Assembly (NCBI GenBank): GCA_963695335.1
Contig: OY968764.1
Span: forward strand, 1,024,001 to 1,088,000
Origin: an uncultured bacterium
GTDB lineage: Bacteria; Babelota; Babeliae; Babelales; Vermiphilaceae
Reading direction: 5' to 3'
DNA length: 64,000 bases
The notes beneath the pieces were generated by a model. It saw only the letters and a list, made by a program, of their open reading frames with translations, had not been told where the DNA came from and searched no databases. The position numbers and the translations under genes are program-made. Shown here piece after piece: positions 1 through 64,000 of the stretch (its first letter is position 1; every line of letters starts with the position of its first letter).

Positions 1-325
1 CATTGTATTTTGGTAATAGACCAGTAACAAGACAAGATTTAAATTTATTACAAAGATAATAAGAATCAAAATAATTTTTCCCATTATGGGTATCGAGCCA
101 AGCGCCTAAACCAAATAAGAATCTTACACCTAAACAACTCGAGATCATTGAAATATACGGAAGTCTGATCTTGAGTTTCTTGCAAAAGAAGGTCTACGAG
201 GAAATACAAACTCTCCAGATGAATATGCAGAGATGGCAAAAGCGATGGATGACTCAGACATTACGCGTTTATATGAAAAGGCAATGCAAGCACAATAAAA
301 CATAAAATGATAAAAAAACAAAGAC

Positions 326-356
326 AAAAAAAGCCTTATTAAATAAGGCTTTTTTT
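326..356. terminator. Intrinsic (bidirectional) terminator hairpin
   Basis: AAAAAAAGCCTTATT-A-AATAAGGCTTTTTTT perfect inverted repeat with A/T tracts on both sides. Confidence 0.75.
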
Positions 357-627
357 GTTGCCTCTATGTCAACAAACTTAAATTTTTTAACATGGATACC
401 AAAAAACCCATTGTTTTATATATTTTGTACAAAAAAACATGTGAAAATTGATCAATTTTAACGAATGATTTCGAAGCCTCTCAATACAATATTAAATTTG
501 ATGTTATTTTCCAACCTAGGCCATCTTTGATCGCAAATCAACCAAATCCATAAAAAATATTTCTATCATATTTTTTTATTGGCAAAAAATGCACAAATCA
601 TGGAAAAATCATATTATGCCATATTTT

Positions 628-1455
628 TTAATTTTGCTTCACACATTTTTCTATATATCGAGCATAGTTCGCCAAACTGAGACTATTACTTTCACCACAA
701 AATGCATCCTCAAAAAGTTCATACAATTTCTCTTGCGAATAACTACTCAATATTTCAAATCTTTTAAGCACGTCAGCATATTGATCGGTAATTTTTAATA
801 TTTCAAAAATAGTATCGATATCTTTTTGGATACGTACAGATTGTTTTGAGTATTTTATTTTTTCAGTAATCGTAGTTGCTTGATATTCTCGTAACACATA
901 CAATTGTTTTAAAAAATCTCTTCTTTCCCATAATTCAAGCACAGTTCTCGATGTATCCAATTCAACTTTTTTAAGCAACCTTTGTACATGTTCAATGTTT
1001 AATACTGCATCATGTATACCGATTGCATACAAAATATGAAAAAAAGAAAGTAGTTCATCAATGGAGACTAATAATGCACTATTTTTTAATATCGCTGCAA
1101 ACTCATTTTCAGATAATCGCTGCCATGGCTCTATTGATGCATTAAGATCTGTTAAAAATAGTATAAAAGTTGGATTTTTTGTTAAACGAATATTAATAAG
1201 TTGCACAATATTATCAACAATTTCATCATTCATATGTAATTCTACATCTGATGCACGTAGTTGAAAAAGACGATCAATTGCTATACAAACATCTTCTAAA
1301 TGCAATCTATCATTCAATGCGCAACTATACATTGATTTTTCTAAGTGATCACAAATTGACAGCAATAACTTATTTGCTATATCTATGCGCACCCCTTGTA
1401 CTGGCACAACATAAGCAAGTATAATGATACATAATAAGTTAGTTATTTTTTTCAT
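628..1455 (-). CDS. Hypothetical secreted helical protein
   Basis: ORF 628..1521; likely start at MKKITNLLCIIILAYVVPVQG (signal-peptide-like); no recognisable domain. Confidence 0.7.
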   Translation of the reverse strand: MKKITNLLCIIILAYVVPVQGVRIDIANKLLLSICDHLEKSMYSCALNDRLHLEDVCIAIDRLFQLRASDVELHMNDEIVDNIVQLINIRLTKNPTFILFLTDLNASIEPWQRLSENEFAAILKNSALLVSIDELLSFFHILYAIGIHDAVLNIEHVQRLLKKVELDTSRTVLELWERRDFLKQLYVLREYQATTITEKIKYSKQSVRIQKDIDTIFEILKITDQYADVLKRFEILSSYSQEKLYELFEDAFCGESNSLSLANYARYIEKCVKQN

Positions 1456-1489
1456 AACAAACTTTAAATTTTTGCTGACATATCCTTTT

Positions 1490-4489
1490 TTATTCCCGTG
1501 CCAATCGCTCTTGCGCATCATTCACGATTTCTTGTTGAAGCTGTTCTTTTATAATCTGTGTTGATGTTTTTGCACCCGCATCTACAAGAATTTTTCGTTG
1601 TTGTTCAAGCGATCCACCCCACCGGTTTTTTCCTGCTCTATCAAAAGCATCTAAAGGAGTTTCTTGTTTACCATTAAGAATGTTAACATCAGCACCATAT
1701 TGTATTAATAATTTAAGTATATTTTCCCTTAAAAAATTGATGCTAAATTCAAAAATTGGATACGTAAGCTTAGAATTATACAGATAAGCAACATTAGGGT
1801 TAGCTCCATGCTTTAATAAAAATTCTACCATTTTGACATTATTCTCACTTAAAGCAAGACCCAATGGGGTTATATCCTCATACCGCAAATATTTAAAAGG
1901 CGTATCTACAGAAACTCCACTCGAGATCAGCAATTCAATAAGTGCTGCATTATTCAAGCGTATTGCGCAATAAAGCGGCGTAGTAGAAGTTGTATCAATT
2001 GGTTTAATGGTAGCATTTCCAGTAATATCAGCCCCATCAGCAATACATTTTTTTGCTATAAAAATAAGATCAATATTTTTGCGAATCTGTTGATAATATT
2101 CTAACAGCTTTCTCTTCGCCTCATGCTCTTGACTATAACGATCCCGTGCGGCTCTTGAGTCAGCAAAATAGCCCGATGGAGCTCTTGGCCAATCTATACG
2201 GGGTGTAGGCTCAGTTAAAATCATATATAAAAGATCAGCAAAAAACTTTTTTTTGTATGAGACATCGGTAATGCACTCATACAATGTTAATACAAAATTA
2301 GTATTGAACAGAGGAATATTTATAGTCATTTTCAATATATCTTGAATAAATTGTTGTTTTAATAGATCATCAGAAAATTGTGTATATAACTCCTTAATAA
2401 AATCAGTTAATTGTTCATACAATTTTATTCTGAAGCTATCATTTCTAAGGTTTCTAAATACAGTTTTTGCCAATACCACATTAATCAATGTTTGTTTTGA
2501 TACATTATCAGGCAACTCTCGATATAAGTCTTTGATAAAATCAACAGTTTTTTCATCAGACAATTCCGTTAATGCTATATCTAAAGCAGTGCTCCAATAA
2601 CGCACCACCAAATTTTTCAATCTTGTATCTGTACGCCATAAACCTAATATTATTCCACCATTTATCATAGCTGTTGCAACCGGGCCACCTTGCCAATTAA
2701 GTGGCATTTGTTGATATAAACTCAATGCATAATCCAATGCTTCTTGATTGATATTGTTCATACTCATAATTTTCTTAATGACATCAAATCTTTGAGAATC
2801 AGTTTCTGTCGGGAATGCATAAAACAACGATATTGACGGTTGATATTGTGGATAAGTAGAAAAGAGCGCAGATAAATTTGGCTGAATTCTAAATAATGCT
2901 TGCGCCTCTGCATTTATTCTATAATTGTGTGCCAATTCTTCAGGTGTAAATAATGACTTTTGTTGAGCCCCTTGCTTATCTCTCTGTGGAACCTCAAGCC
3001 AACCGTGACCAGGATGAAAACAAAAATCTGCCTGTAATCGTTGACCTGTTTTCCTATTATTTATATTCATAGTAATTTTTGAAAAGGAATTATTACCCGT
3101 TACTATTACTATTGGTCCTGTAAATGTTATTGTTCTTCGTTCATCAGAAAGCATTGTGCCTAATTCACCCAGATTGTGGGCCTTAATTCCAAAAAAATGA
3201 TTTGCTAATGTTACAAAATTTTTTACACTCATGGCAGCATTCAATTCATAATCACCTCTGACATACCCTACTCCTTCAACACCTGAAACCAGATTCATAA
3301 AAGCTTGCCCACATTCTCGTGTATTAATTTTACTTGCGCTACTATACGTAGTATAAAATTGTTTAAAATCATTATTCAGCGAAAAATTTGATGGTAAGAA
3401 TGTCAGATCAAATGATTGTGACGATGGATTGTACAACATAATATTAAGCAAATCTTGGAGTGCCGTTTCAACACAATTTGGAGCAGGACTTTTATCTTTA
3501 TATCCATATGATGATTGAATAACTTTAGGAGCATATAATGATGTACTTCTTTTCTCATTCAACATGGCACTGACAACTAACTCAAAGTGTGTTGTTGCAG
3601 CTTTCTGCAACACTTCTTTTCGAGGAGTAACTTCCCATGCATGGCGCACAACATCATAATCTTTTTGCGTATACGTAGCACTTTCGCGAATAATATATTT
3701 CTTAACAAAAGATTTTAACCTATCAAAAAAAGTCGGCTCTGTTTTTTCTAAACCTTTTTTTTGCTCAGTATAATGCTGCACTGCCTGAGCCACTGGCTCA
3801 TGAGTTTCTACAAACACTTGCATGAATTCACTAAGCCCCGCAAGATAATGTATCATATCGTGATCATTATCAGGAATTGCCTTTGCATACAAAAAACCGA
3901 GTAAAATTCTACGACAACTATCTTTATCATTTTTATATTCATTTTCGATAAGCGTTAACAATTTTTCTATTTTTCCTCTTGGAAAAGGCCTTTTTTCATC
4001 CGTAATTCTTCTGTATTCATCAAGCCACTGATTAATGATATAATCACGCACTTTTTGTTCTTGTAATCTACCCGACTCTAAAGCGCCTATCACAAGACCT
4101 ATTATTTCTGGCGACAATGAATATGCAGCTTTTGATTTGCTTGCCGTTGGCCTGAATTGCGGTCCCTGCTTATAAAAAAGTTCTTGTACAAGTTGTGGCC
4201 CAAAAGCCTCTGATTCCGTTTCATATCTTTTTTGAATTGCACCTGTCTCTAATTCTATCGCCCCAATTACCGGAGAAACCTCCTGTGCTTTTGACGTAAG
4301 CCCTTCATATAATCCTTTAATCTTTTCAGGAGCATAAATTGTACGTTTTTGCTGAATCCCAGTTTTCACTGGTGTTGTTGTAGTAGTAAATACCGGTCTC
4401 TTAGAAGTTTGTTTTAATCGCATTCCCTGTAATGATACAGGTATAATAAACAGACTGAAAAGAATCAACAAAACATTAGTTTTCTTCAC
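1490..4489 (-). CDS. Large secreted protein with C-terminal ankyrin repeats (candidate effector)
   Basis: GTG start with AGGGGG SD; signal peptide MKKTNVLLILFSLFIIPVSLQG; ankyrin motifs TPLYCAI..LLISSG, TPLGLAL..FLLKHGANPN, LLIQYGADVN..ETPLD. Confidence 0.85.
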   Translation of the reverse strand: MKKTNVLLILFSLFIIPVSLQGMRLKQTSKRPVFTTTTTPVKTGIQQKRTIYAPEKIKGLYEGLTSKAQEVSPVIGAIELETGAIQKRYETESEAFGPQLVQELFYKQGPQFRPTASKSKAAYSLSPEIIGLVIGALESGRLQEQKVRDYIINQWLDEYRRITDEKRPFPRGKIEKLLTLIENEYKNDKDSCRRILLGFLYAKAIPDNDHDMIHYLAGLSEFMQVFVETHEPVAQAVQHYTEQKKGLEKTEPTFFDRLKSFVKKYIIRESATYTQKDYDVVRHAWEVTPRKEVLQKAATTHFELVVSAMLNEKRSTSLYAPKVIQSSYGYKDKSPAPNCVETALQDLLNIMLYNPSSQSFDLTFLPSNFSLNNDFKQFYTTYSSASKINTRECGQAFMNLVSGVEGVGYVRGDYELNAAMSVKNFVTLANHFFGIKAHNLGELGTMLSDERRTITFTGPIVIVTGNNSFSKITMNINNRKTGQRLQADFCFHPGHGWLEVPQRDKQGAQQKSLFTPEELAHNYRINAEAQALFRIQPNLSALFSTYPQYQPSISLFYAFPTETDSQRFDVIKKIMSMNNINQEALDYALSLYQQMPLNWQGGPVATAMINGGIILGLWRTDTRLKNLVVRYWSTALDIALTELSDEKTVDFIKDLYRELPDNVSKQTLINVVLAKTVFRNLRNDSFRIKLYEQLTDFIKELYTQFSDDLLKQQFIQDILKMTINIPLFNTNFVLTLYECITDVSYKKKFFADLLYMILTEPTPRIDWPRAPSGYFADSRAARDRYSQEHEAKRKLLEYYQQIRKNIDLIFIAKKCIADGADITGNATIKPIDTTSTTPLYCAIRLNNAALIELLISSGVSVDTPFKYLRYEDITPLGLALSENNVKMVEFLLKHGANPNVAYLYNSKLTYPIFEFSINFLRENILKLLIQYGADVNILNGKQETPLDAFDRAGKNRWGGSLEQQRKILVDAGAKTSTQIIKEQLQQEIVNDAQERLARE

Positions 4490-4570
4490 GCCAACCCCCT
4501 ATTTATTTCACAACCAAACGCATCATCATTTTCAATTATAAAATAAACAAGTCGAAAAAAACAACAAAAA
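4490..4570 (-). promoter_or_regulatory. Putative sigma70 promoter/leader, paralogous to 6440-6530
   Basis: Minus strand TTGTTTATTTTATAATTGAAAATGAT with TATAAT -10 and a G-rich SD; similar block upstream of 5656..6438. Confidence 0.5.
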
Positions 4571-4624
4571 AAAGCCCCCCTTTATGCTTTGCACATAAGA
4601 AGGGCCTATGTATGTAACAATAAT

Positions 4625-5659
4625 TTATTCTCTATGGCTCTCATATTCATAAGCATATGAACGGTTCAAATCAACAATCATATCTGCCCGTTTTTTTGCT
4701 TCCATTGGAGTCATCGTCTTTTTTGCTACCAAATTTTTTGTCACATCAGGATGATTCTCTAATAAAAATTTATTACGAGCTATTTTTACTTGAGCATCTG
4801 ATGCACTTTCTGGCAAACCAAGTATTTTTTTTGTTTGAGATCCTTTTATTGAAGATGTAGAAGACGATTGCTGCTGTCCAGACTTTTGATACTGTTGTTG
4901 TTTCCATTGTTGATACTGCTGCTGTCTAGACTGTTGATATTGCTGTTGATACTGTTGTTGCTTCCATTGCTCTTGTTGTTGCTGTTGCTGTTGCTCTTGT
5001 TGATACCACTGTTTTTTTTCCCGATCCTTTTTGAAGCGTTCTATACGTTCGTTAAGAGAAAAAAGAAAAGGATATTCCTGCATTATTGTATTGTAATCTA
5101 TATTTCCACGCATACTATCTATCTTATGAATATAATTAATAAGCGCATCAAGAAATCTACTTCTTTCAGTGTCTTTGTTTTCTTCAAGCCATATAAAACA
5201 TCTATTCAAAAGCGCCATAGCGTATATATAAATATCAGTTTTATATCCTAAAAGGGATTGTAAATTAAAAGATCTCATTTCACTGATCAATTTCTCCAAA
5301 GCTTTATCTTTTTCTTGTTTTTCATAATATTTACTACATATTATTTTTTCCCAGCCATCTAAAAGATTTCTAAAAGGCAAAAGTGTCGAATCTTTTCGAT
5401 TATAATCATAATAAGCTTGAGTAAATGGAATAAGTGCAGTCAAAGATCGCGCACTAGGTGAAACATACTTCCTCCAACTAACATCCCCAGACTTTTCAAA
5501 TGCTACTCTTATTCTCACACCAGTCAGGCTCCGCTGAAATGAGGGCATCGTCCAAGCTCTTTTAGGTACATTTCTGGCTTTAGTCAACATACCATGCAAC
5601 GGAAATAAACTACTCAATACCATCAAAAAAGTTAATAAGCGTCTATTTAAAGTTGTCAT
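4625..5659 (-). CDS. Secreted protein with Gln/Tyr/Trp-rich linker and C-terminal J-domain (HPD)
   Basis: Signal peptide; QQWYQQEQQQ... tract; KKILGLPESASDAQVKIARNKFLLENHPD is a DnaJ J-domain signature. Confidence 0.8.
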   Translation of the reverse strand: MTTLNRRLLTFLMVLSSLFPLHGMLTKARNVPKRAWTMPSFQRSLTGVRIRVAFEKSGDVSWRKYVSPSARSLTALIPFTQAYYDYNRKDSTLLPFRNLLDGWEKIICSKYYEKQEKDKALEKLISEMRSFNLQSLLGYKTDIYIYAMALLNRCFIWLEENKDTERSRFLDALINYIHKIDSMRGNIDYNTIMQEYPFLFSLNERIERFKKDREKKQWYQQEQQQQQQQEQWKQQQYQQQYQQSRQQQYQQWKQQQYQKSGQQQSSSTSSIKGSQTKKILGLPESASDAQVKIARNKFLLENHPDVTKNLVAKKTMTPMEAKKRADMIVDLNRSYAYEYESHRE

Positions 5660-6438
5660 AACTGTCCTCCTCCTCTTTTTTGCACATATTGCTCATATAC
5701 TTTACTAACTTTTTCCACCTCAGATAATTTAGCTTTCAATTTCTGTGTAGATATATTTTTCATTGTTGCGTGAGCAATGAGTTGATTCAAATAATCCTGA
5801 TGGTTTTGCATATACCTTTTATAATGCTCATCCACCACATAAGCAGGCGCATCAACAGGTAAGCTAAAAGCAGTTTGCAAGATTATCGGCAATCCACTCA
5901 CTTGATGACTTGTAACATATTGCTGATGTTCTTTTTTCAACCACGTAATAGTTTTATCAATTACTACGTCTTTACTATCTAAAAAAAAATTATGCATAAA
6001 GTTTTCTTTATCCTCAAGCTCCATTACTTGTAACTCTTCAAAAGGCATTTTCACAAGATGCTGTGTTTCTTGCCTATATTTTTTAATCTCAGAAAACATA
6101 TATATTAATTGATTATATGCTTTAGTAATAACATTTAATAACCCGTTACGATCTGCTAATTTTTCTTTCATCAATTCATAATGATATCTAATATCCAATG
6201 GAGTACTATTATAACCAAGGCCTAATACCTTTAAACATTTTTCAAACAACACTGGCTCAGTAACTATTTTGTACTCAACACCAGTATCCTGGGTCAAATC
6301 TCTTGCTTCATTCTGAATATCAAAAATGAATGATTTGAGAAACGGATATTCTCCCACGAATGGCTCCATAGCATAAACTGTTGCCAAGCTAGCCATTGCA
6401 ACCAAGCTTACTGAGAAAAAAAATCTTAACTTTTTCAT
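5656..6438 (-). CDS. Secreted protein with degenerate J-like domain(s)
   Basis: Signal peptide ...ATVYA-MEP; LKVLGLGYNSTPLDIRYHY resembles J helix I/II without HPD; second segment FSLPVDAPAYVVDEHYKRYMQNHQD; 4-nt overlap with the J gene. Confidence 0.65.
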   Translation of the reverse strand: MKKLRFFFSVSLVAMASLATVYAMEPFVGEYPFLKSFIFDIQNEARDLTQDTGVEYKIVTEPVLFEKCLKVLGLGYNSTPLDIRYHYELMKEKLADRNGLLNVITKAYNQLIYMFSEIKKYRQETQHLVKMPFEELQVMELEDKENFMHNFFLDSKDVVIDKTITWLKKEHQQYVTSHQVSGLPIILQTAFSLPVDAPAYVVDEHYKRYMQNHQDYLNQLIAHATMKNISTQKLKAKLSEVEKVSKVYEQYVQKRGGGQL

Positions 6439-6617
6439 AAAAAACCCCCTTTTTTAAGCTTTTCCATCACAACTAACACAATCTATCATTTTCTATTATA
6501 AAATAATCAAAGCAAGAAAAACAACAAAACCATTACTATAGACCTTTTTTATTGACCAAACTTATTTATATCTGTAAAATACAAATATGATGCCATATCA
6601 AATCTTAATGGAAAACA

Positions 6618-6962
6618 ATGCAAAAATTACAACTCAATCGCATAACTTTTTTATTCATATTTTTACTAGCACATCACGCTGCAATACATACTATGCAAAA
6701 TAATAAACGGCAGAACAGAACAAAAAATCTCCCTCAGCCGAAAAAAAACCATACCGGAGGAAAAATTACAAACGAACTCAGAAGTCAAAACCTCACAGAT
6801 CGTTTAATGCATCGTTTTCTTACAGAATTACCAAAAGCACCAATAGACAAGATTAAACCTGCACCAGAGACATCTGCACCTGCATCTGATACAAACGCCC
6901 TATTATATAACTACAATTATCCTATGCATCATGATTTCGATTTAGAATGGATTGAAAAATAA
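6618..6962 (+). CDS. Small secreted hypothetical protein
   Basis: 114 aa, hydrophobic leader then MQNNKRQ; followed by terminator. Confidence 0.65.
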   Translation: MQKLQLNRITFLFIFLLAHHAAIHTMQNNKRQNRTKNLPQPKKNHTGGKITNELRSQNLTDRLMHRFLTELPKAPIDKIKPAPETSAPASDTNALLYNYNYPMHHDFDLEWIEK

Positions 6963-6988
6963 AAAAAGGCTCTCAAGGAGAGCCTTTA
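6963..6988. terminator. Intrinsic terminator
   Basis: AAAAGGCTCTC-AAG-GAGAGCCTTT hairpin between convergent genes. Confidence 0.7.
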
Positions 6989-7014
6989 GATCGATGTATC
7001 CAAACTTGCACACT

Positions 7015-7194
7015 TTAACTTATCGGCGGCTTTTTTCCGCCAAAAACGCGTGCAATCAATGATAAAACAAACAAAATAAGAAAAATAAAAAATAGAACTC
7101 GCGCTATTTCAACAGAGATGATCTCTACCCCGGAAAAACCAAGTCCTCCAGCTACAATAGCTAAAAGAAGAAATACAATCACCATATCCAACAT
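7015..7194 (-). CDS. DUF1328/UPF0391 small membrane protein
   Basis: MLDMVIVFLLLAIVAGGLGFSGVEIISVEIARVLFFIFLILFVLSLI matches the family pattern; AGGAG SD upstream. Confidence 0.8.
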   Translation of the reverse strand: MLDMVIVFLLLAIVAGGLGFSGVEIISVEIARVLFFIFLILFVLSLIARVFGGKKPPIS

Positions 7195-7286
7195 AATAAC
7201 TCCTTTATGTGATAACAACGATTTATCTTTCTTGCAAAATAGCAAAAATAAAAATGATTTATATAGAATTACATTCACAATTTTTA

Positions 7287-8213
7287 TTACACATCTAACA
7301 AATTACTCATCTTACGCTCAGGAGATGCTTCCAGACGCTTCAACCGTTCAATATCACCCAAATATAGTTGCGTTGTTGTTGGTGCAGTATGACGCATTGC
7401 AAGTTGTACTTCATACAACGATGCTCCTGCCTGCATAGAAAGTACACCAAAGGTATGCCGTAAACTATGCGCGGTAATACGCTTACTATCAAGTCCTGCA
7501 GCACGTAACCGACGTTTAATAATTCGAGACAAAGAAAAAATTGTTAATTTTTTTCCATAATTCCGATCACTTAATGAAATAAAAATGGGATCTTTTTCAC
7601 TTCTAATAACACGCGCTTGCAAATAATCATGCAGTGAAACCAATGCCTGAGGCGTTAATAATACAAATTCATCTTTACTTGCACGTCCTTTACCATGAAT
7701 CCACAAAAGCATTTCTCCCCGTTGCTCATACATATCTTCTAATATTGCTGATGCAATCTCTTTAAGCCGCAAACCTGTGCGTACTAAAATATTAATTAAT
7801 GCAAAATCACGTTTGCCTTGCAATGATGAACAATCTATTGAAGCAAATAATTTCTTAAGTGCATCAATCGATAGTGATTCTTTCTGGTGACTTTTTGCAA
7901 ACTTTTTTATTCCTTTAACACCACGAGAAACATTTGGATACAGTTGAGAATCTTCTGTCCACAAAAAAAAGCGCCGTACAACAACTATGTACATCGCTTT
8001 TGTATACGAACTTAACCCTTTTGTATCAAGCCAAAATTTATATGATAAAATTGTTTCCCGTTTTGGTTCTGTTACTTTTTTTTCTGTACACCAACGTACA
8101 AATTGCGTCATTGCATTAAGATATGTAGTACGCGAATTGAGTGAAATATCTTGTGCAGCTATAAAAGGATGAATAAACTCATCCATATTAAATTGATGAT
8201 TTTTAATATCCAT
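7287..8213 (-). CDS. Tyrosine recombinase/integrase (XerC/D-like)
   Basis: Catalytic motifs RTGLR, HGKG, HSLRH, MRH, TQLY; N-terminal core-binding domain (SRTTYL). Confidence 0.9.
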   Translation of the reverse strand: MDIKNHQFNMDEFIHPFIAAQDISLNSRTTYLNAMTQFVRWCTEKKVTEPKRETILSYKFWLDTKGLSSYTKAMYIVVVRRFFLWTEDSQLYPNVSRGVKGIKKFAKSHQKESLSIDALKKLFASIDCSSLQGKRDFALINILVRTGLRLKEIASAILEDMYEQRGEMLLWIHGKGRASKDEFVLLTPQALVSLHDYLQARVIRSEKDPIFISLSDRNYGKKLTIFSLSRIIKRRLRAAGLDSKRITAHSLRHTFGVLSMQAGASLYEVQLAMRHTAPTTTQLYLGDIERLKRLEASPERKMSNLLDV

Positions 8214-8321
8214 AAAAATACAATGTTCCTACTAACCTTTTTTTAATTTATACTATCGCTAGTATGATGTAGAATACTCAAAAACAATCCAATTGTACAA
8301 GATACATACTCAAAGTTTTTT

Positions 8322-8726
8322 ATGAAAAAAATAAACTATTTCATCATTTTTTTATGCTCTTTTGTATCACAAACAGTATCTATATATGCTATGGAAAGAC
8401 AGAATTGTAAATCCCCACATCAAATTCTTACAGAAAATCTATTAGACATGCACATCAAACTGCAAATACCTATCTCTCTTATACATCAGTCAACTATAAT
8501 CAGTTACCCATGTTATATATATGGCGAACGTATAGAACCAAACATACAACTCAATCCGCAAAATAGTCTGTATGAATGCCCCTTATGCAATCGCAGTTTT
8601 ACTCAAAAAAAATTAATCTTGCATATAAAAGCTACCAACATCAAACCCCTATACAATGTCCCATTGAATGGATGTGATTATGCAGAGATAGATGATGCAT
8701 ATTTTTTAGAATGGATCAATCAATGA
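8322..8726 (+). CDS. Secreted protein with one degenerate C2H2-like finger
   Basis: Signal ...SIYA-MER; YECPLCNRSFTQKKLILH. Confidence 0.65.
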   Translation: MKKINYFIIFLCSFVSQTVSIYAMERQNCKSPHQILTENLLDMHIKLQIPISLIHQSTIISYPCYIYGERIEPNIQLNPQNSLYECPLCNRSFTQKKLILHIKATNIKPLYNVPLNGCDYAEIDDAYFLEWINQ

Positions 8727-9406
8727 AAAACAATAGATTAATCAGACCATTTTTTTTATTATTACTTTTTGTATCACTCCAGCACAATCGTATAAACACA
8801 ATGCAAATAGATACGATAAATAATGTACAAAAAAAATATATATGTCTTTATTGCCCCAAAGGATTTAATCAAAAAGGTCATGTCCTAGAACATGAACGCA
8901 CACATACTGGTGAAAAGCCATTTCCATGCACAAAATGCCCCAAACGATTTACTCAAAAAAATCAACTCACAAAACACGAACAAATGCATCATGAAATGCC
9001 ATATGCATGCACAAAATGTACGAGACGTTTTGCTCAACAAAACGATCTGATTGAACACGAATCTATACACTTTAAAGAAAAACCATTTAGTTGCACTACT
9101 TGTAAAAAAAGTTTTACGAACAAGAGCAATCTCACAGTGCACGAATGGACACATACTGGCGAAAGATCATTTCCATGTATATGGTGTGACAAAAGTTTTA
9201 CTCAGAAAGGCCATCTCACAAAACATATACAAAAATTACACCCTAACAAAAAACCATACACCTGCATTATATGTCATGAAAGCTTTTCTCTCAAAGCTCT
9301 ACTTACTGCCCACAAAAAAAGCCACGTTAAATCTAACTCTGTATATAAACCAATAGAACTTTTATTTGAAAGCCATGATCATGGATATATGTTACATAAC
9401 AGTTAA
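8723..9406 (+). CDS. Secreted tandem C2H2 zinc-finger protein (6 fingers)
   Basis: Six CxxC-x12-HxxxH units with HTGEKPF/HTGERSF linkers; hydrophobic leader MKNNRLIRPFFLLLLFVSL. Confidence 0.9.
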   Translation: MKNNRLIRPFFLLLLFVSLQHNRINTMQIDTINNVQKKYICLYCPKGFNQKGHVLEHERTHTGEKPFPCTKCPKRFTQKNQLTKHEQMHHEMPYACTKCTRRFAQQNDLIEHESIHFKEKPFSCTTCKKSFTNKSNLTVHEWTHTGERSFPCIWCDKSFTQKGHLTKHIQKLHPNKKPYTCIICHESFSLKALLTAHKKSHVKSNSVYKPIELLFESHDHGYMLHNS

Positions 9407-9414
9407 GAGATTTC

Positions 9415-10794
9415 ATGATAATCAATAAAAATAAACATATTGGTATATGGGGTTTTGGTGTTGTTGGTAAAGCAGCAATCAATTATTTACATGCGCAAGG
9501 TTATCAATTAAGCATCATGGATAAACGGACGCCAACTGACAATGAATTAGATTGCTTAAAAGAAAAAAATATTAGATGGTACAACGAACAAGAACAAGAA
9601 ATATTTTTTAATTCTTGTGACATCATTATTCCTTCCCCAGGGATTAACATATCTCAAATGTGTTACGCGACACATGTTCGTAAATGGTTTCATGAACTTG
9701 ATTTTTTTTATACTGCATTTAAAAAACCAATTATCGCTATCACCGGAAGCATTGGTAAAACATCAACAACACACATCCTTGGACAAATCTTCAAAGAACT
9801 TTCTATTCCTGCTGTTATTGGAAGCAATATTGGCATTCCTACCTTCAATCTTATTGATCAACAAGACAGTGTTGATTATGCCATTCTAGAAGTTTCAAGT
9901 TTTCAACTGAATTACTGCAAGCAATTTGCGCCGCAACTTGCCATTTGGACCAATTTTCATCCCAACCATCTTGATCATCACGCAGATGAACATGAATATT
10001 TTTCAGCCAAAGAAAATATTGTTGCGCATCAAACACAAGATCAAATGTCTTTGGTGCATTTTATGCTACGCAATAAAATGCGTCTTCCAGTTGATGGGCA
10101 CAAACGTTCTTATTTTATTAAAGATTGCCCTACTCAGGACGAGCTTGATTTATTAATGCATAATGAGCAAATTTATTACTTACAACACAACACCGTAATG
10201 CGCTCCGCACAACACATTCACACGCCAATTATGGAACTCACACCAGCGCTCATTGATCTTACATTCATTGAAAACATTATATTACTTGCTGCTGCATGCG
10301 ACATACTAAATTTAGACATTCCCGCATTAAAAAAAGCTGCACAACATGTGCAGCTACCTGAACATCGCGTTGAAAAAGTTGGTACTCTTAACAATATTGA
10401 TTTTTATAATGATTCAAAAGCCACTACCGCCGCATCAACACTTGCTGCTGTTGAAAAACTATCCAAGCGCCCTCTTCATCTTTTTATTGGTGGACTCAGC
10501 AAAGGTGTCGACCGCGCACCATTTATTAAACAACTTCACAATCAAGTTAAACACATTTACTGTTTTGGCAAAGAAGCAGAAGCATTATATGCCATGTGTA
10601 TTGCTCACAACATTCCCGCAACGCATTATACTACACTTAATGAAGCTGTTGTTACATGCACCACTCTTATGCAATCCGGTGATTGTGTATTGCTATCTCC
10701 TGCAGGAAGCAGTTATGATCTTTATGACAACTATGAACAACGAGGAAAACATTTTAAGGAGTTAGTAATAAACTTTATACAGAGTAAATTATGA
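9415..10794 (+). CDS. murD: UDP-N-acetylmuramoyl-L-alanine--D-glutamate ligase
   Basis: SPGI, ITGSIGKTST, GSNIG, LEVSSFQL, NHLDHH, YNDSKAT, LLSPA..SYD motifs. Confidence 0.95.
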   Translation: MIINKNKHIGIWGFGVVGKAAINYLHAQGYQLSIMDKRTPTDNELDCLKEKNIRWYNEQEQEIFFNSCDIIIPSPGINISQMCYATHVRKWFHELDFFYTAFKKPIIAITGSIGKTSTTHILGQIFKELSIPAVIGSNIGIPTFNLIDQQDSVDYAILEVSSFQLNYCKQFAPQLAIWTNFHPNHLDHHADEHEYFSAKENIVAHQTQDQMSLVHFMLRNKMRLPVDGHKRSYFIKDCPTQDELDLLMHNEQIYYLQHNTVMRSAQHIHTPIMELTPALIDLTFIENIILLAAACDILNLDIPALKKAAQHVQLPEHRVEKVGTLNNIDFYNDSKATTAASTLAAVEKLSKRPLHLFIGGLSKGVDRAPFIKQLHNQVKHIYCFGKEAEALYAMCIAHNIPATHYTTLNEAVVTCTTLMQSGDCVLLSPAGSSYDLYDNYEQRGKHFKELVINFIQSKL

Positions 10795-11909
10795 TCTCAA
10801 AAAAATTACCTTTATACGCAGATTTACAAGTATTTCTCATCATTGTCGCAACACTCATTCTGATCGGATGTTTGTTTGTGTATTCATCAAGCTCTGTATA
10901 CGCACTGGAAACATTTGGAACATCTCTTTTTTTTGTAAAGCGGCAATGCGCAGGTCTTTTTTTAGGGCTTATCGCGCTTTGCATTGGCAGAACAATTCCA
11001 CTTAATTTTATTAAAAAAAATGCACCTTTTTTATTTTTAAGTTCACTTTTTTTAGTGATTATCACCCTGCTGCCACAATTTTCTCGCACCATTCACGGAT
11101 CAAGCAGATGGCTTACGTTTGCAGGATTTTCATTCCAACCCAGTGAACTTCTTAAAATAACTTTACTATTGTATGTTGCTTATTTTCTTGAAAAAAAAGC
11201 TGCCAAGGGAACCATAGCACTCAAACAGTTCATTCCATTTTCTCTATTGATTGGAATTATGTGCATCGCCCTTCTTAAACAACCAGATTTTGGTATGACA
11301 GTAACATTATTACTCACTACCATTATTTTATTTTTCTGCGCACATGCACAGATCAAACATATTCTTGTAACATTAGTAGGTCTTGCAGTCAGCGCACTGT
11401 TTTTAATTTTATTCCGTCCGTATCGTTTACAACGAGTGATGACGTTTTTAAATCCATGGCAAGATCCTAAAGGTGCTGGTTTTCAGATTATTCAATCATT
11501 AATTGCAATTGGATCCGGCGGATGGTTGGGCACAGGTATCGCACATTCACGTCAAAAATTTTTCTATTTACCAATGCAACATACTGATTTTATTTTTTCT
11601 ATTATCGCAGAAGAAACAGGATTAATCGGATGCTTATTTCTCATCACTTTATTTATCCTTTTACTCTATTTTGGCATACGCATTGCACATCAACTCACTG
11701 ATACATTCAGCACACTCGTAACACTTGGCTTTATGATTCTTATTCATCTGCAAGCAGTCATGAATATGGCGGTTGCAACTGGACTAGCTCCAACCAAAGG
11801 AGTTGGTATGCCTTTTGTCAGTTATGGAAATACATCATTGGTCTGTTATCTTTTTATGATCGGTGTTATTATCAACATGGTACATGAAAGTAAAGCTTCT
11901 CTACGATAG
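10791..11909 (+). CDS. ftsW: SEDS peptidoglycan polymerase FtsW
   Basis: GSSRWL, FQPSELLK, QPDFG, HTDFIFSIIAEETG, PTKGVGMPFVSYG; follows murD. Confidence 0.92.
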   Translation: MISKKLPLYADLQVFLIIVATLILIGCLFVYSSSSVYALETFGTSLFFVKRQCAGLFLGLIALCIGRTIPLNFIKKNAPFLFLSSLFLVIITLLPQFSRTIHGSSRWLTFAGFSFQPSELLKITLLLYVAYFLEKKAAKGTIALKQFIPFSLLIGIMCIALLKQPDFGMTVTLLLTTIILFFCAHAQIKHILVTLVGLAVSALFLILFRPYRLQRVMTFLNPWQDPKGAGFQIIQSLIAIGSGGWLGTGIAHSRQKFFYLPMQHTDFIFSIIAEETGLIGCLFLITLFILLLYFGIRIAHQLTDTFSTLVTLGFMILIHLQAVMNMAVATGLAPTKGVGMPFVSYGNTSLVCYLFMIGVIINMVHESKASLR

Positions 11910-11920
11910 GACATAATATA

Positions 11921-12697
11921 ATGGAACAAATTAAACACTCATTACAGATAGATGACATAGTAGCTTATTCTGCATCAACAGAAAATATTGATCCTCTTGG
12001 TGATGGCATTAGCGCAGTTGAACTTGTACGCATATCTGGTTCAGATTTGGATGTTGTTAACGCTGCGCGTGTCTCTTATGGTAAAATTTCAACAGAAGTA
12101 ACAGAACGTGATAAAAAACTGATTTCATTCTTAATGGAACATAATCACACAAGTCCTTTTGAGCACAATCAATTCTCTTTCCGCATCAAAGCACCTATTT
12201 TTGTTGCACGTCAATGGATGCGTCACCGCATGAACTCATATAATGAAATTAGTTATCGCTACGTTAAAGCATCACTGGAATTTTATATTCCTCCAAAATG
12301 GCGATCACAAGATCTTAAAAATAAACAAGCGTCTATTGGGTCATTTGATAATCCAGAGTTCACACAAAAACTTAAAGATGCCATAGCAAACAGCGTACAA
12401 ACATATGAATATTTATTAGAAAATGGTGTTGGCAGAGAAATTGCACGCAGCGTGTTACCGCTGTGCACATACACAGAATTTATCTTCACTTGTAATCTGC
12501 ATTCACTCATGCATTTTCTTAAACTGCGTCTACATGCAGGTGCGCAATATGAAATCAGAATGTACGCACAAACATTGCTTAAACTTGCATTACCATACTT
12601 TCCTGTATCACTCGGCGAATGGAAGCGTATTCATGCGGCTGAATTAGAAATAGAAACTGATCTGTTCACTCAAAATTTTACCAACACGGCTGAGTAA
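11921..12697 (+). CDS. thyX: FAD-dependent thymidylate synthase
   Basis: VNAARVSY, HTSPFEH, RQWMRHR..SYNEISYRY, REIAR.VLP, AQYEIR. Confidence 0.96.
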   Translation: MEQIKHSLQIDDIVAYSASTENIDPLGDGISAVELVRISGSDLDVVNAARVSYGKISTEVTERDKKLISFLMEHNHTSPFEHNQFSFRIKAPIFVARQWMRHRMNSYNEISYRYVKASLEFYIPPKWRSQDLKNKQASIGSFDNPEFTQKLKDAIANSVQTYEYLLENGVGREIARSVLPLCTYTEFIFTCNLHSLMHFLKLRLHAGAQYEIRMYAQTLLKLALPYFPVSLGEWKRIHAAELEIETDLFTQNFTNTAE

Positions 12698-12708
12698 TTT
12701 TTACAACA

Positions 12709-12738
12709 AAAAAGAGCATCCCTGAGGATGCTCTTTTT
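12709..12738. terminator. Bidirectional intrinsic terminator
   Basis: AAAAAGAGCATCC-CTGA-GGATGCTCTTTTT. Confidence 0.8.
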
Positions 12739-12749
12739 ATTCTCTGAAC

Positions 12750-14222
12750 TTAAAAATTTGTATTTACAAATCTTGTCCGTAAATTAACTACTTCAATTGA
12801 CGAACTTCCTTTTTCAATATTCTCAATAACAAACATTAACCGATCTCTTTCATGCGAACCAACTTGTAAATGATATGCACTCGGGATAGTGTCTAACACA
12901 ACATATTGAATCTCATTACCCTTTTTGATAATTGCAAAACAAAAATAATGTCCAAATACATTTACAGATTCTTCATTACCGATGATCATAATATGAATAT
13001 AGTTATCTTGTTGTAAACCATCGCGAATGACTGTTTTAACTCGTTGCACATAATCAAACTCTTCTCGGTTAAATGCAGCAGACCCCAGCTTTTTATATAA
13101 ATTTGAATCAAATAAAGATACTGTACTTATTACTGAAACGTTTATTACGTCATCTCCAAGTTCTTGTTTAAGACGAGGGAGATTATCTCTCAACACTTCC
13201 GCATTGAGCCAATCCCCAATATTAAGTTTACGTAAAAAGTTTGCTGCATCTGGTATATTATGCATCTTATCAAAATCTTGCACATTACCAGTGAGTGCAT
13301 AATCACGAATTAATCGACCATTATTTAATGAAAGCCCTCCACACATAGCTGCAGAAAAACCGGTTTGGTCCGCAAGTTCAAATTGATCAAGCGTTTTACA
13401 TTGCATAAGTGTTCTATTCCAATTATCATATCTGCCCAATTGAACAACACAAGGAACATTTGCAGCAACATCAATATTTTCAAACGCAGGACTTATCTCA
13501 CCCGATAATTTTCTATGTTGTTCATTAAAGACAGAATAGTGAGGTGCAACGTTTTTTGTAATAAATTGAGCAATTTGCTCTTGTGTATAACCTTGTTGTT
13601 TCAACTCTTTGGCTAATTCTCGTTGATCTTGGGTCAAATTTGCCATATCAGTCTGAGCAAATAAAGGACATACATTAAATTTTCTTAGCGCTTGAGCATC
13701 TGTTGGGACTACATGCATTCCAACTTGCACTGGTCGTGGTTGCTCAACCGGTTTACTAGGTTTAGGCACAGGTTTTGCAAACAACAGTTTCATCTGACGA
13801 TTAACTTCATCAGCAAGGTCATCAACTATAGTTCGATCAATAGCATTATCTCCATCAAGCGTTACATGCAGTGTTGCTCCAGCTTGCAGCAAAGCTTTCG
13901 CATACACATCCGCATACTCACTGCCTTGCACACTGTTTCTTACAAAATTAATAAAATAATCAGTAAATCTATTACCTCTTAAAACTTGATCAGATCGCAT
14001 TTCTGTTCTTATAATTCTTAATGCTTGCGCAAATGAACTTTCTTTTTTGGAAGGCTGCACTGAAGGTTGTTTTGGTTGTTCCACAGGACGAGGGCTGATT
14101 ATTGGTTGCACCAAAGTTACTGGCTCAACAGTTTCTGTTTTTTTACCCACTTGTTTTGTACTCAATGAAATTGTAAATAAAAGAGTCATAATTGTTGCAA
14201 ATGTATTTCTAGAAATTTTCAT
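12750..14222 (-). CDS. Secreted protein, putative C-terminal papain-fold (Josephin-like) cysteine protease
   Basis: Signal-like N-terminus, Pro-rich linkers; MCGGLSLNN...GHYFCF...YVVLDT (C-H-D order). Confidence 0.55.
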   Translation of the reverse strand: MKISRNTFATIMTLLFTISLSTKQVGKKTETVEPVTLVQPIISPRPVEQPKQPSVQPSKKESSFAQALRIIRTEMRSDQVLRGNRFTDYFINFVRNSVQGSEYADVYAKALLQAGATLHVTLDGDNAIDRTIVDDLADEVNRQMKLLFAKPVPKPSKPVEQPRPVQVGMHVVPTDAQALRKFNVCPLFAQTDMANLTQDQRELAKELKQQGYTQEQIAQFITKNVAPHYSVFNEQHRKLSGEISPAFENIDVAANVPCVVQLGRYDNWNRTLMQCKTLDQFELADQTGFSAAMCGGLSLNNGRLIRDYALTGNVQDFDKMHNIPDAANFLRKLNIGDWLNAEVLRDNLPRLKQELGDDVINVSVISTVSLFDSNLYKKLGSAAFNREEFDYVQRVKTVIRDGLQQDNYIHIMIIGNEESVNVFGHYFCFAIIKKGNEIQYVVLDTIPSAYHLQVGSHERDRLMFVIENIEKGSSSIEVVNLRTRFVNTNF

Positions 14223-14324
14223 TCTTCCTCCTTATCATTTTTTCTTATATTTCTAACAAGATCGCATAAATCTTTATTCATAATCCATCTTTTCTGACAG
14301 CATATATATTTTTTACAAAACAAA

Positions 14325-14400
14325 TCGCGTTATGCGACCTTACTTCGCGTAAAACTTCCTATTACGCTCCATCTTTCGCTGAAAGCTTCGGAAGATAGGC
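14325..14400. repeat. Degenerate family-B palindromic repeat(s)
   Basis: CTTCGCGTAAA (reverse complement of TTTACGCGAAG seen at 42040 and 45450) and TTCGCTGAAAGCTTCGGAAG hairpin. Confidence 0.45.
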
Positions 14401-14495
14401 AAACAAAAAATAATATACGTAAAATTATTGCAACAGATCATAATACAAATATATATTCCTTTTAAGATCTAATTTTCAAAAAAGGAGAATTTCTC

Positions 14496-14945
14496 ATGGC
14501 ACTCAAAAAAACTGCAAAACGTAAACCAACTGCAAAAAAAGCCACACCAAAGCGCAAAGTAACAAAAAAAGTTACTGCAAAAAAATCTGTTGCTAAAAAA
14601 GTAGTAAAAAAAGCTGTTACTAAGAAAGCAAAACCTGCTGTTAAAAAAGCTGCTCCAAAACGTAAAGTTGCTAAGAAAGCAAAACCTGCAGCCAAAAAAG
14701 CAAAACCGGCTGCAAAACCTAAAAAACGAGTTGCAAAAAAAAGCAGCGTAAAACCTGCAGCCAAAGCTAGAAAATACAGTCCTTTAGCAGGAAAAGAAGT
14801 AGAAAAAGAGATGCACAAATTTAAAGAAGGAACTGCTAAATCAGGTAAAGCTGGAACACCGGTAGAATCACGTGAACAGGCAATTGCAATTGGTTTATCA
14901 GAAGCGCGTAAAAAAGGTGAAAAAGTTCCAAAAAAACGTAAATAA
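14496..14945 (+). CDS. Histone H1-like Lys/Ala-rich protein with C-terminal DUF6496-like domain
   Basis: ~90 aa of KKA/KP repeats, then EVEKEMHKFKEG..SG..VESREQAIAIGLSEARKKG; strong GGAG SD; terminator 14961-15003. Confidence 0.85.
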   Translation: MALKKTAKRKPTAKKATPKRKVTKKVTAKKSVAKKVVKKAVTKKAKPAVKKAAPKRKVAKKAKPAAKKAKPAAKPKKRVAKKSSVKPAAKARKYSPLAGKEVEKEMHKFKEGTAKSGKAGTPVESREQAIAIGLSEARKKGEKVPKKRK

Positions 14946-15020
14946 ATTTTAAAAATTTATAAAAAGAGCAGATGAAAACATTATACTTTCATCTGCTCTT
15001 TTTATTTTATAAATAATATG

Positions 15021-16532
15021 TTACTTATTCCAATTCATCGCCAAATTCACAAGCAAACGCACTCCAACGCCAGTAGCACCCGGACGGAAATAAGAAACAT
15101 TTGGTACATCAAACGCAGTACCCGCAATATCAATATGCGCCCACACGGTGTCCCCTACAAAATGTTGCAAGAAATGTGCAGCAGTTGTACCGCCCGCTCT
15201 AATTTGTTTACTTCCAATATTACATATATCTGCAACAGTTGATGTTATCGCTTTTTTATAATCATCTCCCATTGGCATTTGCCACAAACGATCACCAGAA
15301 AGATCTGCTGCTGCATGCAATTTTTCACTCAATGCTGGATGCTGACTAAACAATCCGCTATACACAGGCCCAAGAGCATATGCACACGCACCGGTTAATG
15401 TTGCCAAATCTACCATTGCATCTGGTTTATAATGTTTAACCGCGTAAGAAAGCGCATCAGCTAAAATTAAACGCCCTTCTGCATCTGTATTTTTAATTTC
15501 TGCAGTTTTGCCATTATAAAATGTTACAATATCACCCGGCTTTGTTGCTTTACCACTCGGTAAATTTTCTGATGTTGGCGCAATAGCAATAATATTTACA
15601 TCTGGTTTTAATTGTGCAAGTGCATCAATGGTGGAAATCACTGCAGCGGCACCTGCCATATCATCTTTCATGGTTTCCATAGAATCTGCTGGTTTTAAAC
15701 TTAATCCACCAGAATCAAAGGTAATTCCTTTACCCACAAAACAAAGCGTAGGCCTGTTTTGATTTGTCGCCTTGTACTCAAGAATAATTAATGCACAATC
15801 AACATCTGATCCACGCGAAACAGATGCCAAACCACCCATGCCCATTTCTATAATTTCTTTTTCATGAAATGCTGTCATTTTTAGATTATTGCGTTGCGCA
15901 ACTTCTTGTGCTTTAGCAACCAAATGCTGTGGAGTAAATTGCGTTGGCGGCATATCAATCCAATGACGTGTTTGATTCACTGCATTGGCGATAACAGTTC
16001 CTTTGCTCACTCCACGCTGCACATCCTCTTTGTGTTGTAATTCTGTAACAAGCGTAACGTGATTAAAATTATTTTCTTTGCGTGATTTTTCTGTAATAAA
16101 ATCATCAAAATGATATTCAGCTAATTTTAATGCAATCACTGCTTGTTCAGCTGCATATTCATGTGCAACACTACCCAGCACATCCGCATCACAATGAAAT
16201 GCTACTGATGCACCCTTGCATGCACGCACTTCTTTAACCAATTGGCCAACTGCACGGCGATAACATTCAACAATTCCAACACTTTTATTACTTTGATCAC
16301 CCATACCCACAACAATACAAAAAGCGAGTTTATTATTATGAGTGAATGTAACAGAAACAACTTCTTGTAAACTGCCACTAAATCCACGATGTTTAATAAC
16401 ATCAGCAAGTTCTGGGTACAGTTTTGTAGCTTCGTGCAATTTTGCTACATCAAAATTCTTTTCAACAATATAGGCATAACAATCAACACTTTGTGACAAT
16501 AAATTTTCTGACGAAACGGAAATGGTAAGCAT
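15021..16532 (-). CDS. pepA: Cytosol leucyl aminopeptidase (M17)
   Basis: VGKGITFDSGG, MKDDMAG, NTDAEGRL, DLATLTGA, WAHIDIAG. Confidence 0.95.
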   Translation of the reverse strand: MLTISVSSENLLSQSVDCYAYIVEKNFDVAKLHEATKLYPELADVIKHRGFSGSLQEVVSVTFTHNNKLAFCIVVGMGDQSNKSVGIVECYRRAVGQLVKEVRACKGASVAFHCDADVLGSVAHEYAAEQAVIALKLAEYHFDDFITEKSRKENNFNHVTLVTELQHKEDVQRGVSKGTVIANAVNQTRHWIDMPPTQFTPQHLVAKAQEVAQRNNLKMTAFHEKEIIEMGMGGLASVSRGSDVDCALIILEYKATNQNRPTLCFVGKGITFDSGGLSLKPADSMETMKDDMAGAAAVISTIDALAQLKPDVNIIAIAPTSENLPSGKATKPGDIVTFYNGKTAEIKNTDAEGRLILADALSYAVKHYKPDAMVDLATLTGACAYALGPVYSGLFSQHPALSEKLHAAADLSGDRLWQMPMGDDYKKAITSTVADICNIGSKQIRAGGTTAAHFLQHFVGDTVWAHIDIAGTAFDVPNVSYFRPGATGVGVRLLVNLAMNWNK

Positions 16533-16633
16533 AATCTTTTCCCCGGTAATATAGTTATATTTAAAGAAAAGAATAACAAAAAAAGGTCCCACTTAAAAGC
16601 GGGACCTTCTAGTTACGAATCTATTATTTTTGT

Positions 16634-16746
16634 GTTCGTATGCTTCGACGGGCAGGCGGGCGTTCACTCCTGAGCTTGCCGAAGGGTGAGCACGAACGGG
16701 GAATAATTTCTTCCGTTCGTATTGAGCCTGTCGAAATATACGAACG
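16634..16746. repeat. Family-A REP/REPIN-like inverted repeat with nested extra copy
   Basis: GTTCGTATGCTTCGACGGG...GCACGAACGG / CCGTTCGTATTGAGCCTGTCGAAATATACGAAC with internal CCTGAGCTTGCCGAAGG. Confidence 0.7.
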
Positions 16747-16768
16747 TTCTTAATCTTCACAAATTTTA

Positions 16769-17320
16769 CTATTCTAAATTACGTTCTTCTGGACCATAGC
16801 TATTCACAAATATATCACGCGGATAATAATACACTTTCCAAGATTCATTTTCTCGTGCAACTCTATTACTGACTTTTGCATTTTTTTTCGCAACATATTG
16901 TGCAATCTCTGCTCCAAAATGCTCATCAATAGACGCTTGCAAATCACTGCGAGAAATATTACCAAATAGTTGTGTTGTTGCACGATCTTTTACATCGTGC
17001 AGCTGTTTTCCGTTATGGAAAAATATAATGGTTGGCATTGTCATCACATGATATAATTTTGCAAGATCTTTTAGTTCTGGTCGTGCAGCATTTACTCGTA
17101 AAAAAATAACATCTGCATCATCATATTTTTGAACTTTACTCACATCTTCATACATCTGCGTTAAGCCTTTATCTTTTCCATCATAAAACAACGCCACTAC
17201 CATACTATCTTGTGCAACGGTTTGCTCAAAATCTCTGCGTGAATTAACTGATTTCATTTTTGCCTGAGATATTGCACATATAAATAAACAAGCAGTTAAC
17301 AACATCATTAATTTTTTCAT
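16769..17320 (-). CDS. Secreted thioredoxin-fold protein lacking CxxC
   Basis: Signal peptide; VVALFY..., VIFLRVN..., LAKLYHVMTMPTIIFFHNG thioredoxin pattern; no cysteines at the active-site position. Confidence 0.7.
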   Translation of the reverse strand: MKKLMMLLTACLFICAISQAKMKSVNSRRDFEQTVAQDSMVVALFYDGKDKGLTQMYEDVSKVQKYDDADVIFLRVNAARPELKDLAKLYHVMTMPTIIFFHNGKQLHDVKDRATTQLFGNISRSDLQASIDEHFGAEIAQYVAKKNAKVSNRVARENESWKVYYYPRDIFVNSYGPEERNLE

Positions 17321-17337
17321 AGCATTCTCCATTTTTG

Positions 17338-18414
17338 TTATCCACCAAATAAATGTTCATCTTCATCATTATCTTCAATAATACCCGCCTGTTCCATTCC
17401 TTCTAACTCACCCTCAAGAACTTGATTATAAAACTGTCTCACTTGTTCGATATATTTTTCCGGATTATAAAAAAATGAATCATAATGGCGACGTCCATTG
17501 GTTAACCACCACCGTTTGTACCCAGCAAGAGCTTCATACACATTTCTTACTTGATCAGTAGAAACTTTTTGATCATTCTTACAATGAATAAGAAACACAG
17601 GGACCATGATGTTTTTAGCTGATTCAGCCGGATGTATTGGACAGAAATTTGTACTTACGCCTGTTGCATCCAACTGCGCAACAGTTTTTAATACTGCTTT
17701 AACAAGCGCCTGGACATAAGGGTGAAAAGCATATTTTTGCAATAAATCTCTACCAGGCACATCAAATTCATAACCAAATACAGAACATTTGAGACATTCA
17801 AGCCCCATCTGAATCACTCTTTCACTTGAATCAAAAGGACAGTCTAAAATCATTGCATCAAACAGTTCTGAACGCTGACTTTGAGCTTCTATAGCCGAAA
17901 CAGCTCCCATAGAAAACCCATATGCAAAAAGTGGCTTATCACATAAATCAGGATGATTTCTTAAAAATTTCGCCGCAGCGGTAACATCCAGTGCTTCATC
18001 ACGTCCAAAGGTACAATACTGCCCTTCACCATCCTGGCCATGGGCGCGGAAATCAAAAGTCATAACATTAAATTGCTTTGTTTTAAAAATACGGCGTAAT
18101 ACGCCAACATCGTATTTATCACACATAAAGCCATGACATACCAAAATAGTGGCTTTTGCATCATCAGATCGCACCAGCATACCTCGGCGGGCAATGCGCT
18201 TTAACGAATCATGCGATTCTTGGGGATATAACAAAATATGCTCAACAACAATACCATCTGCTGTTTTGGTCTTTTCGGGAATAACATGACCATACATATT
18301 ATCTATTGCCCCATTAAGAGCTGGCATCCAGAAGCAAAACATAGATAATAAAAGAGCAATACAACGATTTATTCGTGTTATTGCCGGCATTTTAGCCTTG
18401 TTATATGGAAACAT
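17338..18414 (-). CDS. Alpha/beta hydrolase
   Basis: LVCHGF, FDFRAHG, GFSMG nucleophile elbow, IHCKND (Asp), RRHY (His). Confidence 0.85.
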   Translation of the reverse strand: MFPYNKAKMPAITRINRCIALLLSMFCFWMPALNGAIDNMYGHVIPEKTKTADGIVVEHILLYPQESHDSLKRIARRGMLVRSDDAKATILVCHGFMCDKYDVGVLRRIFKTKQFNVMTFDFRAHGQDGEGQYCTFGRDEALDVTAAAKFLRNHPDLCDKPLFAYGFSMGAVSAIEAQSQRSELFDAMILDCPFDSSERVIQMGLECLKCSVFGYEFDVPGRDLLQKYAFHPYVQALVKAVLKTVAQLDATGVSTNFCPIHPAESAKNIMVPVFLIHCKNDQKVSTDQVRNVYEALAGYKRWWLTNGRRHYDSFFYNPEKYIEQVRQFYNQVLEGELEGMEQAGIIEDNDEDEHLFGG

Positions 18415-18675
18415 TACTTCCCCTAATTATTAAAAAACCTTAGTAAAACCTCTCTTTTTCTACCCTTATAGTACCAATTAATTTTGACAAACTGCAACAA
18501 TTTTTATAAAATTATTAATAAAATATCAATCTGTGTATATTTTTTGCAAAAAATGGCTAAAAAAGGCCTATCATAGAGAGAAAAAGTAACGAAAACCCAA
18601 AAAAATGGTATATTTAGAGCATAAGCAACGGCTTTTTAAATAAATTAACCATCTAGAGCGAGGAGACATAGTCCA

Positions 18676-21231
18676 ATGAAATCTACAAAAATGATCCATT
18701 CACTGCTTCTATCTGCACTTTCATTCTGCGCAATTATTCAAGCAGATGCTACTCAGCCCACGGCAAATACCGAAAATAGCGAACCTAGTAAACAAGAAAT
18801 GACGTTAACGCCAGTCCAACAGGCAGAATTAATGAAAATTATCGAGTTTGCAGAAAATGCTATCACTAAATCATTCAGTTCCTTACAAAAAATTGAAAAC
18901 ACACTCACAGAAGTTGCCCTTTTAGTCAGAAAAGGCACCTTACAACTTCCGGTGACTGAACTACAAAATATCATGGCTGTCATTACAGAAAATAAAATGA
19001 TAGTTAATGCATTGCTCAAAAGCCAATCAGAAATAGCAGAACTGCAAGACCCTGCAATGTATTTGGAATACGCTCATCTTATTACAGAATTCTGTAATAG
19101 TTTTATTCCTTATTTTAATAATCACATAAAAAACAATTTTAAAGATGCAAAACCATTCGATCTGAAACATTTTGTAACAGATCTTAATAAAGATAAAAAA
19201 AGATCAAAAGGCAGCCATCTTAAACCAGAAGTATTAAAAGAAGGTCTTAAAAAAACAAAATCTGAACTTTCTGCATTACATCACACGGTAAAAAATATCG
19301 GCCTTACTCACTACAATAAATTTTTCCGTAAAATTGATGAATATATCGTTACTCCTGCAAATAAATGGCATGTACCAACAATTGCATACTATGGTACGGG
19401 AGCTACTCTTTTAAGTGTTTATTTGTTATTACATTTTGGAAATATCTCCGAAACAAATCCTAATCTATTACCATCACTTAACACACTATTACAAAAACTA
19501 AAATCATGGGCTGGTTCTTGGCCTCTTATTGATACTCCAATGGGACCTAGACTACCAAACAATTCTTCACAAAATCCATACGCAACTGAAGGAATAGTTC
19601 CAACAGATGCAAGTTTATTCATTACAACAGATTATGCTATCAATCGATTAATGGGGAGTGGGATACCCCTTGCAACATTTGCGATACAACATTTTTATAC
19701 CTCATTCTCAGAAACATGGAGAAATGACATCTATCCAAAAATAGCTGAAAAAAGAGATGATGTCTGGAATTATTTACGTGGTGGTGAATATCGCAAAAAT
19801 CGTAGAATGGGATTAACTGAGATCAACTCAACGCGTACATTTAAAGATATGGTTGGCCTTGATGAAATTAAAGAAGCATTCTCACAAATTATTCAATACA
19901 TTGACAACCCTGAACAATTGATGCGCCTTGATGCAACTCCAGAAAAAGGATGGTTACTCACAGGACCAACCCGTACTGGTAAATCATTCAGCGTTGAATG
20001 TCTTTCTGGGGAAATAAAACAGATCATGGCCAAACGCGGTAGAGCTAACACCATGAGATTTTTTAGTATCGATTCTTTCTTGATTAATAAATTGGGTATT
20101 AAAGATATTCTAGAACAAATACAAGAAGTTGCACCTGCGGTGATCTTTATTGATGAAATTGATCTGCTTGGATTGAACCGTGTTGGTAATAACCAACTTT
20201 TAAGTGAATTTTTAACATCAATGCAAAGTTCTATGAACGCAGACCCATCTAAAATAGTAATCGTTATTGCAGCAACAAATAATCCAGAAAATATTGATAA
20301 AGCATTACGTCAACCTGGTCGATTTGGTAAAGAGATCCGCTTTGAATATCCATCACGTAAAGATCGTATGACGTTTATTAAACGTGAACTTGAATCTATG
20401 GCAATTGATCTTTCACAATTTGATCTTGAAGCTCTTGTCGATAAAACAAATCAAAAATCTTTTGAAGCGTTGAAACAAGTTATTCTTGGGGCTATGGCTA
20501 AAACTTGGTTTAATGAAGAACCATTAACACAACAAGCACTCGAACGTAGTATCGATAGAGAAATCCATCATATTATTCCATTCAGCCGCAAAGATCTTCC
20601 TGAAAGTGAACTGCGCATTATTGCAACACACTTTGCAGGCAGAGCGATCGCTACAATGTTACTTGAAACACATGACAAACTTGATAAGATAACCATACAT
20701 GCGCATATGCCTGATCTTAAAAATGAAATGGTATGGGATACACTTGCAAAGAAAGATGAAAAAGATCATCAGCAAAAAATTGAATATGGTTACCTTGCAA
20801 CCAAACAACCATATGATTCAATCAACATGAAAACTGAAAGTGTTATTATTAATGAAGCGATCACGCTCATTGCTGGTTTTGCTGCTGAAGAACTTTTACT
20901 CAACTCACGCGGTTTCACATGCCACCCTCAAAGTCATGATCGTGCATTTAAAATAATTACTGATCTGGTATTTGGTGGTCTTAATCAAGACAGCTTGCCA
21001 AAAGCTATCAATCAACAATTAAAGCTACAGGCGTATAACATGCTCAAGAAATGTCATGAAGATGCTATGCAATTATTGCGAATTCATAAAGATGCGTTGG
21101 TTGCTTTAACTGATGAGCTTATGAAAAAACAAATTATGACTGATAAAGAGGTACAAGCTGTTATTGATAAGGCTGAAGGTAAAATTGTTGAAAAGCCTAC
21201 GGCTGATACGACTGAAGAAGCTACTGTGTAA
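18676..21231 (+). CDS. FtsH-like membrane AAA+ ATPase with degenerate M41 protease domain
   Basis: Signal peptide, TM segment, Walker A GPTRTGKS, Walker B IFIDEID, SRH AATNNPENIDKALRQPGRF; HEAGH replaced by HFAGR. Confidence 0.85.
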   Translation: MKSTKMIHSLLLSALSFCAIIQADATQPTANTENSEPSKQEMTLTPVQQAELMKIIEFAENAITKSFSSLQKIENTLTEVALLVRKGTLQLPVTELQNIMAVITENKMIVNALLKSQSEIAELQDPAMYLEYAHLITEFCNSFIPYFNNHIKNNFKDAKPFDLKHFVTDLNKDKKRSKGSHLKPEVLKEGLKKTKSELSALHHTVKNIGLTHYNKFFRKIDEYIVTPANKWHVPTIAYYGTGATLLSVYLLLHFGNISETNPNLLPSLNTLLQKLKSWAGSWPLIDTPMGPRLPNNSSQNPYATEGIVPTDASLFITTDYAINRLMGSGIPLATFAIQHFYTSFSETWRNDIYPKIAEKRDDVWNYLRGGEYRKNRRMGLTEINSTRTFKDMVGLDEIKEAFSQIIQYIDNPEQLMRLDATPEKGWLLTGPTRTGKSFSVECLSGEIKQIMAKRGRANTMRFFSIDSFLINKLGIKDILEQIQEVAPAVIFIDEIDLLGLNRVGNNQLLSEFLTSMQSSMNADPSKIVIVIAATNNPENIDKALRQPGRFGKEIRFEYPSRKDRMTFIKRELESMAIDLSQFDLEALVDKTNQKSFEALKQVILGAMAKTWFNEEPLTQQALERSIDREIHHIIPFSRKDLPESELRIIATHFAGRAIATMLLETHDKLDKITIHAHMPDLKNEMVWDTLAKKDEKDHQQKIEYGYLATKQPYDSINMKTESVIINEAITLIAGFAAEELLLNSRGFTCHPQSHDRAFKIITDLVFGGLNQDSLPKAINQQLKLQAYNMLKKCHEDAMQLLRIHKDALVALTDELMKKQIMTDKEVQAVIDKAEGKIVEKPTADTTEEATV

Positions 21232-21257
21232 GCAAATATAATTGCAAAATAAACAGA

Positions 21258-21291
21258 AAGAGGCTATTGGAATTCCAATGGCCTCTTTTTT
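21258..21291 (+). terminator. Intrinsic terminator
   Basis: AAGAGGCTATTGG-AATT-CCAATGGCCTCTTTTTT. Confidence 0.75.
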
Positions 21292-21318
21292 TAGTTCTCT
21301 CATTTAATTTTTTCTCTT

Positions 21319-21392
21319 GCGCTCGTCCTGAGCCTGTCGAAGGATTTCTTCGAGCGCTCAAAGATACCCTTCGACAGGCTCAGGGCGAGCGC
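21319..21392. repeat. Family-A REPIN-like palindrome (complete ~74-bp copy)
   Basis: GCGCTCGTCCTGAGCCTGTCGAAGG...CCTTCGACAGGCTCAGGGCGAGCGC; near-identical inverted copy at 34809-34882. Confidence 0.85.
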
Positions 21393-21420
21393 GGGAGGGT
21401 AGCCTTTTTTTGTTTGTTTT

Positions 21421-21843
21421 TTACTTATCAATCATCTTAATCCGCTCAGCATACCGCCCACCTTTAAATTCTTGTGCAAGCCACAAATCAATCATATTCA
21501 CAGCCTGCTCACACGACACAAAATCAGACGGAATAACTAAAATATTGGCATTATCTTCTAACTTAGATTGCTTTGCAATTTCATCATTCCACGCAACAAC
21601 AGCATAGATATGTTTATATCTATTTGCTGCAATTGCCATGCCACCACCAGAAGCGCATAATAAAACACCAGCGCTGACAGCACCGGTTAATATCAAATCA
21701 ACAACCTTATCTGCAAATATTGGGTAATCTGTGCGTTCTGTATTATAAGTACCAACATCAACCCATTCAATGCTGTGCATATGTTGTGTAATAAACTCTT
21801 TGTGCAAGAAACCGCGATGATCTGTGCCTATGGCAATTTTCAT
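21421..21843 (-). CDS. rpiB: Ribose-5-phosphate isomerase B
   Basis: IAIGTDHRG, DYP, LLCASGGGMAIAAN, NANIL, FKGGRY..RI. Confidence 0.92.
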   Translation of the reverse strand: MKIAIGTDHRGFLHKEFITQHMHSIEWVDVGTYNTERTDYPIFADKVVDLILTGAVSAGVLLCASGGGMAIAANRYKHIYAVVAWNDEIAKQSKLEDNANILVIPSDFVSCEQAVNMIDLWLAQEFKGGRYAERIKMIDK

Positions 21844-22481
21844 GCAACCCCCTCCTCTGCTAATGTTTTAGCGGACAGGTCCCACTCAAACGCAACTTGT
21901 GCTTTTAATGATCTGCAATGCAACGTAATATTTTTTGTTTCGGAAGTGATCAAGAAATTATCATTAATATCTTTAGCATCAAATTTTATGCTATATGGAA
22001 CTTTAAATCTGTTATATTTTTTACCAAAAATATGAATATATTCCGGAACAAGTTCCACTGATTTGGTTTCGATCGGGGAGTAATTTTTATCATCTATCGT
22101 TAAAAATAAACTCCAATCACTATTGGTATCACCAAGTGGTTGGTCATATAAACTCAAAAGATAAAACGATATAAAATGATTATTTTCTTCTAATTGTCGG
22201 CGGAGAAATATTTTTCTTTGTTCATCAGTTTTTGCAAATTTTAAAGCATACAAATCTGCATAATTGGTGCGCACATCATCTGATAACCATAACACATCAA
22301 AGCGAGCTGTTGTTGTTAGCTGATCATATGATGTCACGGAACGGATATATTTTTGTGCTGCTGCAACCGGTGAATTCACGGTTGGTGTTTGTTCAAATGT
22401 TCGCGTTCCCCAATCAACCCATCTTCCACAACTTGGTAATAACAGTATCATCCCGATAATATAAACGATGTTAATTTTCAT
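21840..22481 (-). CDS. Hypothetical lipoprotein
   Basis: Lipobox-like LLLPSC after hydrophobic leader; overlaps rpiB start. Confidence 0.7.
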   Translation of the reverse strand: MKINIVYIIGMILLLPSCGRWVDWGTRTFEQTPTVNSPVAAAQKYIRSVTSYDQLTTTARFDVLWLSDDVRTNYADLYALKFAKTDEQRKIFLRRQLEENNHFISFYLLSLYDQPLGDTNSDWSLFLTIDDKNYSPIETKSVELVPEYIHIFGKKYNRFKVPYSIKFDAKDINDNFLITSETKNITLHCRSLKAQVAFEWDLSAKTLAEEGVA

Positions 22482-22545
22482 TAATACTTTCATATTCCCT
22501 TTTTCCTTTGTAACCTATAATAAAAATTATCTCTAAAATTAAATC

Positions 22546-22730
22546 CCGCGCTCGCCCTGAGCCTGTTTAACCCCATCTTCAGTTCCTTCAGACGGGGACC
22601 CCGGTTCAGCCCCATTTCCATTTCTTCCAATGGGGACCCCAATTGGAGTAAGACGTAAATTGGGGATAAAAACTGGGGCAAAAGGATATCTTTGAGCGCT
22701 TAATCCTTCAACAAGTTCAGGATGAGCGAA
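22546..22730. repeat. Family-A palindrome interrupted by family-C repeats
   Basis: CGCGCTCGCCCTGAGCCTGTT [CCCCAT...GGGGACCCC units] AAGGATATCTTTGAGCGCT...CCTTCAACAAGTTCAGGATGAGCG. Confidence 0.75.
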
Positions 22731-22821
22731 CTAAGAAATCTAATATCTTTCAAGACTAGAGATAGGTTATAATGTATCGTAATTAAAACAATCATTATTT
22801 ACAATAGCAAGGTTAACAATC

Positions 22822-24060
22822 ATGAATATGACACCGTTTTTTTTAGCTCAACGTATAATACTCAATAATGTGTACCAAAAAAATATCTCTACAATGACTT
22901 TTATCTGTTTTAGTGGAATCTTTATCGGTTCATTCTCATTAGCACTGGTCACAGCAATTATGAACGGTTTTGAAGTAACCATTCATCAAAAAATGCAAGG
23001 AATTCACTCTAATATTATCATTCAATCATATCGCAATGGTATCAACACAGATGTTCTTTCCAAAATTTTACACAAAGAGTTTCCAGAAATAACTGCTTTT
23101 TCTCCTATGGCAACCCATCATGTACTGTTGCGCAGCAATGATCAACAGCAAGAAGATACGCCAATCATCGCAATCATTAAAGGTATCAGCCCACACGCAG
23201 AACAACATACCAGTACATTATCACACAAAATGATACGCACTGTCGATAATCAACCTTTTACGCAACTTTTTACCAACAATCACATTATTATTGGTAAAAA
23301 GCTTGCAGAGTACAACAATATAACCATAGGCGATGAAATAGAACTTCTCTTTTTACGCGATAACCAGATACATGGTAAAAAAGTTATTTTTGATTCAACT
23401 CCTGCAATCGTCTCTGGTATTTTTGACACAGGCATTGATGAATTTGATAACGGCGTTATTTATTGTTCGCTCGATTTTTTGGAAAAGTTATATCCCAACA
23501 TTGATGTTGATCAAATTAATGTCACAACAGCATCCAATGTTAACGAACAACAACTCATACAAAAACTGCGCAAACGCCTGGGTCTTGATGTATATTCTTG
23601 GAAAGATCTCTATCCATCTCTGGTGGCAACATTAAAACTGGAAAAATATGTTTCATTTTTTATTCTCGCTCTCATTCTTCTTGTTGCAAGCATGAACATT
23701 ATTTCTCTTCTTTTTATGCAAATCACACAAAAACGTCCTGATATTGCAATGCTCAAAGCAATGGGAATGCCGCACAGCACAATACGTACAATTTTCTTGA
23801 TTATTGGCATGACAATCAGTTGCATCGCATCTGCAAGTGGTTTAATCGCTGCAATTGTCACGAGTTGGTTGTTACAAAAATACCCTTTTATTACTTTACC
23901 AGACACATACTATGTCACTCAGCTACCCGTTGCTATGAATGGGGAAATTATATGTGCTGTATTTTGCGTTGTTATTCTTTTTACATTTATTGCAACATGG
24001 TTACCAATACGGCAAATTGCAACTATCAATGTTTCTCGCGTTTTACGATTTGAAGGATAA
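22822..24060 (+). CDS. LolC/E-family (FtsX/MacB) lipoprotein-releasing ABC permease
   Basis: AIMNGFE, GIFDTG, ASMNII...IAMLKAMG, YYVTQLP, VLRFE motifs. Confidence 0.88.
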   Translation: MNMTPFFLAQRIILNNVYQKNISTMTFICFSGIFIGSFSLALVTAIMNGFEVTIHQKMQGIHSNIIIQSYRNGINTDVLSKILHKEFPEITAFSPMATHHVLLRSNDQQQEDTPIIAIIKGISPHAEQHTSTLSHKMIRTVDNQPFTQLFTNNHIIIGKKLAEYNNITIGDEIELLFLRDNQIHGKKVIFDSTPAIVSGIFDTGIDEFDNGVIYCSLDFLEKLYPNIDVDQINVTTASNVNEQQLIQKLRKRLGLDVYSWKDLYPSLVATLKLEKYVSFFILALILLVASMNIISLLFMQITQKRPDIAMLKAMGMPHSTIRTIFLIIGMTISCIASASGLIAAIVTSWLLQKYPFITLPDTYYVTQLPVAMNGEIICAVFCVVILFTFIATWLPIRQIATINVSRVLRFEG

Positions 24061-24062
24061 AT

Positions 24063-25247
24063 ATGATTCATCCAACATTTTCATCATGGAATATAGAAAA
24101 CAAAAGAGTTTTTTTGCGTGCTGATCTTAACGTTCCATTATTAGATGGAAAAATTGATAATGATTTTCGCTTGATCAGCATATTGCCAACAATAAATTTT
24201 ATTCTTAATAAAAACGGCAGCATTGTTTTAGCCACACATATTGGAAGACCTACAAAGCAAGAACCTGAACTTTCTACACACATTCTTGTACCGTGGTTTA
24301 AGCAGCACGGATATGCAATTCAATTTGTTCCAAACATCTCCGCTATAGCAAATCTTGCTATAGTTCCTAAACAGATTCTTTTAATTGAAAATCTCCGCTT
24401 TTTCCCTGGGGAACAAAACGGAGATATTTTTTTTGCAAAAGAACTTGCGCGCACAGCACAATATTATATTAATGATGCATTTGGCACCGTTCATGAAAAT
24501 GCATGCTCTACAACCTTGCTACCCTATGAATTTCCTGAAAACAGACGTAGCGTTGGTTTGCTCATGGAAAAAGAGTTGCAAGCTCTGAGCATGCTCACAG
24601 AACATCCACCTCGTCCTTTTCTTGCTATTCTTGGTGGTGGAAAAATCAAAGATAAAATTCCACTGATTCATAGTTTATTACAAAAAGTTGATACGCTTGT
24701 TATATGCCCCGCGCTCTGCTTTACGTTCCTTAAAGCAATGGGAAAACCTGTAGGAAAATCATTGGTAGATGATACAATGGTCGATGCTTGTAAAAAAATT
24801 ATAATAGAAGCTGAACGCTCTGGCATATCACTACTTTTTCCCGTTGATTACCAAATAACTCACAGCATATCTCCATTTAGTCCTCCGCTCATCCTGAGCC
24901 TGTCGAAGGAAGCAGATAACTTTCCTGATAATGCAATCGGCATCTCTGTGGGGCCAAAAACAGTTGAGCTTATCTCGCAAGAAATTAACCAAGCACAAAC
25001 AATATTTTTAAACTGTGCAATGGGTTTCTCTGAACACCCTCAAACAGAACAAAGCACAAAAGATATTATTGATGCAATGGCACAATCATCTGCACAAACA
25101 ATCATTGCCGGTGGCGATTCAGTTGATATTGCATTACATACCAAACATTACCAACAGATTACTCACCTTTCAACTGGTGGAGGAGCTGCATTGGCATATC
25201 TGAGTGACAAACTATTACCAGGATTGATCCCATTCGAGGAACAATAA
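24063..25247 (+). CDS. pgk: Phosphoglycerate kinase
   Basis: RADLNVP, THIGRP, ENLRF, NDAFG, GGGKIKDKI, GGDS, STGGGA. Confidence 0.93.
   Translation: MIHPTFSSWNIENKRVFLRADLNVPLLDGKIDNDFRLISILPTINFILNKNGSIVLATHIGRPTKQEPELSTHILVPWFKQHGYAIQFVPNISAIANLAIVPKQILLIENLRFFPGEQNGDIFFAKELARTAQYYINDAFGTVHENACSTTLLPYEFPENRRSVGLLMEKELQALSMLTEHPPRPFLAILGGGKIKDKIPLIHSLLQKVDTLVICPALCFTFLKAMGKPVGKSLVDDTMVDACKKIIIEAERSGISLLFPVDYQITHSISPFSPPLILSLSKEADNFPDNAIGISVGPKTVELISQEINQAQTIFLNCAMGFSEHPQTEQSTKDIIDAMAQSSAQTIIAGGDSVDIALHTKHYQQITHLSTGGGAALAYLSDKLLPGLIPFEEQ
24885..24910 (+). repeat. Family-A repeat half inside pgk coding sequence
   Basis: CCGCTCATCCTGAGCCTGTCGAAGGA matches the intergenic family-A arm; read in frame as PLILSLSK(E). 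Confidence 0.8.
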
Positions 25248-25251
25248 TTTT

Positions 25252-25779
25252 TTAGTAAATGGGACAAAAACCTAACAAGCTGAACCCATCTACCATAACA
25301 TCATGCGCATGATCTTCTTCAGAGGCTTTTTCACATACAAGAAGCCCATGATTATCATGCTTCATATCCCAGGCATAAAAATTGTAATCACCAAAGCCCA
25401 ACTCTTGCGCAATAATTTTTGCCATTTCTTCTGGCGAATGCCCACGGTTTTTATGACTTTCGTAATGAAAAGATCTGACTTTTTGATGGAATGAAGACTC
25501 AGTAATTGCTTTGACAAATTGATCAGGGTTGATCCAAATATTTTCCACCCCCTGCAACTCATTGGTAGAAACCCCTACAATACCTTTGAGACAGTTAAAT
25601 GCAGGATTTTCAACAAAATAGGCTGCTTTGGGGATATTAAAGCAATCCTTACTACAGAGCTCATGTAAAACAAAATCTGTAACGTTTTCAAGCCCATGGA
25701 GCTGTAACATTTTCCTTGGTAATCGTCTCAAATTATCGGCAATTTGGGCATTTCGACTCATCAACATTTCCGGCTTCAT
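25252..25779 (-). CDS. Hypothetical protein (possible GAF-like fold)
   Basis: 175-aa ORF with AGGAG SD; no firm family assignment. Confidence 0.7.
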   Translation of the reverse strand: MKPEMLMSRNAQIADNLRRLPRKMLQLHGLENVTDFVLHELCSKDCFNIPKAAYFVENPAFNCLKGIVGVSTNELQGVENIWINPDQFVKAITESSFHQKVRSFHYESHKNRGHSPEEMAKIIAQELGFGDYNFYAWDMKHDNHGLLVCEKASEEDHAHDVMVDGFSLLGFCPIY

Positions 25780-26088
25780 AACTACTCCTTCTCGACACCT
25801 TTTTTACTACTACTCTCTCCCAACATACCCCACCTTACCCGTAACTGCAACTACTCTCAAATAGCTCCAATACATCGTATCATACCTCACTTTCCTAAAA
25901 CAATAATCCCCTTCCAATCGTTCAAATTAAGGAAAAAAAAGCCGGAAATAGTCACCAACCCTACCTTTCCCGTGACAATATTTTCTAATATGATAAAATA
26001 ATAAATAGAAAGAGTTAGAAAAGCTCTTTTTTTTAAGTTATTGTAACGTAGTAATAAAGTATGACGATCTATAAAATAGATATAAAAA

Positions 26089-27153
26089 ATGAAAAAAATA
26101 ACATTATTATGCACTCTTTTGAGTCTTTTTCCCCTTGCAGCACGCAGTCCATTCAGAAAAAAAGACAAAGATATGCCAAAAATAACCCTCGGGTGGAGGC
26201 ATTCTAAAAATCTGGTAACCCATACCAACTGGGCCTACACAGAGTACCCTATCTTTACCTCATTCAATAAAGACTATTTCTACTCACATCTGCTTCCAAA
26301 AAGCACCATCAGCGATGTTCACAACCCAGCAGAATCATACGATTGCCAAGAAATCAACACGCTTATTGAAGATCTTCTAAAAGAAATCAAAAAAGGGAAA
26401 AAACAGTTTACCCATTTTAAACTGTTACAAGATAAAAACTTTAATTATAAAGTTCCCTGTGGACTTCTTGTCCTCCAATTCAAAGATTATCCATTTGTTC
26501 TGAAACTGTTCATGGAAACCCCAAAAACTTTCAGCGATCCGTATTGCAAAGGGTTTGAAACGCAATTCTTCTTTTATATGTCTGGTGGTATGAATAGACA
26601 TATTGCAGGCTTAACACGCGTAAAAAATCTTGAAGTGGTTAATAATGAAATCAAAAACCATCCACGTTGGAATGGTAAAATTACCACTCCTCGTAAATGG
26701 TACTGGTTACCTAAAAGAGCTCGCTGGATGAAAATTAATGGGTATAACGTAGGTGGAAAAAAAGAAGTATCAACCGTTATGCCAGGAACATACGCAATTG
26801 TAGCAGACACGCTTGATACCAAAGAAGATGCTCCAATGCTCTCAGCACAACAACGCAGTGAACTGATAATGGAACTGTGCATGGACCTGCATCTGTTTGT
26901 TGATCCACATTCAGATAATTTTGTTCTTAAATACAACAAAAAAACAAATGATTATGACATCAGCATTGTTGATACGGAACATTTCCCATCAATGGTTGGA
27001 TTAAAAGAAGAACCTTTCTTTAATAATCACCTTGAATGGTTCCTGTATTTAGGCGCAAAATATTTCCAGGATGCGTTTTTACAAACAAAAACCAACCGCC
27101 GCGAAGCGCAACAGCAGCAACATGAAATAAATCCCTGTACTTTGAAGTGGTAA
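26089..27153 (+). CDS. Secreted hypothetical protein, possible atypical kinase fold
   Basis: Signal peptide; FVLKLF, VDPHSDNFV, ISIVDTE motifs. Confidence 0.6.
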   Translation: MKKITLLCTLLSLFPLAARSPFRKKDKDMPKITLGWRHSKNLVTHTNWAYTEYPIFTSFNKDYFYSHLLPKSTISDVHNPAESYDCQEINTLIEDLLKEIKKGKKQFTHFKLLQDKNFNYKVPCGLLVLQFKDYPFVLKLFMETPKTFSDPYCKGFETQFFFYMSGGMNRHIAGLTRVKNLEVVNNEIKNHPRWNGKITTPRKWYWLPKRARWMKINGYNVGGKKEVSTVMPGTYAIVADTLDTKEDAPMLSAQQRSELIMELCMDLHLFVDPHSDNFVLKYNKKTNDYDISIVDTEHFPSMVGLKEEPFFNNHLEWFLYLGAKYFQDAFLQTKTNRREAQQQQHEINPCTLKW

Positions 27154-27178
27154 TAGAATCTATTCCAATCTAATTTGC

Positions 27179-27303
27179 ACCCTTCGATACACCCCTACGG
27201 GGCACTTAGGGCGAGCGGACTGGATAAAAAATTAAAGATCTACATATTACATTTCTTCCGCTCGCCCTGAGTGTTTTTGCTTGCAAAAATGTATCGAAGG
27301 GTA
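27179..27303. repeat. Family-A-related inverted repeat pair
   Basis: ACCCTTCGATACA...TTAGGGCGAGCGGA / TCCGCTCGCCCTGAG...TGTATCGAAGGGT. Confidence 0.75.
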
Positions 27304-27422
27304 TGCGTTAAAAAAATAAAAAAAACCTAAAAACGCCGTGTCTACGGGACCTGTTGCTGGTTTTTTCAATTTGAATTACAATTAATAATAATGAGAAAGA
27401 ACCTTAAAAAAGGGTATAAATT

Positions 27423-28418
27423 ATGAAAATACGTACTATTTTCCTACCAATCGTATTTTTTTGTGTTACAGGCATGCAAAGCACTCTGAGCATGAATATG
27501 GCAATTACAGTCGCAAAAGGAGCAGTAAGTGGTCTCTGTTCAACAGCAGAAATAATGATGACTTGCGCGCCATTGCTTGATAAATGCTTATTAAATCCTG
27601 CTGATCGTCAAGCAGAAAAGCTAAAAAATACACAATCTAACGCTCCAGAATCTGTTACTCATTTTGTTACAAAGATAGCACACTCAAGAGGCATTAATAA
27701 TGTTAAAGTTGTTCTTGCTGGTGATGCGCATGACTATAGCACCAACGACAATGGCAATATTATCTTCATCCCAAACAAACAAGCTCAAGAGCTTACAACA
27801 TTACTTGGCAAATCAACCTTAACATCTGAAGAACAAGAACAACTGAATGAACATACTGGTACGTTGCATCATGAACTAACTCATGGTACTATGCGTAGTC
27901 TTAAATACGCTCCCATGTATGATGCTGCTATTGGAACAGCTGGAGCTCTATCATTATCTACTGCACTAACACGCTTTACGCATAAATATTATCCAAGCAT
28001 TCAGCAAAACTTTGCTTTACGCAACGCTTTTAAACTTACACGTGGTGCGTTAGTACTACCTTTTGCTGTTAATTTGATGAACATGAATTTTTACAAAAAA
28101 TATGATGAGTTAAAAGCTGATGATGGCATACCTAATGAAAAAGATTTGCTTATAGCGCAAATAAAAAGACATGAAAAACGTCATGATATACATTTACACT
28201 ATGTAGATGTTATTAAAGAACGTGCATCATTTGGTAATATTATTTCACCACCTGAAGGAAATGATTTCACTAGACCTCAACTCTTTGCCATGAAAACGCT
28301 TCCTAAAAGCTTATTTAATAAGCCAATTGTCATGGATGCCGTCTTTCATGCAAATACAGAACATCCAAGTGATTTACGACGTGCTAATAGATTTAAAGAT
28401 AGACTGGCAAAGCTATAA
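27423..28418 (+). CDS. Secreted/membrane Zn-metallopeptidase (M48-like)
   Basis: Signal peptide; HHELTH (HEXXH), downstream ELKAD, C-terminal EHPSDLRR. Confidence 0.7.
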   Translation: MKIRTIFLPIVFFCVTGMQSTLSMNMAITVAKGAVSGLCSTAEIMMTCAPLLDKCLLNPADRQAEKLKNTQSNAPESVTHFVTKIAHSRGINNVKVVLAGDAHDYSTNDNGNIIFIPNKQAQELTTLLGKSTLTSEEQEQLNEHTGTLHHELTHGTMRSLKYAPMYDAAIGTAGALSLSTALTRFTHKYYPSIQQNFALRNAFKLTRGALVLPFAVNLMNMNFYKKYDELKADDGIPNEKDLLIAQIKRHEKRHDIHLHYVDVIKERASFGNIISPPEGNDFTRPQLFAMKTLPKSLFNKPIVMDAVFHANTEHPSDLRRANRFKDRLAKL

Positions 28419-28525
28419 TAAGTAATAGCGCAATAAACTGATTACAAATGTTGCGCTCAGGACAAGCACAGGATAAAATTAATTACATGGGTTACTTAAT
28501 GAAAATTAATGATAAGGGATCAAAA

Positions 28526-30154
28526 ATGATATCTTTTTATAAAAAAACTGTTGTCATAATGACAATTTTTTTTGGAACAAGCATCCACTCATCTGAATAT
28601 ACGATGAAGTCCGTTGCAAAAACATGGCTACCATCTTCAGTGTATGCAGCATTAAAAAAATGGGTTTTTTATCAACCAAAATATGTAAAACTCCAAAAAC
28701 AGTACGAAAAAGAAAAATACAAAACGGTTATCGAAAATCCACAACAATCTGCACAAGAACTACGCGCTGCAATACAAAATAGTGCAGTTCTTAACCAGCA
28801 ACTCAAAGACAATCCCAATCTATTCCTTCTCGGTGCATCATCATCTTCTTATCAAATTGAAGGTGGCTTAGATGATGTCAATGCGACCGCTCAATTTAAT
28901 AAAAAACGAAGCCTGGAAATGGCAGGCGATGCAATTGATTTTTGGAATCGTTATAAAACAGATATTCCACAAATGAAAAACGAACTTGGCATTAATAGCT
29001 TTAGACTCACGCTTGAATGGGGACGAGTACAACCCACAAAAGATACATGGGATGAAGACGCCATCGCAACATACGTTGATATTATAAAACAGTTAAAAGC
29101 ACATGGTATAGAACCTGTATTAGAACTTAATCACTATACAATACCGCTGTGGTTTGCACAGTTAAAAGGCTTTGAAAAAATAGAAAATAACCAATATTTT
29201 GTAAGGTTTGGAGAAAGAATGTATGAAGCCTTACATGAACATGCTACGTATTGGTCAAGTTTTTGCGCCATTGAAGGGTATGCATTCAAAAGTTACTATC
29301 AAGCAGACAATGAACCTGGAGAAAAAAATCTTCAAAAAACAATGGAAGTAATGTCTAACATGCTTGAAGCGCATGTTGATGTGTATCAAGCAATCAAAGC
29401 TTTATATAAAGAAAAATCTGCAACCAATAAAAATATACCCAATCCACAAATTGGTATTCAGAAAAATATCGTTCCATTAGATGCTGTTAATAAAACATGG
29501 AGACAGACAATTAACTGGCCTGTATCAAAACTGTTTACCATGATGGGTGAAGCTGCGCAAAATAAAGGTTTTTTTAACTTCTTTAACACTGGATCTTTTA
29601 AGGTATGGCTTCCAACAAAGGCATACGTAAAAACAGAATATAATCCTCATGCAAAAAAATCTCTTGATTGGATTGGCGTTAACATATATTCAAATATGTA
29701 CATGCTATGGAGTCAGCGCCAAGAAGAAACAGTTACAGACAGACAGACAGCAAACGTAAATTATAGAGATTACCCTGAAGGTATCTATCGCGCGGTAGAC
29801 ACTATAAATACCAATATTGCAAAACCATTAAACATTCCGATTATTGTTATTGAAAATGGTATTGCAACAGATAACACTGATGCGGGGAATGCAAAGCGAA
29901 CTCGCTTTTTCCAAAGAACTTTGTTTACTATTCGCAAATTGATTGAAGACAATTACAATGTTATTGGGTATACGCCATGGTCAGCCCATGATAATTATGA
30001 GTGGCCAAGTGTTGAGCAACCTGATCCTTGGGATTCGCGCCGTTATGGATTTTTCCATGTAAATTTTGATAAAAAATCGCCTAATTACTTACAAAGAACT
30101 TTAAAAACAGGCGCACATTATTACCGTGATTTTCTAAGATCATTCTCTGATTAA
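28526..30154 (+). CDS. Secreted glycoside hydrolase family 1 protein (altered acid/base motif)
   Basis: LGASSSSYQIEG, DFWNRY..D, SFRLTLEWGRVQP, HYTIPLWF, IENG nucleophile, DNYEW, RYG; NEP motif replaced by CAI. Confidence 0.88.
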   Translation: MISFYKKTVVIMTIFFGTSIHSSEYTMKSVAKTWLPSSVYAALKKWVFYQPKYVKLQKQYEKEKYKTVIENPQQSAQELRAAIQNSAVLNQQLKDNPNLFLLGASSSSYQIEGGLDDVNATAQFNKKRSLEMAGDAIDFWNRYKTDIPQMKNELGINSFRLTLEWGRVQPTKDTWDEDAIATYVDIIKQLKAHGIEPVLELNHYTIPLWFAQLKGFEKIENNQYFVRFGERMYEALHEHATYWSSFCAIEGYAFKSYYQADNEPGEKNLQKTMEVMSNMLEAHVDVYQAIKALYKEKSATNKNIPNPQIGIQKNIVPLDAVNKTWRQTINWPVSKLFTMMGEAAQNKGFFNFFNTGSFKVWLPTKAYVKTEYNPHAKKSLDWIGVNIYSNMYMLWSQRQEETVTDRQTANVNYRDYPEGIYRAVDTINTNIAKPLNIPIIVIENGIATDNTDAGNAKRTRFFQRTLFTIRKLIEDNYNVIGYTPWSAHDNYEWPSVEQPDPWDSRRYGFFHVNFDKKSPNYLQRTLKTGAHYYRDFLRSFSD

Positions 30155-30163
30155 AAAAAATAG

Positions 30164-30226
30164 CTACCGCTCAAACTCTTTTTCTATAGTACTGAGTTGT
30201 CGTTGCAATTTTGCATCTTCAAGGAT
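30164..30226 (-). repeat. Duplicated 3' end of dnaA (att-like direct repeat of 31412-31474)
   Basis: Encodes ILEDAKLQRQLSTIEKEFER*, identical to the DnaA C-terminus; 7 nucleotide differences, all synonymous. Confidence 0.9.
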
Positions 30227-30308
30227 ATAAGTGACGTTTTACTGATAATGATGTGACTGTATATAAAAATGGATAAATAAATTACTAAAATAATCTTGAG
30301 GATATGAC

Positions 30309-31310
30309 ATGAAATATATATCAACATTGTTTTTATTGGTTATAATGCCTGTTTTAGGACAAGAATTACCATGGTATAAAGATAAAGAAACTATTAGAGG
30401 CCGAATTTATAAAAATTTATCTGTTCCTGCAATTAATACGTTTCAATTAATCCAATCAAAAATATCTTCTGCATTGACAATGACAACGAGCTATGTGAAT
30501 AAAAATATATTTCAAAAAAAGATCACATCTATTGAATCAGAATTGAAAAATATTGAAAATGATTTACGGTCACAAGAGCATAAAACAATAGATACTATTT
30601 TTCGCAAAAATGAATTAGATGAATCAACTATACCTTTTTGCTTTGAGATACTTAATGATCTTAAAAAATTCGGCCAAGAATACATGAGTAAACCTGAACC
30701 AAATATTCATCATGATACAATAATTCCAGTAGAATTATCCATAATGCTTATTAAATGTTTAAAGCAAGATGCTATCAATCCCAATAGTATTAATATTATT
30801 GATAAAAGAAATGATGAAGCCTTACAGAAAGAAGTTTTTGAAGACGCAATAGCCATGGCTCCTTATCATAATTGGAGCGTTCTAGAAGGACGACTTATCA
30901 TACATAAAGAACATCCTCAATTTTATGGCACTATTGTATTATTACCTAAAATAAAAAAAGTTAATTCCAATGATGAACAAGAAGCAATGATAACACATGA
31001 ATGTGAACATATTAAAGAGCAGCACAGTGTAACATGTGCTGTTATTAAAAGTTGCTTATATCGTTTAACTGATAATTATAATGAAGAACAACTATTGAAT
31101 AGTCCAGAATGGCATAATCTTACTAATATTCATGAGCAACAAGCAGAAATTTTCCCTAGTTTGCGTGATCCCAAGGTTGCTTCATTAATGAGAAAAATGC
31201 GAGAAAAACATCATTACACAGGCACTCTTTATGAAAATCATTATAATAACCTGAGTAAAATCGATGAAATGTGGAAGCAACATAATTGGTTAAAAAAGCA
31301 AATTAAATAA
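30309..31310 (+). CDS. Secreted HEXXH metallopeptidase-like protein
   Basis: Signal peptide; THECEH plus downstream HEQQAE. Confidence 0.7.
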   Translation: MKYISTLFLLVIMPVLGQELPWYKDKETIRGRIYKNLSVPAINTFQLIQSKISSALTMTTSYVNKNIFQKKITSIESELKNIENDLRSQEHKTIDTIFRKNELDESTIPFCFEILNDLKKFGQEYMSKPEPNIHHDTIIPVELSIMLIKCLKQDAINPNSINIIDKRNDEALQKEVFEDAIAMAPYHNWSVLEGRLIIHKEHPQFYGTIVLLPKIKKVNSNDEQEAMITHECEHIKEQHSVTCAVIKSCLYRLTDNYNEEQLLNSPEWHNLTNIHEQQAEIFPSLRDPKVASLMRKMREKHHYTGTLYENHYNNLSKIDEMWKQHNWLKKQIK

Positions 31311-31349
31311 ATCATTAATACTGGATACTGTGTTTCACTCAAATCAGCC

Positions 31350-31395
31350 ATAGCGCAATAAACATCGTAATTAGTTTATTGCGCTATTATTTTTA
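31350..31395. terminator. Terminator hairpin between convergent genes
   Basis: ATAGCGCAATAAAC-(loop)-GTTTATTGCGCTAT followed by T tract. Confidence 0.7.
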
Positions 31396-31411
31396 ATCAA
31401 AAACAATCTTT

Positions 31412-32836
31412 TTACCGCTCGAACTCTTTTTCTATAGTACTGAGTTGCCGCTGCAGCTTTGCATCTTCAAGAATGCACTGTTCTATTTTAGAAATGGCAT
31501 GTTTAACCGTTGTATGATTTCGATCTCCAAGATACGCACCAATTTCTCGTAATGATTTATTGGTGTGTTTTTTCATGATATACATGGTAAGTTGCCGAAC
31601 TAAGGCCAACTCCTTATTTCTGTTCTGTGACCTCAATTCATCCAATGAATAAGGAAAATGCTTGGCAACAGCCCTCACAACAACTTTAAAATCAATCCCT
31701 TGCTTTTCTGCCGGAACTTCATCATTAAAAAAGACTTTTTGCACCAAAGCTAAGCTAATCGGTTCCTTTGTTAAATGAGCAAACGCAATGACGCGTATCA
31801 ACGCCCCTTCAAGTTCTCTGATGTTAGAAGTGACATACGAAGCAAGAAAATGAGCCACTTCATCACTCAAAAACTCACCGCTTACTTCAGCTTTTCTTTT
31901 TAAAATAGCAGTTTTAACCTCAATACAGGGCTGGTGAATATCTGCAATCATACCTGATGCTAATCGTGATCGTAAACGCTCTGCTATACCATTAATATTT
32001 TGTGGAAACGTGTCACTAGAAAATACAATTTGCTTGCGTGCATCATATAATGAATTAAAGATATGAAAAAATGCTTCTTGAGTAGTTTCTTTATTAGAAA
32101 TGAACTGAATATCATCAATTAATAAGACATCTACTTGCTGATATTTTTTTTGAAAGCGATCTATTTTGTCAAATCGAATTGCATTAATAAATTCACTGAC
32201 AAAACGATCTGCTGTTTGATACAGAATGACCGCTTTTTTATTTTGCGCTTGAATAGTGTTACCGATAGCATGTAATAAATGTGTTTTGCCCAATCCAGAT
32301 CCACCATAAAAAAATAATGGATTATAAAGATCGCCTGGCTTTTGTGCAACAGCACATGCAGCTGCATATGCAAGAGAATTGCTTGGTCCAACAACAAATG
32401 TTTCAAACACATACTTTTTATTAAGATGTCCCTGGTGCTCTGATGGCTTAGAGCCAATGAGATGAGTTTTTTGTTGATTATTATAGGGAATAACATGCGC
32501 GGGACGAAAAACTTTTGCTTGAGGCGTTTTTGCTTCAATTACCGATACTTGTAACTCATTGCCAGACTCAATATCATCGTTTTTTTTCGATGATGTTGTT
32601 AAAAAAACAACTTTTGGGTCAACAACATTTAATAGACGTCCAAGATGGGTTTGAAAAACAGAACGATAATTTTTTTCAAGCCAATTACAGACAAATACAT
32701 TAGGTGCTTGCAAATAAATAACTTTTTCTTTGTTATCCCATTGGGTGATAGAAACAGCTTTAAACCATGTTTCCACAACACGGCTGCCAAGCTCTTCTTT
32801 CGCAATTTTTAAAAAATCTTCCCAAATAAAACGCAT
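31412..32836 (-). CDS. dnaA: Chromosomal replication initiator DnaA
   Basis: YNPLFFYGGSGLGKTHL, LLIDDIQF, TQEAFFHIFN, RLRSR, NIRELEGAL, RNHTTV.HA. Confidence 0.98.
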   Translation of the reverse strand: MRFIWEDFLKIAKEELGSRVVETWFKAVSITQWDNKEKVIYLQAPNVFVCNWLEKNYRSVFQTHLGRLLNVVDPKVVFLTTSSKKNDDIESGNELQVSVIEAKTPQAKVFRPAHVIPYNNQQKTHLIGSKPSEHQGHLNKKYVFETFVVGPSNSLAYAAACAVAQKPGDLYNPLFFYGGSGLGKTHLLHAIGNTIQAQNKKAVILYQTADRFVSEFINAIRFDKIDRFQKKYQQVDVLLIDDIQFISNKETTQEAFFHIFNSLYDARKQIVFSSDTFPQNINGIAERLRSRLASGMIADIHQPCIEVKTAILKRKAEVSGEFLSDEVAHFLASYVTSNIRELEGALIRVIAFAHLTKEPISLALVQKVFFNDEVPAEKQGIDFKVVVRAVAKHFPYSLDELRSQNRNKELALVRQLTMYIMKKHTNKSLREIGAYLGDRNHTTVKHAISKIEQCILEDAKLQRQLSTIEKEFER

Positions 32837-33009
32837 CACGGCAATTAAACCCACCTACATAAAAAACCTTAATAAACTTGTATCCTACCAGCTTTTTACA
32901 TAAGCAACAATAAAATAGTAAAAATCTTAACTTGATTTATTACTTCAATAAGGTAAGTTACTAAAAAAGGTATAAAATAGTTCAATACATCTTAAAAAAG
33001 GAATGTTAT

Positions 33010-33390
33010 ATGAATATCTCAAAAAATTTACTGCTTCTAATCGCAAGCAGCACTATTGCGCTATCTTCTGCTGCAACAGAATCCACACATCAATCAAAAT
33101 CTCAGCTTAAAAATAAAAGAGTTCCTGCAGCTATATTACTCAGTATTATTAATGACTCAAAAGAAATTGGTGATCTACTCATAACAACTTACAACAATCT
33201 TCCTTCTGCTGAACAACAACAAATAGTCACAACGTTACTCAATATGTTTATGACCATTTTACAAAGTTCTCAAACAACTCCTGCTCAAACTACCACTCAG
33301 CCAAGCACAATCACTCCAACCAGTACTCCTGCTCAACCAATAACTAATACTCCAGCAACAACAAATACTCAAACAACACCTCAACAATAA
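33010..33390 (+). CDS. Small secreted protein with Thr/Pro/Gln-rich tail
   Basis: Signal peptide; low-complexity C-terminus. Confidence 0.65.
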   Translation: MNISKNLLLLIASSTIALSSAATESTHQSKSQLKNKRVPAAILLSIINDSKEIGDLLITTYNNLPSAEQQQIVTTLLNMFMTILQSSQTTPAQTTTQPSTITPTSTPAQPITNTPATTNTQTTPQQ

Positions 33391-33401
33391 AAACGTTGAT
33401 T

Positions 33402-34547
33402 TTACAAAGCAACAGATAAGATACCATCACAAATGGCTTGCGCAATATGATTTCGATATTCAGCATCATTCAATAATGCTGCTTCTTTTGGATGTGAAAC
33501 AAACCCAACTTCAACAAGTATTGCTGGAGCCTGCGCACCCAACAACACTTGTGACACAGAATGCTTAACTTTACGATCAATGGCAACGTCATGAAAAGGC
33601 AATATAGTATTGCACACATGACGTTGCACTGCTTGAGCCAATGCATATGAGCTATCTGCACGTTGATTAACTACATCAGTACAAAAGTTTTGTTGCCAAT
33701 TTGATAGTTGTGAATACTCTCGCTGTAATAACGATTGCTTTAAACAAAATGTCTCAACGCCAACTGCTCGCTGATTTGGTGCCCAATTGGCATGAATAGA
33801 AACAAACAAATCTGCATGATTATTGTTTGCATATGATGTACGCTCATCCAACCCAACAGTATCATCACCTGTTCTTGTCATCACAACAGAAAATCCATGT
33901 TGCTCCAGCAAATTACTCACTTTGGTACCTATTGCCAAACAAATATCTTTTTCTCTAATCCCACCATGACCCATTGCACCACAATCAACACCTCCATGCC
34001 CAGGATCAATTGCTATGCACGGTTTAGAATTATGCCATAATGTACGTAAAACAGGATGATTATTGCTCTGCTCAAGCTTTTTTAATAATTCTTTATTATA
34101 CAATCTAAACACAATGCCTTTTTGCAAACTGATGGAATCAAACGTTTCATAACTGAGAGCAAATTTGCTGCCATCAAAGTTAAAAACAATCATAATTCCC
34201 TTTTCTGGCTTGATTACTTGCTCAATAGTTATAGTGTAACTACCACTATGATTACGTAAAGCTTGTATCATAGCTTCACATTCCTCGTTGCTAATTACTG
34301 CTTTTGGAAAAAAAAAGACACACGATTGGGCATTACAACTTTTATTGTTCTTTATCTCTTGTATTTGTAAATCACCGGAAAAATAACAAGAAATATTTGC
34401 CAACTCAAGAAGCACAGGGCTTTGCGTGGTATGATGATACACTTTGTTTAATACCACTGGACCATCACCGCTAAAAGAATTAAATGCATACAACATACTC
34501 ACTATCACGAACAACGGCACCAAGAAATTCTCTATTATTTTATTCAT
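33402..34547 (-). CDS. N-acetylmuramoyl-L-alanine amidase (Amidase_3, AmiC-like)
   Basis: IDPGHGG.D.GA, EKD, MTR..D, ERT, FVSIHAN, AILVEVGF. Confidence 0.9.
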   Translation of the reverse strand: MNKIIENFLVPLFVIVSMLYAFNSFSGDGPVVLNKVYHHTTQSPVLLELANISCYFSGDLQIQEIKNNKSCNAQSCVFFFPKAVISNEECEAMIQALRNHSGSYTITIEQVIKPEKGIMIVFNFDGSKFALSYETFDSISLQKGIVFRLYNKELLKKLEQSNNHPVLRTLWHNSKPCIAIDPGHGGVDCGAMGHGGIREKDICLAIGTKVSNLLEQHGFSVVMTRTGDDTVGLDERTSYANNNHADLFVSIHANWAPNQRAVGVETFCLKQSLLQREYSQLSNWQQNFCTDVVNQRADSSYALAQAVQRHVCNTILPFHDVAIDRKVKHSVSQVLLGAQAPAILVEVGFVSHPKEAALLNDAEYRNHIAQAICDGILSVAL

Positions 34548-34572
34548 CTCAACCCCCAATTTTTAAAATTTA

Positions 34573-34630
34573 CGTTCATCCTGCCGTGTCCTCCGTAGCC
34601 TTGGCGCAGGAGGAAGCTCGTCGAAGGATC
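34573..34630. repeat. Family-A half interrupted by family-B hairpin
   Basis: CGTTCATCCTG [CCGTGTCCTCCGTAGCCTTGGCGCAGGAGGA] AGCTCGTCGAAGGATC. Confidence 0.7.
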
Positions 34631-34808
34631 TAATTTCAGAGTAGTTGATAAATTATCAAACAGTCAATAATATTTTATAAAATTAAAATTTTAACTATTA
34701 ATTTGAATTATCGAGGCCTGTAATTTTTACAAACTGTAGCGAAGAATAAGACCTTTTTTTTAAACTTAGGTTGTAAACACAATCTACTCTAAATTAAAAA
34801 TCCTAATC

Positions 34809-34882
34809 GCGCTCGCCCTGAACGTGTTGAAGGGTATCTTAGAGCGCTCGAGGATATCCTTCGACAGGCTCAGGACGAGCGC
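34809..34882. repeat. Family-A REPIN-like palindrome (complete copy)
   Basis: Near-exact reverse complement of 21319-21392. Confidence 0.85.
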
Positions 34883-34934
34883 TGGAAGTACAATTTAGGG
34901 AATGGTTTGAACATTGGAATAGAGGGGGATTCCT

Positions 34935-36185
34935 ATGAAATCAAAATATTTTATAACACTCTACATAGCAACTTACGCATCCATTATCATTTCCGCAGAG
35001 CGTACACAAAAAGCTGTGATAAATGTTCCCATAGCAGATTTAATAGGGCAACAGATAATCACCATGCGGCCTGATCAATCAGCACAAACAGCATATAGCT
35101 CAATAGCTCTGTGTGGCGGTAAAACAAACTCTACCTATTCATGCCCGCGGTTACATCAAGCTCTTTATAATGACATTGTTGAAGTGGTGAAAAAAGTTGA
35201 TGATGAAGTATACATACGCATTCCTCAAACCTATTACCTCACTCCTTCATCTTCAACACCGCAATCATTGTACTGGACATTGAAGACAAATATCACACCA
35301 CTTGAAAATCTTGCGCAACACAATATTCTCCTTAATCATCTACCAGAACCCATTGATTTTACCAACAATACTCAACAATCACTTTATGATAATAATATTA
35401 TAACTCTTATAGAACCTCATTATGACCCAAGTTTACAGATGCATTTTTCTGTGGGAACACGGTTTACACGAACACCAACAGAAACCAAAAAAAAGAACAG
35501 TGTAGAAGTTTTTGCTATTAATTATCAGACAAACAAAGAGTACCGTATAAAAATACCTCGTCACAAATGCATGATCATAGACGAACAAAAATCAGAGCAT
35601 GAAAGAATCATAGATTACGTGCATTTACTCAAAAAATGGGCTCACACAAAACATGGCTGCATTCCCTACACGTGGGGTGGCACAAGCTTTGCACACACAA
35701 CACAGGGCAATTTTAAAGAAGTTATGCATACAACCCATAATGGTGATTACTCTGCATATGAATATGAGAATGATACTCATTGCCCAAAAAGTGGTTTTGA
35801 CTGTTCTGGCGTTATTGCACGCGCAACCCAAATATGCGGCATTCCCTACTTTTGTAAAAACACAACAACAATTGCTCAATGCCTGCAACCACTTGCAACA
35901 GGGCAAATGGTATCACCCGGCGACTTGATTTTAATTAAAGGGCACGTCATGGCAGTTTCTGATACCAACAAAAACTTGCTCATCGAAGCCCGCTCATATG
36001 CACATGGCTATGGAAAGCTCCATGAAATTCCACTCAGCCAAATGTTTGAAGGCATAGAAACATATCAAGACTTAGCTGATGCATATTTCAAAAAATCAAT
36101 TATTAAAATAAAAGATAAACAAGGAAATGTACGCGGAACATTTGCAAACCTACAACTGTTTTCTATGGCAAGTGTCTGGAAATAA
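34935..36185 (+). CDS. NlpC/P60 cysteine peptidase with N-terminal SH3-like region
   Basis: Signal peptide; PYTWGG, GFDCSG, PGDLI...GHV. Confidence 0.88.
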   Translation: MKSKYFITLYIATYASIIISAERTQKAVINVPIADLIGQQIITMRPDQSAQTAYSSIALCGGKTNSTYSCPRLHQALYNDIVEVVKKVDDEVYIRIPQTYYLTPSSSTPQSLYWTLKTNITPLENLAQHNILLNHLPEPIDFTNNTQQSLYDNNIITLIEPHYDPSLQMHFSVGTRFTRTPTETKKKNSVEVFAINYQTNKEYRIKIPRHKCMIIDEQKSEHERIIDYVHLLKKWAHTKHGCIPYTWGGTSFAHTTQGNFKEVMHTTHNGDYSAYEYENDTHCPKSGFDCSGVIARATQICGIPYFCKNTTTIAQCLQPLATGQMVSPGDLILIKGHVMAVSDTNKNLLIEARSYAHGYGKLHEIPLSQMFEGIETYQDLADAYFKKSIIKIKDKQGNVRGTFANLQLFSMASVWK

Positions 36186-36186
36186 A

Positions 36187-36216
36187 AAAAGGTGATACCG
36201 CAATTGGTATCACCTT
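36187..36216. terminator. Intrinsic terminator
   Basis: AAGGTGATACC-GCAATT-GGTATCACCTT. Confidence 0.75.
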
Positions 36217-36240
36217 AATATAACTCAAAAAAATAATTTC

Positions 36241-36723
36241 TTATGCTTCAATATTGTTTGAACATGGAGTTGGTTTACTAAGTACAACAGGGCTTACTGC
36301 AACAGCTCGCTCATTTTGAACAGCTTTGTCATTGCGATTATAATAGAAATGCCCTGCTAATAATCCAGCGGCAACATACATGTTTCTGCTTTTTACTCTT
36401 CTCAAAGCTTTTGATACATCTTTTGAGATGCTTTCAATTTGAGCAGTTTTACCAGCCATTGATGCTCTTCCAAAGAAAAATACCGCAGGAACATACATTG
36501 GATATTGCGTAAAAACTTTTTCTGTTTGCTCTAATGCTTTATTTGTATAGTCTTTCGCTACATCAATATTTTCTTGCGCAGTTACGTTTGCATACAACTT
36601 TTTTAATTCCGCAACTATTTCACTATTTTGCTCAGCAACTTCAGTTTTTGTTGTATCTTCTGCTTTTATAGCAACTGCTGCAACAAGTACAAAACTCAGT
36701 AACAATTTATTCACATTGATCAT
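36241..36723 (-). CDS. Secreted/membrane hypothetical protein
   Basis: Signal peptide VAAVAIKA; 160 aa. Confidence 0.7.
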   Translation of the reverse strand: MINVNKLLLSFVLVAAVAIKAEDTTKTEVAEQNSEIVAELKKLYANVTAQENIDVAKDYTNKALEQTEKVFTQYPMYVPAVFFFGRASMAGKTAQIESISKDVSKALRRVKSRNMYVAAGLLAGHFYYNRNDKAVQNERAVAVSPVVLSKPTPCSNNIEA

Positions 36724-36839
36724 GTATAAAAACCCCTAAAAAAAATAAACCTATATTTACTTATAAGGGTTATTGTATCAATCGTATGACAATGTGTCAA
36801 AAATGTATTTTTTATAAAAACTTTAAATCATGCTCTAAA

Positions 36840-37427
36840 TTATACTGATTCTATTTTCTGCAATATCGCATGACATTGATCTATCCACGCCAAAATAAGC
36901 GTCTCTTGTAATTCAACTATCGCTATTGGTTTGCAATTCTCCGTATACTCATCAAAAGAAACATACAAGTCGCCTTCATCAGGATCTGAAAATAACCATG
37001 GATAGGCTGAACTTATTTCCAAATATATTTTACCATTCACATTATATAACCATGTTTGTACATTATTAGGTGAAGACCACACCCAATATTTTGAAAAAAT
37101 ATCATTTTTCTCTTCTAATTCATTGGTGTTTGCATAAGTCATTTTACTAAAACAATATCCTACTTTCCCGACAACAAAAGACTCATCCAATAACAATTCT
37201 TTTTTGAGTACTTTTTCTAGAGTACCAATAAAGGTATTAATTATTTCTCGTATAATATCCTTGGCTAAAATAACTGTTCTGCTACCATGAACATACTGTA
37301 CTTCAACTTCATCAAATATATGTAACCTTACAACCTGGTACCCATACACATTAACTTTATTGTGCCTATCTATAACTATTTCTATATTTTGCGATTCTGA
37401 AATTGGAAAACTAATTAATGACGTCAT
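36840..37427 (-). CDS. Hypothetical protein, candidate second/orphan immunity protein
   Basis: Acidic, aromatic-rich, no signal peptide; last gene of toxin operon. Confidence 0.6.
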   Translation of the reverse strand: MTSLISFPISESQNIEIVIDRHNKVNVYGYQVVRLHIFDEVEVQYVHGSRTVILAKDIIREIINTFIGTLEKVLKKELLLDESFVVGKVGYCFSKMTYANTNELEEKNDIFSKYWVWSSPNNVQTWLYNVNGKIYLEISSAYPWLFSDPDEGDLYVSFDEYTENCKPIAIVELQETLILAWIDQCHAILQKIESV

Positions 37428-37442
37428 TAGTATCGACCTGAT

Positions 37443-37955
37443 CTATTTATAAGGAGATTCAAAACTTTCAACATACAACCCAGATTGTCTTATTTTTTGG
37501 ATCACATCCTTGCATTCTAATCTGCTTCCAATATACATATAGTAGTCATAGCCAAAATGAGCAAACATGTTATATTTGCTTATCAATTTACACCAAAAAT
37601 ATCCTCGCAATATTAATCTTGATGCCATTGCAACTTGTTCTGATGATAATAAATCATTTTCTTTAATTGTATTAACAAACATAACTTCTACTTTGTCAGC
37701 GAGTGGATCAGAATTTATACGGTCACTACTTTCTAAGTCCTTAACCTGTAAATGTGAAATATTTAAACACGTCATAAATTGTAATATTGCATTTATATAG
37801 AGATTCTCTACCTGTATGTATTTATCATAAGTAAGTTTTTCTCCTTGATATACATTTCCGATATCTCCATAAGAAATCCATGTTTCTTCCAGAAACCATC
37901 CTTGTGAGTTACGCTTTTCTGGATCATATTTTGTTATTCTCCAACAATATTTCAT
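37443..37955 (-). CDS. Candidate cognate immunity protein
   Basis: Starts 2 nt after the toxin stop; WRITKYDP...W.SYGDIG...HFGYDYYMYIG; cytoplasmic. Confidence 0.7.
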   Translation of the reverse strand: MKYCWRITKYDPEKRNSQGWFLEETWISYGDIGNVYQGEKLTYDKYIQVENLYINAILQFMTCLNISHLQVKDLESSDRINSDPLADKVEVMFVNTIKENDLLSSEQVAMASRLILRGYFWCKLISKYNMFAHFGYDYYMYIGSRLECKDVIQKIRQSGLYVESFESPYK

Positions 37956-37957
37956 TT

Positions 37958-39787
37958 TTAATGCCCGATCCAATTTAAATACGCGTCATATGTACCCATT
38001 CGTGTTGTCCTATTCCCTAAATTCTGCACAGAATCTGCCATCTTCCATACTCCACCATTATGACAATCTACATCAGGCGATATATATCGATTTCCTTTTT
38101 TAAATACAGGCTGACCTTGAGACCGATAATTAGTTTTTTCAAAACCTAAATCCTTTGCCGCTTTTGTTGCCTCTTGTGCTGTTTTAAAAGAATTTTCTCT
38201 ATTACTAGAATTTTTTTCAGACTCATCATCATTTTTATTGTTATTATTTTGCGGACTACCAGCAACAACGATACTTTCTAATTTATTTTTAGCTTCAGCA
38301 ATAGCTTGAGCATTACGCCCATTTCTATTTTTTTGCAACTGAGCTTTAATCTCATTCTTTGCATGCCCTATAGAAATTCTACGGTACTCGTAATACTGCT
38401 CAGATACAGCAGTATTACGAGCAATACGGCTTTTTCCTTGCACAATTTTCTGATCAAATTCACTGATTACAGAATTCATCTTCTCTAAAAGATCAGCAAT
38501 ATTTGTAGAATCCTTAAGGCACGCAGTCTTCATGCACTTGTGATAATACTGAGCAACTATTTTGAACTCATTAACCTTTTGCTCAAGATTTTTAAGCAAA
38601 CAATCCTCAAGTAAATCCATTTTATACGCTTGAAATGCTATAGCATCAGTCATTGTATCGCGATTCTCATTCCATTTGGTCGTAGCTGAATGTATTTCCC
38701 CTTCAACACTTGCGCACTCGTCATTAGCAGCATGCATCTGCTCTATAAGCTCATTAATATGAAAAGCCAGAACAGTTTGCAAAGTAACAATTTCTTGTTC
38801 CATGTGCTGCAACTCAGCTTCTCGCACTATCCTAAGATTCTCTTTTTGATTATCAGATAACTGCATTTCACGTGCAGAAGAAATTTGTAAAAGCTGATTT
38901 GGCTGATGCGCATATACTGGAACGGTTTGCTTTAAGAATTGATACGTAAAATCTGCTGAGTTACCACTGCAAAGAGCTTTGAGATTTTCTAAGCCATTTT
39001 TAATAGAAAGAAGTTCTTGATACATCCCCTGTAATGCAGCTAATCTTTCAATATAATAAAAGCGCTCTGCAAGCATCACATGCGATGGTAAAGCAATTGT
39101 TACATCAGCACCAGGACAGTCTTGTATATATGCCTGATATGCTTTATGGGCGATAGTAGACAACGCAATAGTAGCGCCAATTGTAGCTGTAATAGGATTG
39201 ATAGTTATCACACCGCCTAAACAAGTACTAGAAAGACCAAGAACAAGTGGCTCGGCATTATGCACCCATACATCACAGTGATCTATACGAAAAATATGAT
39301 CTTCAACCGTGAGAAAATAAAGTAATGTATGTTCATTAATTAATTCTACATATGTTACTAAAGAACTTTGATGTTCATCACACAGCACCATATCTCCCGG
39401 TTTAAGCCTGTACGCTTTAACACCAATATATGTAGAAGGATTATAATACATCTGATCATACCCTACATACATAGTTGTATTATGTATAATCAGTTTTACA
39501 CACCGATTCACGTGATGTTTTGTGATGGCAACAATGATCTTTTCTTTTCCATTGCCACCAATAACAATATCACCTTCCCTTAATGTTTTTATAGGCTCAT
39601 ATCCAAAAGGTGTTTTGACAAGTGTGTTACCACAAAAACCTTCTTGAGGTCGATATTCATTTGGTAGCAGCGGCCTGCGTGGTAGTGGAGTTTTTCGTTC
39701 AACAACTATTCCTTCGCTACGAATACTATGAGATGCACAAAAAAGAATGGAAAACAATAAGCCGTGTAAAAAGACGAACTTCTTCAT
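37958..39787 (-). CDS. Polymorphic toxin: signal peptide + Hint domain + coiled coil + Ntox21-like RNase tip
   Basis: GFCGNTLVKTP...I..L..GD.V and LTVEDH...VWVHN Hint motifs; C-terminal GQPVFKKGNRYISPDVDCHNGGVWK...RMGTYD fits Ntox21 [DS]xDxxxH and RxG[ST] motifs. Confidence 0.85.
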   Translation of the reverse strand: MKKFVFLHGLLFSILFCASHSIRSEGIVVERKTPLPRRPLLPNEYRPQEGFCGNTLVKTPFGYEPIKTLREGDIVIGGNGKEKIIVAITKHHVNRCVKLIIHNTTMYVGYDQMYYNPSTYIGVKAYRLKPGDMVLCDEHQSSLVTYVELINEHTLLYFLTVEDHIFRIDHCDVWVHNAEPLVLGLSSTCLGGVITINPITATIGATIALSTIAHKAYQAYIQDCPGADVTIALPSHVMLAERFYYIERLAALQGMYQELLSIKNGLENLKALCSGNSADFTYQFLKQTVPVYAHQPNQLLQISSAREMQLSDNQKENLRIVREAELQHMEQEIVTLQTVLAFHINELIEQMHAANDECASVEGEIHSATTKWNENRDTMTDAIAFQAYKMDLLEDCLLKNLEQKVNEFKIVAQYYHKCMKTACLKDSTNIADLLEKMNSVISEFDQKIVQGKSRIARNTAVSEQYYEYRRISIGHAKNEIKAQLQKNRNGRNAQAIAEAKNKLESIVVAGSPQNNNNKNDDESEKNSSNRENSFKTAQEATKAAKDLGFEKTNYRSQGQPVFKKGNRYISPDVDCHNGGVWKMADSVQNLGNRTTRMGTYDAYLNWIGH

Positions 39788-39900
39788 ATATGTACTTCTT
39801 CAATGATGAATTTTTAATGGATAAGCATTTTTTTGAGTTGTAGTATAGCTGATCGCTGAAAAAGAATATATAAGATATAAATGGTCTATTTTTTTATGTT

Positions 39901-41742
39901 TTAATCAACCTCAGGTTCTGATACGGTATATGCTTTTATCAATTTTTTTTGTCTTTCAACAGGTTGTTCCGTTAATACATTTTTTATTTTTTCAATATGC
40001 TCAGGAATAATTTTTTCAGATGGGTGTTGCTTACGCACCTCAATCATTTTTTCTTCATATTCTTTTCTATACCAGGAAGGACTCATCAAGGAATCAACTT
40101 TTTCAGCTCTAATTCCTGTGCTTTTTCCAACCTCCAACTCAACGAAATATAAAACACCAAATTTATCCTTAAAATAAACTCGAACATCCCCTGCGCTATG
40201 TCCACTAAAAATAACAATATCTTTCCTATCTCCAATCTCATCAATAAAAAAAACTTTATAAACTTGTGGTGTCCAATCTACTATAAACCAATGTAATACA
40301 TTAGCAAAACTTGTCGGCGATGATATTTTTTTTATTCTCTGAACAACAGGTTCTTGCCTATTACCAACTAATTTTGGTGATACCATAGAAAATATTGCCC
40401 TCATCTTATTTGAATTAAATTTAAGCTCAAAGGGAATATCATCTGTATATAACAAAATTATTTTAGGATCTTTCTTGAAAAAAGATATAACATCTAATGG
40501 TTTTTCAGGGTTTCTTGCTTCTGCCAAAACTGAATTTATTGAAACAACCTCTTTTTCCCATCCTAAAATTGAAAACCATTCTAATCTTGGCATTTTAATT
40601 TGAAATATCATTGACGCATGACCAGTAAACAAAGGCTCCATAATTTTTTCATACTCACCATTAAGCGTTGTGGCTCTTTTTAAAAAATGAGCAAAATTAA
40701 TACCTACTGTTAATTGTTTTTTTGCATATTTATCCCAAGCAACAGTATCAACAGCAGGAAGATAATCTCCTGTTGACACATTATTTAGCCCTTCCACTAT
40801 TATAGGAAATGAATAATAGCTTTTTATTTCCGACTTCATATTTCCATAAATCTTCTCACTATTTACCCCCATTGCATAACAAGATTTAACCACGAGCAGC
40901 TGAGTGATTATTTTATTTTCTAAAAAATATAGTAATTTTTTAAAACCATCAAAACTAAGCCATACTATCGAAGAATTAAGTAAACCATGGCCATCTATAT
41001 AAATAAACCATTCAGGCATACTCATACTTGCATTCTCATAGTCAGATTTTGTACAAAAAATAGCATCTAAAGAATCAATAAAATAATCCGCAAACTGTAC
41101 TTCATTCGGTCTATTAATGTCTTTAATATCAATAGTTTTCATATGATTAACTTTAAGTCCTAATCGTAATTCCACATCAGTTGTCAAGCTTGAAGACTCA
41201 AAATATTTCTCCACCTTATCCTTATCAATACCAAAAGATTTTAAATAAGATTGGGGTATCAAAAGATTCAATGAATTATTAATTTTTTTTATAATCCATT
41301 GCTCCTCTTTCCAGCCTATCCTACTTGTCACTATAGCATTCTTTATTGGATATTCTTGTCTTAAAGCTCTTTTTAAAATAGAATTCCCTGTCTCTCTTAA
41401 AACAACGTTTTCATCTGCCAACTCATTCATTAACTGATCAGTAGATCTATTATCTTTTCTTCTAAATTCAAGCAACATATACAATAATGAAGTAGAAACA
41501 ATTATTGGCCCGGCCTCTTGATAAAGTGCAGCCACTAAATCCGCTCCAACCGCATCAAATATACCTTTTTCTGCTTTTTCTGAGTCATCCAAAAATATCA
41601 GTAATCCTTTTTGCCTATTTATTTCTTCTTTCGATGGCAAACCCAGCCATCTTTTTACGTTAGTTTTACCCCTTTCTGTCATACGCATGGGAAAAAGATT
41701 TATTGAACAAAAAGCTACAAAAAATAAGATTAGATTTTTCAT
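39901..41742 (-). CDS. Secreted protein, putative clan CD (caspase-fold) protease; paralogue of 42692..44506
   Basis: Signal MKNLILFFVAFCSINLFP; IYIDGHG...LVVKSCY; C-terminus AYTVSEPEVD. Confidence 0.7.
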   Translation of the reverse strand: MKNLILFFVAFCSINLFPMRMTERGKTNVKRWLGLPSKEEINRQKGLLIFLDDSEKAEKGIFDAVGADLVAALYQEAGPIIVSTSLLYMLLEFRRKDNRSTDQLMNELADENVVLRETGNSILKRALRQEYPIKNAIVTSRIGWKEEQWIIKKINNSLNLLIPQSYLKSFGIDKDKVEKYFESSSLTTDVELRLGLKVNHMKTIDIKDINRPNEVQFADYFIDSLDAIFCTKSDYENASMSMPEWFIYIDGHGLLNSSIVWLSFDGFKKLLYFLENKIITQLLVVKSCYAMGVNSEKIYGNMKSEIKSYYSFPIIVEGLNNVSTGDYLPAVDTVAWDKYAKKQLTVGINFAHFLKRATTLNGEYEKIMEPLFTGHASMIFQIKMPRLEWFSILGWEKEVVSINSVLAEARNPEKPLDVISFFKKDPKIILLYTDDIPFELKFNSNKMRAIFSMVSPKLVGNRQEPVVQRIKKISSPTSFANVLHWFIVDWTPQVYKVFFIDEIGDRKDIVIFSGHSAGDVRVYFKDKFGVLYFVELEVGKSTGIRAEKVDSLMSPSWYRKEYEEKMIEVRKQHPSEKIIPEHIEKIKNVLTEQPVERQKKLIKAYTVSEPEVD

Positions 41743-41827
41743 ATCTGAAAATCCTTTATTGAATATACCACTCAATAGATCATCACTATCATGATACTTG
41801 ATTTCCAAACTGAAAAGAAAGAGTTGA

Positions 41828-41894
41828 CCTTAGAATCTTCACTTCTTGGCGCAAGCCAGACGAAGTTGCGCAGCAACGGAGACTGGCGCGCCCG
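41828..41894. repeat. 67-bp exact direct repeat (tRNA 3' end + 56-bp trailer), copy 1
   Basis: Identical to 45660-45726. Confidence 0.9.
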
Positions 41895-41960
41895 ACAGGG
41901 ATCGAACCTGTGGCCTACAGATTAGGAATCTATCGCTCTATCCTACTGAGCTACGGGCGC
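41884..41960 (-). tRNA. tRNA-Arg (anticodon CCT)
   Basis: Cloverleaf GCGCCCG..GCTC..GAGC..ATAGA-TTCCTAA-TCTGT..GGTTCGATCCC..CGGGCGCGCCA with encoded CCA. Confidence 0.95.
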
Positions 41961-42038
41961 TTCTTTAAATCATTATTTCAATAAAAATGCCCTACCGTCT
42001 CTAAATTATGGTGGGCAAATCAAACCTTTAAGAAGAAT

Positions 42039-42072
42039 GGCCTGCCAGACATAGCTTTACGCGAAGTCTGGC
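42039..42072. repeat. Family-B palindromic repeat
   Basis: GGCCTGCCAGACATAGCTTTACGCGAAGTCTGGC; near-identical at 45450-45483. Confidence 0.75.
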
Positions 42073-42214
42073 TCACCTAATAGACACATTCAGTAACCAT
42101 ACAATAGAGTTTACCGTTAGCTTACAAAGCATGCAAATGCTTGTCCTGGTTCAGTACATATGAGACTCGGACCTCATATTAATTATCCTAAAAAATTGAC
42201 TAGGTGTCAAAAGC

Positions 42215-42310
42215 CCTATACTTTTATTAGTTGGCGGGGAAAAGAAAAGCCAAGAACGAGATATAGAAAAAGCGAAGCAGTATTGGCTCGATGGGAAGGA
42301 ATTATTATGA
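42215..42310 (+). pseudogene. C-terminal remnant of RelE/HigB-type addiction-module toxin
   Basis: Frame reads PILLLVGGEKKSQERDIEKAKQYWLDGKELL*, stop overlaps the antitoxin ATG (ATGA); in-frame stop just upstream, no start. Confidence 0.75.
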
Positions 42311-42609
42311 AAAGAGAATTTAGAGATTATCAAGAAAAATTAATCCAAGATTTACAAGATCCAGAAGAGGCAAGTCTTTACCTTAATGAAGCACTTAAAG
42401 ATGAAGATCCTCGTGTTTTTTTACTTGCATTAAAAAATGTATGTGAAGCACAAGGAGAAACAATGGCAGATCTTGCACGACAAGCTAAAATAAGTAGAGA
42501 GAATTTATATCGTATATTATCTCAAAAAGGAAATCCTAAATTGAACAATGCAATATCTTTATTAAATGCTGTTGGATTTCAACTTTCTGTTTCGCCTTTC
42601 AAAAAATAG
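42307..42609 (+). CDS. Addiction-module antidote protein (HigA-like HTH)
   Basis: L.DPEEA..YL..AL.....F..AL..V..AQG.M..LA......RE.LYR.LS.KGNP pattern. Confidence 0.88.
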   Translation: MKREFRDYQEKLIQDLQDPEEASLYLNEALKDEDPRVFLLALKNVCEAQGETMADLARQAKISRENLYRILSQKGNPKLNNAISLLNAVGFQLSVSPFKK

Positions 42610-42691
42610 TAGGCTTAACAATACATTTACTAAAAACTAGCAAATAAAAACAGATGATAGTCATTATGCCATCGTCTGTTTTTGTTATATC

Positions 42692-44506
42692 TTAATCAAC
42701 CTCAGGTTCTGAGACCGTATAAGCTTCTTTTAATTTTTTCTGCTCTTCTAATTGTTTGGCCAAGACGTCTTCTATTTTTTTAATTTGTTCAGAACTAATC
42801 TCTTGCTTTTCCTCTTCTTGAGAGAGTGCTGAATACGCATCTCGCTTTTGAATAAAATCTTGATAATATTTATCAAATTCAGAGTCTTTATCAAGTTTTT
42901 CAAATATTATCTCTTTCTCTGTTCCCCATAATTTTGTGGTAAAGGTATTATTATCTTGATCTGTATAATAAACTCTCATTGCACCATCATTTGTACGAAG
43001 AATAATAATATCTCTCTTATCATTAATTTCATCAATACAAAAAAAATTAAAACCAAGACCATTCCTGACAGGCCCAAACCAATTTAATATGTCAGAAAAA
43101 TTTTGAGTCGATGATATCTTTTTTATCCTTATATAAACGTCTTTTATTTCTTTTTTTTCTTCTATTAATTGTAGTGATACCATAGAAACTATAAACTTCA
43201 CCTGTGAAGAATTAACTACAAGCTCAAAAGGAATATTATCTGTATATAATAAAATAGCTATTGGGTCCTTCTTAAAAAAAGAAACGATATCCAATGGTTT
43301 TTGAGGATCTCTTGTCTTGGCCAACTTAGAATCTATTGAAACAAAGCTTTTATCTATATCTATTACCGAAAACCATTCCATGCTCGGCAATTTTATTTGA
43401 GGCGCACTTGATATGACCCTAGAAAATACGGATTTTATAATCTCATCATAATTACCTTCTAATTCCTTTGCTTTTTTAAAAAAACTAACAAAATCACAAT
43501 ATGTTGTTAAGTGAGTATGTTTATAGAAAAAACCTTTTACAGTAATATCAGGCTTCTTCACTAGGGCCTGTGTATCGTTCAGAGCTTGAATAATTATGGG
43601 GTATGAATAATATTCTTGTGTCCCTAATTTTATTTCTCCATAAACTTTGTTTACATTTATTCCCGCTGCGTAACAGGAAGAAATCACTAACAACTTAGTA
43701 CTAATTTTAGTATCTAAAAAATGTAATAGTTTTTTAAAACCATCAAGACTAATATGCGCAATTGAATGAAGTGCCCCCCCATGACCAGCCAGATATATAA
43801 GCCATTTAGGAATATTCATAGCTCCATTCTGATAATCCAATCTTTTACAAAAAATATTATCTAAGGAATCTATAAAATAATCTGCAAAAATTGGTAGCGA
43901 TTGCTGCAATAATGGTGTATGAGCATAGCCAACAAATTGTTTTATCTCATAAATTAATTGATGAATTAACTTATATTCTATGGTTTCCATGTGATTCACC
44001 TTAAGCCCTAATTGTAATTCAACATCAGATACTACATCTATTCCCATAGTGCTATCAAATGTTTTTACCTTATCTGCATCAATCTTTAAAGTTTTCAGAT
44101 AATTCATTGGGATTAAAAGATTTAATGAATTGTTAATTTTTTTTATAATCCATTCGCTTGATTGAAAAAAACCACTCACAAAATAATATCGAGTTTCCTC
44201 ATTTACAATATTATTCAATACGTGAGTTGAGACTATAATTGGACCAGCCTGTTGTCCAATAGCTGTTATTAAATAACTTTCTGTAAATCCTGGCTCTTGT
44301 CCTGTTTCTGAATCATCTAAAAATATCAATAATTCTCTTTTTCTTTTTATCACTTCTTCTTGTTGTGCTATACCTAAATATCTTTTAGCGGAAGCCTTTC
44401 CTCTTTCAGACATACGCATAGGAAAAATATACGTAGAAGAAAAAAGCACAAAGAGTGATATATACAACGCATAATTGGTATTTTTTTTATGTATTATATC
44501 TTTCAT
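42692..44506 (-). CDS. Secreted protein, putative clan CD protease; paralogue of 39901..41742
   Basis: IYLAGHG...LVISSCY; shares LIFLDDSE, LGLKVNHM, FFKKDP and C-terminal AYTVSEPEVD. Confidence 0.7.
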   Translation of the reverse strand: MKDIIHKKNTNYALYISLFVLFSSTYIFPMRMSERGKASAKRYLGIAQQEEVIKRKRELLIFLDDSETGQEPGFTESYLITAIGQQAGPIIVSTHVLNNIVNEETRYYFVSGFFQSSEWIIKKINNSLNLLIPMNYLKTLKIDADKVKTFDSTMGIDVVSDVELQLGLKVNHMETIEYKLIHQLIYEIKQFVGYAHTPLLQQSLPIFADYFIDSLDNIFCKRLDYQNGAMNIPKWLIYLAGHGGALHSIAHISLDGFKKLLHFLDTKISTKLLVISSCYAAGINVNKVYGEIKLGTQEYYSYPIIIQALNDTQALVKKPDITVKGFFYKHTHLTTYCDFVSFFKKAKELEGNYDEIIKSVFSRVISSAPQIKLPSMEWFSVIDIDKSFVSIDSKLAKTRDPQKPLDIVSFFKKDPIAILLYTDNIPFELVVNSSQVKFIVSMVSLQLIEEKKEIKDVYIRIKKISSTQNFSDILNWFGPVRNGLGFNFFCIDEINDKRDIIILRTNDGAMRVYYTDQDNNTFTTKLWGTEKEIIFEKLDKDSEFDKYYQDFIQKRDAYSALSQEEEKQEISSEQIKKIEDVLAKQLEEQKKLKEAYTVSEPEVD

Positions 44507-44788
44507 AACCCCAAACCCCCTTTATTGAATATATGAATTAATAAATCACCATCGTCATAATATAAAATTTCCAATATAAAAAACAAGAATTTAGCTCATA
44601 GTGAGAACTCAAAGCAATTATTGGCAAAAATAAGCCACAATCATGGTATCGGCTGATTACTAAGGCAAGCAAGATTACATTGCCTATGATGCATAGCCCG
44701 TTTAAAAAAATACGTAAATGTATTGAAGAGTTTAAGGCGATTAGTTTATCATACAAAAAATTTATTTATACATAGTTAGAGGTGAAGT

Positions 44789-45427
44789 ATGGAATATATA
44801 AAATCGTGGGCGTTATCATTATTAGCAGCATTAGGTTTTACACAATCAACGGTAGAAACAACATCAAAGCAGCCATTAAAAGTTGGTTCAACTCAAATTA
44901 CCATTGTACAAGGTGATATCACCAAACAAAAAGTTGATGCAATTGTGAATGCTGCAAATGAAGATTTACAACATGGTGGTGGTGTTGCACGAGCCATCTC
45001 TCAAGCAGCAGGCCCCAAAATGCAACAATATTGTGATGCAATGCCAGTGCTTGCGCAAGGTAAAAAATGTCCAACAGGGAGTGCTGTTATTACTCCTGCA
45101 TTTAACTTAGAAAAAATAGGTATTAAAAAAATAATCCATGCAACCGGTCCACGTGGGAATACACCTCATAAAGAAAAATTACTTGCTGATGCATATAAAA
45201 ATAGTTTGCAGGTTGCTGCAGATAATGGGTTAAGAGGTATTGCATTTCCTGCGATTAGTACTGCAATATTTGGATATGATATTAATGAGGCTACACCTAT
45301 TGCATTTGCTGCAGTAAAAGATTTTATTAAAGCTCATCCAAAAGCATTCGATGAAGTGCGATTTGTTCTTTTTTCTAATGATGATTTGGCTGTGTATAAA
45401 AAATGGGCTGATAAATTTTTATCATAA
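44789..45427 (+). CDS. Macrodomain (MacroD/YmdB-like ADP-ribosylhydrolase) with N-terminal export-like leader
   Basis: GDIT, IVNAAN, HGGGVARAI, IIHATGP, AFPAISTAIFGY; leader WALSLLAALGF. Confidence 0.9.
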   Translation: MEYIKSWALSLLAALGFTQSTVETTSKQPLKVGSTQITIVQGDITKQKVDAIVNAANEDLQHGGGVARAISQAAGPKMQQYCDAMPVLAQGKKCPTGSAVITPAFNLEKIGIKKIIHATGPRGNTPHKEKLLADAYKNSLQVAADNGLRGIAFPAISTAIFGYDINEATPIAFAAVKDFIKAHPKAFDEVRFVLFSNDDLAVYKKWADKFLS

Positions 45428-45449
45428 AAAATTTCCTTTAAAAAAGACT

Positions 45450-45659
45450 GGCCTGCCATACGTAGCTTTACGCGAAGTCTGGCCGTGCCATACGTAGCCT
45501 CGCTTTTTTTTACAAAAAAAGTCCTCCGAAGTGTTAACACATAGGAGGAGCGAAAATAGCGGGCTAGTCCGTCTACGCCTTTGATCCGTTTTCGCCTACG
45601 GCTTCTTCGGACTCACGCTAGGTCGGACAGTCTCCTATTTTGCCATCAAAGCTTTTGGG
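45450..45659. repeat. Cluster of family-B GC-rich hairpin repeats
   Basis: GGCCTGCCATACGTAGCTTTACGCGAAGTCTGGC, tandem GCCATACGTAGC, GTCCTCCG...GGAGGA. Confidence 0.6.
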
Positions 45660-45726
45660 CCTTAGAATCTTCACTTCTTGGCGCAAGCCAGACGAAGTTG
45701 CGCAGCAACGGAGACTGGCGCGCCCG
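45660..45726. repeat. 67-bp exact direct repeat (tRNA 3' end + trailer), copy 2
   Basis: Identical to 41828-41894. Confidence 0.9.
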
Positions 45727-45792
45727 GCAGGATTCGAACCTGCGACCTGCTGATTCGAAGTCAGACGCTCTATCCGACTGAGCTACGGGCGC
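45716..45792 (-). tRNA. tRNA-Arg (anticodon TCG)
   Basis: GCGCCCG..GCTC..GAGC..CTGA-CTTCGAA-TCAG..GCAGG-TTCGAAT-CCTGC-CGGGCGCGCCA. Confidence 0.95.
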
Positions 45793-45831
45793 AATTATTT
45801 ATATTTATTTCGATTTTTGCGCCCTAGCTCA

Positions 45832-45935
45832 CTGAGCGGAGTTTATCCTGAGCTCGTCGAAGGGGGCGCAATTATTTTTATCCCCATTTTCACTCCGTTT
45901 CAATCGGGGACCCATTGGAATGAATGGAAATAGAG
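45832..45935. repeat. Family-A half plus family-C repeat
   Basis: TCCTGAGCTCGTCGAAGG followed by CCCCATTTTC...AATCGGGGACCC. Confidence 0.6.
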
Positions 45936-46057
45936 ACTAACTTATTTATACCAAAAAAAACGTCATTTAGCCAGTAAAATGGGGCCCTTTGACCATACTA
46001 TTTATACATGATACCCTTAAAATGAGGACAAAATAGTATAAAAATAGGGGTTTTTAT

Positions 46058-46546
46058 ATGAAATATTCATTTTTTAGTCGAATTCGGGACATCCTATTTC
46101 TCTGCGCATTACTACTTTTGGTCAAAGCAGCCTTTGAACGCACCACTTCATATATCAAGTTACACAAAGATTCTATGATCCATGAGCTGGATATTGATTT
46201 TATCGATCAAATCTACACAGCGCAACGTCAATTACACGTTTTAGAAGAACACCCCGTGTACGCTCATGAATATTCGGATAATCTTGCAGAGATTAAAAGA
46301 CAACTGACAGCCATTGAAGAAAAGTACAAAAAAAACTCACCTGGCCTTGCATTGCTTGGACCAATTGGATCTGCTGCAATTGTAGTAAAAGAAAAAGAGC
46401 TTGAACGGAAATTACTCAATACCGTAAATGATTTGAGTAAAATTGTTGCAAGCATCAATAATAAGCAAGAAGAATTTGTAGCTGCACAAAACATTAATTG
46501 TGCATTAAGTACAAATAAACTCGCAATAAAGAGTTTAGTGACGTAA
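46058..46546 (+). CDS. Hypothetical membrane-anchored protein
   Basis: N-terminal hydrophobic helix, coiled-coil body. Confidence 0.65.
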   Translation: MKYSFFSRIRDILFLCALLLLVKAAFERTTSYIKLHKDSMIHELDIDFIDQIYTAQRQLHVLEEHPVYAHEYSDNLAEIKRQLTAIEEKYKKNSPGLALLGPIGSAAIVVKEKELERKLLNTVNDLSKIVASINNKQEEFVAAQNINCALSTNKLAIKSLVT

Positions 46547-47269
46547 AAAATATGCGAGAAATTCTTTATTGCCTTTTGTGCCAGTAATGGGTGAATCAAT
46601 TACACCTTTGCATTCAAAGCCATGTTTTTCAATTCCTCTGACAACCACATTCACTATTGCCTGCCGCACATGATCATCACGCACAATACCACCCGCACTA
46701 ATTTCTTCTTTACTCGCTTCAAACTGCGGTTTGATAAGAACTATTAAACTGCCATCTTTTTTTAATACTTTACACACGGTTTGCATCACAGCTAAAACGG
46801 AAATAAATGATAAATCAAGCGTTATCATATCAACCGGTTCACCAACAGATTCGAGCAGTCGTAAATTTGTTTTTTCTAACAATACAAGACGCTCATCGGT
46901 CCGTATTTTTTCATGCACATCGCCGTACCCAACATCAATGCCATATACTTTTTTTGCACCACGCTGCAACAAACAATCAGTAAAACCACCAGTAGAAATT
47001 CCCGCATCCAAAACAGTTAAACCATGCACATCAATATGGAAGTGATCCAGTGCTTTTTCCAACTTTAAGCCTGCGCGGCTCACAAATTTTTGTTCTTCAA
47101 TGGAATACGTAATTTTTGCATCTTCCGTTACAATAGTTCCGGGTTTGGTTACTTTTTCACCATCAACAAACACTTTTCCCTGCATAATCCAACTTTGAAT
47201 ATGCTTTTCATCATATTCTGGTAACAGTTCATGCAACTTAACATCTAAACGTTTTTTTATTTTTGCCAT
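46535..47269 (-). CDS. tlyA: TlyA family rRNA methyltransferase/haemolysin
   Basis: KRLD S4 domain, FVSRAGLKL, LDAGISTGGFTDCLLQ.GA, DLSFIS, LIKPQFE, G.KGN.EF. Confidence 0.95.
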   Translation of the reverse strand: MAKIKKRLDVKLHELLPEYDEKHIQSWIMQGKVFVDGEKVTKPGTIVTEDAKITYSIEEQKFVSRAGLKLEKALDHFHIDVHGLTVLDAGISTGGFTDCLLQRGAKKVYGIDVGYGDVHEKIRTDERLVLLEKTNLRLLESVGEPVDMITLDLSFISVLAVMQTVCKVLKKDGSLIVLIKPQFEASKEEISAGGIVRDDHVRQAIVNVVVRGIEKHGFECKGVIDSPITGTKGNKEFLAYFLRH

Positions 47270-47271
47270 AC

Positions 47272-48168
47272 CTATTTTTCAGCCCCCTTAATTTCTTTAC
47301 ACACACGATAATGTCTAAAATAATCTAACAATAGATTTTTATCTTTTTTCTCTACTTCCTTCTTTTCTTCTATAATACCTTCTTTATTAAGATTTTTTAA
47401 ATCAAATAACAGATAATTCTCTTGTATTGGGTCACATCGATAATCTTGCCCATATGCAGCAATATACGTCCCCTGCTTATTGAACATTAACCGTGCAACG
47501 GTAAAATCATCATGAACCTTACATGTATAATTTTCTACAACCTTCATTAAGCGTGAATCCATTGAATCTTCTGACATCTTATATATCTCACTTTTTTCTG
47601 TAATTTTATGTATCACTAAAACATGATGACGGACCCAATGTGATCCAAGACAAGCTTCTTCCTTATGTTCCTCTTCTTTGATCACCGCAAACATAGTACC
47701 AGTCGATGCAAGACCAATTGCCCGATGGCAACCGTTGTCAAAATGACCAACGTGTATTACTTTCTCTCCTTCTGGCTGTTGCAAATCAACGATAATTAAT
47801 CTTGAAGTTTTACAACTCACGCATCGCGATTGATTACACGTATGAAAAAACCAATCACACAAAGCAACTTTATATTTATCAGGGGAAAAAACACCATAAA
47901 CAGGGCCTTTTTTCAAATGAATATCATCAGAAAAATATGCGTAATGTTCCTTAGGAAACTTCTCATCTTTTTCTATTTTTATCCGCGCAAGAAATTGTTC
48001 TTGCTCTTCCCAAGGTAAAAATTGAGTTATACAATTCCACAGGTCAACAGGTATCATTGCGAGATAACATACTTTATCTTGAGAAACCTCGGGTTCCATA
48101 GAATTGACATGCAATGAAATACATAGAAACAACAGTAAAGTTGATTGGAAAAATATATATTTTTTCAT
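47272..48168 (-). CDS. Secreted F-box-like/beta-propeller-like protein (family with 57160-59272)
   Basis: CYLAMIPVDLWNCITQFL F-box-like motif; FNKQGTYI; C-terminal LLDYFRHYRVCK. Confidence 0.65.
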   Translation of the reverse strand: MKKYIFFQSTLLLFLCISLHVNSMEPEVSQDKVCYLAMIPVDLWNCITQFLPWEEQEQFLARIKIEKDEKFPKEHYAYFSDDIHLKKGPVYGVFSPDKYKVALCDWFFHTCNQSRCVSCKTSRLIIVDLQQPEGEKVIHVGHFDNGCHRAIGLASTGTMFAVIKEEEHKEEACLGSHWVRHHVLVIHKITEKSEIYKMSEDSMDSRLMKVVENYTCKVHDDFTVARLMFNKQGTYIAAYGQDYRCDPIQENYLLFDLKNLNKEGIIEEKKEVEKKDKNLLLDYFRHYRVCKEIKGAEK

Positions 48169-48307
48169 ATTCAACCTCCGTAAAAATAAAAATAAACAGT
48201 TATATATTGTTCATATCACAAATAACTGTTATTTTTTAACTGATTGCTGCAATTTCTTAACCATATCAAACAATGAATAGGCAAAGCGCAACATCAATAT
48301 TTTTTAA

Positions 48308-48757
48308 CTACACATTACGCATGATAGCTATCATATCTAATGCTGCATCAACACAATCTTTACCTTTATGTCCATGAATACCACCACACCGCTCTAAAGC
48401 TTGAGATTCATTATCTGTTGTTAAAATACCAAATATTACGGGTATGCCATGTTCAATAGCAATTTTCTGGCACCCATAACTTACTTGCCAACAAACATAA
48501 TCATAATGATCAGTCTCTCCGCGAATAACGGCACCGAAGCATACGATAGCTTCGTATTTTTTTTTCATTACTAAACGTGCGGCAACAACTGGAATCTCCA
48601 CCGCGCCTGGCACAAAAAAAATATCTTCTTGCGGAATCATAATATTTTTTTCTTGCAACCGAGAAATTGCTCCTTCATATAATAATTGCGTAACTTCTTG
48701 ATTAAATCGACTCGTAATAATTGCTATTTTTGGTTGATCTACATTTTTTTCATACAT
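48308..48757 (-). CDS. ribH: 6,7-dimethyl-8-ribityllumazine synthase
   Basis: SRFN, VPGAVEIP, GAVIRGETDHY, PVIFGILT. Confidence 0.96.
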   Translation of the reverse strand: MYEKNVDQPKIAIITSRFNQEVTQLLYEGAISRLQEKNIMIPQEDIFFVPGAVEIPVVAARLVMKKKYEAIVCFGAVIRGETDHYDYVCWQVSYGCQKIAIEHGIPVIFGILTTDNESQALERCGGIHGHKGKDCVDAALDMIAIMRNV

Positions 48758-48793
48758 AGTAAACTTCCATTACATACTTTTTATTAATCTATT

Positions 48794-49993
48794 TTATAAC
48801 TGTTCAAAAAAAGGAATATGATGACCTAACTTAAATGCTTTTGAAAACTGATAACGCTCATTATATTGATTAACTTCAACTAACAAGGGAACATGGATAA
48901 CATTAATATTATGCTTTTTTAAATAATCAATTTTACTCGGATTGTTAGTTAAAAGACGAACAGTTGTAATACCTAAATCCTGTAACACTTTTATTACTAC
49001 CTCATACCTACGTATATCAGTAGCATGTCCTAATGCATGATTTGCCTCAACTGTATCTAATCCTTCATCTTGCAAAGCGTAAGCTTTAATTTTTTCAGTC
49101 AATCCAATACCTCGACCTTCTTGTCGCAAATACATCACAATGCCTGTGCCTTCCTGTCCAATCAAAGATAATGATTTCCTTAATTGTGTACCACAATCAC
49201 AACGTAATGATTCAAAAACATCTCCAGTTAAACATTCAGAATGAATTCGAATAAGCGGAATATCATCAACAGAAAAAGATCCTAATAACATAAGTACATG
49301 TTCTTTTCCTTCTGCATCATGATAAATAGATTGCTTAAATAAACCCCATGGTGTAGGCAACATTGTTGTACAGATATTTTGTATTTCAGTATTCATACGA
49401 TGTTGTACCAATTCATCAATCGAAACAATCGGTAAATTATGTTGCGATGCAAATTTTTTTAAATCAGGCAAACGCATCATAGTACCATCATCATTAAGAA
49501 TTTCACAAATAACACCACCAGGCACTAAACCAGCAAGACGTGTTAAATCAACTGCAGCTTCAGTATGTCCGCGCCGTTCTAATACACCACCGTTTTTTGC
49601 TTTTAAAGGAAAAACATGACCAGGAACAACAAGTTTATCTCTACAGCTTGTTGGATCAACTGCTAAACGAATTGTCAATGCTCGATCATGCGCCGAAATA
49701 CCAGTAGTGATTCCATCCTTTGCATCAACAGAACAGGTAAATGCTGTTCCAAATGCATCTGTTTCTCCCACATTTCTCACCATAAGCGGAAGATCTAATC
49801 TTTCCACTTGCCCAAAAGGCAATGCTACACAAATTAATCCTCGACCAAAACGCGCCATAAAATTAATCTGCTCTGCAGTAATCATACTTGCCGAGCAAAC
49901 TAAATCACCTTCATTTTCGCGATTTTCATCATCAACAACAATAATCATATTACCTTTTTGTAAACAGTTTAAAGCTTTAATAACAGTATTCAT
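48794..49993 (-). CDS. ribBA: DHBP synthase / GTP cyclohydrolase II
   Basis: DDENRENEGD, PGHVFPL, RGHTEA, RIHSECLTGD...RCDCG, QEGRGIGL, LLTNNP. Confidence 0.96.
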   Translation of the reverse strand: MNTVIKALNCLQKGNMIIVVDDENRENEGDLVCSASMITAEQINFMARFGRGLICVALPFGQVERLDLPLMVRNVGETDAFGTAFTCSVDAKDGITTGISAHDRALTIRLAVDPTSCRDKLVVPGHVFPLKAKNGGVLERRGHTEAAVDLTRLAGLVPGGVICEILNDDGTMMRLPDLKKFASQHNLPIVSIDELVQHRMNTEIQNICTTMLPTPWGLFKQSIYHDAEGKEHVLMLLGSFSVDDIPLIRIHSECLTGDVFESLRCDCGTQLRKSLSLIGQEGTGIVMYLRQEGRGIGLTEKIKAYALQDEGLDTVEANHALGHATDIRRYEVVIKVLQDLGITTVRLLTNNPSKIDYLKKHNINVIHVPLLVEVNQYNERYQFSKAFKLGHHIPFFEQL

Positions 49994-50591
49994 TATTACT
50001 CTCTTTTTGTTTAAGCAATTGTGCCACTGTTTTGACAATATGATCAATTTCAATATTCACTTGCATTCCAATTCGATAGTTTTGAACAATGGTCACTTTT
50101 TGTGTATGCGGAATAAAACATACGCTAAAAAAATCTAATTTTGAATCTACTAATGTTAAACTCATACCATCAATTGCAATATATCCCTTGGGAATAAAAC
50201 AATCTTTATATAAATCAAGTTTTTTAAACCATATTTTTAATGCACATCCATCTTGCTCAATCAACTCAATAGTCGATATTCCATCAATATGTCCCTGAAC
50301 AAAATGTCCACCAATGCGGGTTACTGCTGTTATAGCACGTTCAACATTAACATAATCGCCAGCCACTATTTTTTTTAAATTAGTAAGTCGCAATGTTTCA
50401 GGCATTGCTTCAAATATCAAACTATTTTTCAACCTACATATCACTGTTAAACACACACCGTTAATAGATACGCTATCACCAATATCAACAGCATCTAAAC
50501 ATTTCTGCATTTGAACAGTAATAATAGATTTGTCTCTGTGATGATCAACCTGCATAACTATTCCCACATCTTCAACTATACCACTAAACAT
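49977..50591 (-). CDS. ribE: Riboflavin synthase alpha chain
   Basis: MFSGIVE, GDSVSINGVCLT, VNVERA, GGHFVQGH, KGYIAIDGMSLT. Confidence 0.95.
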   Translation of the reverse strand: MFSGIVEDVGIVMQVDHHRDKSIITVQMQKCLDAVDIGDSVSINGVCLTVICRLKNSLIFEAMPETLRLTNLKKIVAGDYVNVERAITAVTRIGGHFVQGHIDGISTIELIEQDGCALKIWFKKLDLYKDCFIPKGYIAIDGMSLTLVDSKLDFFSVCFIPHTQKVTIVQNYRIGMQVNIEIDHIVKTVAQLLKQKESNNEYCY

Positions 50592-51739
50592 TCTCTACTC
50601 TCCTTGTATGTCACTATAAAATCATCATATGTTGCTGGCGTGAACGATGTTTCTGACACAAAACAAATATCCGGTCCCAACTGTATAATTTCTTTTGGTT
50701 TTACATAAAACTCATCATATTTATCCAAAAAATTCTTTCCCATTATAGGCGATAAACTATCAGCATCACCTATAATTTTTGGCGCCATATAGGTATAAAT
50801 CTTATTCACCAAACCCGCGTTAAAAAAAGAAGTTAATAACTGGCTCCCACCTTCAACCAACATACTCGAAATGCCGTTTGATCCAATGATATCAACAACT
50901 TCAGGTAAATATAAAAAATTATTTTCAAGAGAAACAAAACAATGCTCAATATTATTTTTATCAAGCATTGTAAGAAAATTTGGACATGCTTTATGGCTTG
51001 TCATAACTAATGTATTCCTACCTAAAGTAAATAATTTGCGATCATAAGCAAGATTACCTTCAACAGTCAATACGATAGGACGTGGTAACATATTTAAATT
51101 GTCACCTATACCATAACGAACAGTAAGCTCAGGATTATCAATACGAACTGTATTTTCTCCTACCATGATAGCCCCAACTTGTGCACGAATAGCATGCGCA
51201 TGGGCCCGTGCCTGATCAGAAGTAATCCAACGATTTTTTTCTGTAATAACAGATTGATTAATAGCAATCTTACCATCCAAACTCATTGCCCATTTTACAA
51301 TAACAAAAGGTCTTTTATGAGTAATATAATAAAAGAAAACTTTATTAAGCTCATATGCTTCTTGCGCACATTCCCCAAGAAAAACCTCTATCCCTGCGTG
51401 ACGTAATTTTTCAATTCCACGACCTGAGACTAATGGATTAGGATCAGCTAAAGCAATATGTACTGATTTAACAGATGCCGCAATAAGGGCATCTACACAT
51501 GGCGGTGTCCGACCAAAGTGAGAACATGGTTCAAGCGTAAGATAGACATCTGCTCCACATGCCAATGAATTTGCCTCAACAAGAGCATTAATTTCAGCAT
51601 GATTTTCTCCTGCTTTAAGATGCGCACCTGAACCAACAATTTGATTATTTTTTACAATTAAGCACCCAACCATAGGATTAGGCATACACGTGAAACGTCC
51701 ACTTTCTGCTATACGTAAAGCTTCATTCATGAATTTCAT
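50576..51739 (-). CDS. ribD: Pyrimidine deaminase/reductase
   Basis: PNPMVG, HAE, TLEPCSHFGRTPPC, K.AMSLDG, WIT, DNP.L, VEGG. Confidence 0.95.
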   Translation of the reverse strand: MKFMNEALRIAESGRFTCMPNPMVGCLIVKNNQIVGSGAHLKAGENHAEINALVEANSLACGADVYLTLEPCSHFGRTPPCVDALIAASVKSVHIALADPNPLVSGRGIEKLRHAGIEVFLGECAQEAYELNKVFFYYITHKRPFVIVKWAMSLDGKIAINQSVITEKNRWITSDQARAHAHAIRAQVGAIMVGENTVRIDNPELTVRYGIGDNLNMLPRPIVLTVEGNLAYDRKLFTLGRNTLVMTSHKACPNFLTMLDKNNIEHCFVSLENNFLYLPEVVDIIGSNGISSMLVEGGSQLLTSFFNAGLVNKIYTYMAPKIIGDADSLSPIMGKNFLDKYDEFYVKPKEIIQLGPDICFVSETSFTPATYDDFIVTYKESRECLVV

Positions 51740-51802
51740 TTTGCATTCCTTTTTTTTCTTTATAAAGTAAAACAAAATATTTTCATTCGATAAAGGAAAA
51801 AA

Positions 51803-52630
51803 ATGATAAAGAATTATCAAATCATTCAATCACTTAAAAATATAGAGCATAAATACTCAACATATCTTATTGATGTGGTTGGTGTTATTTGTGATGGAAA
51901 AGAACCTTTTTATGATGCTATTAAAGCAATCAATTATCTTATAAAAAAAAATAAACAAATCATTTTTTTATCTAATAATCCACGACCAGCTTGGTTTATC
52001 AAAAAAAAACTACAGACATTTGGCATAACAGAAAATTATCACACTGTTACATCTGGTGATTTATTACATCACACACTCAAAACGACACTTGCTGGCAAAA
52101 AAATTTACCATCTTGGACGAAATCGCCAACATACATTGTTAGAAGGAACAAATGCCCAGATAACTCATTCGATTTGTGATGCTGATGCAATCATTCTCAG
52201 TTGTTTTGTTGAAGGCGATGAAAATCAAACAATATTTGACAAAGATTTAAAAGAAATTAGTAATTCCAATCAACCAATTTATTGTCCCAACCCTGACCGA
52301 CTTGCACTGGAAGGGTCTATATTACGATATCCATCAGGCTATTTTGCTCATAAACTTGCTCAGCGTGGTTGCCCTATTATCTATCTTGGTAAACCATCAC
52401 GCATGATATATGAGTTTATTACACAAATTCATCCTCATCTCAATTTTACTCATGACACAACGCTCATGATTGGTGACACAGTTGAAACTGATATTTGTGG
52501 CGCAATCAATTTTGGTATCGACTCTTTACTCGTATTGAGTGGCATTACTGGTTTACTAACAAAAAACAACATACTCGCTATTGCGCAATCACCCTATCAA
52601 CCAACATATATAATCGAAAGATTGTTATAA
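51803..52630 (+). CDS. HAD superfamily subfamily IIA phosphatase
   Basis: LIDVVGV, LSNNPR, NPD, GKP, MIGDTVETDI.GA...G..S.LV.SG. Confidence 0.88.
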   Translation: MIKNYQIIQSLKNIEHKYSTYLIDVVGVICDGKEPFYDAIKAINYLIKKNKQIIFLSNNPRPAWFIKKKLQTFGITENYHTVTSGDLLHHTLKTTLAGKKIYHLGRNRQHTLLEGTNAQITHSICDADAIILSCFVEGDENQTIFDKDLKEISNSNQPIYCPNPDRLALEGSILRYPSGYFAHKLAQRGCPIIYLGKPSRMIYEFITQIHPHLNFTHDTTLMIGDTVETDICGAINFGIDSLLVLSGITGLLTKNNILAIAQSPYQPTYIIERLL

Positions 52631-52700
52631 TATTTCAGTGAAAAAGCGGCATGATTTTCTTCATGCCGCCTCAAATAATCACTAATAATATAATTCTTTT

Positions 52701-54377
52701 TTATAATGCTGGTGGTGTTGGGATTCCAAAAACCTGACATAACACCAATGCAATAATATACGCTGGATAGCAAACATTACCATTAGATGTTTTTGGTTGC
52801 GCACTATTATCACCAATATATACGTTTTCCAGTCCGAATACCTTCAAATTACCATCAACTACACCATTGGATATATTAGTGCCCATTTTAGCCGTACCCA
52901 CGATATGTGATTGTATGGTTAGCTGTCCCAGTGCAGCATTCAGCAGATCAGCATCACTTGCAAATTGCGCTGGCGTAGGATAAATCACCGTCGCTCCTGC
53001 CAAAGCGGCTGCTGCTTGTATTATTTTGTAGAAAGAAACTTGTAAATATGCATCAGTACCTGGTGTGGAAACTGAACCGTCAGTAAATAAACCGATATCA
53101 ACTTTAGGTTGAATAAATGGATTATTGGTTGTTCTGGTAATAGATCCTCTACTCTGAGGATCGAGAATTAGAGGAAGATCTTCTATAGACTCTGGACTAG
53201 CTATGGGTAAATGAATAATTTGTATACGGCGCACACCATCATTAGGCATGAAAGGATATGCATCAATAAATGCTTCTGCCCCAAACGGCACAGTACCCGT
53301 AAGAATTGCTGATCCACCATACTGGCATTGTAAATTCTGACCAACATTTGGACTATCTAGTACAACAGAAATACCAATCGCTTCAAGATCTGCTGCTGGA
53401 CCAACACCAGATTGTAATAATAAATTAGGAGTTTGTACCGATCCTGCTGCCAAAATCAATGTTCCAGTATTTTTGGTTAAGCTTGCTTTAATCAATTCGT
53501 ATTCAATTTCATGTTTTTCATTATTTTGTACAGTATAATGCACTGACGTTGCACGCATTTGACTGTTAATTCTAATATCCAATACTTGAGCATTGGTGAT
53601 AACTTTTAATTTTCTTCCATTAATACCCTTTCCATTAGCATCAATTACAGGGCTTAAGAATTCAAGTGCAGAAAAACTTCTATGACTGCCTGCTCCCGAT
53701 GTTATAAACTGTTGCACCGCAGAAATACCAATATCACCTAAAGAAGGATCATTATAATCAGAAATAAATGGTGTCAATGTTACTGTTGATAGTGCACTTA
53801 AATAAGGATTCGTAGGATCTAATGGTTGACCTTGAGTTACAGAAATAGGACCTTTTGTTCCGCGTTCTGCTGGATTCGCAACAGTCCCATCAGGAGTATA
53901 TGTTTCAAGAGATTTCATAAGTCTTAACACATTACCGTAGTATGACCACTTTGCATTCCCTGTTATTGCTTCCCATTCATTATAAATACTTGGTGTTCCT
54001 CTCACAGTAAGCAAAAAATTATGTGCCCCACCACCACCAAGTTCATGTCCTTCAGAGTAAGAATACAAAGTCAAAGGTGGAAACGCCACAGGATAAACAA
54101 GAGAAAATTTGGGATCAGCAATTAATGTAAGTGCATTATCTAACCAATTAGGGTCAAGCGTTACTGGATCATCAATATAATTACCACCAGCTTCAAGCAT
54201 CAAAACAGAATTACAACCATTGTCACTCAATTTACGCGCAAGTATACACCCCGCAGCACCACCGCCCACAATAATATAGTCATATCGTGTTTTATGATCA
54301 TTTGAATCAGCATGTATTATGCTACCCACAAATAATAATAAAGCAATCGTAATATCTCTCGAAACATGTAACTTCAT
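52701..54377 (-). CDS. Secreted GMC oxidoreductase (FAD-dependent)
   Basis: Signal peptide; YDYIIVGGGAAG, LEAG, LGGG, ILAAG...P.LL..SGVGP, H.VGT..MG, VVD..LKV.G. Confidence 0.9.
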   Translation of the reverse strand: MKLHVSRDITIALLLFVGSIIHADSNDHKTRYDYIIVGGGAAGCILARKLSDNGCNSVLMLEAGGNYIDDPVTLDPNWLDNALTLIADPKFSLVYPVAFPPLTLYSYSEGHELGGGGAHNFLLTVRGTPSIYNEWEAITGNAKWSYYGNVLRLMKSLETYTPDGTVANPAERGTKGPISVTQGQPLDPTNPYLSALSTVTLTPFISDYNDPSLGDIGISAVQQFITSGAGSHRSFSALEFLSPVIDANGKGINGRKLKVITNAQVLDIRINSQMRATSVHYTVQNNEKHEIEYELIKASLTKNTGTLILAAGSVQTPNLLLQSGVGPAADLEAIGISVVLDSPNVGQNLQCQYGGSAILTGTVPFGAEAFIDAYPFMPNDGVRRIQIIHLPIASPESIEDLPLILDPQSRGSITRTTNNPFIQPKVDIGLFTDGSVSTPGTDAYLQVSFYKIIQAAAALAGATVIYPTPAQFASDADLLNAALGQLTIQSHIVGTAKMGTNISNGVVDGNLKVFGLENVYIGDNSAQPKTSNGNVCYPAYIIALVLCQVFGIPTPPAL

Positions 54378-54536
54378 AGACACCCTTTTTAGTAAAATAT
54401 TAAACATTCTATACAGTTCTATCAAATTACATACACACAATCAAGCCTTACATAAAAAATATTGCAAAAAACGAACACCTTATACTACCTTATCAAACAA
54501 ATATCACAGAAATATATTTATGAAAAAAGGATATGT

Positions 54537-57002
54537 ATGAAAGCATTACGCTATACCATTTTACTCCTCTTTCTTTCCACCCCCGAAGAGACAAAACCTG
54601 AATACAGGTATATTAAATCACTACAGAACGTAAACCTTTCTGATTTGCCATTAGTTGGCGGTAAAAACGCATCACTGGGGCAAATGATCAATGCATTAAG
54701 CCATAGTGGTATTAGAGTACCACAAGGTTTTGCTATTACCGTTGATGGATATAATGCTTACATGAATTACAACAATTTAACGGAAAAAATTACTGACCTT
54801 GCAAACCAAATTACCGATATCAATGATTTAAAAAATCTTAAAATCATCAGTGAAGAAATTCGCTCTCTTATTGAAAATGGAAACATTCCAGCAGATCTTG
54901 CACAAGAAATTGCCTACGCATATCAAGAGTTATCAACCTATTATAATGAGGCACAATGCGATGTTGCAGTACGCTCATCCGCTACCGCTGAAGATTTGCC
55001 AGATGCATCATTTGCAGGCCAACAAGATACCTTTTTACACGTACAGGGAACACAAAATGTTCTGACCTATTACAAAAAATGTATCGCATCTTTATTCAAT
55101 GATCGTGCAATTGCATACCGTAAAGAACAAGGTTTTGATCAGATGGAAGTAGCACTTTCTGTTGGCGTACAAAAAATGGTGCGTTCTGATCTTGCATGTT
55201 CTGGTGTTGCATTTTCACTCGATACAGAAAGCGGTTTTTCTGATGTTGTGGTAATTAATGGTTCATATGGTCTTGGTGAAGCAATTGTACAAGGCGCGGT
55301 TACACCAGATGAATATATTGTACATAAACCAACGCTCAACCAAGGATTTGCTCCTATTATTAAAAAACATCTTGGAATCAAAAACAATAAAGTTATTTAT
55401 AGTAATGAACAAAATTTAATAGAAACAGTTCAAGTCTCACAAGATGATCAACAACAGTATTGTTTAACCAATGCTGAAATTCTTGAACTGGCTCGTATGG
55501 TAATGATCATCGAACAGCATTATTCACAACAATATATCAAACGCAATGGTACCTGGACCCCTATGGATGTTGAATGGGCAAAAGATGGTGTTGATGGCAA
55601 ATTGTATATTGTGCAAGCACGTCCAGAAACAGTGCACAGCGCAATGCGTGAAAATGTTCTACAACTTTATACCCTTACACAAAAACAATCAGAAGATAAT
55701 GTGATTACCAAAGGTATTAGCGTTGGGCAAAAAATTGCACATGGCACTGCACGCACTATCAATACAATAGAAGATATTAATCAAATCAATGCAACCGATA
55801 TTATCATCACTGATATGACAAATCCTGATTGGGTTCCTGCAATGAAACAAGCTGCTGGTATTATCACCAACCGTGGTGGTAGAACATGCCACGCAGCAAT
55901 AGTCAGCCGTGAACTTGGCATCCCTGCAATTGTTGGTACACAAAATGCAACAGAGACAATCATCAATGGCCAAAATATTACGCTTGATTGCAGTGGTGGA
56001 ACAGTTGGCCTTGTCTATGATGGCCATGTACCCTTTAATGTTGCACGCGTATCTTTAGATAATATCGGTACAGCCCCAGTTCCCATAATGGTAAACATCG
56101 CTGATCCTGATAGCGCATTCAAAACATCATTCTTACCATCTGCAGGAATTGGTCTTGTGCGTTTGGAATTTATTATCACCAATGCGCTTAAAATACACCC
56201 CATGGCGTTACTGCATCCTGAAATGGTTACAGATATATCAGTTCGAGAAAAAATTGAGCAAACAACCGCAGCATATGAAAGCCCAACAGAGTTCTTTATT
56301 GAACAACTCGCGTGTGCAGTTGGTATGATGGCAGCAGCATTTTACCCACGCCCCATTATTGTGCGCTTCTCTGATTTTAAAAGTAACGAATATTATAATT
56401 TAATTGGTGGATCATATTTTGAACCGATCGAAGAAAATCCCATGATCGGTTTTCGCGGTGCATCACGCTATTACCATCCGCAATACAAAGAAGGTTTTGC
56501 GCTCGAATGTGCAGCAATGAAAATTGTTCGTGAACAGATGGGACTCACCAACGTGAAAATGATGATACCATTTGTGCGCTCACTCAAAGAAGCTGAAAAT
56601 GTTATTACAGAAATGTGCAATAACAAATTAGAACGTGGTGTTAATGGCCTTGAAGTTATTATGATGTGTGAACTGCCATGCAATGTGATGCAGATTGAAG
56701 AATTTGGTGAGTATTTTGATGGATTTTCTATAGGTTCCAATGATCTTACGCAAACGACCATGGGAATTGATCGCGATTCAGCATTAATAAGTTCAATTTT
56801 TGACGAACGTGATTTGGCGGTAAAAAGAATGCTTATCAGAGCAATACATGAAGCAAATAGAATTGGTAAATATATTGGTATTTGTGGTCAGGCACCTTCA
56901 GATTTTCCTGATCTTGCTGAGTTTTTAATAGAAACAGGAATCAATTCAGTTTCTCTTACACCTGACACTGTCATCCCATTTCTTATGCGTTACACCCAAT
57001 AA
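54537..57002 (+). CDS. ppsA: Phosphoenolpyruvate synthase
   Basis: VGGKNASLG, VRSSATAED, SFAGQQ, DVEWAKDG, GGRTCHAAIVSRE, EENPMIGFRG, FSIGSNDLTQ, ICGQAPSD. Confidence 0.96.
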   Translation: MKALRYTILLLFLSTPEETKPEYRYIKSLQNVNLSDLPLVGGKNASLGQMINALSHSGIRVPQGFAITVDGYNAYMNYNNLTEKITDLANQITDINDLKNLKIISEEIRSLIENGNIPADLAQEIAYAYQELSTYYNEAQCDVAVRSSATAEDLPDASFAGQQDTFLHVQGTQNVLTYYKKCIASLFNDRAIAYRKEQGFDQMEVALSVGVQKMVRSDLACSGVAFSLDTESGFSDVVVINGSYGLGEAIVQGAVTPDEYIVHKPTLNQGFAPIIKKHLGIKNNKVIYSNEQNLIETVQVSQDDQQQYCLTNAEILELARMVMIIEQHYSQQYIKRNGTWTPMDVEWAKDGVDGKLYIVQARPETVHSAMRENVLQLYTLTQKQSEDNVITKGISVGQKIAHGTARTINTIEDINQINATDIIITDMTNPDWVPAMKQAAGIITNRGGRTCHAAIVSRELGIPAIVGTQNATETIINGQNITLDCSGGTVGLVYDGHVPFNVARVSLDNIGTAPVPIMVNIADPDSAFKTSFLPSAGIGLVRLEFIITNALKIHPMALLHPEMVTDISVREKIEQTTAAYESPTEFFIEQLACAVGMMAAAFYPRPIIVRFSDFKSNEYYNLIGGSYFEPIEENPMIGFRGASRYYHPQYKEGFALECAAMKIVREQMGLTNVKMMIPFVRSLKEAENVITEMCNNKLERGVNGLEVIMMCELPCNVMQIEEFGEYFDGFSIGSNDLTQTTMGIDRDSALISSIFDERDLAVKRMLIRAIHEANRIGKYIGICGQAPSDFPDLAEFLIETGINSVSLTPDTVIPFLMRYTQ

Positions 57003-57028
57003 CTTAATCATAATCCTCTTCTCAACAA

Positions 57029-57056
57029 GCAAGCCTGCGAATTCTCGCAGGCTTGT
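57029..57056. terminator. Intrinsic terminator-like hairpin
   Basis: CAAGCCTGCGA-ATTC-TCGCAGGCTTG. Confidence 0.65.
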
Positions 57057-57060
57057 GTCA

Positions 57061-57157
57061 TTTAACCCCATCTTCATTACATTACAATGGGGACCCCAAT
57101 AAGAAAATATCTCCCCGCGCTCGTCCTGAGCCTATTGAAGGATATCTTTGAGCGCAT
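57061..57157. repeat. Family-C repeat adjacent to family-A half
   Basis: TTTAACCCCATCTTC...AATGGGGACCCCAAT then CCCGCGCTCGTCCTGAGCCTATTGAAGGATATCTTTGAGCGC. Confidence 0.75.
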
Positions 57158-57159
57158 CT

Positions 57160-64000: not shown

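Follow-up and report, generated by a model that had tools for sequence, protein, structure and literature searches.

Predicted mitochondrial presequences behind Sec signal peptides in secreted proteins of an uncultured bacterium

Genes and features of the locus

The three genes described here are encoded on the minus strand of a 64,000-nucleotide stretch of DNA, the window. The first (1490-4489) encodes a secreted 999-aa protein that comprises a signal peptide, a presequence-like spacer, a Cys/His protease-like domain, ankyrin repeats and a C-terminal RE. A ribosome-binding site, GGGGG (4495-4499, minus strand), is located 6 nt upstream of its GTG start. The Sec signal peptide (residues 1-22; 4424-4489) is recognised by a heuristic as well as by a weight matrix and is the same in orthologs with an ATG start. 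The public gene call P0004 begins at Met23 and thus misses the signal peptide, which illustrates how an internal Met start picked by public gene callers can hide such a signal. The spacer (residues 23-50; 4340-4423) begins with this Met, followed by Arg rather than Leu or Phe at position 2 of the mature start, and contains seven K/R and no D/E. Within the motif QKRTIY (4334-4351), processing is predicted at R-T|I, in register with the position where signal peptidase would cut the shorter homologs, and Arg49 is invariant among nine close relatives. The conserved domain (residues 51 to about 505; 2975-4339) shows a weak papain/USP-like fold match and harbours an invariant Cys339 (3473-3475) and an invariant His495 (3005-3007). 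The ankyrin repeats score above the Pfam cut-offs, with the top-scoring stretch at residues 832-900 (1790-1996).

The conserved domain is probably a papain-like cysteine protease, a prediction that draws on its Cys and His residues and on modelling. The putative catalytic Cys is present in 137/138 classified rows of the family alignment and the His in 112/138, the remainder being mostly gaps. In a structure comparison of the domain model the best matches are deubiquitinase-like (best Z 5.6, rmsd 4.8, 147 aligned), and many rows of the USP/PLpro type follow with a Z of about 5 across model residues 268-460, values that are within the range of common arrangements. An Atlas lead for the family (0.76) carries a C58 annotation on 20% of members. 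The domain thus resembles USP/PLpro-type papain-like proteases in its conserved Cys and His and in these matches, but differs from them in having neither a Pfam match nor a Foldseek match in the PDB at E <= 0.001. The mitochondrial matrix is not known as a ubiquitin compartment, and in this respect the deubiquitinase-like matches count against a mitochondrial destination of the protein.

The second gene (4625-5659, minus strand) encodes a secreted 344-aa protein composed of a Sec signal peptide (residues 1-23; 5591-5659), a presequence-like segment (residues 24-72; 5444-5590), a helical domain, a Gln-rich linker, a C-terminal J domain (residues 274-339; 4643-4840) and a C-terminal RE. The segment has Leu at position 2 of the mature start, is acid-free to residue 54 and ends at an invariant R71-x-L73; model confidence is low over residues 18-75. 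The HPD motif of the J domain (4745-4753) is invariant in 3/3 sequences. The J domain remains under the Pfam DnaJ cut-off (18.7 vs 27.8 bits), and a paralog at genome position 688138 clears it with 37.2 bits. J domains are also the top rows in a Foldseek search of the model against the PDB (E 0.15), none of them at E <= 0.001.

The third gene (5656-6438, minus strand) encodes a secreted 260-aa protein with an acidic (ME) mature start and a weakly J-like C-terminal region, and is placed outside the presequence class described below. Its mature start contains six D/E in 31 residues and is acidic in 4/5 sequences. A profile of the protein matches the J region weakly (probability 36%, E 4e-4), an Atlas lead includes a DnaJ row (0.78), and BLAST relates it to the 344-aa protein with an E of 0.06 only. 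J and J-like proteins are known to act as a pair in Pam18/Pam16, and the adjacency of a J and a weakly J-like gene is reminiscent of that system. In contrast to that system, a presequence is missing from the 260-aa protein, and the two genes are not found together in relatives: of the three relative genomes that encode a homolog of the 260-aa protein, none (0/3) yields a match for the 344-aa protein. The 260-aa protein also lacks the HPD, and Pfam DnaJ is absent in 5/5 sequences. A preliminary description of the locus had treated the two genes as a functional J / J-like unit, and on these grounds that proposal was rejected.

Exposed segments and the genome background

Signal peptides were called genome-wide with our own heuristic, and secreted proteins with a Met exposed after the predicted cleavage are referred to as Met-type. 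The hallmarks of Sec/SPase I substrates found in this way, a basic n-region, a hydrophobic h-region and a small residue at -1, are conserved in orthologs. The open reading frames and the exposed segments reported earlier are both present, and the 31 residues past the predicted cleavage contain seven K/R and no D/E in the 999-aa as well as the 344-aa protein. Their characterisation as S/T-rich suits the former (nine S+T) better than the latter (only five). The absence of D/E together with at least seven K/R is seen in 5/196 Met-type secreted proteins, compared with 0/261 other secreted proteins and 18/21,486 internal windows (0.08%). The amphipathy of the two segments is not above that of their own shuffles (p 0.45 and 0.64, respectively). 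Mature starts with ME or MD are found in 130/196 Met-type proteins.

Across the genome 23 candidate proteins combine a signal with a presequence-like segment, and about 20 genes fit this class. Two features outside the class definition are shared by its members, namely Leu at position 2 (8/23 vs 2/43, p 0.002) and a C-terminal RE (7/23 vs 8/1,275). The R-3 motif is marginally enriched (4/23 vs 1.2, p 0.03 uncorrected). For most of the class payloads queried (20/24), no Pfam family scores above the cut-off.

Spacer and boundary site in the family of the 999-aa protein

The family of the 999-aa protein was assembled from 153 sequences, the best 150 of 2,149 matches and three earlier ones, with 11 dropped and 16 reclassified by eye. 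It comprises 59 short forms (signal and domain), 53 forms with signal and spacer, 26 with the spacer only and four that are unclear. In the 59 short forms the domain begins at the signal-peptidase site. The spacers are 17-96 aa long, Lys/Thr/Gln/Pro-rich, with 11% Arg, 1.6% D+E and a median net charge of +6, and typical presequences are richer in Leu. Spacers are far more divergent than the domain (9-36% vs 35-78% identity). Met is found at +1 after signal cleavage in 35/47 spacer forms vs 2/54, and the second residue of these Met-start spacers is mostly Leu or Phe (L 13, F 7 of 35), both of which are found at residue 2 of yeast presequences (PMC10482271).

In firmly anchored rows Arg occupies position -2 of the domain in 45/56 spacer forms (29/39 and 16/17) vs 2/51 short forms, which instead have A/G/S/T/C at -1 in 42/51; the Arg is seen in 39/50 where 4.3 would be expected from the Arg content of the spacers. 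A hydrophobic residue follows two positions after the boundary Arg in 52/54. The spacer therefore ends in R-x|hydrophobic at the very place where signal peptidase cuts the short forms. As judged by sequence, this boundary is the pattern of the mitochondrial processing peptidase (MPP), whose stated preference is R-2 with an aromatic +1 (PMC9041937); in the family +1 is mostly Ile or Leu, not aromatic. Amphipathy across the family is modest (mean z 0.45 over the first 18 aa, p 0.006), and the signal and spacer forms show no enrichment of the Tom20 motif (15/47 vs 18.6). The family counts are not independent, because presence or absence of the spacer takes only five changes on the tree.

Signal-less homologs and recurrence of the spacer module

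A clade of 20 spacer-only proteins and one unclear protein (support 0.97) is nested inside the signal and spacer group, and no in-frame signal peptide is present upstream of the four spacer-only loci that were checked. Two signal-less members are found in genomes named Coxiellaceae, where DotB scores over the cut-off; G000 is without DotB. Family searches for mitochondrial carriers and for DotA gave no match, and none in the controls either. The signal and spacer also recur on unrelated payloads, and spacers are found on J proteins as well as on an enoyl-CoA hydratase and a family of ankyrin-like proteins. The protease P0006 and the J protein P0167 are near-identical over signal and spacer (score 209 vs 45 for the rest), and a QKRxY-type motif is present in 10/12 J relatives. 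A DNA-pattern test for QKR-x-[YF]-[ST] in 25 genomes, in which 30/360 matches were inspected, was negative but underpowered: among the 29 inspected loci outside the source genome the pattern coincided with the frame of a long ORF in five, never within a spacer. The arrangement put forward in the preliminary description, a Sec signal followed by a presequence-like segment, is strongly supported at the level of sequence by comparative anatomy, the signal-less Coxiellaceae homologs and module shuffling.

Proposed mechanism and alternative explanations

Homologs at 41% and 52% identity are named Candidatus Babeliales, and the genome encodes two secretins and has two ATP/ADP translocase matches. 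It is very probably that of a Dependentiae/Babeliales intracellular parasite of protists. In favour of a mitochondrial destination, a relative multiplies in the host cytoplasm with a mitochondrion wrapped around it; against it, mitochondrial association is according to Deeg et al. unique to C. destructans among the isolates (PMC6561590). The link that was drawn from Chromulinavorax to the 999-aa and 344-aa proteins is one of analogy.

The proteins are likely to be exported by Sec with a spacer that mimics a mitochondrial presequence, and to be imported and cut by MPP in the host. Anatomy, its conservation, the register of the site and reuse of the module are direct observations; for periplasmic export, import, cleavage and targets we infer the following course. 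The 999-aa and 344-aa proteins would be exported via Sec, and the signal peptidase cut would create a new Met-initiated N-terminus resembling that of a mitochondrial precursor in eukaryotes. Once the proteins have reached the host cytosol, possibly through a secretin system or outer-membrane vesicles, TOM/TIM23 would read the spacer and MPP would remove it at R-x|hydrophobic, so that the freed domain starts where unextended homologs start. The payloads would be an ankyrin-bearing protein, probably a cysteine protease, and a J co-chaperone with mitochondrial Hsp70 as its possible partner.

The boundary is dibasic, as at a convertase site, in 34/54 cases (24/37 and 10/17), and protease activity is probable for the main payload. 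The spacer might thus be a propeptide whose removal at KR, either by a host convertase of the Kex2/furin type or by a protease of bacterial origin, activates the payload, but this is unlikely as 20/54 sites are monobasic, J proteins, enoyl-CoA hydratase and the ankyrin-like family carry the spacer too, 59 homologs do without it, and the signal-less Coxiellaceae forms, which are not expected in a secretory lumen, retain it. The layout of a signal peptide, a spacer of 20-50 residues and R-x-[IL] is that of PEXEL and RxLR proteins and is also the one seen here, and the C-terminal RE suggests that the class is handled separately. A second export or host-entry motif of this type, read at the bacterial envelope or the vacuole, is nevertheless less likely still, given that position 5 of the boundary is rarely acidic (D in 6/54, no E or Q), that acids are avoided across the whole spacer and not in the motif alone, and that the spacer has outlasted the signal peptide in another phylum.

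Plastid transit peptides also have Ser/Thr-rich, acid-free segments, and this make-up and the weak amphipathy would fit a label for another or a second compartment, be it a plastid transit peptide, dual targeting or binding to the mitochondrial surface without import. Las5315 is a precedent for a signal followed by plastid targeting (PMC4933711). Such a destination is very improbable here, since the high Arg content, the Leu/Phe at position 2 and the constant Arg at -2 are in keeping with mitochondria and the hosts described in the literature consulted are heterotrophic protists (PMC6561590). Finally, low model confidence, the acid-free Pro/Gln/Thr tails of other secreted proteins and the presence of class members without any extra feature among the 23 are compatible with basic disordered linkers or nucleic-acid- or membrane-binding tails that have no address role. 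This is the least credible explanation, as it accounts neither for the constant Arg in the signal-peptidase register nor for the Met/Leu start or the shared end motif.

Import through a hidden presequence would mean that bacterial enzymes are placed inside host mitochondria via a second label, that matrix-addressed effectors can be delivered by way of the plain Sec pathway and that presequences can evolve as reusable modules in bacteria. Applied to this genome, the sequence rule singles out about 20 candidates for mitochondrial effectors and predicts their exact cut sites, in a phylum with nearly no functional annotation so far, and points to candidate mitochondrial effectors in uncultured Coxiellaceae. 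A wider scheme is offered tentatively, as a possibility somewhat short of probable. Signal peptidase may furnish much of the Dependentiae secretome with eukaryote-style N-termini, of which ME/MD would denote cytosolic effectors. ML/MF, combined with a presequence cassette open to shuffling and a C-terminal RE tag, would denote a set of about 20 proteins destined for mitochondria (a protease, J co-chaperones, an enoyl-CoA hydratase and an M48 peptidase), by which the organelle would be taken over from within. Dot/Icm bacteria may have acquired one of these proteins, which lost the signal peptide and kept the address.

Comparison with known systems

Like eukaryotic matrix presequences, the spacers are Arg-rich, acid-poor and variable in length with Leu/Phe at position 2 and Arg at -2; they differ in being encoded by a bacterium, in containing more Lys/Thr/Gln/Pro, and in their weak amphipathy and mostly Ile/Leu +1 (PMC10482271, PMC9041937). 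The secretome of Chromulinavorax destructans, compared here through its paper, belongs to the same inferred order and likewise includes ankyrin proteins in a bacterium that remodels mitochondria. Signal peptides are reported there in 44% of proteins, and the phrase 'mitochondrial target' is absent from the main text (PMC6561590). Searches of the main text of openly accessible papers turned up no description of presequences from members of this phylum.

Two precedents are known, Ats-1 and Las5315, and the proposed arrangement is a variant on them. Anaplasma Ats-1, likewise from a bacterium, is an effector that enters the matrix by means of a cleavable presequence at its N-terminus, with a proposed R-2 cut, but it is a type IV substrate with its presequence at residue 1, whereas here the presequence-like spacer lies behind a Sec signal and starts at a new Met; the signal-less Coxiellaceae forms are similar to Ats-1 in layout (PMC2824752). 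Liberibacter Las5315 has a Sec signal and then a predicted organelle-targeting peptide that is active only once the signal is removed. It is described, however, as a single chloroplast-directed protein without a shown processing site, in contrast to the gene class, conserved MPP-type site and module shuffling seen here (PMC4933711).

The 999-aa protein and its family

The three genes named in the preliminary description, together with the segments it quoted, are found in the window sequence. The 999-aa protein (1490-4489, minus strand) is encoded by a gene with a GTG start and a GGGGG site upstream. A public call of this gene, P0004, begins at Met23, and orthologs with ATG starts have the same signal peptide. 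Its conserved domain covers residues 51 to about 505, with Cys339 and His495 invariant, and has a fair predicted structure (pLDDT 76). Foldseek returned no match to the domain model, and a wider structure search yielded many USP and PLpro-type proteases (Z 4.3-5.6) across the Cys/His region; this model-based likeness is suggestive only.

A profile search with the domain retrieved 2,149 relatives, the best 150 of which were examined along with three earlier sequences; 11 were dropped for want of a usable anchor and 16 were reclassified by eye. Among those examined, the signal peptide leads directly into the domain in 59 (short forms), 53 carry a basic, acid-poor spacer between signal peptide and domain, 26 have the spacer alone and four are unclear. 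Spacers are 17-96 residues long, contain 11% Arg and 1.6% acidic residues, and have diverged much more rapidly than the domain has.

The boundary was read in rows anchored on a KGxY motif. Short forms have a small residue at -1 of the signal-peptidase cut (42/51), and Arg occupies -2 of the same register in only 2/51 of them as against 29/39 signal-plus-spacer and 16/17 spacer-only proteins. Arg content would predict 4.3 such residues where 39/50 are observed, and the residue two after the boundary Arg is hydrophobic in 52/54. Spacers start with Met in 35/47 cases versus 2/54 short forms, with a site picker that favoured Met in both classes, and Leu or Phe follows in 20 of the 35. As far as the accessible parts of the sources go, these features agree with the yeast presequence signature (PMC10482271), and the boundary Arg with the R-2 rule (PMC9041937, PMC2824752) of the mitochondrial processing peptidase (MPP). 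Because spacer presence needs just five changes on the family tree, compared with 44 for shuffled labels (kin not being independent), the pattern shows long-held selection rather than many origins.

Spacer-only proteins

Twenty spacer-only proteins and one unclear member form a clade (support 0.97) nested in the signal-plus-spacer group of the midpoint-rooted tree. Most carry no taxon. One is annotated Gammaproteobacteria, and another two, each directly preceded by an in-frame stop codon, come from contigs that bear the name uncultured Coxiellaceae. Both Coxiellaceae genomes contain DotB over the cut-off, and none was found over it in the window's own genome. Two further members, likewise devoid of a signal peptide, occur among 86 genomes of the same order. 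Three other spacer-only rows, placed among close relatives, are probably mis-started calls. Loss of the Sec signal with the spacer kept at residue 1 is what an N-terminal address read by the host would predict. The direction of gene transfer for this clade is one that we infer.

The J-domain protein and its neighbours

The 344-aa J-domain protein (4625-5659, minus strand) has two homologs, at 45% and 42% identity. All three have a mature start MLT, run for at least 31 residues without an acid, and have R71-x-L73 in common where the conserved part begins; one of them has an insert with IRSYS at its end. The model has low confidence over residues 18-75 and a J-like C-terminus. A relative in genome G006 has a similar leader that ends in MRSYT and lacks the Met. 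A J paralog in the window's genome and its eight relatives all carry GGQ[KR]RxY after a leader of 60-120 residues with some acids, distally placed. Since one protein of this group nearly matches the protease ortholog P0006 over the first 45 residues only, the rest being unrelated (score 209 versus 45), signal and spacer together behave as a module.

The adjacent 260-aa protein (5656-6438, minus strand) had been proposed as the second half of a J/J-like pair. It matches the J region weakly, has an acidic start and no conserved HPD, and its homologs occur in 3/60 relatives, none of which (0/3) has a match to the 344-aa protein; it is a neighbour and not a shown partner. A tyrosine recombinase gene lies upstream (7287-8213, minus strand). 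In genome G010 (L060) the order of recombinase, J-like and protease-ankyrin genes is kept, with an ATPase gene replacing the J gene. Nearby, 8322-8726 and 8711-9406 (both plus strand) each encode a protein that has a signal peptide and C2H2 zinc fingers of eukaryote-like type, about six in the second; the two are candidate nuclear effectors. A short way ahead of the window, at G000:C1:1018196-1021005, gene calling broke a tRNA-synthetase-like gene into several pieces, which may reflect assembly errors.

Secreted proteins of the genome

Homologs at 41% and 52% identity carry the name Candidatus Babeliales, and we infer that the genome belongs in Dependentiae. It encodes two secretins and has two ATP/ADP translocase matches, both features likewise described for TM6 in the consulted part of PMC4776705. 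Gene calling on the 1.37 Mb genome gave 1,298 genes, and signal peptides were predicted with a purpose-made heuristic and weight matrix. With this matrix, which was trained on Met-Glu starts, Met directly follows the best signal-peptidase site in 160/402 high-scoring secreted proteins and Met-Glu is the commonest mature start; such starts possibly mimic eukaryotic N-termini.

Asp or Glu stands at position 2 in 130 of the 196 secreted proteins with a Met-initiated mature chain. The frequency of the first-acid position tails off and then rises again, and 23 of the 196 (class A) lack any acid for at least 17 residues from the mature start. At least seven Lys/Arg and no acid within 31 residues occur in 5/196, both window proteins included, in 0/261 other secreted proteins and in 18/21,486 internal windows. 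Three features outside the class definition are more frequent in class A, among them Leu at position 2 (8/23 versus 2/43) and a C-terminal Arg-Glu (7/23 versus 8/1,275 other genes), which is written in varied codons, ends both window proteins (1493-1498 and 4628-4633) and is found in 11/12 J relatives. The third, the motif Q[KQ]R-x(1,2)-[YF], occurs in 6/23 against 0/130 and 2/261, a post hoc count of a motif noticed first, and an out-of-sample motif test was negative. Enrichment of an R-3 motif is marginal and also seen in one control group, and some members have no extra feature. A secreted 114-aa protein (6618-6962, plus strand) also combines a Met-initiated, very basic, acid-free start with none of these features; its start could be a nuclear signal.

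A second family (L008, L076-L081) is similarly split, with a Met-Leu basic spacer in three close orthologs and the domain at the signal site in three distant ones. Among the class A payloads are an enoyl-CoA hydratase and an M48-like peptidase. The hydratase (L006/L073, G000:C1:521479-522132) has a signal peptide, a basic leader and an in-frame stop near its end; its G033 ortholog (L074) is intact, and EchA8 and mitochondrial enzymes are about equally close. The secreted HExxH M48-like peptidases (L002:3080-4195 and L083-L088), which combine a weak hydrophobic stretch with a basic start, are reminiscent of Oma1, and a secreted AAA ATPase with an acidic mature start (L092, G000:C1:143500-145059) we take to resemble ATAD3. 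L003 and L016, two large paralogs of the class A type (962 and 768 aa), have in common a C-terminal domain for which Pfam gives no match; in both, QKRxY lies 75-110 residues from the start of the mature protein.

Proposed mechanism and known systems

The sequences themselves display the bipartite anatomy, the site register, module reuse and signal-less forms. In the proposed mechanism the proteins would be exported by Sec, with signal peptidase exposing a mitochondrial presequence, and released through secretin or vesicles; import via TOM/TIM23 and MPP cleavage would follow, with proteolysis and Hsp70 modulation inside the organelle. Vesicles, and cytoplasmic replication within mitochondrial folds, are reported for Chromulinavorax destructans in the consulted part of PMC6561590. 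We regard this mechanism as likely and hold our confidence there because amphipathy is weak, dibasic sites are frequent and the outer-membrane step is unexplained.

A description of Dependentiae presequences or of this protein family was not found in the parts of freely available papers that were covered, and neither is mentioned in the accessible parts of PMC6561590, PMC4776705, PMC12172432, PMC13462478 and bioRxiv 10.64898/2026.03.27.714854. Precedents exist, to judge from the portions of the sources consulted, in the Anaplasma effector Ats-1, a type IV effector with a cleaved presequence (PMC2824752), and in the Liberibacter effector Las5315, which joins a Sec signal to a predicted chloroplast peptide.
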